From assembly GCA_011109175.1 (NCBI GenBank), contig RDEW01000012.1:1032552-1096551 (forward strand): a stretch of 64,000 bases of DNA, in the 5' to 3' direction. The stretch comes from Dicyema japonicum (Eukaryota; Animalia; Dicyemida). Shown piece by piece: positions 1-64,000 of this stretch. The notes under the pieces were generated by a model, which was not told the DNA's origin, did no database searches, and saw nothing but the letters and a program-made list of their open reading frames with translations. Positions within the stretch are counted from its first letter, which is position 1, and each line of letters starts with the position of its first letter. A program made the position numbers and the translations under genes.

Positions 1-1037
1 GAGAGAAAATGCAACAAATTTGCTACCTCAGAGCCTACGTCAGCAGAAGTCGATGCTTTGAAGGCACTTTGCATTGTCTCCCTCGTGTGGAATATCGAGG
101 ACAACTTCTCTGTTAACCTATTAGACAGGAATACTTCCATTTCCGTTAAAAATATCATCAGTGAGGGTATTTCCTCCACGACCAATCTTCAAGCTTCTAG
201 ATTGTTCTCAAAGATCCCTGAAGGTCATGGAAATTCTTCAATTTGTCACTGCCACGGGATTTTCAGTTTACTTGTGAATGGGTGGGACAACTGTGAGATA
301 ACATATTTGAGTCATTTGAGGATAAACCACTCCAACGACTTGTAAGGCATTTTATGTGCCTGATTTGATCCCTTTTTTATCAGAGGAAGTTAACGGCCTC
401 CAAAGTTGCAGCTTTGATCCACGAATGCATTCCTTCGCTCCCAATGAGTTCTCTCTGCTTTCTCTTATCATTGAGGTTAATTCCACGTTTCTCCACGCTC
501 AAAGGTATTTATATGACTTATTGCAGAGCTCGGAACGCCTTCCTTGCTGCCAGGCATCAAAAAAGGTCTCCACAGATCATAATAATGCACATTTTGTACG
601 AACTCGAGGATCTGAATGCTCTAGTGGTTTGTTTTGTTTACCAACATTTAGTCCTCCCCAACGGATTGGACTCATCAACAGAATACGCAAGTTGTACAAC
701 TATTTTTGTGTTTTGCCTGAGTCTGGGTCATTTCCCCTTATTTGGCGACTTTTTTTGAAGTTTGAGGTAACTTTGATGTTGAATTGTTTAGAATGAGTTT
801 GGTACGAAGAATGACCTTAATTCTGAGTATTTCCGAGGTATTCAGATTTGTCCATGGTGTAAGGTTTGGTTGGTTATTGAGTAAAGAATTTGTGTATGGA
901 TTATTTGGTATTCACCTGGGAATTTGGATGAGGTTGTAAGTGTGATGGTGGATAAGGGAATTCGTGTTAGGGTCCCAATTGAGGAGATTGAATTACTCAT
1001 TGGAATTGAAATGAGGAAAATTGAATTGGACTATTAA
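1..1037 (+). CDS. NRDE2: 3' part of NRDE2 (nuclear exosome/RNAi-defective-2 homolog), 5' end outside window
   Basis: Spliced C-terminus PLIWRLFLKFE|NEFG...YFRGIQICPWCK|NLCMDYL...NLDEVVSVMVDKGIRVRVPIEEIELL matches the NRDE2 end (LWRMYLNF...CPWAK...MTEKELRVRLPLEELELL). Introns 767-791 (25 nt) and 864-886 (23 nt); one apparent indel near 912; stop TAA 1035-1037. Confidence 0.85.
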
Positions 1038-1714
1038 TATGTATTTTATATTTTAAATCTTTTTTATTGTTTTTTGATTTGTCTTTGTATATTAGTTGGT
1101 CTTTGATTATTCAGTCAACTCACAATTGTAACAACATTCTCATTAAAGACAAACAAAGTCGTAGCGATATTTATGGGGAACTACGTTTTATTAAAAATTC
1201 TGCCAGGAGGCCTGGCTTCGTTCGCAGTTTACCCACTCTAGCTTCAAAGCCTAGTATGGAAGTACGTGCCATCCACTCTGGTCCTCACAAGAAAAATTTA
1301 ATCCACTCCACTACCATGCTCGGAAACTGGGGACTGAATGTCTTTAATTAGCTGTTTACTGATAATTTTTTTCAGTTTGTTTGAAATTAATAAAATTAAT
1401 TATTAAATAAGGTTTTGTAAACAATGGCAATAAACCTTACTTTTAACTGAAATGGTATTTTGAATTCGACATTTTTACCCGCATCATTAACAGCCTAAAA
1501 TTAGCACATTGAGTCAACATTGACTTTGTCCATGAGTATTAGAAGTGCGACGAGACCGAACACATCCCAATTATACATACTCCCTTATATCTCTGATTGA
1601 AGATTCTAACCTAGCTAATCCAACAACTATCATCAATGTACTCAATTTTAAGAGTCTCGTTCTTCTTAATAAGGAATGACAAGACTCCCACCTGATTTGC
1701 TCCAAGAGCCTACT

Positions 1715-2030
1715 TTTAAAATTTATTATTGTGAGTCCGAGTATTTCTTAAAATTTGGAGTAGCCTTGATATAGGCATTCCCGTGACGTCTTCCACCTTG
1801 GATAGCCACCGAGTCCTTGGTCGGCCAGGTCTTCTCTTCCCAGTAATATTGCTCAGCATAATGGTTCTTTCCAGTGAATCAAAACGGACAACATGCCCAA
1901 AGAACGCCGATCTGTGTTTTACGATTCTTCCTTCTAGCGAAATGTCAGTCTCTACCAGTTTGAGTTCATCGGTGTTTGTTATTTTGGAAGTCCAAGGATG
2001 CTCTCTACTAGCGTTCTCAATACGACAGAG
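1715..2030 (-). mobile_element. RTE-clade LINE 3' fragment
   Basis: Minus strand reads FFGHVVRFDSLERTIMLSNITGKRRPGRPRTRW, the typical RTE/BovB C-terminal motif. Confidence 0.8.
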
Positions 2031-2165
2031 TTAGTATATGCTTCGGTTTGGACTATAATAAATAATCAAAAATATAAAAAAGAGATATCCTCAAGTTTAT
2101 TTGACTGTCAATATAATAATCCAATTCATTAAGTATATTTAGTAATAAAATGTATGTTAGTTAAT

Positions 2166-3100
2166 TTATATTTGTTTATTATCCGGATCACGCTTTTGCA
2201 AAGCCCAGTCCTGTATAGTCCCCTTAGCAAAAAGTCGTAAAAATAAGGATCCACGAATTCAATAGCCAAAAATATTTAATACTAACTACCATTGAGATGC
2301 TATGTGCTTTAATAGAGGAAACTAATTTACTTGATCTGTGACGATTGAATAGGTAAGTTGCATGCAGCCCAATGAGCCAAATGTGGCCACCATGTTGATT
2401 ATTCCGTGAATAATTCCGGAATATTGAGGAGCGATGTCTGCAGTATTGGGGACACTCACTCAAACTTCAAATCCGCTCAAGAGGGAGGAATTGTAGATTA
2501 GAGAGATTCCATAATAGTATTTATCAGGGGAATTAAAGTCGCTAGGAAAAAGCAAATTGAGGTAGGAAACATCGCTAAATTATTAGAATTAAGTTATAAA
2601 CAGAAAAAATTCACGGATTTCTGATTTTGACGTTGACAAATATTATTCACTAAAATGCTGTCGTATTCCACCAATTTAAAAAATATTTGCTTTAAGTTTA
2701 TAAAATTACAGATGAAATGATGATGAGTTAAAGTCTTTCACACATGAATATGGTAGAAGATAGTGAAATAGAGTGACAATAATAATGCTAATGAGGAGCA
2801 TTTATGTGAGAGCAGCCTTTATTGGAAATTCTAAAAGATCATCGAGATATTTGGACTCTAATTTTAGAAAATAAATCTCTATTAGCATTTGCAGTGATAA
2901 ATTCCCTTTACTTTCGGTTGTCCACCTATTTTTCATTGAGTCGTCTGTATAAAGGAAGTAAAACAAAATAACCCACACAATTCCTAACCCTTTTATAGGC
3001 TTTACACAAGTCCTGGCTGTCGTTTCAAAAGGTAATGTGAATTTTATTAAATAGAATTTTATAGCAGTTGGTTCCCCTAATGATTACTTAAGGATAAAAT
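2166..3100 (-). pseudogene. SLC17 (sialin-like) anion transporter pseudogene, C-terminal half
   Basis: Reads GLGIVWVILFYFLYTDD...; DIAPQYSGIIHGIINMVATFG...; QW*LV...FAKGTIQDWA (sialin: DIAPSYAGILLGITN...FAKGEVQNWA). Several in-frame stops caused by substitutions; one 24-nt intron; 5' boundary approximate. Confidence 0.8.
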
Positions 3101-3909
3101 TCTGTTATGATTGATGAAAGTAAATTTGTGGTCATAAATTTATTGAATAATATATGGACAACAGTAGATCACGTGATTGATATAAAAAAATTCAACATTG
3201 AAAGACAGAACCTGATATTGCTCATTTCAGGCTGAATATATAGAACAAGCTAAGAAACACTGTTTTATATGTTCAAGTGTTATACACAATAATTCCATAA
3301 TTGATCATTGAAAAAAAGGATTTTTTTCAAAAATGTGGGTATCCTAATTACTCCTTTGAAACAAAGATTTCTTCCTAGTGTATCCTTAAAATCGGAATAT
3401 CCCGTAAATTTTTTTAATTAACTCTTAATCCTTTTCGTATTTTATAAAAACATAAATAAGTTAATGTGATGACGTTGTTCACCCACGAAATGTCTTTAGG
3501 TCTTCAAGATTGATGTGACCCCTCGTCCTTAATGTTAACAGATGAAATGATGATGAGTCAACGTCTTACACACAAATATTTTATTTAGAATCGCATTAGC
3601 CCAAATTATGGAATGTTGAGGAGGTACCGTTAGCAGTGAGAAAAAAGAAGGAATCTAATAATATATGTCGTATAACAAGTCGTAAATTCGAGTAATGTAT
3701 GAATGGACAACTAAGGCAGCCATAGAAATCAACCACTAGCGGATATGATTAATGGTCCGTTTAAGATAAGAACAAATCATAAATTGATTCTCTTTTTTTA
3801 TGAGGCAAATTTAATGAAATAAAAGTTATAAAAACATAAATAATTAATTTATCGATAATTTAATGTCAAACAAAAATTGAGATAAATTTTTTTACCCATT
3901 AACAGAAAA

Positions 3910-4944
3910 ATGAGAAAAGTATTAACGCTCTTTAATCTTTAGTTCAGAGTAGCTGTAATAGGAGCACATGGGGGAGTTGGACAATCCACGTGTCTTCTTT
4001 TGAAATGCAACTGCGACTTAATAAGCGAACTCAATTTACTGGATATTGTCGATCCTAAGGGAATTGCCTTAGATTTGTCACATATTCCGAACAAATGCAA
4101 GGTCAGAGGATTCGTGTCCCAGACGAAGTGGAAGAAGGATTAACTGGAGTTGATTTTGTTCTGTTCTGTCTTGAAAAAGGGAAAATCAAAAGACATACAA
4201 GATCAAGTTTATTTTATGGGAATGCCCCCTTGTGGAAGAACATATGAATAGTATTGCCAAATATTGCCCATCAGCCATGGTGGCCTTCATCACGAATCCA
4301 GTAACTCCCATTATTTATGCAGGTTAATTCACTAGTTCCATTGGCTGTCCAAGCGTTAGCCAATAATGGAGTCGACGGGTCCAGAAGAGTGGTAGGAGTT
4401 ACGACTCTAGACCTTATAAGAACAATCTCGTTCGTTTCCGATATGCTAGTTTATTAAAATTGTGACTTTTCAAGGATATCGAACCATCCGAGGTCACAAG
4501 CACTGTTATGGGGGGACATTCCGGTCAGACTATAACAGCAATTATTACGGACGGAAATTTTACAGAGTCAGAAAATGCAGATCTCTGCGAAAAAATCAGA
4601 GATGCCGGATTTGCGGTTTATATTGCCAGAAATAATGTTTTGATGATTATTGACTGGTGTAGGTATCCTCTACATTGGGGATCGCTGCAGCCGGTTTTAG
4701 AATTACGCAATCAATCCTCTCAGGTTTAAACGGTGACCCGAATGTTGTTGATACTGCTTTTGTAAAGTCTAATCTCACCCGAACGTCTTATTTTTCTTCC
4801 CCAGTTCGTTTTGGAAAGGAAGGAGTCGAAGAAATCTTCCCATTACCAAAATTCACTAAATCACAGGAAGAAATGCTGGAAAAGTCACTTCAGTCAATTG
4901 AACAGGAAATTCAAACTGGCCTCGATTATTTCAATAAATCATGA
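3910..4944 (+). CDS. MDH2-type malate/2-hydroxyacid dehydrogenase, copy A
   Basis: VAVIGAHGGVGQ, DLSHI, ITNPVNS, GVTTLD, GGHSG, YFSSPVRFGKEG. Introns 3919-3942, 4301-4322, 4449-4474, 4637-4662. Two 1-nt homopolymer deletions relative to copy B. Confidence 0.9.
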
Positions 4945-5087
4945 AACCACAACTTTTAATTATCAACTAATTACTAAAAATCACATTTTGGTCAAATTAA
5001 TTTATTAATTCATTTTATAACAATGCTATTTATTTTAATATTCTAAAAATTAAGATCACACCCCTTTCAACATTAACCATTTTTTTA

Positions 5088-5222
5088 CCGTGTGCCTCCA
5101 TGTGGTACTGCGTGGCTAATTGGTTAAAATTCTCTGTTTGTTTGTCTGTTCCATCTCTCTCTACCTACTAGAGTGTGTCCAGTGCCAGGCCGGCACGAAA
5201 AAGTATCATTTTCTCTTCCTCG
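5088..5222 (+). mobile_element. SINE-like family copy (internally deleted)
   Basis: Aligns with 25792-25984 and 35095-35292 (atgtggt..cgtggctaattgg; gtgccaggccggcacgaaaaag). Confidence 0.7.
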
Positions 5223-5899
5223 CTCAATATCAATATCGAGGATTATTTAATTAGTCGAAGGTTTGATATTATAGTTTATTATTACACGAGTGACCCGTCA
5301 TCAGTGGACTCTCACTGCGGAACTGGATTGTCTAGAAAGGACCCACACACAAGAAAAAGAAAATAGAAGTGAAGATCATTCCTTGGTTCTACGATTAGTT
5401 AAAATTAACTGTTTTTTATTTAAATAAAGTGTGTGTCCTGCCTATGCGGAGATAATACCACGGCTCCGTGAAAAGGCTGTTATTATTATTATTACCTACT
5501 CTCTGAGAGGGTGTTAAAATGGTAGATGTAGAACTTTATTATTTATTATTCATTTATTAATTCCTAACAATAACAGAAAAGTAACTCTTAAAACTAGACG
5601 CTCACAAAAGTCGCTCAGGGTTATGTGTGTGACCTAAACACGAAAAGACAAAGAATAGTGAAAACTGGATACCCTTTTTCGGTTTATTGGAAATTATTAA
5701 ATAAATATTCATATTAAAAATTAGACTATATTTGTTAGTTAAACACACAAACGAGAAAACTTAACTAATTAATATAATTTGTATTAACTCCATGCGTCAA
5801 AAATTAATACGACTCAGAGTATTTAGTTCCCACCATCACAAAAGTAATGTCCTTCCAATGGCACACTAATCCATCATCCCACAGAAAGGGAAAAAATGT

Positions 5900-6085
5900 C
5901 AAGTATTGCAGTTATTGAAACTCCCACGGTAAATTGGGGGAGAGCAAATAATCTTTTTTATATAACCAAGGCAATGAGCGGTACCTGAGACAAGTGGACC
6001 ACATGACGTTACTCGAGGAGAAAAGGAAGAAAAGAAATAGAAGAATGAAAAATCTTCAACCAAGAGCCACATGACACCAAAGTAA
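5900..6085 (-). mobile_element. SINE-like family copy
   Basis: Reverse complement aligns with the family (gtggctcttggttgaag...cgtcatgtggtccacttgtct...atttgctctccccca). Confidence 0.65.
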
Positions 6086-6821
6086 TGTTCCAAGAAGTTG
6101 GAAATCAGCATCTCAGCTCCAGGGGTATCCAAACCTCAGCTAGGGCGAATCGGAAATCGTCTTGTCATACCAAGTCGAATGCCCTCTCAACAAAACACAT
6201 CTATAAAATAATTTTCATTGAAGCGTTGACAAACTGTGAGACTGAATCTTTCATCAAATTCTTTCCCAACTTTATATATTTCTTAATTAATTTATTAGCA
6301 TTTAATACTCTGTTTGTTTTCTGGAATGCTCAGTTTCAAACCTAAATCATTAATTTTCAAAGTTTTGCATATCCACCTCCGAAAAGCACCATTTGTAGGA
6401 ATCAAGCATTAATTGATCGGAAGGATAATATGGTGACGTTTCTGCCCACGAAATGTCTTTAGGTCCTTAAAATTAATGTGACCCTTCGTCCCCATTTTAA
6501 GTCATCTGATACAAAAAGTTTGAAAAACTGAGTTAGCGTGGACACACAAATGTCTCGATTCGAATCTCGTTAGCCCCAAATTAGAAAAAAACTGAGCAAG
6601 ATAATTCTGCATTGAAAAGGAAAAAGGTATAACCAGTTGTAAAATTTAGTGATGTATGACTGAGCTACTACGTCAGCAATAGAAATCAATCCTTAGGAAA
6701 TCTCCAACCTTTGTCAAACAAAATTAATGAAATAAAAGTTATAAAAACATAAATAATTAATTTAACGATAATTGAATGTCAAACAAAAATTGAGATAAAA
6801 TTTTATACCCATTTAAAGTAA

Positions 6822-7856
6822 ATGAGAAAAGTATTAAAGCTCTTGAATTCTTCGTTTAAGGTAGCTGTAATTGGAGCACATGGGGGAGTTGGACAATCCA
6901 CCAGTCTTCTTTTGAAATGCAACTGCAACTTAATAAGCAAACTCAATTTACTGGATATTGTTGATCCTAAGGGAATTGCCTTAGATTTGTCACATATTCC
7001 AAACAAATGCAAGGTCAGAGGATTCGTTGTCCCAGACGAAGTAGAAGAAGGATTAACCGGAGTTGATTTTGTGCTGTTCTGTCTGGAAAATGGGAAAATC
7101 ACAGGACATACAAGATCAAGTTTATTTTATGGGAATGCCCCCCTTGTGGAAGAACATATGAATAGCATTGCCAAATATTGTCCATCAGCCATGGTGGCCT
7201 TCATCACGAATCCAGTAACTCCCATTATTTATGCAGGTTAATTCATTGGCCCCATTGGCTGTCCAAGCGTTAGCCAATAATGGAGTCGACGGGTCCAGAA
7301 GAGTGGTAGGAGTTACGACTCTAGACCTAATAAGAACAATCTCATTCGTTTCCGATATGCTAGTTTATTAAAATTGTGACTTTTCAAGGATATCGAACCA
7401 TCCGAGGTCACAAGCACTGTTATGGGGGGACATTCCGGTGAGACTATAACAGCAATTATCAGGGACGGAAATTTTAATGAGTCAGAAACTGCAGATCTCT
7501 GCGAAAAAATCAGTGATGCTGGATTTGACGTTTATAGAGCCAGAAATAATGTTTTGGTAATTATTGACTGATGTAGGTGTCCTCGACTTTGGGGATCGCT
7601 GCAGCTGGTTTTAGAATTACGCAGTCGATCCTCTCAGGTCTAAACGGTGACCCGAATGTGGTTGATACTGCTTTTGTAAAGTCTAATCTCACCCGAACGT
7701 CTTATTTTTCTTCCCCAGTTCGTTTTGGAAAGGAAGGAGTCGAAGAAATCTTCCCATTACCAAATTCACTAAATCACAGGAAGAAATGCTGGAAAAGTCA
7801 TTTCAGTATATTGAACAGGAAATTCAAACTGGCCTCGATTATTTCAATAAATCATG
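6822..7856 (+). CDS. MDH2-type malate/2-hydroxyacid dehydrogenase, copy B
   Basis: Tandem paralog of 3910-4944 with shared upstream and 3' flanks. Introns 7215-7236, 7363-7388, 7551-7576; intron 1 acceptor altered; one homopolymer deletion near 7763; stop TGA 7854-7856. Confidence 0.9.
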
Positions 7857-8879
7857 AAACCACAACTTTTAATTATCAGCTAATTACTAAAAATCACATT
7901 TTTGTCAAATTAATTTATTAATTCATTTTATAACAAAACATCTACAGTGGGTAAAATAAGTCACGGCAACCCTTACATAAATTCAAAATTTTACTTTTTT
8001 AACAGAATATAACATATTTCAACTTAATGTAAAATATTTAAGATTTAAATAACTGTTCTCTGTAAAAGTTTAATTTTTTAGTTGATTCACCATTTTTTAT
8101 CGATGTGAATCTCAATTTCTCTGTTTCGTGATTTTTAAGTGGAATAGTCATGGAATATTCTTGTTTTGAACTATTTTTGTTTTATTCGCTCCAACAAGTC
8201 AATTAGTAAATTAATTATTCATTTACATGATTACATTTGCAATTTGTTCTCGTGTAGATTTTATTATGCCAATGTAGAGTACAAAATAACCATGTCCGAA
8301 TTTGAGAACATTCATTAAATCCACGAGCAAATATTACGAGAACATGAAGATGTCAAAGGATATAGAAGGCTTTTGAACACTTTAATTTTCCAATCAGCTC
8401 AATTAGAACATTATTATAAAGATAAATCGATTTGGTAACAGCATTATGCTTGGAAGAGGCTGATATCAGTTATTTTTAAATCTGAGAAAATGGTACATGA
8501 GTTTAAAACAAGGCTTGAAAGACAAAACAGTTGTCTCTGAGAAAAGCTGGAATTTTGTTGGCGAACAGCTAAGAAACACACATATGGCACAGAATTTCTG
8601 CAGGTAAAATACCAAATAGACCCAACTATAGACATTGTGCAGGCTCTAACGAACTCACAAATTAATTATCTCCTGTTTAACATAAAAAAAAACAAAAGTC
8701 TCTATTCAATATTATTTGAATTATTTGAAATGATACATTTGACATACAATCATCGTCTACATGGATTACGAAGAGAGATATTTCACCAAATGCTGAAGCA
8801 TGTTCTTTCTCCGGGATCTTGGTCTAAAGTGCCCACATTGCAATACCTCAAAAACAGTCGATCATATGGCCACGAGGTG

Positions 8880-9345
8880 CAACAGGATACTAATCTCTGA
8901 CTCTCGAAGACGACACAATGAAATAGTCTGATGCATTCACATGCACTTATCCGAGAAATTCGGATTTAAAAAAATCAAAAAAATTGAAGTCGCAGTCTAT
9001 TCAAAGCATAATTAGTATGCTGATATCTAAGTTGATACGACTATTCCAACGGAGTCCAAAGTCCAGTAGAACAAGTCTTACATTTTCTTGTATGATGATA
9101 AAATGAACCAAATATGGCTAGGTTGAAGTGGAAGAACTTCATAAATATGATATTTTTGCGAGCGAATTAGAGATCATATACAAAGCCAAATTGAAAATTC
9201 TCCCCATTGTTCTGGGATGGGATTGTCTCCAGGTTTTTCAGGTCATACTTGAACATCATTGGAATTACGGGTAGCACTCAAGCGTATATCCAAACGATTG
9301 CGCTAAAAAGACCCTAAAGAGCATGACTATCGAATATAGCACGGC
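8880..9345 (+). mobile_element. R4/Dong-like RLE non-LTR retrotransposon 3' remnant
   Basis: RRHNEIV.CIHMHL; VEVEELHKYDIFASELEIIYKAKLKILPIVLGWD; QAYIQTIALK; frameshifted. Confidence 0.75.
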
Positions 9346-9420
9346 TTCGATGAATTAACGATGGGGATCAATATAAAACTAGGAATGGTGAGGAATCCTC
9401 TTATTGGTTACAAGTCGGAA

Positions 9421-9540
9421 AAAAAAACCAAAAATTTGCTCTTTAGCTTAAATGTAATTGCCAAAAAACCAAAAATTTACTCTTTAGCTTAAATGTAAGC
9501 CAAAAAACCAAAAATTTGTTATTTGGCCTAAAAAGTTGCC
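9421..9540 (+). repeat. Three tandem ~40-bp units
   Basis: aaaaaaccaaaaattt(g/a)ctctttagcttaaatgtaa(tt)gcc x3, third copy degenerate; lies directly 3' of the R4-like remnant. Confidence 0.85.
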
Positions 9541-9675
9541 GACTATGGTTTAAGGAAACGCGGGTATTTAAAATTAATTTAGTAATTCAAAATATTTAAA
9601 TTAAAATTAGTTGTATTTTATTTTAAAAATATTGTTTTCAAAAAAATAAATTTTTGAGCGGGATAAATCGTCGTA

Positions 9676-10015
9676 ATGGATTCTAGTTATAGTGGATATG
9701 ATCAAGACACGTTAGCAGATGACACGTAATATAGAATTTAAAATTTAGATTTGAAATAAAAAAAGACTCAAACTCTGGAATAGACGGGAATTTTAACATT
9801 CAAGAACATTTCAGTAAATTTATATCTTATTGGACAAATTCATTTCAGTTAGATTAAGTTTCAAAAACTGTAGAAAAAGGATCGAATTGGAGTCACAATG
9901 TTCTTCATCGTTGGAAGAACTATTAGAAGATGCATCCAAACACGAAAAAATGATAGCCATTGAAAAGCAAAAAACGCTGGAAAAGTTGACCAACATCACC
10001 TCGTTGCTCGAGTAG
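9676..10015 (+). CDS. TEX12: TEX12-like synaptonemal complex central element protein, 96 aa
   Basis: Clean 3-exon model (introns 9726-9748, 9848-9873). FISYWTNSFQKRIELESQCSSSLEELLEDASKHEKMIAIEKQKTLEKLTNITSLL aligns without gaps to the remembered TEX12 core [55 protein letters not shown]. Confidence 0.6.
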
Positions 10016-10119
10016 CTTCATTATTAGCGTTAATTGTTTTTGTTTAATTTTCCTTTACTAGTTCTTTCGATTAACACAATAATAATCTCGAGTGACCTCA
10101 ATAATAAAAAATATTCATT

Positions 10120-12400
10120 TTAAGACATTTTTTGTCATTTACCCTTCTTGGGTGTCTCCCTGTTCCAAGGTGGCACCAAAATAACTTGCTTCTTTTACAA
10201 TGAACAATTCCTCAATGGGGTTCCCACGACTGTAAAGACTAGATATCACCATTAAATTAATTAAGTGAAAAAGCGACTATTATGCTATTTTTTCTGATTT
10301 GAAATAAAAAATATTCCAAAAATATAAACTTACAGTTTGGTAGTCGGGAAACACAAATAATCGGAAGAGAGTGAATCTCATTGAAGTATATCCCTTCTGT
10401 TTTGACATTTCCCAATTTCATACTTCTAAGTTGAGATTGACACAACAATTTAGAATTATCAAAAATATGAAGACCAAAATCCACACAAAAAGCACAGAAT
10501 TAATCAGTATCTGAGAATTCGTAATACACCGAGTCAAACTCCTGTTTGACAATTAGCCAGGCACAAAAGAAGCAATCGTTATGTTTTTCTTGACCAATCT
10601 ATTGAGAAGAGCATACTCTTTAGTCATTTGGAATTGCTCTTTAGTCTCCAATTTACAATCCAAAAGGTGGTAAACATTTCTTTCCATTAATAAACTTTGT
10701 GCAATGTTTGCAGAAGTTGACTGAATTAGCTTTATTCTTGTTGAGGTACGAGATACTTTTGTAACCAATTTGAAAGAATTCTGTTTCTTGTACTCTTAGC
10801 AATATGCTCACATATGATGTGAAAAGCTATCATTATAAAATTATAAACACCATTTTTGGAAACATTGCCGAGTAATCACTAACGCCCAATATTCCCAAAA
10901 TCTAATTTTAACACTTTTTTAGAAAATTTAATTTTTCGATTTGATCCCACCCGGAACCAAAAATTTGTCAAGATAAATCATTTCCCGTATTCTTGGGGGA
11001 ACGTGACACCAAAGGCCTACTTCTTTTGTCTTGCTGACTGAGTGCGCAACTCTCAATAACGTTGTTCTACAGGCCCTTAGCTGCAGAGTTTCCGGCTCAA
11101 CTGTGACGTGGCCAAATAAGATGTCATTATTTCCATACTCCCTTGAAAATCAATTTTTCGGGACTCCACATCTGTGAACACCTTTTTTGGGGCCATAACG
11201 CTGACGGCGACACAATCACCTGGAGAAGGAAGTTCGGGAAAATCTGAAAGTACAAATCACTCAGGGAAAGCTTCAATTTTATTCCCATTGCTTTGGAGAG
11301 TTCCGGGGTCATGAGAAAGATGGACTTTGGCTTGCTTCGAAAAGATGCGAGCCCCGAAAAGGACTTTGGTTGAGGTAGATATTTCAGAACATTTAAATTG
11401 TATTCGAAGTAATATTAAAGAAATTCGAGAAAACCTAAAATATCTTTTGTTTTTACCTAGAAAATTCCGTAATGCCACGATAGGCCAGAAATTCACAACT
11501 CATACTTTTCATAGATATACAACAAATATCAAACGTATCTTCTTATGTCTCGTAGCAACATCCCCACATAATTTGAAAAACGGGCAGGTAACTAAAATAA
11601 CCAATTAGTAAAAGAAAATAAATTATCTCCCATGGGTTTAAACGTATATTTAAATTACAAAAACATGTTCGTCGATGTGAAAACAATGCCGAAGATAGCT
11701 TTGAAAAAAATAGAAAATAGAACTGATTTGTCACATAGGTGGCTTGATGTCTATGGGCAACCTGTTTTTTACGTGTTTCCATGGTACCAAGCTAGCAATT
11801 GCTAGATTTAACAAAGAATTTATTTAATATAATAAAAAACAATTTTTTTAAGTCTTGACATTAAGACCGATCTTCTTTTTCAAGAAAATTCAACCTATAA
11901 ATACATTCAAAAAATACACGTGAATTAGATAAGATGAGACTATTTCGCATGTATCAGAATATTTGGATTCAAACTTTTCAAGCATCAATGCTGGGTTAGT
12001 TCCATGATCTTTCGCGATTCGTACCTTAATTAAATACACCAAAAATTTAACTTGATCTCCAATTGCATAATTGTGCTTACTAAATGTAAAAAAAAACAGG
12101 TTGCCCATAGGCTTCATGTTGCCCATGTGACATAAGATAAATTCATACCAACGATTAGAAAACGAAAACGTTTGCCTTTTGCAATATTATATATAATTTT
12201 CTATAATAATAAATCACATACTATGCAAATATTTATGGCTAAATCAAACAAATCGGTTCGAGAAACTGAATTTTATTTTAAAAATACTTTGAAAAATCGG
12301 TTTAACAAAGTTTGGCTAAACGAGAATCATTTTAATAACATTCACTACATCAAGACTTTTCTGATAAAAATCAACGTAAAAACTATTATTCTGTATCACT
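10120..12400 (-). CDS. Probable multi-exon gene or pseudogene of unknown function
   Basis: Successive minus-strand ORF pieces separated by several 20-25 nt GT-AG segments; no family recognised; boundaries approximate. Confidence 0.3.
11729..12132 (-). mobile_element. Ginger-like non-autonomous DNA transposon
   Basis: TGT...ACA termini with ~45-bp imperfect TIRs (tgtcacat.gg...ctatgggcaacctgtttttt). Internal YAIGDQ|VRIAKDHGTNPALMLEKFESKYSDTCEIV resembles an integrase C-terminal GPY/F-like module. No TSD visible. Confidence 0.6.
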
Positions 12401-12599
12401 TTTTGAAATGTAAATAAGTTCTCCAGGTTGATGTGCAAGCATATGTTCATTCGCTATGACTCTGCATACTTCGTATGAGATGTTACTAGACTATCAAGTA
12501 AGAACAATCGGTACTATTTTCACTTAGCGTGATGCAATATCCACAATTCTTTAGAAAGAAGGTCTTATTTCCTCAATNGGAACGCGCCGTCGTGACTAC

Positions 12600-14800
12600 G
12601 AAGATTCAGGCATTCGGCCGATACGTGCTTGTGTGGGGTCTAGGGAAAAGCATCGGGCCAAGTTTAGGTCTCTGCAGAGATGCAATAGAAGAGTTATACT
12701 CTTAAATCCGTCAAGTGAGGTTAATCGCCCACTATAATCAGAAACCTACACGGAAAGTACCGTACCAAGAAAGGAGGTTTTTAATCCCTATTAGATCCAC
12801 AATCAATATAATGTCATCTCCACCAACAAATATAAGCAATATCACAAATATTGTTTATGTTGGACAGAGTGCGTATGAAGATCTCGCAACGTGCTCGAAA
12901 AAGGAGCGATAGGATCCACCATATAAGCCAAGCTCACAAAACTGAAAAAGCAGCATAAAAAATAACAGAGCTCACTGGACTGAGAGGAAACCAGAGATAT
13001 GAGAAACGAGGGATCGTGGAGAAAATACTTCGAATCCAAGAATCTAGAAAGCAATTAAGAAAACATAATTAGTGTTTTGAGCTTAATCTAATATTTTTAT
13101 CAAGAGGAGCAAATGAATACTCAATTTTTGTTCAGTGAAAGCGACTGTCTTATTTTGGGAGAATATTTGAAAAAAACAGATGGGCAATGAAACAAATTTA
13201 TGATTAACAAAAAGTGACAGGAGCAGACGACATGTTTTCAGTCTTTAGAAAAAAGCATCTTGAAGTAAATAAACAGCTCCCGAAGTGGAGAGCTACGGAT
13301 GTGATGGAGTGTACAACTTCTTCCTCAAAAAATTCACATCAATTATGACCGCCTCTGTGAAGAGGTCTCATAGTTAATACACGGAAAACATTCTCCAGAT
13401 GAGTGGTTCTTTACTGGAATCACCTATCCCGAAGAAAGACGTGTGCCATACCCAAAGGAATTTAGACATGCTCAATTTATCAGCACAATTTAATTGTGGA
13501 AGTAAAGATAAAGAGGGGGATACTACAGGTCTTTGTACTTCTAATGGATCTTCTGTGCAGGATACTAATGCTAAATACCCAAAGTGGCTATTCACAACCA
13601 TAGCCCAGAATCCCTAGTTATCCAACAAATCACCTGCGTTTATGGACTAACTAAAAATATTCTCTCGAGAAGAAAACGATTATGATATTCCAAGAGGTTA
13701 ATTCTTTCTTTGAAGCCGCTGGACTTGTAAGGATTGTCAAAAAATAAACTAAAAAATGTGCTCATCCTGGGATCTGAGGCAACTTGCTCGACGGAATGAA
13801 CGGATATCTTGAACGAGCCTTTCGATTTGAGCTGATCGACTTTCTCGTACAGAATCGGATTCATTTGAAACCTGGAAACAAGGAAAGACTTTATTGCCAA
13901 GAAATATGCTTGGAAGAGAATTGGTATCCCTTCCCATAAAAGTGAACGATTACGATTACAATTCTTCCAAGACTTGGAGAAGAAGTCATATTATTGATTG
14001 AGGAAAGCAGGGATTCTATTGGTCATATAATTAAAGAAAGCACATTTGGCCACAATCGTAAAATTGAATTGCACATTATTCTGCATATTATTCTGGATAA
14101 CGTTGCATTTTACAAAAATATAGCAGAATTGATTTGTACGAAGGGCACTCAGTAAAATTTTACCTCCATATACACAAAATTTTAATTCTAGTGAGAACAT
14201 GATTAGAAAATGGAAATTTTGTGTAAGACGGAATTTGTCAAACGATTGCGAAGAATTAAATAATTTGATAATTGAAAGCGAAGGTGACTCGTTCAAAGTG
14301 GACAACTACTTAATTGATTTGGAACGCGACTTAATTGGATTGGAATCGGCTTAATTGAAATGGAAAACGACTTAATTGATCTGGAAAATGGCTTATATGA
14401 AGTGAGAACCTCGTATCAATGTTGTCGTCAAGGAATCATATCAGTGGTTATCAGATGGGACAATTCTCCAAGATTGTCGTATCTCATACAAGACCGTATT
14501 TATTCTTCAAAACGCTGAGAAAAAGTGCAACCATTGTAACTCTGCCAGGAAAAGCGTCGACCATTTGGCAAAAAGATGTGGTCGTATGCTAAACAGAGAT
14601 TATCTGCAAAAGAATAATGAGGTAGTTAAATTCATACATCTGCACGTGTGTTGTCAATATAGAATTAAGAACACTAAGAAACTCAAGACACACTCCGTGC
14701 AGTCTATCGTTGCTAACGAGTTGTTAGAGTTGAATAGATGCGACAATAGCCACAGACAAGAAGGTACAAAATAACAAATCGAACATATTTTGTTCGATTT
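12600..14800 (+). mobile_element. Decayed R4/Dong-like element with unrelated central segment
   Basis: 5' part KPTRKVP...LPKWRATG.DGVYNFFLKKFTS (to ~13360); 3' part CNHCNSARKSVDHLAKRCGRMLNRDY...NEVVKFIHL (14420-14800); RT core not seen. Confidence 0.7.
14308..14405 (+). repeat. 21-bp tandem repeat, 4-5 units
   Basis: Units of cttaattg...tggaa; translate as heptads LIDLERD/LIEMEND/LIDLENG. Confidence 0.8.
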
Positions 14801-15179
14801 GTTATTTTGAGCACTGAATGATGAAACTGAAGAAGGAAAACGCAACCCATGACAACCCAAACTATTTAAAACGAAGAGTCTGAAGTGTGGTGAGTGGGCC
14901 AGGATAAAATAGGAGACAAATTGATGCGGAACATAATTCACATTAGCAAATAATCTATAAAATTTTAAAATATTTTTTTTATTCTGGCTATTTTTAAATA
15001 AAGTTAAAAAATGAGCAGAAAAGGGAGTGCGGTTAGTTGTCTGAGAAAGATAAATTTTTTTTCTTTAAATCACAAAAACAAATGTTATAAAAAATATTTT
15101 AGTGTGTATTTTACATTTAATAAAAAAACTAAAACTTTAAAAACTAATTTATCCGCGGATTATTAATTGGACTGTGACA

Positions 15180-15470
15180 TAAAATGTGTTATTTCATCAA
15201 GGAGTTATTTCCCTTGACCTACTTTATGGGTACGAGGGGTGGTTCTTCTCTTCAAAGAAGGAAAAGATTTTATCCTTCCTAGAGAAAACAAAGAGAGCTT
15301 CAATTAAGCTCTCCTTAAACAAGAAACTGAAAGACTGTCTAAGCACGAAGAAAACAAGCTGTTAGAACCGATTAGCAGGATTGTGGAGGATCGGATCAAT
15401 GTTTTCGGAAAAGATCAAAGATGCAAGACACGTATATAAAGCTGGGAGAACGTCCTAAAAAATAAAAAAA
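15180..15470 (+). mobile_element. LINE 3' fragment, same family as 61840-62307
   Basis: Direct nucleotide alignment to the reverse complement of 61840-62110 (LLYG.EGW, LLEPIS.IVEDRIN). Confidence 0.8.
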
Positions 15471-15589
15471 GGAGGAAGGGTACAGGTGAGGAGTTCAAGC
15501 CTTATGGTAGGACTCAGATGTACACCCCTCAGAAAACTCCTTAACTCATTTGTTAATAAATCGTTATTGTACTCAAAAATTTATTGGTC

Positions 15590-15975
15590 GTTTAAATACT
15601 CACTAGTGCACGAAGTTGCAGTATAGTTAGATAAACGTTGCTCTCACGATTGCAACAAAGATCAACTAGAGAAGCCACCGGTCTCGCGTGCGTCGGCTTT
15701 TTAGTGTAGCTAGGCGTCTTAGTTTCTTTAGGAAGCGAAAGCGATTTTCCTCCAGTTTGTGTCGACACGATGGGATAGAAGGCGAATCGTCGCGTAGCGC
15801 TTCGTATTTCTTCTCCTTTGCCTTCATCGTTTATCATCAGCATAGAGTCTGTCTACCGCGCTCCCGACAATGTAGGATGGGAAAGTGGGTCGACACAAGT
15901 AGTATCCCAGACCAATCCCTCTTCGAATGGGAAAATTGTGATCCCGTCAGGACGTTATCCGTCTCCTCTTTCGTT
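15590..15975 (-). mobile_element. CRE-like RLE retroelement 3' fragment
   Basis: GDG*RPDGITIFPFEEGLVWDTTCVD...KEKKY. Confidence 0.8.
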
Positions 15976-16089
15976 AGAAAAGCTTTGATAAAGAAAATAA
16001 AGGTTATGGATTAAGGGTTAGGGATTGGTTCGAACATTCATTTTGTCTATTATTCAAAATTTAAAAAATAAATAAAATGTGTTATTTCA

Positions 16090-16996
16090 TTACCGAAATA
16101 TTATATAATATGAAATCGATGACCTTCATATCATCAGGTGACATATAATGCAGGGAGATTAGATTTTTATGAGCATAACGATGCATCTAAATTTTTAAAA
16201 TCATGTCAAACTGGAAAATCTTTAAATTTCTTATAATTAGTACCACGCTGAGAATCTTTTCAAAGCAGTATCATATAAATCCAATGAGTTGAATCTTAAA
16301 CGCTTGGATTCTTCGCTAGCGATTGTTATTTTAAGGTGGTTGAGACATTCCCCCATTTTGAGATCCTCCATTCCGGTATCCCCATAACATTCATTAATCT
16401 AAAAGTCGACATAACTGAATACTTTAGATTTGAAAGCTGAAACGACTTTACCGACACCTGTTTTGCTGAGAATGTATGAAGCTCCTCCACTGAAGTACCC
16501 ATTCTCGAAAAACATGTAAAACTTATTGCCGAAACTGATCGATTCAAAGGGATCATAGAGTTTCAGAAAATATCTCAGATTCTCCATAATAATGTACGTG
16601 TCATCATCGGCTTTTATAACCCAGTCAAATTGGCCGGGAAATTTGTCTTGAATGTATTCCAGTGCTCCCAAAGTTTTCGCTGGGAGATGATTATAGTCGT
16701 CGTTAATGTCCAATGAAACAACGTGTTCTTTCTTCAGGCCCGGTCTTCCAACAAAAAATAGGACTTTATCGCATCTTTTTCCCCACGTGTTTAAAACAGA
16801 AACTCCACGTGTTTTATAGTAGCTCACACTAGTTAAGACCATGCAAAAAATTTTTTGATTTGGAACAACGACTTGACTGCTTTTGAATTCGACTTGAGAA
16901 TGTCTTTTATTATACAGGATAATGATGAAAAATACTAATATTACTAGAACAATGGCATATCTTAGAATCAAAATAAATTTACTTTTTGTAGAGCAT
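16090..16996 (-). CDS. C1GALT1: Core 1 beta-1,3-galactosyltransferase (GT31)
   Basis: Type II TM anchor, IFCMVLT, TWGKRCDK, DWVIKADDDTYIIMENLR, GYFSGGASYILSK, EDLKMGECL, ISLHYMSP. First intron 16961-16982; one indel near 16240. Confidence 0.9.
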
Positions 16997-18872
16997 TAAT
17001 TAGAGCATGAATTATGTATTTCTAATCTGAATTAATTAATTATTTTAAATTTATTTTTTATTTTTCATAGGAAATTTATTTAATTATTAATTATCTTAAT
17101 AATTCTATAGAATTCTCAAGGCTTTTACTCACTCTCTAATATCTTCCTGTTTATTGTAGAGCTTCTATACAAGCAATTTGTTCTACCTAGTAATGTAAGG
17201 TGGTGTCTCTGGTGCTACTTTCATGTTCTCAAGTCGGAGGAGTTTCAAGGCGAGGATCCACATTACAAGGGTCATAACACAATACGAAAGGAACCTTTTG
17301 GGGGACGCAGTAGCCAAAGGGTCAAAATCTCCGGATATTTTCCAAGTTGGGCCTAGTACCCACACCAATTGATCCCTACATTTGAATCCGGGTCTACACG
17401 GGACTTTGTTACCCAGTCCATTGATCCCTACAAGACGGCTTGGGACCACTGTGGAAGAGCATACTTGGGAGAAGACCTACAAAGGAAGAACTAACTGGAG
17501 ATGGGCGTATGGCTTTGTACCTACAACGTTCTGGAGATATATTAGGATGTGTAACCTAGACCAGCAAATGGATAGTTAGCAAGGAAAAGGGGTACCCGGA
17601 TGAACAGTCCAGGCCAACTGGCGGACTGATAGATACCTATTCCATAACCTGTTGTTTTAATTCATTTTCATTACCTAGTATCAGTACGCCTGTGCTGCTG
17701 GATTGCCCCCTTGTCAATATCGGCACAGAGCAAGCTGGAAGTTTTACAAAATCGATGTCTCAAAATACTATTGAGAAGTCGAAAATGACGTCCACCTCGT
17801 TACTACGGAAACACTAAACGTCCCCCAATCATGGAATGCCTTACGGAACATCACTGGGACTTCCTCAAAATGGAATAGTCCCCTGACCATCCCATCGGGC
17901 CCCACATCAAACTATGGAGATATGGGAAGAAACCTTCCCTGCAGTGGAGATTACTCCAGGACTCCAAAACTAACCGAAGGAAAAAGACTGTATGGACACC
18001 GGAATGACTTGATTAGACGATAACTTTTATCCTCTTTCTCGTGATTTTGGGGTTAATGAAACAAATAAATTATATGGGTTAATAATCTTCCAAGATCGTC
18101 CTGTCACCATAACTTCCACCATGTTGAATGTCTTGTTCTAATACTAATCTCCTCTGCCCGTCAGTGTCTCATTGATATTGAGCGAGTGATCTATTTCCGA
18201 TTTTATGAGGATATCTTGAATGCGAAAACTCATTTGCTTACTGACGGCTCAGGTATCAATCGACATACACAAGTCTTTTGATTCTGTTTCAATTCTCACT
18301 AAGAAGTCTTAATGTCACTTGTACCTCCATACAAGAACTGGGTGAGAATACTCTTTTGGGAAGAGTTCGCCTCAAGATGACAGAAAACTCTAGGTATTCA
18401 GCATGTTAATGACATTTACCCTTCACGCTATGAATTCATGATCAAGGGGTTTCTAATAATAATTTTTAATAGTTATTGCACAGAAGAGCCCTCTCCCTTC
18501 CTCATGTGACCTGCACCAGCAGTTCTATCACCAAATCACTACTCTGAACATAAATACGACTGTTACGCATTAAAATTTACCCTTTCCTCCCGAGAATTGA
18601 CCATATCAACTGACTCGGTAAAAACCGGCATTCCTCTCCCGGTAGTCTCAGACTGATCAATTACTGAAGGTTCCTTTCTTTTATGCATAGAACCAGGAAA
18701 CTCAATGTTGAAGCCATCATCCTTTCAAGGCAACACATTGCTCACTTGTTGAAGAATGTCATTAAAAATTGATATTTTGTTAACAACAGCAACAATGATA
18801 AATAAATTTAAATGTTAAAACTTTATTAAAATATAAAAAATTTATTTTTATAAATATTAAAAAATTTACCTC

Positions 18873-19955
18873 ATGTTCAAAGTTGGTCTTCAATTACAGA
18901 AAAGGATTACCAACTCTGGCTATAAAGGGCAGTTGTATGTTTCATCATTCAACAAAACTAAGTCTTTAACAGACAATCATGAACGAAGAAATTACTCAAT
19001 TTTGGACTCGATAACTTACAAGTCCCCCAAAAGTATTAGCAATTACCTCCAACTAATTCGCTTTAACAAACCCGCCGGTATATTCCCATTGCTGATTCCT
19101 TCACTTTGGGCAATCTCTTTATCTTCTCCCGCCGGTTGTTTCCGGATTTGAAAACTGTCTCCTTGTTTTGTTTGGGGGCATTTTTATGCCGTAGTGGTGG
19201 ATGTGTGGTAAATGACATTATTGACGCTGACTTTGACAAAAACGTGACCCGAACATCCCAACGGCCTGTTGCCTGTGGGAACCTGACTGTTTTAAATGCT
19301 GCAAGTGCTGCTGGTGTGTTGTTTTCTCTGGCATTCTGCGTTCTCCTGCAGTTCAATCCGCTAAGGTTGTGCATGTGGTTTATTCTAGCATTGTTTTGGG
19401 TTCCTTTTCTTCTTTTGGTTGTATCTTATCCTTTCATGAAACGACTCATTGATTGGCCACAGGTTTTCCTTGGTTTTCTGGATTTTGCTCACAGTAGGCT
19501 TGGTGTTCAATTGGGGGTGTTTTCTGGGTGTCTCAGCTGTTCGGGGGACGTGCGAGCTCACATACTGTCTTCCGCTATATATGACTGGGATTTTGTGGAC
19601 TTTGATATATGACACTATTTATGCCCACCAGGATAAGCGAGACGATGTCTTGATAGGGTCAGATCTTCGGCCTTGTCTCTTGGACAGAGGACGAAGGCCT
19701 TCAGTTCAACCTGTTTGGCTGGAATGACTGGGATTTTGGCTTTAACTGGGAATATTCATGATTTGGCCTTTTGCTTTTATCCTATTTTGGGGGTGTCGAC
19801 TGCTTTTCAGACAGCTTTGGTGGGTGTTGTGTTTGACCGTAGATTTGGAAGGTCGACTTGGACGATCCTTATCAGTGCTGGAGATTCTTCTCATTGCAAG
19901 CGGTATATGGATCCCTCATCTATCAGCGATTGTACTAGGAAATTATTATAAGTGA
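18873..19955 (+). CDS. COQ2: 4-hydroxybenzoate polyprenyltransferase
   Basis: [68 protein letters not shown]; basic presequence-like N-terminus; mini-introns and several indels. Confidence 0.95.
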
Positions 19956-20289
19956 ATTTCAGTTTAATTTTAATGAAATATAACAATTAAAGTGATAACA
20001 AGCAGTTAACTATAAAAGTTCCTTCAGTCAAGCCTGGCTTCTCTCAGAATTGAAATCGAATTTCTCCTGACGATTTGTAGGGAAATGCGCTCAATAAGCC
20101 AGTTGCGATCAATATTGAATCATAGTCCTTCAGTAGTGAGATTATTTTTTGATTGAAATCAATATTGAATGTTTCAAATTACCATTGAATCTGCAGTAGT
20201 CGAAATCAATGTGATCAAAACTTAAGCTACTTCTGATTCCATGGTAATAGTAATCAATATGAATCGCAATATTCTGTATTAAATCTACT

Positions 20290-20840
20290 AGATGTTTGCA
20301 TAGCCCATCGTTGCAGATGCGGCAAAATGTTCGATGTTATGCGCCTTCCGCCCACTCGTGAATGAGAAGCGCGTGAAAGAGTTCAAGTCCAATTGAGTCA
20401 TTCTGGGTTCACTGGAAGCCTCCGGATTCGCCATACAGCTAGGCCCATAGGACTGGACTTAGCAAACAGACCCTGATAGGATCTCTCTTTTTCCTAGGAA
20501 AGGTGGGAAATATCTTGCTCGGGTTGCTACTCATGTGAACGGGTTCTCCCGTCCAACCTAGTGCTGACGGCAACTTAAGAGAAAGCTGAAAAGCTTAAAA
20601 GAAAGAAGTAAAAAAACCTCATAGGACTTTTCAATCCATTCACAGTCGAGACTTTGGTGGTGATCGGATCATGTTCTATGTTTTTATTCTACGGGTATCA
20701 TTGGATTAAAGAGAAAGCAAGAGTTCTTAGATAACCAAGGGATCCTAAAGGTACAAGGGAGAGAACTAAAAGTGTATGGTCTCCTGCATTGCTCTATTCA
20801 TTAGAATAGTGTCAGCTAGTATTGTGAGGAGGTTAATAAA
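20290..20840 (+). mobile_element. CRE-like RLE retroelement 3' fragment, strongly decayed
   Basis: HRCRCG, PDRISLFP, EKAEKLKRKK, FNPFTVETL. Confidence 0.7.
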
Positions 20841-21096
20841 TATAGTTTTACCCGTGCAGTGCTAGAAATAATTAAATTAACTAAGCGGTTCTACATTCCT
20901 CGATCGTGTGCAACTTTTCTTAAGTCGTCGAGATTATCTCCACATCTTAGTTTCCTTTTGATGTACATGATATCCACATCAAGTATCCCAAGAAGTGATT
21001 TGTGGCGCAAATTTTTGACTAAAACATTAAATATAAATTTTAAATAAATAATTTTAATTTAAATTAAAAATTAGAATTTATTGTTGACTGGTGTGA

Positions 21097-21516
21097 ATGT
21101 CAAAAGTAATGAGATATCTTCTAAGACTCGGTAAGTCTATTCATAAAACCAACAGGACCGGCATCTTGGGTCGAGTCTTTTGACAGATTCCGCTTCTATC
21201 AGTCGGACATCCCTCGATACGGTACTTAGTACTCAATCACCTTACAGGTCTGTTGACCGACGACACATACTGCAACAGTGAAGACGTCAACGAGGCTCTT
21301 CGACGTTTACCACGTGAACTTTACGACGCACGTGTCTTTCGTACACTGAGGGCTGTTCAGTTATCTTGCAACAAAACCGTTCTACCACGTGATCAGTGGA
21401 CAAAGTTTGAAGAGGTTGAATGCATTTGATGATTTTTAGGATGAGAAATACCTTACTCCTTATTGGAGGAGATTTTGGCTGAGAAGAGAGAAAGGGAAGA
21501 CTGGGACAAACGATAA
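21097..21516 (+). CDS. UQCRB: Cytochrome bc1 complex subunit 7
   Basis: YGLLTDD...DVNEALRRLPRELYDARVFR...LPRDQWTKFEEDEKYLTPY.EE...EKREREDW. Introns 21131-21155, 21222-21247, 21415-21439; one missing T near 21464. Not in the ORF track. Confidence 0.95.
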
Positions 21517-21984
21517 TCAGTTTACTAATACATTACTAGCCATTTTAATATTGATTCTCTTTTAGTCGTCAGTTTTAGGAGCGTTTTTGGTGATACCTTA
21601 AATGTAGACAAAATATGGAGGGAATTTATTCCGATTGAGGTGACGATGACCGGCTTGTCTAGTGGAAGTCGGATTGTTGAACTGGTGACACTGATATATG
21701 AGCCTAAGGATGCAAGGAAGCATGGAATGCATCTATGTCTGGGTTTGACTCCTGTCTAGCCCAATTGGAGGACGTTGTATATGTCTATCTTGAGGAGGAG
21801 CAATTATTAGTTTGTTATTAGTTCTGAGAAGAGATCTTCTATTTAGAGGTGATTATTCACACCCCTTCTCGAACTTTATTGATGCCAAAATATCATGACT
21901 TTTAATTCGGGGTCCGCTCTCTAACATTGTTTGATGCCAATAACCTCATTTTTGTTTCCGTGTAAAAAATAGCTTTACCAACCG

Positions 21985-22620
21985 TTAGCCCTTTGATGAC
22001 CCAATCAGATGTGGTTGGTTTGTTGTCTGTCGTTCTGTGTTCTTTTAATACTCAATAGTAATTCTTGGTGCTACAACAAAGTAAGAGATCATTATAGGAA
22101 TTTCATTTCCACAAAATCCGGCTCTTGTGTGTCCGAAGTAATTGACCAATTAACAGTAAGATTAAACGCTTTTACAAATATTAAAGCATTTCTCAAGCAC
22201 TTTCATGTAATATCAAAATTCAATGAGCAAAGACAGCTTTACGCCATTTAGCGATTTTTTATGTTAAAAACTGAAAAAGTGAATTTATAATTTAAAATGC
22301 AATTTATTCACATCAGGAAAATGATATGCCTCAAAGCAAGTGAAACATTTCTTCCCGAACACAAATGTCCATACAGAACGATTGTCGTTGGAACCCCTCC
22401 ATGGAATGATTCAGTGATGCGGTAGTGACCAGATGATCATTTTAAGGCCATCCTGTCAATGGACTTTCCTGGGACGGGTGTATCATATGTCGGTGAAAAA
22501 AAGAGAGTGTTTGAAGAGATCCTTAGAACAAGTAACCACTGAGGGATTCGAAACTAGAACAAGCGACTACAGACAACTCAAAATATAGCGTTATTTTGTA
22601 TTAAATCTTATTAGTTAGCC
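21985..22620 (-). mobile_element. piggyBac-like 3' remnant
   Basis: C-terminal TCFEAYH, and a terminus ttagccctttgatgaccc resembling TTAA-CCC; heavily degenerate. Confidence 0.4.
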
Positions 22621-25489
22621 ATTGACTAAGACCTATAATGTTGGTACGTGGTATTGATTTCAACCTTGTTTTAAGGTTAGATGAATGTCATACGAACATG
22701 CTAACAATTTGGGAGAGCCTTAGTCAGTTGAATTCACTCCTACATGCCTTATTATGGGGATATTCTGATTCAAGTACTGATACTAACACACATAACCACC
22801 CCTTTATTGGGAAATTAGGAAAGAAGTTATGCTATCACCACGTGGGAGTTAAAAATTAGGACTAAATGATGATGGTCATCACTTTAAAATGACTTTGAGT
22901 TTTCTCAAATACCATTATTTTTGATCCCCAAGATTACGGATATACTGGAGTTTATGTACCTAACAGTAGACTATACCAAAATGCTATTCGCTTATTTCGA
23001 TTTTTTAAAATTAAGAATATTCGATTTTTTGAAAATATTAAGAGTATTTTTTTGATTAAACAAAATTAAGAGTTGATAACTAAATGAATTTAGGAGCCTT
23101 GACAGCCTGGTTATCTTCTCTCAAAATTACATGCGAAATTGCTAGATTAGTCAGCGGTGCTTGAGGAGATCAGCAGATTACGACTCATAAATTGCACTCA
23201 GAAAATATTAACTTCCGAGAGCATGAAAGGAAGGATTGTCAGACATAATTTAAGTATCACCGTAGTTAATCATCCAAATCGACGAGAACTAACATCTTTC
23301 TCTTGAAGTTACCAAGCAGCAATTCCTTATCCCTTTTCCACGTTGGAATAAATTGTCTCCTATCTTCTTGTTCTTTGTTTCACATTAACCACGTGGTAGT
23401 AACAAACTTTATTTTATGTATTTTTTAGTCATATGACGAGTGACTAATAAGACATTCAAACAGAAATAAGGGGGTGGCTCAACTTCTGTTGGGTTGCATG
23501 TAGTGAAGGAAAATACAAATGTTACTCGGCTGTTGGATTTAGACTTATGTTTTTTTGAGATGAGGCTTGGTACTCGTGATATTATTCAATATCGAAATAT
23601 GGTACCCCTAGTTGAATATTTGAACTTCTAATGATGCATTCATCTTCCAAAAATGCCTTTCTCATGAAAGTCTCTAGGATTACTTCCATTGCTCTCATGT
23701 AGATGATGTAATCCTCATTGCGAAGAAAAAGACTAACTAGCAACCACATTGGTTGTGAAAGAAATGGTGGACACTCTGACCCTGTTTGCCAAGTAACGGT
23801 TCGAAGTATCTCCAACGAAGTTACTGGCAGCATTCAAATATTCTCCAAACAACAGGAGGTCCCCCATGGAGTCATAACTTATTTCGCGATTTAGTGAAAT
23901 GGGGGAGAACAAATAATTATTTTTGATACCTTCTTAGTTATAACGGCAATCAAACGATAAAGTGAACACAGCATAGAGAAGGGAACTTTTTATCAATCAT
24001 TTTTTTCTTTCCTTGGACAAGTGAAGAGCGGGTTTCCATCTTCCTCACAGACGGCGGAAGAATCTGGAACCACGAATATGGTTCGTAGCTTCCTTGAGTA
24101 TAGGAATGACTGATGATGCATTATGAGGGTCCAACATACGAATAGTTGTTCGGTAAACGAGTTGAGTCTGTGGAGAGTAAGTCTATGATCGGGCGAAGTT
24201 GAAATTCAACTCCGATGTTTCCGTGTTTCCATAAGTTTGCGGTTATGATGTTCTTTGAGTTCATTAAGACGGGGACAAGTAATTAAACCTATTTTGAGGT
24301 GATGAAGACATTAAGAGTTCTCAGTTATGCAACCGTGCACCAGAGTTACGTCTCCACCTCAAAAATACAAGTAAAATGATTCGTTTTTAAAAAATTTCCT
24401 AAGTCGTTGAAGATCACTTAAAGACATGTGCATAAAAGTCAAAAGACCTTTAAGATCCTTGATTCATGAGACTCAAGTTATTAAGCTTAACGGATGGATA
24501 AAGCAAGGAAGAAAAGACTTCGACGAAGAGGACTCAGGTAATGAAGGTTAAGGAGCTGATTTACCTCCTTCACTAATTGGTAAAATCCCTTATTTCCATT
24601 CTTCTCATGAGCATGGACGAGCTGACTAACGCAGGGACATGTCGATTACATGAGGTATTCGTGTTCAAATCCTCTGACTCTTGAGAGAACTTGAGAATCT
24701 TCTGTCTGTTTGCCGCATACTTTTCTTTCTCGATGAGTCCCGGGATTAACTCTTAACAATTTATTGCCATTTACCTTCTCTATTCTTTCCTTACAACAGC
24801 CTTCTAATCATCGCTCTCCAACCGTTCAGTAGGAGAGTTTGTAGCAGGTCTCCCCTCTTACTCTCAATCTCATCAAGTACACTAAGAGGGTGGAGAATAC
24901 ATCCACTGTTGGGATAAATGATAATTCGCATAATTGAGGTACCACAGTCTTCAACCTTAAGAAAATAGCCAATTAGCTATAAACATGTAGTCAGGACTAA
25001 TCACCACCAAGAATTACCATTAAATACCTCGAAATCAGTATCTGGGGAGACATTGACTCATAATCTACTCTTCTTCTGGTCCTATGCAGCTTTCTTAATG
25101 ACAGTCAATGTGACACGTGTAAGAATTCTCAAGTGATTCTTTCTCATGACAAAAGGTGAAGGTTTCGTGTCCACTGCCCTCAACGTCGGCATTGATGTTC
25201 AAAACAGTCGTCTAGAATCAGTCGTAATAGCACTCCGACACGAACGGTTTCCGCATCAAATTGTGCGACAGAGGAGATTAGAATTGCATTAAGTCGTGAT
25301 CCTCAATTCTTCGAAGAGGCCATTCGAGGCTTTCTGAAGTTTAACGATTAAAGCGATTAAAGAAATTCATTGATTAACTTTTGTAAAGCATTTAATAAAA
25401 TTGATTTTAATTAATTTAAATTCATATTAATTTTTCGCTAAAAATAATTAATTAAAAAAACAATTTATTACGTAACAACACAATAAAAA

Positions 25490-25675
25490 TAATCCTACCG
25501 ATACGACGGAATGGCGTTTCTTCTGACAACTGCCAGACAAATCCTTTAGAACAACCATTCCGTTTCCCGATGCTCATTGCTAACTTTCGAAATCATTGAC
25601 CCAAACGATCTTAGAAAAGAGACTGTCTTAGGCCCAAAGACTCCACTCTTCTCGACAACAACAGGCTATACATGT
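25490..25675 (-). mobile_element. CRE-like 3' fragment
   Basis: PVVVEKSGVFGP...EHRETEWLF*RICLAVVRRNA. Confidence 0.7.
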
Positions 25676-25791
25676 AAATTATAAGTTAAAAATATATAAT
25701 TTATAACAAAATTAAATTTTTCAAAAATTTAGAAATTTAAAACTTTTTATAAGTTAACATTTTTATACTTAAATCTTATACTTTTACGTAC

Positions 25792-25984
25792 GATTTAGCC
25801 GCGTGGCGTTATGTGGTGCTTCGTGGCTATTTGGTTGAAGTTTCTGTTTGATCGTCTGTTTCTCCTCCCTTTTCCTATTAGAGTGGCGTCATGTGATCCA
25901 CCTGTCTAGGTGGCGCTTGTGCCAGGCCGGCACGAAAAAGGATCATTTGCTCTCTCCCACTCCACTGGAGGGGTTTCCACAACA
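25792..25984 (+). mobile_element. Full-length SINE-like element with 12-bp TSD
   Basis: TSD acttttacgtac at 25780-25791 and 25985-25996; (CAA)n tail; five other copies in the window. Confidence 0.8.
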
Positions 25985-26059
25985 ACTTTTACGTACCTGT
26001 GAGCGATGCAATATGAGCATAATTAGAGTGCACTCTCTATGTGTGACGATAGAGATATT

Positions 26060-26192
26060 ATGTGTTGCAATCCAAGATGCAAGGGTGACGTTAGCAGATG
26101 ATCTTGAGCACCTGAGGGACCTATCGAGGAACAGAGGGAACTGGAAGCGATTAACAAAACGCATTCAGGAGAGGGTGGCACAAGCGAGATAA
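26060..26192 (+). mobile_element. RTE-like LINE C-terminal fragment
   Basis: DDLEHLRDLSRNRGNWKRL resembles the RTE terminal motif. Confidence 0.45.
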
Positions 26193-27409
26193 CTTTACTA
26201 ACGTTGTTTTGCGTCTAAGATGACTTGAAGAATTCAATCATGCAACGATAATCTAGATGCTCCCTCAAAATACATCCTCGAATTAGCGTGAAGGCAATTG
26301 TGTGGTGCTGCATAGGCGACTAGATCAGCTCTTTAAGCTACGTATGTGTATAATAGAACTCTTGAGTATTCGAGCATCTCAATTCCACGAAATGTCTCCA
26401 TTAGACCTCTTGTTCCCTATTTTTTTTATGCGGTGGAAGAAAATCGCTTAGGAGTCATTGGAGGAAGGATTGGATTCACTATGCTCTTTGTTCGAATCTT
26501 ACCTACGCATAATTTCGAGACTTTGGACAAGTCTGCCTTGAGGGGAACTAAATCAAAGAAATCGCCTCCGCTTTGTAAACTGGAAACTGACTCACTTTGA
26601 CTTATCTGTCGAGGAAGGTCAAGGTCTCCGAGTCCCAGAATATCGGTTCAAATCCAACCAGATATTGAGACTACCCCTAAAATATTGGTCACGTGGGATT
26701 AGCTCCACGAGATTCAATTATTCTAATAGTCTAGGAATTATTCACTTAATTTTCAAACGGCAATTCGCTATGAAACACGTGGATCTTGCCTAATCAGCTC
26801 AAAAACATCAAACGCCCACTCGACTTTTTTCTTTTGATCAATGAATTTTGGAGACATAAGAGCGGTCCTCTAATCCGATTGAGATACAGGATTTGGAAGT
26901 CGTGAGACAATTTCTACTGTGTTCAGTAGAGACAAGCGTGCTCATCACCACAACAATAAATATTGATTGTCGGACAACGCTACTAAAACGCCGTCAACGT
27001 GCGAATATAAATACGGAGACTTCTGCGATATCTTGATTAAATGTCTAACTACAACAACTCTGGTTTGCTCTATTCTAGTCAGCATACATTCTATTCCATA
27101 CTCTCCCCTTTGGCTAAATTCACTCTCATACTACCCAAGGCAGCTTCCCCCACTCAGCGGCTACTAACATTGAGGGTTTCATTTAATTCATAGCGTTCAT
27201 ATTAGTCACAGTTAATACTATGCTGTTCCTCTACTAAGATTCTTACTACAACCTATCATGGAGTCGGGAGGTGATCTCTTGGAGTGCTTTTTGCGATTAA
27301 ATAAGGGAGTGAGCTCTTGGCTGTAAATTAAGGGTGCTTAAGATTACAAGGATAGCGCTTCAGCTTATTGGTTATTGCTTGCTTGATATTTCGTGTCTGT
27401 CATAAATTT

Positions 27410-29225
27410 AATTATTTATCGAATTTTGCTACCACTTAATCAAAGGGTAGACAATTTTGCTATTCTTGTCATTAAAAGTGGCTACATCAATATTTTATAT
27501 TATTATGAATAGGAAATTCTGCCAATATAAACGAAGAGAAGACGAAACGAACCGTGTTTGTCGGGGACTTAGCCAACGAGGTCACTGAGAAAATACTAAG
27601 GGAGAGATTCAATCACCTCGGGGAAATAATGTAACCAATACTCGGTAAACTTAAATAGGGATGCTAGACTCGTTATGAACCCCCAAACCAACTGTCATAG
27701 AGGGTACGGATTCATCGAATTTTCAACCACCAATGTTAAATGTGTCATTATTGCAGGAACGAACTCGAGCTATTCAAGAAATGAATGGAATAGTCATCCA
27801 AGGACGTCCTATTCGAGTAAAGGAGGCGCTAGCGCAGAATCGAGGTACTATTAATTTTTATTTTAGCCAATAATAATTTTGGTAGAATATTTTATTCGGG
27901 GTCTATAGTCAATACGACCATATATGTGGGGAATTTACCCCCAAATATTTCAGAACGGGAGATAAAGCCGATTTTTGAAAGAACAGGGTTCTTATTAGAA
28001 ATGAGGCTTTATCCCGGGAAGAACTATTGTTTCGTTACATATATTTTTGCTAATCCTTTAGTTACCAAGACTATCCCTCCGCAGTTTCCGCTATTTTGTT
28101 AAATAACGGATTGATTATAAGAAATCAACGAATAACCTGTGGATGGGCTAGGAATCAAGTATTAAATAAATTTTATTATTTAGGAAATTCCAGTCTTAAG
28201 TTATTATGGGGGGTATTATTTCCCACCCGTTTTTTTCAATTATTAATCACTGGCTCGGCAGCTCGCTTCACTCACTGCGAGCTAGGTTCTGCGGACGGTT
28301 TTCGTTCACACATTCGGAGTTCACTCCCATTTCGCTCCTGCGGAGATCAGTTTTTTCCTTAGTGAATTATATTTAACGAATTAAACTATTTTTTAAAAAA
28401 ACTGATTGTTATAGTAAAAATTATCAATTATCTTATTGTAATGTTTGTTGATATACAACATTGCTTGTACAACCGTCTTTTGTGTATATGAATAGGTTTT
28501 CTCGTTCACTTACCCTAGAACAACCTACATATAACTGTCCATGTGTAAAACATTCACTTGCTAAAGATAAACCTACTACTTTAAGAGTTTGTCCCTGTGA
28601 TTTGTTGATTGTCATTGCGAAACTCAACTTCAATGGAAATTGTAGTCTCTTAAATCTAAATGGTAATTCATCTGAAATTATTGGATTCTTGGAATATAAA
28701 CGTCTTCTTTATTTCGCCCCGTTAATATCGTTGCTTCTATAATATTAGACATCAAATTTTTTACTACCAATCTTGTACCATTACATAACCTAGGAGATTC
28801 TAGATTCCGTAATAGCACCTACTTTTAATTTTAAAATATGATGAGGCATCTCTGACGGTTCTAAAGAATTATTTGAAGTTCTGTAAGGGGAAGAGGTGTT
28901 TATTTTTGTGAATATCTATAATGAGTATTTCTTGAAGAGGTCGAATCATCCTATTTTCCAATGAATCTCTTTTTTAACTCTTTAGAATTTTAATTTTCTA
29001 AGGGACCGATATCTTGAAAGGTTGAATTATATTATTTTGCAATTATCTTAGGCATATCTTTTTTTAGCATATAAGTGCGCACGGACAGACAGACTGACAA
29101 CTTATTCTTTTATTATTAATCACTTCTTTATTCGTCGAGACAAGCGGACTCTTCGGTCAAGGAAAGAAAATTACCGTTCGAAAGGATTTCTCTGCAACTC
29201 GATTCATTCTGCTGGATTATTTTGA
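27410..29225 (+). pseudogene. TIA1/TIAR-like RRM gene, probably disabled
   Basis: RRM2 VFVGDL...DARLV...RGYGFIEF...AIQEMNG..IQGRPIR; RRM3 NTTIYVGNL...EMRLYPGKNYCFV...ITCGW. Introns 27631-27658, 27735-27756, 27845-27866, 28039-28061 (AT-AG), 28159-28183. RRM1 only a remnant; last exon split by a Helitron. Confidence 0.8.
28250..29118 (-). mobile_element. Internally deleted Helitron with PIF1 helicase C-terminus
   Basis: [43 protein letters not shown] (28433-28870); 3' hairpin agctcgc/gcgagct at 28260-28283 before a CCAG|T end; absent from the paralogous copy near 43900. Confidence 0.9.
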
Positions 29226-29624
29226 TTTTTTGTTTTGAATAATAAAAATTTTTTATTAAAAAATTAAATTGTTTTATTTTATAGATTCAGATATATTTTC
29301 TCGCATAGATGACAAGCACAGTCTAAGCCCGACTTTCTTACTCTATTTTTGTTTTGATTGATAAATAAACAATTTCTAATTTATTTGTATGTTGTCTTGA
29401 ATTACAGTCTCACACATAGTCAGAGGTGGATAAAATCTTAGGTTTTATTCATAATTTTGGTGAAATCTTCAGTACATAACAGTAATGAATAAGTGGGAAA
29501 TTTACTGTCAAATATCTCCGAAAAAGAATTAGAATATTTTTGGCAGAACAGGTTTTATTTATAGCATTAGGCATTTTCATGAGAAAGGTATTGATTCGTA
29601 ACGTGATTTTTATTTGCAGAAGAA

Positions 29625-30078
29625 AATTATTATTATTTAAGCCAAAGAAACACCGTCTTAACCAATAACTAATATTCAGGTGATCCCGGCATCTCTCAAT
29701 AATCGGGCCATTTTTTCTCGATGCTCCGACTGTGATCCCACGCATTTTCTATACGGACGGGGGTCTTTTTCCTTTCCTCTTCTGAAATTGCCTCCAGTTG
29801 CCTCTATGATAGACTCGAGTGCTCTGGGGGCAATTTCTTTATCTGTATATTTTTCTAGTAACTTTTTTGCTCTTGACTGGATATCTTGAATTTTTGTTAG
29901 GTTCGTTGCCGACAGGTTAGATCCCCATGCAGCACATGCATAGCCTATTGTTGGTTCGGCATACTGCTTGTAGAGGGTCCCGATACCTGGCGGATAAATT
30001 CCTCCACAGTTCCAAAGGAAGGCCTTTACAAAATTGATCTTCTTTGCACAGGTTGATATGATAGATTCCACATGGGCA
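29625..30078 (-). mobile_element. 5'-truncated LINE with (TAA)n tail
   Basis: Near-identical to 54060-54515; flanked by gcagaa(g/t)aaaat, a probable TSD; inserted in a TIA1-RRM3 copy. Confidence 0.85.
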
Positions 30079-30714
30079 GAATAAAATAACAGAATATTTA
30101 TAAGAATTTGCGAATAACTTGTGGATGAGTAAGGAGTCATATATTAAACTCTAGCCCTGAGTTTTTATGGTGGGTATTATTTCCCAGCCATTCTCTGTTA
30201 ACCAACGAGACTAAAAATGAAAATGACATCAACTCAAATTAATAGTAATTTCCATTTTCGTCGAGTCGTGAGGATTTCGAGGCCAAGGAAAACCGAGTTA
30301 ACGTTCCAAAGGATCCACTATTTTTTAAAATAAATTGTGAGAAACACCGAATATCATGTTGATAGGGAGCAGTCGAGTTTAAATAGATTTATTGATTTTA
30401 GAATAATCCATGATTATCGATTATGTTATTCCCCACCATACTTCTTGTTTTTGATTAATAAATATATTATTTCTGTATTATTTTTAAGTAGTATTTGAAT
30501 GCAGTCTCACATAGTGGGGTGATTGAGCTGATGTTTCAATAATTTACGAGTTAATGCATCCATTATTATGCTACAAGAACTGAGTGGAAGCAAAATTTGG
30601 ATTTAAAAAATAATAGAAATTCCGTAAATATGACTTTAATAAACGGTGGACCACCCAATTATTGGTTATTAACATCCTTCTGCTCATAGAGCTAATAAAA
30701 TACTGTTTTCGGTT

Positions 30715-32505
30715 AATTAATAAACGATATAGATTGTTAACTCTTTGCTCTGCTAAAAATGACGAGTTGCGGTCCAATAACTATAATTATACATTATAAC
30801 TGTCTTATAAAACAAGAATTTGTAATATACGCATCGTTTGTCTCACACAAAGTAAGTGGTAGCTGAACTGACCGGTTTCATTAGTTTAAGATTACGCTTT
30901 CATAAAATATTTCAAAAATTAATTAGCGGATATAAAAATGGAGTTTTGGATTAATAATGGAGATTATTTAGGTTTGCATTAAAAACATAGAATAATCAAT
31001 AAATCGTTTTACTTCAAACTTAAAATAACATAGACTTGGAAATAGTATCTCAATCAGCAAAGTGAAGGTTTACAATGAAATATCAAAGATTGTTTTTCTC
31101 GCTCCAATTTTTTTTTTTTTTTTTTTTTAGAATTTACAAAGTGATCAAATAAATAAAATAATCAGTTAATTTATCCCCAGTAAAGCATATTTAAAACTGC
31201 CATCCATCCAAAGTGGATTTTTCGTTTTTGTATATAAATGTAATAAATAATTACATTTCCATTAGACTTTATAGACCAATTAACAAGTGGGTATTAACAG
31301 CTTTGTTCTCATGGACAAAATAAATCGGTACATTAATAGAAAATTAGATCAGAAAATATACTGTGTTGTAGTAATTTTGAAAACGTCACCAGAGACACAT
31401 GCTTAATCGATTTTGAAACTATTTCCCAAGAATGTATGATGATTAAATAATTCGTAGCAAAATGATTTATTTAATAAATTACTGTTTATAATGACTGAAT
31501 ATTATTTTGTGTTATTTTTTGATTATTGTTTGTTTGCTTAAAATTTGAGGCATTTAATAACAAAATTATATTTTTAAGTAGTTTCTAATTCGTAGTCTTA
31601 CATAGTCAGGGTGATGAACTGATAGGTTTTACTAATAATTTAGGTGGAATCTTCTACCCAGGATCTGTGGTGAATAGGACAGAATATGTGGGGAATTTAC
31701 CAACAAATATCTGAGAATGGGAGTTAAATCTGATTTGTGAAAGAACAGGGTTTATATTTGAAATGAGGCTATATCCTTTGAAGAACACTTCCTTCATAAT
31801 GTAATTTTCACTATTCTTTTAGTTACTGACCCATTGCAGTGCCAACTATTTTGTTAATAACGGATTAATTATAAGTACCCAGGAAAATAACTTGTGGATG
31901 GGGAAGGAGTCAAGTATTAAATTGATTTATTGAGGAAAATCCAGTCCTGAGTTAATATGGAAGGTAATCTACTTGTCCGACGTGGATAAGTATGATAAGG
32001 ACATAATGGAAATAAGCAATAAATCGTTTGTGGTGTTTCATATTAATAAATTAAAGTAGACATGAAATGATAGGTGGCTGAACGGATCGTTGATCTAAAA
32101 GACCAACTCATCATAAATTATTCTAAAGAATTGTGTATTGATAAAATGAAGTTTTGAATAAAAAATGAAAATTGTTAGGTTTGTTTTTGATGTTTTAGGC
32201 ATAGTTAGGAATGTTTTTGATGCTATAGGCGTAGTTAATAAAATAATGTTTTAGGCATTTCTCCAAATAATAGAGTTCTGTATTTAATAACCGGGAAATG
32301 AAAATCACCGAGAAATGAAATGATGCTATTTCGTGTTTTTTTGCTTCGAATTGAGTTTATTGATAACCAAATATTGTTTATATGTGAAATATGATGAGAT
32401 TTCTAATTGCAGCTCTTATTTTAACACGTTGTTTATATATTAATTATTACTAGAATATTACATAATTTAATTTCATAATTAAATTTCATAATCTGCAAAC
32501 AATAC
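30715..32505 (+). repeat. Left arm of a large inverted duplication
   Basis: Collinear reverse-complement match to 42318-43755; 27870-28248 plus 29112-29270 also match 43755-44290. Confidence 0.9.
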
Positions 32506-33209
32506 ACCTTAAGACCAGTTAACTAGATGGTTGGAGTAGAAAGGTATTCCAAAAGCGAAGTAATGAATAATTGAACGTTGTATGTATGATGGATCAGAAT
32601 ACGAATAGTCAACCCAAATTGAAAGAACTTGGTGGATGATCTGTCAGAGGTTGCACGTAAGGATGATAGTTAACATTATTCTATGTATATCGCTAATATA
32701 TACACTAAAATCTCCCGACTCCCACATTTGAAGACTTGAGTAAGTGTAGATCGTTTAAGTGTCTTTTAGGGTTCGTAGAAAAAACCGCCGATCATTGGAA
32801 TAGCAATAGTTTTAGTTTGTAAGCCATTTAGTCGTAAATCTGTTCAGAAAATTTTCGATTTTAAATCAAATCACCATCAAAGAATTTCTCAGATCTTTCC
32901 TGGTTGTCGCTCTTCTAGATTTTCAGTAATTTTGATTTCAAGTGGCTTTATAAGCTGTTTACAGTGATTAAGGCTAAATGTTTTATATGCAGCTTACAAA
33001 TCTGACGAATATAATAATCTCAAGGCTTACTAAAGCTTAAAATTTGATTGGAATTAACAGCGGCTAATTAATTTCAACATTCTTAAGTAGCCTAATTTTC
33101 AAAATTGTTACTTTTCAATCGAATTCAGAAGTGGAATTAAAGTTACTCAAAATTGAATCAAAGACACTAAGTCAAAAAAATTAGAGCATCAGACAAACGT
33201 CACCAGTAC

Positions 33210-33350
33210 ACGCGTGCTTCTGTGGTGCCGTGTGGCTACTTGATTGAAGATTTATCTCCCTTCTTCTATGGCGTTATTTTGATCCACCTAACACAGGAGA
33301 CCTACAATGCCTGACCGGCATTCAGAATGATTTATTTTTCATTCCACCGG
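33210..33350 (+). mobile_element. SINE-like copy, diverged subfamily
   Basis: Shares the 5' head (cgcgtg..tgtggtgc.gtgtggctacttgattgaag). Confidence 0.55.
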
Positions 33351-34299
33351 GAGATAATTTCGCTCCCTGGAGACGAGTTCTGGCTTCGACCATCAGTTTC
33401 CCGGATAATATCTGTCACTGAGACTAGATGAGGTCTCTAGTTGATCACGGAATTAGTAATTTTTGTTTTACCCTTGGTCTTTGGAATAATTTTATTTTAG
33501 TGTAAGGACTCTCAAATCCTCAAATTGTGTGAGAGACTAAATTATATATGGAAGAGATAAGAGACATGTGCGGTTTTAAGAAAAAATCTAAGTAGATAAA
33601 GTTTTTCGGTCGAAATGGAAAGGAACATCAGCAAAGCTCCTTATGTGGAATCAGTACTATTTATTAAAGTAAATGATTGGCCTCAGCACGTAAAAGTTTA
33701 TCGAGATGACCGTGCAGGATAGCTGCAGGGAGTACCTAGAATGATTGATGGCTCTTCCAGAACATTGGGCTTGCGATCATGAAGGTAACTCGATTACATG
33801 AGCTCTGTAAACTGCAAAGACAGTTATGTAGACTCTCCTCTTGTGCTATTTCCACAATATATTAAAATGTCTTTCACTAAAGTTTTGATTATTGGAAATA
33901 CGCACCAAAAAGATTCGCTTATTCAGGTCTTCGTTTATTAGAGAGGACGAATGATCTGGACCATTATTATACGCACTTACGTTGTGTGGTGGGACATGAA
34001 CAACCATAAAATCAAACAAATAAATAACTTGTTGTCTCTAACGACTCTTTGGCATCTCCCACTGCCTTTGAGGTTTTAATCGTACTTGATGCGCCTCGAA
34101 ACCTATATCGTTAAACTGTGTGTTGGATATCCTCGCAATAGTCTGATATGTGTTCGATATTCGTTTTGTAACTGTTTTTTTGTAGATATGGAATTTCCAC
34201 GAGGAAACATTCTTTTGTTTTTTGTCCCCCACAGTATTTTCTAGTATTTTTTCTTTTATTTTGTTATCGGCACTTTTTTCCTAACCTTTTTAATTTCAC

Positions 34300-34870
34300 A
34301 AGTTTTTCAAGTTTGCTACGGACTTTAATGTATGAAATTTATCATTGACGATTTCGCATCATCAGAAACGAGGCTGCCAATGGAGATGTCAGTGTGGTGC
34401 ATAATTTTCCGCCTGAGAGAGTTCAAGCGATCAATTCTCGAAGAGGGAATGGCGGAGCAGGCATATTCAATAGTAGGAACACTGACTTGTTGACGCACAC
34501 AACAGGGGGAAAGGGCTCTTCTTTATGATCGCTTCTAAAATGTTCCATTTCCGAAGACCCTTGACAAGCACCTCCTCCACGTGACTCGAGAACGTCATCA
34601 GAGAGTCGAAAACTACCCCAAGGATCTTCTGGGTCCGCGTAAAAGGTGATAGAAGTTTTTCAAAAAACGGTTCGAGTCAATCTTAAATCTTCCATCAGTA
34701 GTGAAAATGGTGAACTGGGATTTAGATGCTGACACACAAACATATTTGCAGATAGCCAGTCACATATTCGGTTTAGGTGTGACTGAACAATTGCTGCGGC
34801 CACGGAAGGAGATTTATCTCATGCAGCGAAAATTAGGTCGTCCGCATATGATAAAAACATGTGTCAAACG
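34300..34870 (-). mobile_element. LINE reverse transcriptase fragment
   Basis: SYADD, then KILGVVFDSLMTFSSHV and PTIEYACSA. Confidence 0.75.
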
Positions 34871-35094
34871 TATTCACCACCACAAGAATTAATTATTTTT
34901 TTCTTTTTAATAATATTACGAAATGAAAATGGAATTTGATGTTAACTAACTCTTTTTGTTTGTTTAAAAATAAACTAATTTATTATTACTAATTATTTTT
35001 ATTTATATTTTTTATTCTGGCTCCTATTAGAAGATGGTTGACCTTGTTGAGCTTATTACTCCTATTAGACAGATAGTTGACGTCTAAAATAATT

Positions 35095-35292
35095 AGCTTA
35101 GCCGCGTGGCTCCATGTGGTGCTCGTGCAATTGGCTGAAGTTTCTGTTTGTTCGTCTTTTCCTCCTCCCTCTTCCTAGTAGAGTGGCGTCATGTGATCCA
35201 CTTGTTTAGGTGCCGCCCAGTGCCAGCCTGGCACAAAAAAGGATCATTTGCTCTCCCCCACTCTACTGGAGGGGTTTTCACAACTACAACTA
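35095..35292 (+). mobile_element. Full-length SINE-like copy
   Basis: End-to-end match to 25792-25984; tail acaactacaacta. Confidence 0.8.
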
Positions 35293-36744
35293 TGGACGTC
35301 TTTTGCCCGTTATGTTATTCCGGATGGACTCTGTTTCTGTAGAAGTGGAAAATGGATACTATTATCTAAATTACTCATAATCTGCAAATGTTCGAACACA
35401 ACAGTACCAAATCAGCTAACAATTTGATTATCTCCAAAAAGTTTCCGGAATTGGTTCACTAACTTTTAAATTCCTTAGTCTCTATGACTTCGAAACGCGA
35501 TATTCTGACTTGCAGGGAGAAAAACAACATCGACAATTCGTTCGACGTTAATACTCATTTCTCTCGGCAACATCACTGCAGATTGAAGGCAGTAAGATCG
35601 TTTTGACGCAATCCTGGTACTGAGACAAGTAGATCACTTGATGCTAATTGAACGAAGGAAAATGGCACAGAACACATGAAAAGAACCTACAACCAACTAG
35701 CCAACGGGGGATTCAACCCAGGAATATCGTTATGGTATCATATGACTAGGAAGGTTTGTCCTTAAAGTATGTGTCCCTACACATTGTTAAACGACTGTCA
35801 TACAACATCTTTAGTCAAATATCCATTATGTGTTTTAAGCACGTGGTACAAGGATCTAAGGATCTGTTAGTGCAAGTCATTCCCTTGAAGACAAATATAG
35901 CGTCCATTACTCTGTCAGGATCGCTTTAGTGGATTGGTTGATGTATCCCTGAGAGGTTTTCGGCCAATCTTTTGAGTTTTTTTCAAAAATAAATGCCAAC
36001 AAAAGTATACGATTGTTTCAACATGCTTCCTATTTCCTATGCCTTTCAAACTGTTTCAACACAAACAGAGACGCCCATTCAGATTACCCATCTTCACGAA
36101 TAGAATCCATGCATGCCAGAACAGACTCCATGACTCAGCTGACGTTGCATAACTTCTCTGTATTGAAGGTAGAATTAACAAGAACACTATTAACCTTGCT
36201 ACCGGTGATGTAATGAAGAATTCAGAATCTTATTGGCGCATTACGAGTATCCACAACTGGTATGGTGCTAATTCCGGGAACTGGTATCGTCTAGCTGCTT
36301 GACTATATGTCTTACCCGGTGACCACAGACTTCTAAATAAAGTGGTCCTTGGATGCTAAAAAAGTTCCGTATATTTTCTTCATAAGTTCGATTATTCGTT
36401 ATGTATCTACTCGGTTGTTGAAGCTGACGATTCTGTGTGGTGAGACTATGACCATTAATCTGAATAAGAGGGGACCTAAGGAGGTGAAATGACATATTGG
36501 TGGCTTTTTTTAAAAGGAGATAGGTATGAGGATACCTCGATTTTTATTAAATCTAACTCTTATTGATTGAGTGGTTAACACCTGTCCAGTAATGTCTTAC
36601 TAATCGAAATTAGTTTAGGCGGCCACGAAAACTCTTCCTACGCATCTAGATTCGTAGAGGGAAAAGATTTGGATCACGTGAGTTTGCTTACACAGGAAGC
36701 AAAGGATAAAGTTTTAGTTTTAAGGTGCACGTGGTTTGACATTT

Positions 36745-36930
36745 AAAAACCAAAACAACCTTTTAGGAAAGAAACACGCCCACTAGGTGACTCCAGCATC
36801 TTTAGTAGCCTCTCGATGTTCCTCCCGCGATCCAACGCACTTTCTATAAACTCTGGGAACACACCGTGCTTCGGGGTATCATTTGAACACCCATTCTCTT
36901 CAGAAGGACCTCAAATGGCATAACCATGCC
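36745..36930 (-). mobile_element. LINE 3' end related to the 29625/54060 family
   Basis: YRKCVGS...DAGVT* matches YRKCVGSQ...DAGIT*. Confidence 0.55.
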
Positions 36931-37035
36931 TAAAGAGCAATAATGATAATTGATTTTTATTTAGTAAAGAATTTGTAAGTTTTTTAAGTTACACAATTAA
37001 TTACCCAACTCATGATTATATAAAGCCCAGTAAGA

Positions 37036-38498
37036 ATGGTAGAAAATGCATTTCCCCAAATTGAACCCTATCCCACGTATATTAGCATTATTATGATAAT
37101 AGCCAATGAAAATGATATAAACTGGTTTAACATTGAGCCGGACAAATACGGATCATTTGGAATACAGCTGTTTAGATCTGAGTTTGCAAACTGGACCACG
37201 ATTGCTCTTAAAAGTTTTTTTTCCTACCTTGGATATGTCACGAACGTCCACATTGACAAAACTGACAGGTTGGGAGTTAATTGACATTCAGATTTATCTA
37301 CATTCGCTTCAAAAGGAAAATTGAGGCCTACACCGCCATGATCTTCGCCAAATCATTTTGTAAGGCAAATCCGGCCCTAAACACGAAACTGCTAAAAAGT
37401 GACCCCAACTCGCTTGTGTACGTCCAAATCCTCAACATTAATTACACGCCGGTTTACTGTAGCTGTTGACATGCAGAAAAATCTCGTTCAAACTTTCCAG
37501 CCTTACATCCCCACAAAGATTTTACCCCACAAAATTCTCAAGTGGTAATTTATTTGTTGCTATGGGAATTTAGCGTTTATGTAATTTACTTGACTGACCC
37601 TTTATTTGTCGATAAAGTCCTGGAAGACTTTAAGGATGGAGAACATCCTTTTAAAGTCAGTCTTGAAGATCCAGCCGGTTACTTTATCCGAGCAAGGCTG
37701 AAAAGTCAGAACGGGAGGTCGAGAATAAAGTCATCAATGACCTTTGTGTGACTTTATCTGAACAGGGGGAGCGAGAAATAACAGAAACTAAGAGTTTGAA
37801 TTCTCTAAAAAGCTTAGATTTGGTACATTTGAGTAGCAACACGGAAAAATTTGTTAGTCTTTCCCACGTGCTCAACAATAAATATATTACAAGTGAAATC
37901 CTCGGCGCCATCTATGAAAAGTGCTTTGGACTCAGCCTTGATGAGGCTTTGATCGAACTTCAACCAAATTCTAAAATCCAAATTTTATGCAAGGAAAACT
38001 CACATCAAATTATCTGGGGGATTGTGATTTTCAATGAAAGTGACAAAGCCGTTTTTCGTGATTTTTGAGATTTTAGAGGATCGCCGAGAGTTCCAGATTG
38101 CTCAACGAAACGCTGAAATTTTTTAAAAATGGCGGTTTCCTTGAAGAGCTAAAGGAATCTGAGTCTAAATGTGGAGCAGAGATAAATGGAGTTATCCACC
38201 GGTTGGTCAAATTTTATATTTTCTTAAAAGTGCATATTTGGTGGAAAAGGAAAACAAAATAGTATTTTTGGTGGACAAGGGAACTCTGGATATGGCTGAG
38301 TCACTTTGGTCTCTTCCTGATATATTCTGGAGTGATTTCCCTCCGTCCTTGCTTAGGCCATTTGTTGTCATAAATACTGCCACGTGGACCAGATTCAAAA
38401 AGGGTGAAGTAATGAAGGTCAAAATAGACAGTCAATTACCACCACCTCAGGTATTTGGATATTTTAGTTCTTAGAGTCACATTTTTACGATATTATGA
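37036..38498 (+). CDS. TDRD10: RRM + extended Tudor protein, TDRD10-like
   Basis: RRM LKSFFSYLGYVTNVHID..RFIYIRF...EA..AM and a likely second RRM; spliced Tudor KCGAEINGVIHRAYLVEKENKIVFLVDKG...LPDIFWSDFPPSLLRPFV (TDRD10: DDFWTIPPLTQPFML). Introns 37269-37291, 37452-37476, 37545-37573, 38051-38076, 38202-38230, 38451-38474; one junction near 37680 unresolved. Confidence 0.65.
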
Positions 38499-38729
38499 TC
38501 AACTTTAATAAAGTCTCTTCTCTTTAAAATTTATTCCACGTTTTTTGTATAATTAATTAAATTTTTCCCAAGACTGAAATCAAACAAATACTTGATCCTG
38601 ACGCGTTCCAGCAGAACCATCACCAAACACAGTGATCCAAAACACTTGTCCGGAAAGCTGAGGTCGATTCCAGAACTCGGCACCAGGGAACGAACTTGTA
38701 TCCTGATAGAATGAATAAATGGATCCGAT

Positions 38730-38845
38730 AAAATTCCAGCCAGGCATTGAGCCTCTTATGACTAAGGTGTGGCAGTTAACGGCACCACAGAGAAGGAAGA
38801 AAAATCTTCAATCAATTAGCCACGTGCACCACATAGCACCACGGT
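38730..38845 (-). mobile_element. SINE-like copy, diverged subfamily
   Basis: Reverse complement matches the 33210 copy. Confidence 0.55.
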
Positions 38846-38993
38846 CTATACGAATCGCTTTATGCTTATAAGTCTATTTTGTTAAATAGTAGCTGCCCAA
38901 GCGGTCAATTTAGGTTGTGACGTGTTAAGAGAAATGTAAACTTCTCTTTATGATAGATACATCTATCAGAAGCTGGACGTATAGGATGATAAT

Positions 38994-40059
38994 TAGGGCA
39001 ATTTAAGTGCTAAAATGCTATTTTTATTTTTATACTAATTTTAATATAAAATTGAATTTGGAATTAATTTTTTTAATTTTGTTAAAAAACATACATTATA
39101 AATGCTATAAATGCTATTTTTAATTTTAAAAGCTAATTCTTTTTTAAATGCTAATTTAAATTGCATTTAAAAAATCATTTTAATGTCACCCAGTTTAAAA
39201 AAATTTGTAAAATAATAATAACGAGTAAATTAACTAATTAAACGTATTTTGATCCAGATTGTTGGTAATTCCTCTTCTTCTCTTAGAAGAAGAGTGTGCC
39301 ATAACCTCCCTGTTACTCCGCATCTCCACATCGAATTCAGTCAAAATATCTCCGTTAGAGTCCTGTGGGCTGTCCTCACGGCATGTTAGTTTTACAAGTT
39401 GGGAGGTAGCTAATGTCACCCATAAAATGATGATAAAATAATTTAAATAAAATAATTTAGCACGCTATTTAGTATTTTTAGTGATGCCAAAAACCAAGTG
39501 TTCGTTGCTTATGAAAGCTAAGCGTAGTCCGGAATTTAAAGATGAGTTCTGTATTGCTGATGATGGTTTTCTATTTTGTTCTCTTTGTTTATCCAAAGTT
39601 AACTGTTCAAAAAAATTTCTGTTGATTCTCATCGTTCTTCTTTAAAACATCAGAACAATATGTGTATAAATTTGTTAATATAAATGTAAGTCATTCATTT
39701 AATTCAGTTCAAACAACAACATCAATCAAAGTAGATTCGGTTGATGAAACGATCACGGAAGCTTTCGTACAAACAAACATCCCCCTATACAAATAAAATA
39801 AAACATTAAAATTAACATTCCGTCCGAATTTTCATGCAGACTACAATTAAGTTTTTGCAAAAAAAAGATAAATGAGTTGACAAAATTATTAACGTATAAA
39901 TAAAATTTAAATGTTATATTTTATTATTTTAAGTTAAAGATTTTACGATTTTAAAAGGTAGATTTTATCATTTTAAGCGCTATTTTTTATCTATAATTTC
40001 TAGATTTTGTGATTTTGTAGCGCTAAAAATTTTTTAAGTGCTAGAAACAACTTGCCCTA
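38994..40059 (+). mobile_element. Internally deleted hAT transposon (CGGBP/hAT19-like zinc finger)
   Basis: TAGGGCAA...TTGCCCTA termini, perfect 8-bp TSD atgataat (38986-38993, 40060-40067); from 39484 MPKTK...LFCSLC...VDSHRSSLKH and later EAFVQTNIPLYK. Confidence 0.9.
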
Positions 40060-40329
40060 ATGATAATCAAAATAATTCTACGTATATTGCTATGATAATG
40101 GTAGCCTCATATGCGCGTGTCCACGTCAATAGAAACTCGATAAATTTGTCGTCCGATTTTGTCAACTACTCTTGATATCAGTTAGTGTGCTCAACAAAAA
40201 AATGTCCACAAATACATGTCATTATCCGACACAATATATATTAGTGATCGAGACGCTTTTTATTAATTAATTAATTAAAAAGCACTCCCGAGAAAACATA
40301 AAATTAGTTAAGTTTCCCTTGTGTCGTAT

Positions 40330-41560
40330 TCCGAACCATTTTCTCCGTTATCTTAGACCATGATCTTCTGTTGCACACTAGTTCTCTTAGGTAGTCCAGG
40401 TAGTCCGCCATTTCCATTATAATATCAGATGCTGTCCACACCCTTGTAACATAGTGAATCAGGTCCTGATGGACTGCAAATCCGAGACCATAATATCGAC
40501 AGGCCGACGGGAGGATAAAAAGGTGGAAATTTCCAAACAGTTATGTACATTGTACGGTCGTTTTTGTCTCTTGTAGACAGCAGACAGAGACGTCATATTT
40601 GGTTAGATCGCATACCAATTGGTGTTTCTTGTAAGGTTGATCAAGTCCTCTGCAATTGAAAGATCCCAGAGTAAACGGAGAAGTCAGTAAGGAACATGAA
40701 TAAGACATAGTGCAATAGAGGTGTCGTCACCACCTCACCCTATACGTTTTTTATTAGAGTGAATTTATTCCAAAAGACCACAAGCAAAGACCCAGAAGTA
40801 GATATAATTTGATCCCCACTCATCCCAGTAGACACTCAACATGGCTCTTTGTTTCTCCCCGAGCCCATACAATCCCGTCATGGAAAGGGAACTGATTATA
40901 CGAAAATAAAATTTAAGCGAAATAAGTTCAGCTTTATTGAGTTTTTTAGAGAACCAAGTTGACTTTTTTGATTGTGGGGGGGGGAAATAGCATATCTCAA
41001 CTGCACGTAAGTTATCGAGCATAATGGTTTGATAGAAATACTTGATGGTAAGACGACCAACTGGACAGAAATTTTCTTGCTTTTAGACATTCCTCTTAAT
41101 AGGTTATTCGTGGAGACATCTATGTACACATATCAATGACACGACATGTGGAGATGTATTGCTTACAGCCTAGTTGATACTCTTTAAGGTCAAGCTTCCC
41201 CAGTTAGACTTCCGTCACGCAAATAGAGTTGTTAGTTGTTCTTTAGGTGCGAGAAAGACATCTATCATGGATAGTGGTCACGTGTTGTAGTGTGTGGAAT
41301 AAGACAGGATGGAACTCAAATTTTCGAGTCGTCTTGAAGTTGAAGTTTATTCATTACTAATCGCATAGTCTCATTCCTCTTCAAGCCATTCATTGACATG
41401 AACGAGTCCACACATATCTTTGACTTTCAGCTGTTTGTAGTTCAAAATCTCTTACGAGACTTCCAGAATGTTACTCAAGTCAACCGTTTTTAACATACAC
41501 GTGACTTCAAATCTGATTGACCTCCGACTTTTAGCCACAAACGGAGGCATTCTATAAATC
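40330..41560 (-). mobile_element. Heavily decayed APE-type LINE ORF2 segment
   Basis: DHYP (end of APE domain) near 41275 and SPSGPDSL near 40465; many stops. Confidence 0.35.
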
Positions 41561-42317
41561 GAGGTCAGTTTACTAAAAATGATGTTGGGTTTTTTATTAG
41601 GAATTTAGAGTTGAACTGAGAGAATAGATTGAGTAACCCCAATATTACGGGACTAATATTCTGGAAGTCGTTATTTATTTTTGGCCTCTTCGGCATTAAT
41701 GTCCGTCCAACTTTTTATTAAAATATATAAATACAGAAACCTCCGAAATCTCTACTGAGAGGGTTCGAGTCATTCGTCAGTCCTACGTAAAACAACTTGC
41801 TGAATATGTATAGAATTAGCATTTCGTTATTCCTTTTAATTCTTTGAAGACGTCGATAACAAATGTTTGGGAAACAAATAAAGGAACGAATCTTATTTCC
41901 TACTTCATAAAGCGCTAATAAAACTAACTGAATCCAACTCTATTAAACCCAAGCATTGAGGTACCACTACTTTTGCACTCTATATTAGCTTGTATATGTT
42001 AGAGGAGTACAGTCTTTACCTCATTATTGCCCCCTCTATAACTGCGAGGGAAATATGCTGAAATAACTACGAACATTATAGAGAAATTTCAAGAATTTAG
42101 ATTTGACTTGTCATCCACTCAAAAAAAGGACGAAGATCAGATTCTCAGAATTTCTTCAATTGAAACTTGATAGATTTGAACAAGAATCTTATGATTATGC
42201 GATACATTCTTTGTTCGAAAAGTCAAGAGTCCAGATATAGCTCGATGCCCAGCCGAGGGGATCTTCATGAACCATCATAATTACCACTATTTTTCTGCAA
42301 TTAACCACTTGGCCAGG

Positions 42318-44640
42318 AATATTGTTTGCAGATTATGAAATTTAATTATGAAATTAAATTATGTAATAAACTACGTAATATTCTAGTAATAATTAATATA
42401 TAAACAACGTGTTAAAATAAGAGCCGCAAATAGAAATCTCATCATAATTCACATATAAACAATATTTGGTTATCAATACCTCCAATTCAAAGCAAAACAA
42501 ACAAAACATTAAAATTAACACAAAATAGCAACATTGTTTCATTTTTTGTAGATTTTCATTTCCCGCTTATTAAAGACATAATCTCTATTATTTGGTGAAA
42601 TGCCTAAAACATTATTTTATTAAATCTTGTTCCCGCTGTCTTCAAAAATAAACCTAACAATTTCCAGTGTTTATTCAAAACTTCATTTTTTCAATACACT
42701 ATTGTTTAGAATAATTTATGAGTTGGTCTTTTAGAATTGGTTCAGCCACCTCTCATTTCATGTCAATTTATTATTATGAAACATTACAAATGATTTTATT
42801 GCTTATTTCCATTTATGTCATTTTCATACTTATCCACGTCGAACAAGTAGAAGTTGGGAAATAATACCTTCCATAATACTCAGGACTGGGTTTTCGTCAA
42901 TAAATCAATTTAATACTTGATTTCTTCCCATCCACAAGTTATTTCCTGGGTACTTATAATCAATCCGTTATTTAACTTAATAGTTGAATCTGCAATGGGG
43001 GTGTAACTAAAGGAATAATGAAAATTACATTGTGAAGCTATTGATCCCGTGTAGTAGATTCCACTTAAATTATCAGTGAAACCTGCCAGTCATTATAAAC
43101 AGTAATTTATTAAATAAATCATTTTGCTACGAATTAATTTATCATCACATACATTCTAATTTGAGAAATAGTTTTCTAATCGAATAAGCATGTATTTCTG
43201 GTGATGTTTTCAAATTACTATAACACAGGATATTTTCAGATCATATCGTCTAATAATATACAGATTTATTATTTCCATGAGAACTGTACTGTTAATACCC
43301 ACCTGTTAATTGGTCCTATAAAGTCTGATGGAAAAGTAATTATTTATTACATTCATATACAAAAACGAAAAAATTGGAGCGAGAAAAACAATCTTTGATA
43401 TTTCATTGTAAACCTTCACTTTGCTGATTGAGATACTATTTCCAATTCTGTTATTTTAATTCTGAAATGAAACGATTTTTGGTTATTCTCTGTTATTAAT
43501 GCAAACCTAAATAATCTCTATTATTAATTCAAAACTCTATTTTTATATCCGCTCATTAATTTTGAGATATTTTATGAAAGCGTTGGTCTCAAACCAATGA
43601 AACTTGATTAGTTCAGCTACCACTCACTTTGCGTGAGACAATAGATGCCCAAATTACAAATTCTTGTTTTATAAGACACTTATAGTCATTGGACCGCAAC
43701 CCCGTCATTTCATAAGCAGAAAAAGAATAAACAATCTATATCGTTTGTTAATTTTTAATGAGAAGTTTTTATTATTCAAAACAAAAAAATCAAAATAATC
43801 CCGCATAATGAATTGAGTGGCAAGGAAATCTTTTCGAACGTTAACTTGCTTTCTTTGGCCCGAAAAGTCCGCTTTTCTAGACGAAAAAAAATGATTAATA
43901 ATTCAAGTTGAAGAAAACGGATGGGAAATAATACCTCCCTTAATAACTTAGGACTGGAATTGCCGAAACAATAAATATATTAATATTTGATTCCTAACCC
44001 ATCCACGTTATTCGCTGATTTCTTATAGTTAATCCGTTATTTAACAAAATAGCGGAAACTGCGGAGTGGTAGTCATGGTAGCTAATGAATTAGCAAAAAT
44101 ATACGTAACGAAGCAATAGTTCCTCCTGGATAAAGCCTCATTTGTAATATGAACCCTGTTCTTTCAAAAATTGGCTTTATCTCCCGTTCTGAGATATTTG
44201 GGGGTAGATTCCCCACATATACTGATGTATTCACCAGATCCCTGGTAGAAGATGCCACCTAAATTATTTGTGAAACCTCTCAGTACATCACCCCTGACTA
44301 TTACAAAATAGTGTTATTAAATGCCTCAAATTCGAAGTAAAACAAACAATAATCAAAATAACAAAAAAATAATGTTTATTCATTTTTATTTCCCGATGAA
44401 ATTTAATCAATAATTTTTGAAATAAATCATTTTCATTGGAATTATTACATCATGTCATAAATTATTTTTAGTATGTTCCAGTTTGCCTAAAAATAAATCT
44501 ATTTAATTTGATTTTTGACCATCCACAAGTTATTCGTTGATTCTTATGAATAATCTGTTATTTAACAAAATAGAAGAAACTGCGGAGGGGTACTCATGTT
44601 AACTAAAATGTATCAAAAATATGCGTAACGAAGCGATTTA
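42318..44640 (-). repeat. Right arm of the inverted duplication with three TIA1-RRM3 copies
   Basis: Copies at ~42850-43090, 43920-44290 and 44480-44640; another at 45360-45520. Confidence 0.9.
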
Positions 44641-45666
44641 TTACATCAAAAAAACCTTATTTTGTTCAATTTTGCATTTTGTAATCTCTACATACCAGAC
44701 AGATTCATCGAATTCTCGAAGTAAAGTTGCTAATAAGATTTTCGCTAAGTAAACAAATAATTAAAACTTTGAGAAATAAAATTTGATTTGTAATTTATAC
44801 ATTCTAATATCGAAATACTTATTACAAACAAATCCATTCAGAATTATGGAAAGGATGAGAAAATATATCTGACCAAAGGAATTTTTATTATTGATTCAAA
44901 ACTCCATTTTTTGTTTTCACTTATTTAATACTCTATGATGGGTGTAATCTTAGGACAATGAAACCAAATCCAATCAGTTCAGCCACCCCTGACTGTTGTG
45001 AGTACAATTTGTTTTAGTGGCTATGAATTAAATTATGAAGTCTTCTTTCCGGCCTTCAAAGTAAAACGCTCTTCCTTGTACAGTCTTCGCTTTGCTCTCC
45101 TGAGCGAACTGATATTATATTTCCGAGTCAGAGTTACTTAAAAGTTTAAATAAAACGTTTTTTTTTCATTCTTGTTTAAATTCTTTCTCAAGAAACCGAA
45201 GCAATAAGCAGTAAGTTCCTGATCTTCACAAAAAATTCGGGCGTATGCCCTCGCTAATAAGCCGAGATGACTGTGAAACACAATGGCCTATCCAGTTGGT
45301 CTCCATAGCGGTCCATAGTGTGAACCCAACTCGCAAAAAGGTATAAAGGCTCCATAACAACTCAAGACTTGATTTTCCTAAAATAAATGAAATCAATTTA
45401 ATACTTCTTGATTTTCCCCGTCCACATGATATTATCTTGTTTCTTACAAATAATCAGTTATTAACAAAATAGGGAAACTGCCGAGGTTAGTCAGAGTAAC
45501 TAAATAATTAGTAAAAATATAGATGACACCTCTTAGGAATTTACGGAGTCATGAACAGTTATTAACTAAATAAATGTAGCTAACGTGGTTAACTTATTAT
45601 CCGACGAATAAAGGTCTAAATCATAGTCATAGTAGGGTCTCTGTCTTCAAGTCCAATTTGATAGTA

Positions 45667-47098
45667 CAGTAAACTCTCTCAAATATGCCACTCTTAAATT
45701 TGCCAATTCTGAAATTCGCCATTTTTATCGATTTTTTCTATTTTCAATGATATTTGCCAATTCTGAAATTTGCCAACATTTTTAAAAATTATTTTTATTT
45801 TTATTTAATATTTTTAAAGATTTAAATAATTTAAAGCAAGCATGGGCGGAACGTTCCTGTTGGAGGCGACAAAAGAATTTCAATTGCTCAAAAAGTGGAA
45901 ATATAGTGGTATAAAGAGACCAATAAATCAGCTTCATTTCAGACGATATGCAACAGGTTTTTTTAAAGAATCTCAAATGACAGTCAATGCAATATTAATG
46001 AATGCAGAATCGCTTTTATTTCAGTTCAAGAACAGAAATCCTAAACTAATAACTTGTAAAAAAATAAAATACCCGGAGCTTGATGAAAATCTAGTAGATT
46101 GGATGGATTCAATGGAATCAAAGGTATACTATTTACTCTAACATTTAAGGTGCTTTATTGAACGATTCTATAATATTACATAAGACAGAATTTTTACTAA
46201 GAACTTTCGTTAACTAATTTTAAAAAATTTTACGAGTTTTTGGAAAAAATAAAAAAAAGACATGGATTAAGAATGCGTAAATTACACGGCAAATGCGCAC
46301 TGAACAACATGTGGATATTGATGGCTTTTAAAAAGAATTAGAGAAGTTTTAAAGAGTTACTCGTCTGAAATATTTGTAAATTGGATGAGACATGAATATT
46401 TTATAAATTGATTCCTTCCTGGAGTATTTGCAAATCACTATTGAGGAAGAATTAACAGCTATTGAGGAACAAGAAAATCAGTTAAGTAGAAGTACATGAG
46501 TCATTAAACCACGCTGAAATGCTTTTAAAATTAAGAGAGATTGAAAATTAGAAAACATTGAAAATGACAATGATGCAGAATTCATTCTTTCATTAAGAAG
46601 ATATAAACAAAATATTAAATTTCTAATAAGAGGCAATTGGGAATTAAATAAATCTTTTTATTAAGGAAAAAAGAGAGTAAACGGTTATATAGCGGCTGCC
46701 TTGACTGCGAGGCTATTTCCTTTCAGAGTGGCGAACGAAATTTGCTTAAATAACCAGCACTGCTCACGAGGGTCTCCTTCGTGCAGCGATCCGATTCCCT
46801 AGACCATTCAAAAGTTCCAGCGTCGCAGGCGCAAGGGAACCAGACTTTTCAACGGCGAGTGGAATAAACAAAAAATCCTTGGGTAAGATTGAATAAAGTG
46901 TTACTTTAATAAAATTTAATTAATTTTTGTTTTCTTGGTTAAAATATTGTTTTCCTTATAAATGAAATTTATTAATTTAAATATTTTAAATATCTTTAAA
47001 TTAATTAAAACTGCAAATAAAACTTTATTCTGAAATCTAATTATCAAATTTGCCACAATTTCGATGGAACCAAAATCGGCAAATTTGAGAGTTTACTG
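45667..47098 (+). mobile_element. pogo/Tigger-like DNA transposon, defective
   Basis: TIRs cagtaaactctc.. / ..gagagtttactg with TA on both sides; CENP-B HTH KYPELDENLVDW, RKLHG, LDET*IFYKLIP. Confidence 0.9.
46680..46885 (-). mobile_element. CRE-like 3' fragment nested in the pogo element
   Basis: FIPLAVEKSGSL...DPREQCWLFKQISFATLKGNS. Confidence 0.8.
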
Positions 47099-47139
47099 TA
47101 TTAGTCTATCTGTTGATCTTATAAATATGTAAAACTGCA

Positions 47140-48420
47140 TGGAATGAAAATTTTGAGTATAAAGAAAACCAAAGAAGTAGCAAATAATTTATTAATTGCC
47201 CACCAGTTTTATCACACAATCCAATTGTGTTGATCAGTTTAACCGAAAATTATATGATTTCTAGATATACTTGCAACAAATTTGGTATGTTCGTCTGATA
47301 AAATCATAATTTTTAAAAGGTGCAATCACTTGGTACAGTTTGGAATCTCTTTGAAAGTATTGACTGGTAAATAACTTATTTGTTCGATTCTCATTAATGT
47401 AGAAATCAATTTGGTAACTTTTGTCTGTAAAGTGACAATTTTCTCGACTTTGCTAATAACTGCTGCAATCAATTTAATGACTGGTGCGGTGAGTGGGCAA
47501 GTGGATATATACAATCGTTAACCATTTAGGAGACTCTAAAGAACATGGTCGTTCCTGAGCGTGCTAAGATAAGATTTCCAAGTCATTTGAAGAAAGCATA
47601 AAACGAAATACCGAACTCCCCTGAGCTCTTTTTGGGTAAAGAACAAACGTCACATCACTAAGAATCTACCATACTTCAGGCACTTACATTTTAGCCTTCC
47701 CAAAGACTCAACATCCCATTCTAATTTTAGAGTTGGAATTTCTTGCATAAAATAATCTAAATTTTATCTCCCAATGCTTAAACGTGGATAAAGGATTGCT
47801 TTATTATCGACTGAGGATCGTAGCTTGATCTAAGAATGAGATTAAATAAGGAATCTCTATATTCCCATGGCAGTTAACCATGGCTACGGTATATGGAAAA
47901 ATAAAAGAAATCTGACAAATTTTAAACCACAAAAACTGAAAATAGTAAAGAACAAGAGAAATCATGCGTTTCGGAAAATTCAATAAATTCTTAACTTTAT
48001 TAAAATTCTAATTTAGAATCTGAGGCATCCAATTATGAAAATATCCTTACAGTCGGACAAGTTTACTAACTTCAAAGATCGGACATCAAGGATTGCCAGA
48101 ACATTTCAATTCTGCAGTCGATAGAAAAAGTCGAGGTTACAATTCACATTAAAAGTATGTTAAATGAGTTGAAATTATATTTTATGGTGATGATAGTATT
48201 TCCTGTAGATTATAAAGAGATTAGCAGAATTCTCACTAGAATCAAAAAAATGGTAGGTTTGATTTTTGGGATACATCATTTGTGCTTCGAAAGATCTCCA
48301 ATAAGACTTCATGATTTTATTTTTTCAAAAACAATAAAAATATTCAAAATATGTATTATTCAATAAATTCCTGGTTTAATACTTTTTTATTTATTTGTTT
48401 ATAAAAAACGAAAATAATGA
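47140..48420 (+). pseudogene. dve/SATB-like homeobox paralog, disabled
   Basis: 48125-48400: KKSRLQFTLK(S)MLNELKLYF...FP...SINSWF has dve homeodomain spacing (FDPEMELPKLQKWF); needs one frameshift; stops upstream; 5' boundary uncertain. Confidence 0.45.
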
Positions 48421-49174
48421 ACAGGGAAATACTCACATTTTAATCAGAAACTCTGGATGACATAAAACTCAAGAGGATAAGGCAAAGACTTGTCTGATCT
48501 CACACGGGGAGGCACAAAAAATAGCCGATAATGTCTAGAATATGAAAATCCATCGTAAAAATCATTGATAGGAAAGGAGAATGTGATATATCATTTGTCT
48601 CTACATTATCTAGTTTGCTTTAGTAAAAATCGTCGAAAATTCCTCATTCTCTACAAAGCTCATAAACAAGTTTTCATATCAAGAAGTTAAAATTGAGATA
48701 TTGACGTGTTTTACTAAAAAGGATCACAAAATAGATTTGGTCAGGCATGTTCCCTTTAAAAACTTTAAATATATACCGCTTTTACATCGTAGACAAAAAA
48801 GGTGTTGAACGAAGGCATAAAAGAAACACGGGAGGCATACCTGACACGTGTATCAAAATAGAAATGGAATTCTGAGTCGCTGACAAAGTGTTGATTTGCA
48901 TAACACGAATCTTTCAATTATGGCATAATCAGTGTGTAACTAGACGTAGTGTATGGAACAAAAATGCTTGCTGGATCCTTGGACTCTAAGAAAGCGATAA
49001 AAATGCGGAAACTGATATCGCGGAATATAATTCAAACGTTACTTTGGGATCACTTAGCAACATAACTTGTTATCAAAATCTACAAATAAATGTTTCAAAT
49101 AGCAAATCCATCAAGTCCAACGTTAAAGAAATTTTAGCGTACTCGTCTTAGAAATAATTTTGATAAATACTCAA

Positions 49175-49772
49175 TGATATTTCAAATATACGTTGTTAAA
49201 TTGTATTAAATTGTCTTATTTTGATAGAAAATATGAAGTTTTCAATTATTGTTTGTTTATGTTTTAAAAAATCTAATTATATGGAGAAATTCTTTTTACG
49301 TCGTTAAATCGAATATTGGAATAAATCACTGTATTCAACGGTAAATGAAAAAGTATTTTTTCGGTTGTATTTTGTATTTTTGTGAATTCTTTATATATTA
49401 ATGATTACACAATTATTATATGCTTTTTTGAATAATTAAAATATTAAAAATTATATAATTTAATTTCTATATTCTTTATGGGTACTCTCGTGGTATTCGA
49501 GTCATTGTGGACGACAAAACACTATAACCAGATCTCTTAGAATTATTGCTGCTAAGAACGCCATAGTTTGTCTAGTTTGTCTACGCTGTAGGAATCACTC
49601 ATATCTGGATGGGAGAAATGTTGAGGATCTTTTTACTCGTTCGGAACAGAAGGAATTTTGTAGACTTGCAGGATCCCTTGGATTGAATTGACTGGGCGTT
49701 TTAGTGGTCACCAGCTTCATTCATTTTAGCAGAACTGGATAATTCCTCAACTTTCCCTTTGCTATGACTTCT
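49175..49772 (+). repeat. ~600-bp dispersed duplication, copy 1
   Basis: High-identity direct match to 59676-60271. Confidence 0.9.
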
Positions 49773-49854
49773 AATCTCATGATCCCAGCACGCTCTAGCA
49801 GAGACCTAAACTTGGCTCGATGCTCCTCCCTCGACCACACACATGATAATCATT

Positions 49855-50228
49855 AAGGCGATGTTTTGTCAATATTATATGTTCTTAAAATTGTTAAAAT
49901 TTTCATCAAAAAATGTAGTTTTTAGTCAGAAATAACATATAAATAAAGTTATAGAGTTAATCAATCCGACGGTCTTTTGGTAGGGGGTTGGGTTTCTGGG
50001 TCGTCCTCCACCGAGCATCTATGCTGTGAATCTTCCTTACCTCGTGAAATTCAGGTAAACATGGCGGCTACCGCTGCGGCGTATCACACTACCTTATATA
50101 AGACCGGGCATACAAATTCGTTACTTTCTCTTCCTGTTCACTTTAAGACACAGGACAAATAACCTTTTCTCTTTTCTTGTCCCGCCTTTTGTTTCTCCGC
50201 GCGGAATCAACCTTTTGGATTCTAAGAA
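49855..50228. repeat. ~380-bp dispersed repeat, copy 1
   Basis: Matches 62340-62730; AT-rich part followed by a GC-richer part. Confidence 0.9.
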
Positions 50229-50419
50229 CGTCAGGATATGGTTATAAATTGATTCCTTTTCGGAGTAATTGCAAATCATGGATCACATGACGCCTGACCG
50301 ATACGTGCTAGATGGGGACGAGGGAGGAGCATCGGGCCAAGATGAGGTCCCTGCTAGAGCGTGCTGGGATCACGTAATTGGTTAGTTTGTATAACCGTGG
50401 TCTCTGGTTTTATTATTAT

Positions 50420-50494
50420 TTTGATATCTGCCAATTCTTATTTTTGCCACAATTTCGCTGGAACAAAAAACGGCAAATTTGAGAGAGTTTACTG
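50420..50494 (+). mobile_element. Solo right end of the pogo family
   Basis: tttgccacaatttcg.tggaac...ggcaaatttgagagagtttactg-TA equals 47049-47100. Confidence 0.85.
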
Positions 50495-50889
50495 TATTTT
50501 CATTAGGTCTTATAAATATTTGTCACGTGCTTTTCAAATTAATTAAATTTTCCAAGTAAAGATCTTCCTTGACACAGAGTCAAAAGCTTTGTGGACGTCC
50601 ATCGAGCAAAGTACAGTCTTCATGTGTCCCGGCCTGTTCGAAAAAAACCATATCGTATAAAGTTAGTCAATCCAGATAATTGGGTCTAAGTAGACCTCTC
50701 CTCTTTAAAACCACGTTGAAATGACAAATCCGGGAAAAATATATTATTTTCGCAACTTTTCCAGAATTGTTAACAACGAACACAATAACGAGACCGCTCT
50801 GTGTGAAGCCGGGTCGTTACAATATACTTAATAAATTTATTAATTTATTCTATTTTATTAATTATTTTTACAAATAAAATATTATTTAT

Positions 50890-51490
50890 TAACTATGGGG
50901 GAGAGCGGCTGCTGACATCACGGAGTAAGCGTTTCTGCGGACAACTGTGATACCTATTCTTTGCCTCAGCCAGACCGCTCTTCGCACGTATTTCTCGCGG
51001 TGGGCCAATTTTTTACCCGATTTCTTTTAGGAAAGAGGCTGTAATATTTCCGGCCGCACCAGACGTCTCAATTGCTACCGGTACAAAACGGTTTTAATTT
51101 AAAATTTAAATTATACAAAAAGTCCGTAATAAATTTATTTTAAGGATTATTTTTGTAACTTAGTCTGAATCAGATACACGGTTTTGTTTCTATGAGAAGC
51201 ATCAGAAAGCTCTACGATAATAAAATACTACACCGGCCCTTTCCTCCGATAGACGTCAGAATCCTCTCTTCCGATGTTCGTCCTAGTAAACCTGACTCGT
51301 CTACGATGTGGGCACCACGACTTTCTACCGACGTTTGATGTCCTCTGTCTCTTTGACAACAAATCACCTATTTGAATGTCAAAAATCAGCACAACTTTCG
51401 TCTGCAATGCCGGGACTGAGTGATCTATGGAGGGAACGGCATTTGGTGCTTCACATTTATTATCTGCTGGCCGCCAACAAGTTAGTGAGG
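50890..51490 (-). mobile_element. CRE-like 3' fragment
   Basis: RFVPVAIETSG...FLKEIG; decayed. Confidence 0.65.
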
Positions 51491-51957
51491 CCGGGGTTAC
51501 TTAATTAACTGATTAACATTTTTGTGGTTAGATAATAATAATTTAACAATTTTATAATAATGTTTAATTTTTAACTAAAAAATTATATGTTAATTTTGCT
51601 GCTGGAAAGTGGCGGTCATCAACTAGATAGGACACAGTTGACATAAGATGTCTTGAAGTCCATTGAGAGTAGCCATCAAGTACAAGATATCGAAAGAGAA
51701 CTCCGAATTTCGACTGTATATACGTAACTATATAGTTTTGTAGTCCAAGCTCAAGGTACACAAAGAAATAAAAGCACTCAGAAGCTCTTTGCAGTCCACA
51801 ACAGATCCACAAAAGCACGGATAAGGCTGTCATAGGTTGATCCAGAGACGAATGAATACACACCGTCCTGTTCCAGAACGGAACCAATAAAAGATGATAG
51901 TAACTTATTCAGCCAAGCACAAATTTGTGAATAATTTAATAATCAGACACCTTAATT

Positions 51958-52105
51958 ATTGATTTATATAATTAAAATATAATAAACACAAGTAATTGCC
52001 CAATTGGCTGAGGAGTCAGTTGGTGGTGTGATGGAAAGATTGATATCCCAATGAAGGAAAAAGGAGGCATTAGTACCCCATAAAAGGAAAAAGGGATATT
52101 TTTAT
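51958..52105 (+). repeat. ~150-bp local duplication
   Basis: Matches 53240-53380 (aattgcccaattggctga.gagtcagttggtggtg...ccataaaaggaaaaagggatattttt). Confidence 0.85.
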
Positions 52106-53437
52106 TAATGAGAAAACATTTTTTAGAAAAAGGTAAGGAATTTATTAAAGTCGGCCATTTCCAGGCTAAAATTAGACGTTCGTAAATTTTGATTCAATTG
52201 TCATGAATCTTTCAAACTTCAATTGCAGACTTATTTTAGATCAATAAAATTCATCTGAAATCTTTCATTTTGACCAGAAGCAAAAACGTGGTCAATAAAA
52301 AAAAATTAAACTTTGAAAGGATTCGAAAATTTACAAACTTCACAGTAAAATGTCGTTTTCAGAATTCGTATTCGATTTTGTTGACTCCTTCATGTGAACT
52401 GCCCTGACGTCCACGTGTAGTGTTTTGTCAAGACATCCATTTCAGTTTCATTACCACAGGATATAACTAATCAGTTCAGACAAACACCATTTAGCTAATG
52501 ACAAACCTTTGACTAATTATAGTAAAAATATGAATTTTCTTAAGTAGTTTATGTTTCCTACTCGTTGGGTGTTCAGGGCATTTATTTCGCAAGGCATCAT
52601 TGAATTTCATATTCCAAATAATTTTTCTATAACTTTTGAAGCTACAACATAAAATAATCTAGCCGCGGGAAATTACGATAAAAATTAGGGTTGCCACCAT
52701 AAAAAATAAAATTCTGATGATCAAAGATTGTGCGATTCACCTTTTTCCATTTCCAATAGACAATCGACACAAAAGCTAAGAAAGGAAACTTTAGGAACCT
52801 ATCTTATCATCAATTGGAGAAATGAATCCCACGAGACCTTTGGAATGCAATTCCTCAAATCAAATTATACATATCAATTGAAACAGAATCTCCCCCCGCT
52901 CATAGGAAGCTAATGAAGTATTACGTTTACGTTTCTATAGACATTTCAGAATTCGTAATTTGGTACCTAAAATAACCTCATGTATAGAACTCATTAGTCA
53001 CGATGAGGTTACACAAGAATGAGATAAATTAAGACGCTTTATACGAGTGGTCATGATGGTATTCCTTGAATTCTGTTAATAATTTTGAAGATAGTGCAAT
53101 CAGATCGATCCCGAGAAGAATGGATATCCCAGTTCAGAGGGCGTCTTATTCCATTTCAGAGGACGATATTTTATATACCCCTATTAATGAGAAAATTTTT
53201 TTACGAAATTAATGAGAAAATATTTTTTAAGCAATACTCATTGATTTATATAATTAAAATTAATATAGAAATTGCCCAATTGGCTGAAGAGTCAGTTGGT
53301 GGTGAAAATGAAAGATTGATATACCATTAAAGGAAAAAGGGGGTATCATGATCCCATAAAAGGAAAAAGGGATATTTTTATTTTTTTAAAATAAACCCAC
53401 TTGATTTAAGCAACAATAAAAAGTTAATAGTTAATAA

Positions 53438-53960
53438 TCAACAATCTTCCTTGTCTGCCCGTTCGTCAGCCTCCTCAGACAGGTTCGATTCTGGTTGCTG
53501 AAACAACTCCGAGAGCGCCTTGTCCAATTGAACCCTCTGCTCATATGGCATCTCCTGGCTCTGCTTCCTATACTCTAGTGTCAGTCTCTCTAGGGTCCGT
53601 TTTAATACAGTAGACTGTAGATAGGCCTGGAGCTTCCTATCTACCCCCAACTGCTTCAGATAACCCTTGTGGTACTTTGTTGCAATTCCTTCCCACGTCA
53701 TTACTATAGGAATAACGAGGACCTTGCAACCAAGCATCTGCCCCATCTCGTTTGCAAGAAAGTCATACTTTCTTTTTTTCTCACCTCCACACTCTGCAAA
53801 CGGTCTTGAGACGTGATGCCAACCTCTATGATAAGGACTTGGCCAGACTCCTTATCGTGTACCACAATGTCCGGTTTATTGTGCTGACTAGCACCGAGGT
53901 ACGGATAACACTGTCTACCTTAATTTGGACCCTGGTGTACTCTACTACAGATTTGTATTT
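53438..53960 (-). mobile_element. R4/Dong-like RLE endonuclease C-terminus
   Basis: HNKPDIVV...IIEVGIT...VEVRKKKYDFLANEMGQ...IPIVMTWEG...QAYLQSTVLKRTLE. Confidence 0.85.
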
Positions 53961-54059
53961 CGATTACCGCTTTCACATTGACCAACCATCATCGACAAGA
54001 TACTTAGCAGACAAAAACGCCTGATAGTTCCAAGGTGAATTGCTCGTGTTTTCTTGGTC

Positions 54060-54790
54060 GTTATTATTATTATTTAAGCCAAAGAAACACCGTCTTAACC
54101 AATAACTAATATTCAGGTGATCCCGGCATCTCTCAATAATCGGGCCAGTTTTTCTCGATGCTCCGTCCGTGATCCCCGCATTTTCTATACGGACGGGGGT
54201 CTTTTTCCTTTCCTCTTCTGAAATTGCCTCCAGTTGCCTCTATGATAGACTCGAGTGCTCTGGGGGCAATTTCTTTATCTGTATATTTTTCCAGTAATTT
54301 TATTGCTCTTGACTGGATCTCTTGAATTTTTGTTAGGTTGGTTGCCGACAGGTTAGATTTCCATGCAGCACATGCATAGCTTATTGTTAACTCGGCATAC
54401 TGCTTGTAGAGGGTCCCGATACCTGGCGGATAAATTCCTTCCACAGTTCCAAAGGAAGGCCTTTACAAAATTGATCTTCTTTGCACAGGTTGATATGAGT
54501 AGTTCCACATGGGCTGAGAAGAAGAAAGGTATCAAAAGTTACTCCCAATATCTTCTGCGATTTCTTTTGTGGCATAGGTACTCCATTTAACGTGACATCA
54601 ATTGTTTGCGTTCCCATCTTTCTATTCTTAGTAAATAGAGTGACTGCTGAATTTTCGGAACATGCATTTAATCTATTTTCGCACAACCATCCATATATGT
54701 TATTTAGTATTCCTTGTAGTCTTTCTTTAGCATGTTCGACATTTACGTCCCTTGATGCGACAACTATGTCATCGGCATAGGAAATAGCAT
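54060..54790 (-). mobile_element. 5'-truncated LINE (RT C-terminal half) with (TAA)n tail
   Basis: SYADD near 54775, KILGVTFD; near-identical to 29625-30078. Confidence 0.9.
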
Positions 54791-54912
54791 GTCATTATTA
54801 TTCATAGGTTATATGCATATTTCCAAAATAAAGTCTAAATAAAATAATAGATAACAATTTAATTAAATATTATAAAAAAATAATTTAATTAAAAAAATAG
54901 TAAAATTCCGAG

Positions 54913-55932
54913 ATGTCTTGTAGTTTGTATGAATACCAATCACGTTGAATTTTGTAAAATTTCTTGAGAACAATTATTTTAGAGCTACAAAAGATAAACT
55001 GAAGAATGTCAATTTTCATACAGCTACGAAAAATTCCCAAGACAGATCTTCTGTCACATTGTGGTTACCATCGATTTGAACTTAACCGTCAGGCCCAAGT
55101 CAACGGTTTTAATGCAGAGTCACCAATCATGGACATAAATTGTGACGGTAATTTCTTTTTCCTGTCAGTTTTGCTGGCGGAGCGTTTTAAGAAAATGAAT
55201 CGAGATTCAAAAATACTTGAGCTAAAAAAATCATTTGGATCTGTCAACTGATTAGGCAATTGAAAACCAGTCAAAATAATACATTTTATTTTTGTTGTAC
55301 TACAGGCAGGTAGACATGATTCATGAAATACACAACCCTCGAGATTATTATTCTTCGCTGTTTGGAATACGAGGAACAAATAATATTTTCATTTATTCAG
55401 CAATTATTATTCCAATTTGAAACTAACGGAAGCTTTCCAGAACTGAAAATCATATGGATGATATCCTTTATCAAAATAATAAGGACTTTGGACGGAAACG
55501 AGATACAGTCCGACCCTGAATTGGGGCAGATCCCAGAGGTGGGGCACCCTCATATTAAATAATAATTTACTTTTTGGGAAGGAACTTCTATCTTTCTTTA
55601 ATTTTTTGTGAAGAGTCGAAAATGACCTTTTCACTTCACAGTATGTTGCCTGGTATTCCATTAACAATAAATGATCAAACGGAGAAATTACTATTTCAAT
55701 GAATTGCATAATTGCTGAAATGTTTTTTTTGATTCCTTTGCTTAAGTATTTTCAAATTTTGCAGAAATTTTTCCTTAAAATAAGCATTCTTTAAAAATAA
55801 TATGCCTTAAATATTGCAAATTTTTTTGATTCAATTACAGTTAAAATATTTGTTAATAAATTATATTCCTGGTTTACGCAAAGACGTGCGAGGAGAAAGT
55901 TTTATGCAGAAAACTGGTGGAACGGACAGTGA
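54913..55932 (+). pseudogene. dve/SATB-class (compass/ULD + homeodomain) gene, frameshifted or disabled
   Basis: N-terminal DLLSHCGYH...AQVNGFNAESPIMDINCD resembles the SATB ULD (LLSLGYSH...IQVGKWNPVPLSYVTD); C-terminal SKMTFSLHSMLP...VNKLYSWFTQRRARRK resembles the dve homeodomain (RTSFDPEMELP...VNNVVYWFKNARAAQK); stops at 55792-55800. Confidence 0.55.
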
Positions 55933-57000
55933 ATAGCACGGCACAATCGGAAACCTAAGTATTCATAGGCTTATGGGTAACGTATGAGTTCATTTAACTA
56001 ACTTAAGTGACAATAATTGATGCATATTGTTTTTTGGTTGAGCTGGTGTCGTGGTTCTTAAACATTATGTATAGAAAACACGGAATTCGTGGACTACTCT
56101 TGGGCGTTAGGGTTATATGAAACTGGTTATATGAAGTTTGAACGTTGAAATAATAATATTAGATTTCCACATAATCCAGTATAACTTATAATATATTGAA
56201 TTATTAATTAAAGTAATACTTTTTAGGTTTCTATATTTATTTATCCCATTAAAATTTAATAAAGGGAGAGTTTGTGCTAATTTTATTTTTGTTATCCTAT
56301 GGCGATACCTGTACTAACTTTAACAGATGAGAGAGAAGCTTGTACCCAACCCGTGTCTCCAAAATATAAGTTTAAGTTCTTTTCTAATAGCTCCAATTTA
56401 ATATAACACAAGAGATTGTATATGGATTGAGAGTTCCCTTCAGGGTCGCGAACCTGATTTTATGGAAGAGACATCATACTGTTCTAGGCTATCATTTCTG
56501 TGATCCAACAAGTCCGATCATCTCAACAAATTTTATGATATTGAGTAGAGCACTTAATACTTGTAAGCGTGGAATTGCAGTCATCTTAATGCCTAAAGCG
56601 TACAGCTGAATATAAAAATATCAAAGTAAAAATGATATTCCACCCAATATGTTCAAATGATGATAGTGATTATAAACAGGTGGAATGTATACGCACTATA
56701 ACAAAGATAATACTACTGAGTCACTATTAAGGGGATTTTGCAATGAGATAGTATGTCGCCGCTTCTCTTCGTGTTCTGCCTCGAACCGTTGAGCAGACTC
56801 ATCAATTCCCAATTCGAACAAGTTCCCATCATTTATGAGGAGGTTTATGTTAGTATGAATCACCTATTTTCATTGATGACATAAAACTGAAAATCTACGG
56901 TTCATGAGTGAATGCTTTTGCGTTTTTTTGAGAGAAATCGGTTATGAAAAAAATTTTTTTTTAAATTTAAATTTATTTATAAGCAAAAAAGGACAAAACA

Positions 57001-58560
57001 TTAGTTAGCTGCCCTCTCACTGCGTGGCTGTTCCCTCTCAGAATTGCGAGCGAAAATCGCTCAAACCGCCAACGGCGTTCGCGGAGATCTCTAGTGCATG
57101 AGGTGATCCGGTTTCCAAGAGGTCCGAAAAACTCTAGTGTAGAGGTGGAGTAGGATCCAGAAGTCTCTATAGCAAGGAGAACAAATTAGACATTATCGGG
57201 AAGGTCGCCGTATTTTTCGAGTTTGGTCTTCTCCGCTTTGACGGCTGCAGAACATGCCCTTGAAGCGAACTCGTGAAGATTGTTCGGGGCGAACGTGTCT
57301 TTACATGTCACGTTCCAAACAAGTGGTTTCCCGACCTCAAAGGGAAATATGGTCATCCCGTCCAATCGTTTCCCGTCACTTCTGCGTAACCTGACCGGTT
57401 CAAAAATGGCCGGAATATCCAGCAGCATCCATAGCCCGCTTGACAATCTCATTCAGAGCCTTGTGCCTTGGAGATCTGCCAGCGCTCCTCTTGCTTGCGA
57501 GAGGGTGCAGGCCATAGAGTCTATCAGGATGCCACATCGACATGGGTGAAGTATACATACTTTCAGTCCTAGCCGCAGAGAGATACCACTTCTAACGCAT
57601 CCATTATCCAGAAAGGTGCCAGAGTTCCATTTGGGATGGCGTTTAGCCAAGCTCCGCTCTCAGGGGAAGCCCTTGAAAGCAAACAAGCGCGTCGGTCTGA
57701 TTGGCTGATTCCAGTATGAGTCCGAATGATTTCCAGCACAATAAATTTTCCAGGTTTCGCTGGCAGTCTTGTGAAGGAGGCAAAGGCAGGTTGGTGGCAT
57801 TCCAGGGTTCTCATGCGTGGATTATGTCTTGGTCAATTGAGAATTCTGGTAAGGAGTGTAGAATCCTCCTGACCAAAGGTCGCAGGCCGTGAGTGAAGAC
57901 AGATGTGCAGGAAGTGAGACGTCCAAAGATTCCAAAACCCCAAATCTAACTGGGAGTGTAGCTTTCTTCCATGTAGCATCGTCGAATTTGACATTAAATA
58001 TTTGCTCCGTCGAGCTGAGAAAATACAAATCAAATGCTCAAGCTGCTCCAGTTGGGAATAGTAGGGGCTGTCCTGAGTAAATAGGCGATTCTCTGAATGT
58101 TAAGACTTCTTTTTATGAGGAATAGTGTTGAGTGTGAGTCAAGTAGCTGTAATCTGTCCAGCGATTCGCATAGGAGTTGTTTTTTGTCAAGAAAGACGTG
58201 CTTCATCGCATTCCTAGTGAATGGGGATTCAAGAAAAATCAATTCGTTTTCAGGGGTCGAAATCTCACCAAGAAACAAGGAGTAAAATTTTGGAACAATT
58301 GAATAGAAGTCATCGTCAGCAAGACCACAGTTTGTTATTTCACATTTCGTTGTGTTCAACACAAGACCCATCTCGGACAACGCGGGGATGAATACTTCTA
58401 ACTCCTGGAAGACCGTTTCTAAGACAGCGTCATCGAGGTACCAGATGTTGAGTGAGCATCGAGAGAGTTTCGTAATCATCTCAATTCTGAGGGAGAACAG
58501 CAGTAGTCCGAGGGGCCCTGATGAACACCTGAGGACGATGGAACCATGAAATCCCCGTAA
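57001..58560 (-). mobile_element. CRE-like non-LTR retrotransposon, 5'-truncated, frameshifted
   Basis: WYLDD RT motif, ESGAWLNA, HPCRCG, DGKRLDGMTIFPF..GKPLVWNVTCKDT, KLEKY, LAILRGN. Confidence 0.9.
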
Positions 58561-58631
58561 AACAGACTATTAACAGAATGATTCCGAAGTAAATTGGAGT
58601 AGTACTGAGGAGCCTAAATTACTTTAAAGCT

Positions 58632-59405
58632 ATTCACCTCCGACCTGCGGTCCAAAGAAGAACAAGAAATCTTTATCGGACATACTCGGATACCTGTCAC
58701 AAGGAACCTCTCAATGCTGGGAGTGACATACGACAGGCTGCTTAATTTCACTTACCATGCCATACAGGTCTTCACTAAAGGACTACAGAAATTGAATTTT
58801 GCAAGTACCCTCATCCAAGTTTAAAATCTGCTGGTCCCCTACTGGTTAGTGAGGCAGGGGATTCAATAATGACCTAGGCAATATGACCACTGTATGGCAG
58901 CAAAAATATTAAGATTGGACATCTTCCAGTGATCTTTAGAAGACCGTGGCTGAACAGGTCCCTTCATAATGGCAATTATGGAGGCGAAATATTCGGATGA
59001 TTGCCGCCAAGTTCAAAACTTGGAGTGTCTGTAGTATGGACGTCTTGATAGGACACGAGGAGGTTACGAATGACGCTGTTTTCGAATTCTGTTTTAGTAG
59101 TAAGAGACAACCCTCATTTCAAAACCCACAATAGGCCGGTCACGAATGTGTAGTTTCCGTGATTTAGCAAAATTAAAATCCACGTGGATCCAGCAATTTT
59201 GTAAGTACTAAAACTGAAGAGACCTGTAAAAGACCCGATCTATTATCCATGGGCATTAACCGAACGCTGATCTACCATAAAGAGCTGGTTGTGATTGGGA
59301 GTGAGTTGATCTGATAACATCCACCAGAAGACTTGTGAGCTGTAGATCGAGTGAAACCCTCATATACTCAGGTGAGATAAATTAATATATTTTAATATTC
59401 AATAA
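58632..59405 (+). mobile_element. 5'-truncated LINE bounded by a 29-bp direct repeat
   Basis: MLGVTYDRLLNF; identical tactgaggagcctaaattactttaaagct at 58603-58631 and 59406-59434. Confidence 0.8.
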
Positions 59406-59675
59406 TACTGAGGAGCCTAAATTACTTTAAAGCTGAAAGTTACTCAAGTATTATAAAATCGTATATAATTTGATAAGATTTAGTATATATTAATTTTTAG
59501 TGAAAGTTAATAAAATATTTAAGCAATAATGATTTTTTACAATGAAAAAACAGTAATAGAAAAGATAAAGAGACTCTTTAAGTCCATGAGAAAAACTGAA
59601 AACAGGGGTAATCAGTTTCAGGGGAATAGAAGCCCGCAATATATCTATGTTAAATCCTGACGTTCTAAATTCAAA

Positions 59676-60271
59676 TATATTTCAAATATACGTTGTTAAA
59701 TTGTATTAAATTGTTTTATTTTGATAGAAAATATGAAGTTTTCAATTTTTGTTTGTTTATGTTCTACAAATCTAATTATAATGAGAAATTCTTTTTACGT
59801 CGTTAAAATTGAATATTGGAATAAATCACTGTATTCAACGGTAACTGAAGAAGTATTTTTTCGGTTATATTTTAGTATTTTTGTGAATTCTTTATATATT
59901 AATGATTACACAATTATTATATGCTTTCTTGAATAATTAAAATATTAAAAATTATATAATTTAATTTTTCTATATTCTATGGGTACACTCGTGGTATTCG
60001 AGTCATTGTGGACGACAAAACACTATAACCAGACCTTTTAGAATTATTGCTGCTAAGAACGCCATAGTTTCTCTGGTCTGCCTACGCTGTAGGAATCACT
60101 CATATCTGAATGGGAGAAAAGTTGAGGATCTTTCTACTCGTTCAAGAACAGAAGGAATGTTTGTAGACTTGAGGATCGCTGGGATTGAATTGACTGGGCG
60201 TTTTAAATGGTCGTCAGCTTCATTCATTTTAGCAAAACTGGGATAATTCCTTAACTTGCCCTTTGACTTCT
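59676..60271 (+). repeat. ~600-bp dispersed duplication, copy 2
   Basis: Matches 49175-49772. Confidence 0.9.
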
Positions 60272-61839
60272 GCAAATGATTGCATATGTTACCTCCTTAG
60301 ACATCTTTAAAGTTCGTTCCCGTACGATATTCTTCATTATTCCCCCTACTCGTTTGGCTCCCTCTTGTTAATTATGTCTCAGAGGTTATGTCTTCTCTAA
60401 TTGGGGGTGATCTAGGTGGAACTCATAAAGGTCGTGATGTTACAAGGCAATGTATTCTTTGGAAAAGCATCAAGTTCTTTAGAAATATTTCACATGCTTC
60501 CAAATGGATACGTATTTTAAATCCCCCAGTTATCCTTGCAAAAATTGTTTACTGGGACTCAGAAGCAGCTAAAGAAAAGAAGCAATACCGTATCAGTAAT
60601 ACCTGAATCAGTAACTGGAATGTCTACGAGGATTCACATACAGAAGGTTTGACATTCTTGATGGTTTTCCTCCTTTTATGATTTATCAACATAACTGCTC
60701 TTCTCCTCACAGTGTTAAAACCGCCAAGAATATCACGCTCCTTTGTTGTTATTACAGTCAGGTTCCCTTTCTCAATGCCAGTTCTGCTTTAGTTATTTAA
60801 TGTCCTATTACTCTATAAAGGAATATCAAACTGAAATAGAGTAATATAGGCTCTATCTGTAGAGTCATTCCTTCTACCGAAACTACAGATCTACTCGGTG
60901 TTTATCTATTTTTACCAGAGGTGCTAACCTTGGAGAAACTATCTAGTGGAAATTTTCTAGTATAAACATAACTAATCCAGTAAAAAGGTTATTATAACCA
61001 TCAGATTTTTGTTAATGATTATTAAAGAGCTACAAAGGCAATTTACTGATCCGACAGTTTTAATGTCTGAAAATCCCCTGTGTTTATTGGTTAGTTTGCC
61101 GAATTACGCGGTGTAATAGGTGCTGGAGCAAATCCAGATTGTGCTGAGTTCAAATTTCTCTACTGTCTACTTTGGCAGAAGGTTCCACGCATCTACGACG
61201 CTTCTGGGATTGGAGAGTAACATCGTCATCAGTGGAGCTGGATTATCTCAGGAACTCACACACAACAAAAAGAAAAGACAAGTAGTTAAGAACACCTTAG
61301 ATGTCTTGATTAATTACAATAACAGATCTATACTTCTTAAATAAACTATTTGCTTTGCCAAGCTGAGATGAGTAATGGAAACATTATTACTCAGTGACGG
61401 AAGGGCTGAATTATTATTTATTATTTCGTTGACATAGAAGAAAATATATTTTTTTACAAAGAACACGAAAAAATTGGTGACTCAAACTATAGTAGAATAT
61501 ATAAGGCAAGGTATGATGTGAATATGTTATGATTGAATTTCCACTATTGACAGAAAAGGCGTGATAATTAATACGGATTAGAAAAACTAGTGGGACAACT
61601 CACTCAATTAATATTCTCACGTGGAAGACTAAACTGGTTAATCTGAACATACTTGGTTCTCAGACTTTTTCCATAGAGTCGTCATAGAGTCGTGATTAGG
61701 TTGCTTATATCACAAAAATAAGTTTTAAACTCAGCTTCGGTTGAGGTGCGTAATTTCAGGACATTCGATAATCAAAAATACGAGAAAACAAAAATTTTAC
61801 GATCAAAGACAAGAATACAGTCGGTATTATTAATCTTTT

Positions 61840-62307
61840 TCATGACGTATTTCTCAGCTTTATATACGTGTCCTGGACCTTTGATCTCCTCTTGAAGCCA
61901 TTGATCCGATCCTCCACAATCTTGCTAATCGGTTCTAAGAGTTTGTTTTCGTCTTCGCTTAGACAGTTTTTCAGTTTCTTGTTTAAGGAGAGCTTAATTG
62001 CAGCTCTTCTAGTTTTCTCTAGGAGAGATAAGATCTTGTCCCTCTTCGGAGAAAATAACCACCCCTCGCACCCATAAAGTAGGCTAGGGAGAATAACTCT
62101 CTTGAAGATAAACAGGTAAGTGTCACGGCTAACGTGTAACTTCCGTGTACATAGGAGCGACTGAAAGGCTCTCTTTCTCCTCCCCTTTATGTCGTCCATG
62201 TAATCTCCTGCCTGTCTATAGTCGACCCCCAGGTAGCGCAGACTGTGTGAATTGTTTACTTCCAGTGTGTATTCTTGTTTTTCAAACTGCTTATTCGGAG
62301 TGCGCAA
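61840..62307 (-). mobile_element. LINE ORF2 C-terminal fragment
   Basis: LRYLG...FKRVILPSLLYGCEGW; open frame of 155 aa; second copy at 15180. Confidence 0.85.
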
Positions 62308-62339
62308 GATTCTTCATCAGAGTGTTATATTATATGTTC

Positions 62340-62730
62340 TTAGGCGATTTTTGTCAATAATTTCAATATTTATATGTTCTTAAAATTGTAAAAATTTTCA
62401 AAAATGTAGTTTTTAGTCAAAAATAGCATATAAATAAAGTTAGAGTTAATCAATCCGAGGGTCTTTTGGTAGGGAGTTGGGTTTCTGGGACGTCCTCCAT
62501 CGAGCATCTATGCTAGTGAATTTTCATTACCTCGTGAAGTTCAGGTAAACATGGCGCCTACCGCTGCGGTCACCACGTGGGTATCACACTACCTAATATA
62601 AGACCGGGCATACAAAGTCGTCACTTTTCTCTTCCTGTTCACTTTAGGACCACAGGACAAGTAACCTTTTCTCGTGCCCTGTCCCGCCTTTTGTTTCTCC
62701 GCGCGGTGTCAACCTTTTGGATTCAAGGAA
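62340..62730. repeat. ~380-bp dispersed repeat, copy 2
   Basis: Matches 49855-50228. Confidence 0.9.
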
Positions 62731-64000
62731 CATCAGTATATTGCAGTTACATTCTCTTTAGGAACCGGTTTCTATCACTTGAAGGTACCGAGGGTAAATA
62801 CATAACTTGAGTTCTACATCTTCTTCACAACTCCCTAAAATTAGAGGATTTTATAAAGACGTTGGTATTCGTATTTCTTAGGTAATGAGCAATCACAATA
62901 AAAAACAAAACAAGAGAAATATTTATTAAAATTGTCTAACCACCCAAAATAATTTATAATTAAATTTTTAATTATAAATAAAATACAAATTTACATTTCA
63001 ATTTCAAATCAAATGTCGCCTGTGAAGTAGTAATACGAAAAATTATTACTATGAGGAAATTTTATGTTGAAGCTGATTGACATTGAAACATTAACAGAAC
63101 AGTATATCCTTCATCAATTAGTACGAGATTTAATAGATTTTTGGTCAAAGTTGCAAGGAATGTGTTCATTCATAGTTTCGAAATGTTGAATCAGAGACTA
63201 AATACGACCATGTCTATACATTTGGTTCTTTAGTCTCGTTATGAGACAGATTTCCTTAAAGGATATCAAATTTGATTTGATCGCATAGACATGCTTTATA
63301 TCCAAAATTTTTTGTTCAACAAAAATAGCAATCATCTTCGAAAGCTAAGAACTTACTGGATGTCGCGAGCCACAGCAGTTGCACCATTTTTTACCAGCCG
63401 CAGACGTTACAGCGAAAATAAAATCGCCTTTGAAAGCTCAGGAACTCACTGGATGATCTAGTTGGATGGCTAACATGTCAAGGAAACCGGTGGCTAAAAT
63501 GTCAGCTTTAATATTCAAAAAAATTAAAATTTAAAGGCTACCCATTGTGGATAAAGAAGATATTTGACTAAGAGGGTGAGTCATGAAATTAAGATCTCGT
63601 AAGTCGTTTAGCCCCGGCACGTGAAGAAATGAAATTATCAAATCACATAAATAAAGCAATAGTGGGCATGTATGATTGTATCAATGAAAAAAAATGTATT
63701 CCAAATTTATGGCGAACTTGGTATCCCACATAATCTTTATGACTCCATAAGAACAGTTAATAGTGATTACTTGTGGAAATTGAAATAGCGGAATATAATT
63801 AATACTTCAGTTGAGGATTCTATGAATTTAGGATAACAAATGATTCTTCGAAATCGTATTTGCATTAAACAAGACAATAAGGATGTAGAACAACAGAGAA
63901 TTTATATTTTATAATCAAAATGATTTTGTTGAGCTTCATTTCAATATTCAATAAATGGAAGGAATGTTAACTTTCTCACATCCGTTAGAATGTGTTGTTT

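What the first reader, a model, noticed from the sequence alone, without database searches (positions are those of the whole stretch)
3910..7856. Tandem MDH2-derived enzymes with a rewritten specificity loop: candidate independently evolved LDH/2-hydroxyacid dehydrogenase
Seen: catalytic Asp/His (TTLD, GGH) and two substrate arginines (HTR, LIR) are kept, but the near-invariant loop PAGVPRKPGMTRDD is CLEKGKIKRHTRSS in copy A and CLENGKITGHTRSS in copy B. The specificity Arg (Arg81 in E. coli MDH, position 102 in LDH numbering) aligns to Lys, and three paralog differences cluster in this short loop. Known: loss of this Arg accompanies MDH-to-LDH switches in apicomplexans (Lys102) and trichomonads. 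Inference: a neofunctionalised pair from the mitochondrial MDH clade, possibly with different substrates.
Basis: partly seen in the sequence, partly recalled or inferred. Interest (0 to 1): 0.8.

Follow-up and report, generated by a model that had tools for sequence, protein, structure and literature searches.

The report
Dicyemid MDH2 paralogues without specificity arginine
Two neighbouring genes (plus a third elsewhere) in the parasite Dicyema japonicum are intact, expressed, selectively maintained offshoots of mitochondrial-type malate dehydrogenase that keep the catalytic residues but have lost the arginine that recognises malate, so they are good but untested candidates for an enzyme with a new substrate in a genome where no lactate dehydrogenase was found.

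Summary
Window 3910-4944 (copy A) and 6822-7857 (copy B) are a tandem pair, 2913 bp apart and about 94% identical. Both are mitochondrial-type MDH genes with 22-26 nt introns.

- **Loops:** they read exactly as reported, CLEKGKIKRHTRSS in A and CLENGKITGHTRSS in B.
- **Catalytic residues:** R109, D168, R171 and H195 are kept.
- **Organism:** Dicyema japonicum. Copy B is 318/320 identical to GenBank BAH29733.1, named "malate dehydrogenase", so the gene itself is already on record.
- **Apparent lesions:** none survives checking. Copy A's in-frame TAG is the 3' end of a conserved 24-nt first intron. A spliced transcript contig lacks both copy A frameshifts. The GenBank protein reads through copy B's frameshift.
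- **Selection:** dN/dS among the three copies (the third is on contig C190) is 0.13-0.23.
- **Genome inventory:** there is a canonical MDH2 with a presequence-like N-terminus and an MDH1-type gene. No L-LDH or opine dehydrogenase was found.
- **Family:** the pair belongs to a dicyemid-specific paralogue clade whose loop is progressively remodelled. It includes an orthologue on a dicyemid-like contig in an octopus assembly.

Neofunctionalisation is well supported. LDH activity is unproven, and loss of the near-invariant Ala-Gly before the loop also leaves weakened cofactor binding possible. Another note of this scan (s1-567187) reports an MDH lacking this arginine elsewhere in the genome.

The parts
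3797..5027 (+). Duplication unit A: about 110 bp upstream, the gene, and about 85 bp downstream
   Evidence: Direct-repeat families D1-D5 with 2912-2914 bp spacing. Pairwise alignment with unit B.
3910..3918 (+). Copy A exon 0 (Met-Arg-Lys)
   Evidence: ATG followed by a GT donor. Inferred from the homologous first intron in the C316 paralogue and the octopus-contig orthologue.
3919..3942 (+). Copy A first intron, 24 nt, GTATTA...TTTAG. Its terminal TAG is the apparent 'stop at codon 11'.
   Evidence: Sequence. The TAG is confirmed in a DNA contig (X1 record 1). The orthologue on L026 has the same in-frame terminal TAG in a 30-nt intron at the same position. Splicing of this intron in copy A was not seen in the reads, so it is inferred.
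3943..4300 (+). Copy A exon 1: Rossmann motif and specificity loop. The assembly lacks one T after 4114 and one C in the run 4225-4229.
   Evidence: Transcript contig X5 record 26 carries both extra bases together with copy-A-specific loop letters. The extra T is also in the only DNA contig covering that place in each of X1, X2 and X3.
4167..4208 (+). Copy A specificity loop, CLEKGKIKRHTRSS
   Evidence: The A-specific bases at 4178, 4189 and 4191 are unchanged in transcript contig record 26.
4301..4322 (+). Copy A intron 1, 22 nt, GTAAC...GCAG
   Evidence: 'Left out 22' at 4301 in the X5 contig of depth 1356. Removing it restores ...TNPVNSL....
4323..4448 (+). Copy A exon 2 (TTLD, LIR)
4449..4474 (+). 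Copy A intron 2, 26 nt
   Evidence: X5 loose ends at 4447 and 4474 join the two exons.
4475..4636 (+). Copy A exon 3 (GGHSG)
4637..4662 (+). Copy A intron 3, 26 nt, GTTTTG...GTAG
   Evidence: The frame is restored only if it is removed, and the donor is conserved in all three copies. Splicing is implied by the 320-aa GenBank protein for copy B.
4663..4944 (+). Copy A exon 4 with TGA stop (4942-4944)
   Evidence: X5 record 27 (4693-4853) matches with no differences, so copy A is transcribed.
6710..7940 (+). Duplication unit B
6822..7214 (+). Copy B exon 1. The homologue of the first intron has lost its acceptor (TAG became TCG) and is read through as coding.
   Evidence: Open frame of 139 aa. 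100% identical to residues 1-131 of BAH29733.1.
7080..7121 (+). Copy B specificity loop, CLENGKITGHTRSS
7215..7236 (+). Copy B intron 1, 22 nt
   Evidence: Identical to copy A's intron and absent from the GenBank protein.
7237..7362 (+). Copy B exon 2
7363..7388 (+). Copy B intron 2, 26 nt
   Evidence: X5 loose end at 7361.
7389..7550 (+). Copy B exon 3
   Evidence: X5 record 31 (7447-7552) matches with no differences, so copy B is transcribed.
7551..7576 (+). Copy B intron 3, 26 nt
7577..7857 (+). Copy B exon 4 with TGA stop (7855-7857). The assembly has 3 A at 7762-7764 where copy A has 4.
   Evidence: BAH29733.1 continues in the copy-A-like frame through this site and carries the B-specific residues Phe and Tyr downstream of it. 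No laid read settled this site.

Best explanation
Copies A and B, with a third copy on contig C190, are intact, transcribed genes of Dicyema japonicum. Each encodes a 310-320-residue enzyme without a mitochondrial presequence, so it is probably cytosolic.

The genes descend from a dicyemid-lineage duplication of mitochondrial-type MDH2. They keep the hydride-transfer machinery: His195/Asp168, Arg171 for the substrate's C1 carboxylate, Arg109, the Gly-rich motif and the Asp for NAD. They have lost the Arg102 that pairs with oxaloacetate's second carboxylate.

The most likely function is an NAD(H)-dependent 2-oxoacid/2-hydroxyacid dehydrogenase whose preference has moved away from oxaloacetate towards a monocarboxylic 2-oxoacid. 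Pyruvate is the obvious candidate, because no LDH or opine dehydrogenase was found. The loop is still diverging between the tandem copies: copy A gained Lys, Lys and Arg.

Shown here: gene structure, expression, purifying selection, residue pattern, family history and the genome inventory. Inferred: catalytic competence, cellular location and substrate.
For: - **Identity and fold:** PDB best hits are human and pig MDH2. The AF2 model has pLDDT 94.4 and TM 0.93 to MDH2 and glyoxysomal MDH.
- **Residues:** R109, D168, R171, H195, the Gly-rich motif and NPVN are kept, with no Arg at position 102.
- **Intactness:** transcript contig X5 record 26 lacks the 22-nt intron and both copy A frameshifts, and its six other differences are all synonymous. 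Other contigs match A and B exactly. BAH29733.1 is 318/320 identical to the copy B model, including the C-terminus.
- **Assembly quality:** the assembly merges PacBio RS II and Illumina data (PMC6736024).
- **Selection:** omega is 0.13-0.23 at dS 0.14-0.19. In the A lineage, 3 of 4 replacements are in the loop, against 11 synonymous changes.
- **Redundancy:** there is a canonical MDH2 with a 23-residue basic N-terminal extension on C356, and an MDH1-type gene on C113.
- **Possible gap to fill:** the best L-LDH model hit is MDH2 itself, and there is no opine dehydrogenase.
- **Age of the arginine loss:** the orthologue on L026 also lacks R102 and keeps the catalytic residues. The clade has support 100 and 96.
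- **Family membership:** the score is below the curated cut-off of the MDH equivalog model, 253.9 against 273.05.
Against: - No enzyme assay exists.
- The Ala-Gly before the loop is conserved in at least 90% of 60 aligned homologues, and the Gly stood at that place in each of the 116 of 150 top hits that a loop-pattern scan could read. It is Leu-Glu here, which could weaken NAD(H) binding or catalysis.
- The Gly of GSATLSM is deleted.
- Lys at 102, and copy A's new Arg, might still allow some oxaloacetate turnover.
- Absence of LDH rests on an assembly that its authors rate at 76-77% complete.
- The tool guessed run X5 to be DNA. I call it RNA because its contigs are spliced and its depth sits on exons only.
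- Splicing of copy A's first intron was not observed.
- Copy C190 carries Arg171 to Gly and two indels in the assembly.
Confidence: 0.5

Rival explanations
1. They are still malate dehydrogenases: a cytosolic isozyme set in which Lys102 (and copy A's extra Arg) still binds oxaloacetate. The loop changes would be tolerated drift in a fast-evolving parasite.
For: - They are named MDH in GenBank, and TIGR01772 is by far the best family.
- All catalytic residues are kept.
- Dicyemid proteins evolve fast in general. Even the canonical MDH2 is only 52% identical to its best relative.
Against: - An MDH1-type gene and the less diverged presequence-less paralogue C316, which has a canonical loop, already exist.
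- R102 was lost independently in the C2 lineage (to Ser) and in the L026/C24 lineage.
- The score is below the MDH equivalog cut-off.
- Copy A's replacements concentrate in the loop.
- From general knowledge of the family, replacing Arg102 in MDHs strongly lowers oxaloacetate use.
Confidence: 0.2
2. They are catalytically weakened or dead pseudoenzymes, kept for a non-catalytic role such as binding, scaffolding or abundance. Loss of the Ala-Gly motif and of the GSATLSM glycine would have crippled cofactor or substrate handling.
For: - Leu-Glu replaces a near-invariant Ala-Gly.
- The branch to this clade is long, 1.16 against 0.47 for the sister orthologue.
- The conserved Pro of TIxPL is replaced and a Gly is deleted.
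Against: - His195, Asp168, Arg171, Arg109, Asn140, the Gly-rich motif and Asp53 are all retained under omega of about 0.2. That is not expected if catalysis were dispensable.
- The predicted fold is confidently that of an MDH.
Confidence: 0.15
3. They are recently dead pseudogenes: an in-frame stop plus frameshifts in every copy.
For: The assembly as it stands has a TAG and two frameshifts in A, one frameshift in B, and a TAG, two indels and R171G in C190.
Against: - The TAG is an intron end shared with the orthologue.
- The frameshifts are absent from transcript and DNA contigs and from the GenBank protein.
- All are single-base indels, mostly in short runs of one letter, in a PacBio/Illumina hybrid assembly.
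- Omega is 0.13-0.23.
- Both copies are transcribed and spliced.
Confidence: 0.04

Closest known systems
GenBank BAH29733.1 / UniProt B9ZYX0_DICJA, 'malate dehydrogenase [Dicyema japonicum]'
   Same: It is the same gene as copy B: 318 of 320 residues identical, with the same loop and the same exonised N-terminus.
   Different: The record only carries the name MDH. I found no paper in the searchable library that links Dicyema with malate dehydrogenase. The tandem partner, the third copy, the paralogue family and the loop change are not described there.
Mitochondrial, glyoxysomal and E. coli-type dimeric NAD-MDH (human MDH2 2DFD/4WLE, pig 1MLD; NCBIfam TIGR01772)
   Same: Same fold (TM 0.93), 36-38% identity, and the same catalytic His/Asp, Arg171, Arg109 and NAD motifs.
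   Different: No Arg102, and Pro-Ala-Gly is replaced by Cys-Leu-Glu. There is no presequence, and the score is below the equivalog cut-off.
Convergent LDHs derived from MDHs (apicomplexan LDH, PMC4109310; 'at least four times', bioRxiv 10.1101/2023.06.21.545977; Trichomonas LDH from cytosolic MDH, from my own knowledge)
   Same: Duplication of an MDH in a parasite, loss of the role of Arg102 (apicomplexan LDHs also carry Lys102), retained catalytic residues, and a remodelled specificity loop.
   Different: - The parent clade differs: mitochondrial-type MDH2 in an animal.
- There is no five-residue insertion and no Trp107f equivalent.
- Activity is untested.
- The Ala-Gly motif is also lost.
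Other mitochondrial-type MDH homologues without Arg102 in the databases (for example Perkinsus chesapeaki KAF4670955.1 with Gln; a metagenomic protein with Met)
   Same: Same clade, with the specificity Arg replaced.
   Different: They are unrelated lineages, keep the Ala-Gly (or Ser-Gly) motif, and are also uncharacterised.

Membership tests
Mitochondrial/gamma-proteobacterial-type NAD-malate dehydrogenase (TIGR01772, EC 1.1.1.37) | Ldh_1_N plus Ldh_1_C two-domain fold of the dimeric MDH type | tested here: met
   Pfam hits in the genome. PDB sequence hits at 214 bits. AF2 model with TM 0.93 to 1SEV, 1MLD and 2DFD.
Mitochondrial/gamma-proteobacterial-type NAD-malate dehydrogenase (TIGR01772, EC 1.1.1.37) | Score at or above the curated equivalog cut-off | tested here: not met
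   253.9 bits against a cut-off of 273.05.
Mitochondrial/gamma-proteobacterial-type NAD-malate dehydrogenase (TIGR01772, EC 1.1.1.37) | Specificity Arg (Arg81 in E. coli MDH, Arg102 in LDH numbering) in the mobile loop | tested here: not met
   Lys in the ungapped alignments, or Gly in the register suggested by the L026 orthologue. No Arg in either register.
Mitochondrial/gamma-proteobacterial-type NAD-malate dehydrogenase (TIGR01772, EC 1.1.1.37) | Catalytic His195/Asp168, Arg171, Arg109, Gly-rich NAD motif and Asp53 | tested here: met
   GGHSG, TTLD, LIR, HTR, GAHGGVGQ and LLDI are all present.
Mitochondrial/gamma-proteobacterial-type NAD-malate dehydrogenase (TIGR01772, EC 1.1.1.37) | Near-invariant Ala-Gly at the end of the strand before the loop | tested here: not met
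   The A88 and G89 columns are at least 90% conserved in 60 homologues. The Gly stood at that place in each of the 116 of 150 hits that a loop-pattern scan could read. These genes have Leu-Glu.
Mitochondrial/gamma-proteobacterial-type NAD-malate dehydrogenase (TIGR01772, EC 1.1.1.37) | Mitochondrial presequence (needed for orthology with animal MDH2) | tested here: not met
   Only 5 residues (A) or 13 residues (B) precede the first strand. The canonical C356 gene has 23 basic residues there. No targeting predictor was run.
Mitochondrial/gamma-proteobacterial-type NAD-malate dehydrogenase (TIGR01772, EC 1.1.1.37) | Oxaloacetate/malate oxidoreductase activity | not testable with these tools
   Needs an enzyme assay.
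Canonical L-lactate dehydrogenase (TIGR01771) | Family score at or above the cut-off, and Gln102 | tested here: not met
   73.3 bits against a cut-off of 303.55. Position 102 is Lys.
MDH-derived convergent LDH or 2-hydroxyacid dehydrogenase (a functional class, not one clade) | Arises by duplication inside an MDH clade, while a bona fide MDH is retained | tested here: met
   Tree: the paralogue clade has support 100 and is sister to the D. japonicum MDH2 with support 86. MDH2 and MDH1-type genes are present.
MDH-derived convergent LDH or 2-hydroxyacid dehydrogenase (a functional class, not one clade) | Specificity Arg lost or displaced, with catalytic residues conserved under selection | tested here: met
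MDH-derived convergent LDH or 2-hydroxyacid dehydrogenase (a functional class, not one clade) | Pyruvate (or other monocarboxylic 2-oxoacid) reductase activity with poor oxaloacetate use | not testable with these tools
   Needs recombinant protein kinetics.

The most novel reading that the evidence does not exclude
Dicyemids lost canonical LDH and rebuilt a pyruvate (or other 2-oxo-monocarboxylate) reductase from mitochondrial-type MDH2. This would be a fifth independent MDH-to-LDH transition, the first inside animals and the first from this MDH clade. The intermediate steps would survive as living paralogues, from a canonical loop (C316), to loss of Arg102 (C2 and the L026 orthologue), to full loop and Ala-Gly remodelling (C24 and C190). 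The tandem copies A and B would already be diverging in substrate range.
Probability: 0.25. Interest if true: 0.8.

Novelty: new variant of a known kind. Interest (0 to 1): 0.6.

Why it matters
The LDH/MDH pair is a textbook system for how enzyme specificity evolves, and each independent MDH-to-LDH switch has used a different structural solution. A further case would have several useful properties:

- It would be in an animal.
- It would come from the mitochondrial-type clade.
- A graded series of paralogues is still present in one small genome, and an orthologue exists in a second species. That gives a ready set of natural intermediates for kinetics and structures.

It would also say something concrete about the energy metabolism of dicyemids, which live in cephalopod renal sacs and for which no LDH or opine dehydrogenase was found here.

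On the practical side, the work shows that several apparent frameshifts in this public assembly are artefacts. It also shows that a dicyemid contig is annotated as an octopus protein in a public database.

Tried and rejected
- **Pseudogene pair.** This was my first reading at about 55%. I rejected it after the read lay-out, the GenBank protein, dN/dS and the intron explanation of the TAG.
- **Ciliate-type genetic code (TAG as Gln).** I considered it because of the tiny introns.
- **A 20-nt version of intron 3.** It would start at GTAATT in copy B. Copy A lacks that donor, whereas the 26-nt GTTTTG...TAG form works in all copies.
- **A 15-nt first intron in the C2 gene.** I left it as coding, since the segment is in frame and very short.
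- **Clustering of A/B differences in any 6-codon window.** This is not significant (p about 0.27). Only the test on the predefined loop and the polarised A-lineage test are.
- **Literature.** A search for Dicyema plus malate dehydrogenase found no papers. The life-cycle expression paper and the body-plan paper mention no dehydrogenases.
- **Joined spliced models.** I sent none to any search or folding tool. Exon 1 was searched by reference, and the database protein P0001 stood in for the full length. Joined models, with N at each assembly break, were built only inside scripts from the stored files, for local alignment, dN/dS and the tree.
Full report
**What is there**

The window is contig C24:1032552-1096551 of a 67.5-Mb, 377-contig genome. 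Two direct repeats of about 1230 bp lie 2913 bp apart, at 3797-5027 and 6710-7940, and are 89-97% identical. Each holds one gene of the LDH/MDH superfamily.

Table-11 ORF listing breaks each gene into pieces. The pieces join perfectly once GT...AG introns of 22, 26 and 26 nt are removed. The resulting protein aligns end to end with human and pig mitochondrial MDH.

So are the kept TTLD, LIR, HTR and GGH motifs.

**Organism and prior record**

An exhaustive profile search with exon 1 of copy B, given by reference, found one protein below E 1e-30 among 1.84 billion cluster representatives. That protein, P0001, is GenBank BAH29733.1 / UniProt B9ZYX0, "malate dehydrogenase [Dicyema japonicum]", 320 aa. 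It matches my spliced copy B model at 318 of 320 positions.

The genome paper gives the same size and scaffold number. It also reports a mean intron of 38 bp, 1.24% heterozygosity, and an assembly merged from Illumina/Platanus and PacBio RS II/Falcon (PMC6736024). An earlier survey of 40 D. japonicum genes with very short introns (Ogino et al. 2010) is cited in PMC6543705 and is the likely source of the GenBank entry; that link is my inference. So the gene is on record, but only under a name.

**Are the genes broken?**

As assembled, the copies show these lesions:
- Copy A has an in-frame TAG at 3940-3942, a missing T after 4114 and a missing C in the run 4225-4229.
- Copy B has a missing A at 7762-7764.
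- The third copy on C190 shares the TAG and has two further indels.

I first favoured decay. Four lines of evidence reverse that.

1. *The TAG is an intron end.* It terminates a 24-nt GT...AG segment directly after codon 3.
   - The C316 paralogue has an obligatory 23-nt intron at this position.
   - The orthologue on L026 has a 30-nt intron there that also ends in an in-frame TAG.
   - In copy B the acceptor is TCG, and the segment is read through as coding, as the GenBank protein confirms.
2. *Reads contradict the copy A frameshifts.*
   - Run X5 is from 2017. Its depth sits on exons only and it has spliced contigs, so I take it as RNA although the tool guessed DNA.
   - It gives a 359-nt contig over 4051-4429 that carries the copy-A-specific loop letters and lacks the 22-nt intron. 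It has the extra T and the extra C.
   - Its six remaining differences are all synonymous.
   - The extra T is also in the only contig covering that place in each of the three DNA runs from the assembly's own sample.
   - Loose ends show that intron 2 is spliced in both copies. Error-free contigs show that both A and B are transcribed.
3. *The GenBank protein runs through copy B's A-run.* It stays in the frame that copy A has, and it carries the B-specific Phe and Tyr downstream.
4. *The copies are under purifying selection.* Pairwise dN/dS among A, B and C190 is 0.13-0.23 at dS 0.14-0.19. Breaks were filled with N, never with real letters.

The lesions in A and B are therefore assembly artefacts or rare alleles. 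C190 additionally shows Arg171 to Gly and remains uncertain.

**Family and genome inventory**

The genome holds exactly three copies of this gene type. Pfam and NCBIfam scans of the whole genome, followed by manual modelling, give the following inventory:
- a canonical MDH2 on C356, with loop IPAGVPRKPGMTRDD and a 23-residue basic N-terminal extension;
- an MDH1-type gene on C113;
- a presequence-less paralogue on C316, with a nearly canonical loop (VPRKPDMLRND);
- an inverted pair on C2, with loop ICAGIMSSKIDSRKD;
- the three C24/C190 copies.

The best match to the L-LDH model is MDH2 itself (58 bits against a cut-off of 304). No opine dehydrogenase domain was found. Absence is limited by an assembly that its authors rate at 76-77% complete.

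The second-best database hit, annotated as an Octopus sinensis protein, lies on a 500-kb contig with 23-32-nt introns. Once modelled, it is a full-length gene with loop ICAGEKGVPGTTRADLF.

A maximum-likelihood tree of 61 full-length sequences gives (Dj MDH2, (C316, (C2, (L026 gene, (A, B, C190))))). SH-aLRT support is 86, 100, 91, 96 and 100. The paralogues share an intron after NPV and a four-residue deletion that MDH2 lacks.

Three conclusions follow:
- The family arose within dicyemids from MDH2.
- Loss of Arg102 predates the split of two dicyemid species, and happened separately in the C2 lineage.
- The D. japonicum C24 branch is 2.5 times longer than its sister branch.

**What the residues say**

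Kept: the Gly-rich motif, the NAD-specifying Asp, Asn of NPVN, Asp168, Arg171, His195 and Arg109.

Lost: Arg102; the Ala-Gly before the loop, which is at least 90% conserved in 60 homologues, with the Gly standing at that place in each of the 116 of 150 hits that a loop-pattern scan could read; the Gly of GSATLSM; and the Pro of TIxPL.

The protein scores 253.9 bits on the MDH equivalog model, below its cut-off of 273.05. It is still confidently predicted as an MDH fold, with pLDDT 94.4 overall, 73 in the mobile loop, and TM 0.93.

Polarised with C190, copy A has 4 unique replacements and 11 unique synonymous changes. Three of the four replacements are in the loop: Asn to Lys, Thr to Lys, Gly to Arg. 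By my calculation, the chance of at least 3 of 4 falling in a predefined 14-of-307-residue segment is about 4e-4. All three are changes to A within 16 nt, so a single complex mutation cannot be excluded. The changes are present in RNA of an independent sample.

**Interpretation**

The pattern matches known MDH-derived LDHs, which have arisen at least four times and do not always use position 102. Apicomplexan LDHs also carry Lys102 (PMC4109310; bioRxiv 10.1101/2023.06.21.545977).

The elements of that pattern here are:
- a retained parent enzyme;
- loss of the dicarboxylate-binding Arg;
- conserved catalytic residues;
- purifying selection;
- expression;
- no presequence;
- no detectable LDH.

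I therefore favour an NAD(H)-dependent 2-oxoacid reductase with non-oxaloacetate preference (0.5), with pyruvate the leading but unproven substrate. The rivals are a residual MDH (0.2), a weakened or non-catalytic protein because of the lost Ala-Gly (0.15), and pseudogenes (0.04).

Arg102-less members of this MDH clade also occur elsewhere, for example in Perkinsus chesapeaki. The phenomenon is therefore a new variant of a known kind and not a new category.

**Method note**

Exons were given by reference, and P0001 was used for the full length. Joins were made only inside scripts from the stored files.

Noticed in passing
L026:5950-7250 (contig VCDQ01002911.1 of assembly GCA_006345805.1, 'Octopus sinensis'): A complete MDH2-like gene with 23-32-nt introns sits on a 500-kb contig of an octopus assembly. 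It is annotated as the truncated octopus protein XP_036355024.1, 'malate dehydrogenase, glyoxysomal-like'. The intron sizes and the tree position indicate a dicyemid symbiont contig in the host assembly.
   Followed up: partly
window 5140-5571: The spacer between the two copies holds a very high-copy repeat. Summed contig depth reaches about 2.6 million, against about 700 for unique sequence in run X1, with many internal joints and variants.
   Followed up: no
L003:1465-2500 (G000:C190:587034-588067): The third copy has the same loop as copy B. In the assembly it has a 1-nt deletion and a 1-nt insertion about 80 nt apart, bracketing the TTLD motif, plus Arg171 to Gly. It is either a real pseudogene or a poorly polished stretch. 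An X5 transcript contig shows CCCC where C190 has CCC.
   Followed up: partly
L004 and L005 (G000:C2:272583-273580 + and 265568-266569 -): An inverted pair of another MDH2-like paralogue lies about 6 kb apart. Its loop is ICAGIMSSKIDSRKD (Ser at position 102), with a 24-nt intron inside the loop. The second member shows 5 gap positions relative to the first in the assembly.
   Followed up: partly
L007:1150-2300 (G000:C316:264700-265700): This presequence-less MDH2-like paralogue has a nearly canonical loop. The assembly has a 1-nt frameshift inside the conserved GVAEDLSHI motif (GG read as G), another likely homopolymer error.
   Followed up: partly
window 6831-6860: In copy B the homologue of the first intron has lost its acceptor (TAG became TCG). 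It is translated as eight to ten extra N-terminal residues, confirmed by the GenBank protein. This is a recent intron exonisation that differs between tandem copies.
   Followed up: yes
G000:C341:95605-95862 and C313:365037-365261: Two short matches to the C-terminal part of the cytosolic MDH model lie outside the MDH1-type gene on C113. They may be fragments or unrelated LDH/MDH-like domains.
   Followed up: no
P0129, P0011, P0099, P0108, P0013: Mitochondrial-type MDH homologues from other organisms carry Gln or Met in place of the specificity Arg. One is Perkinsus chesapeaki KAF4670955.1 and the others come from metagenomes or run assemblies. All are uncharacterised.
   Followed up: partly
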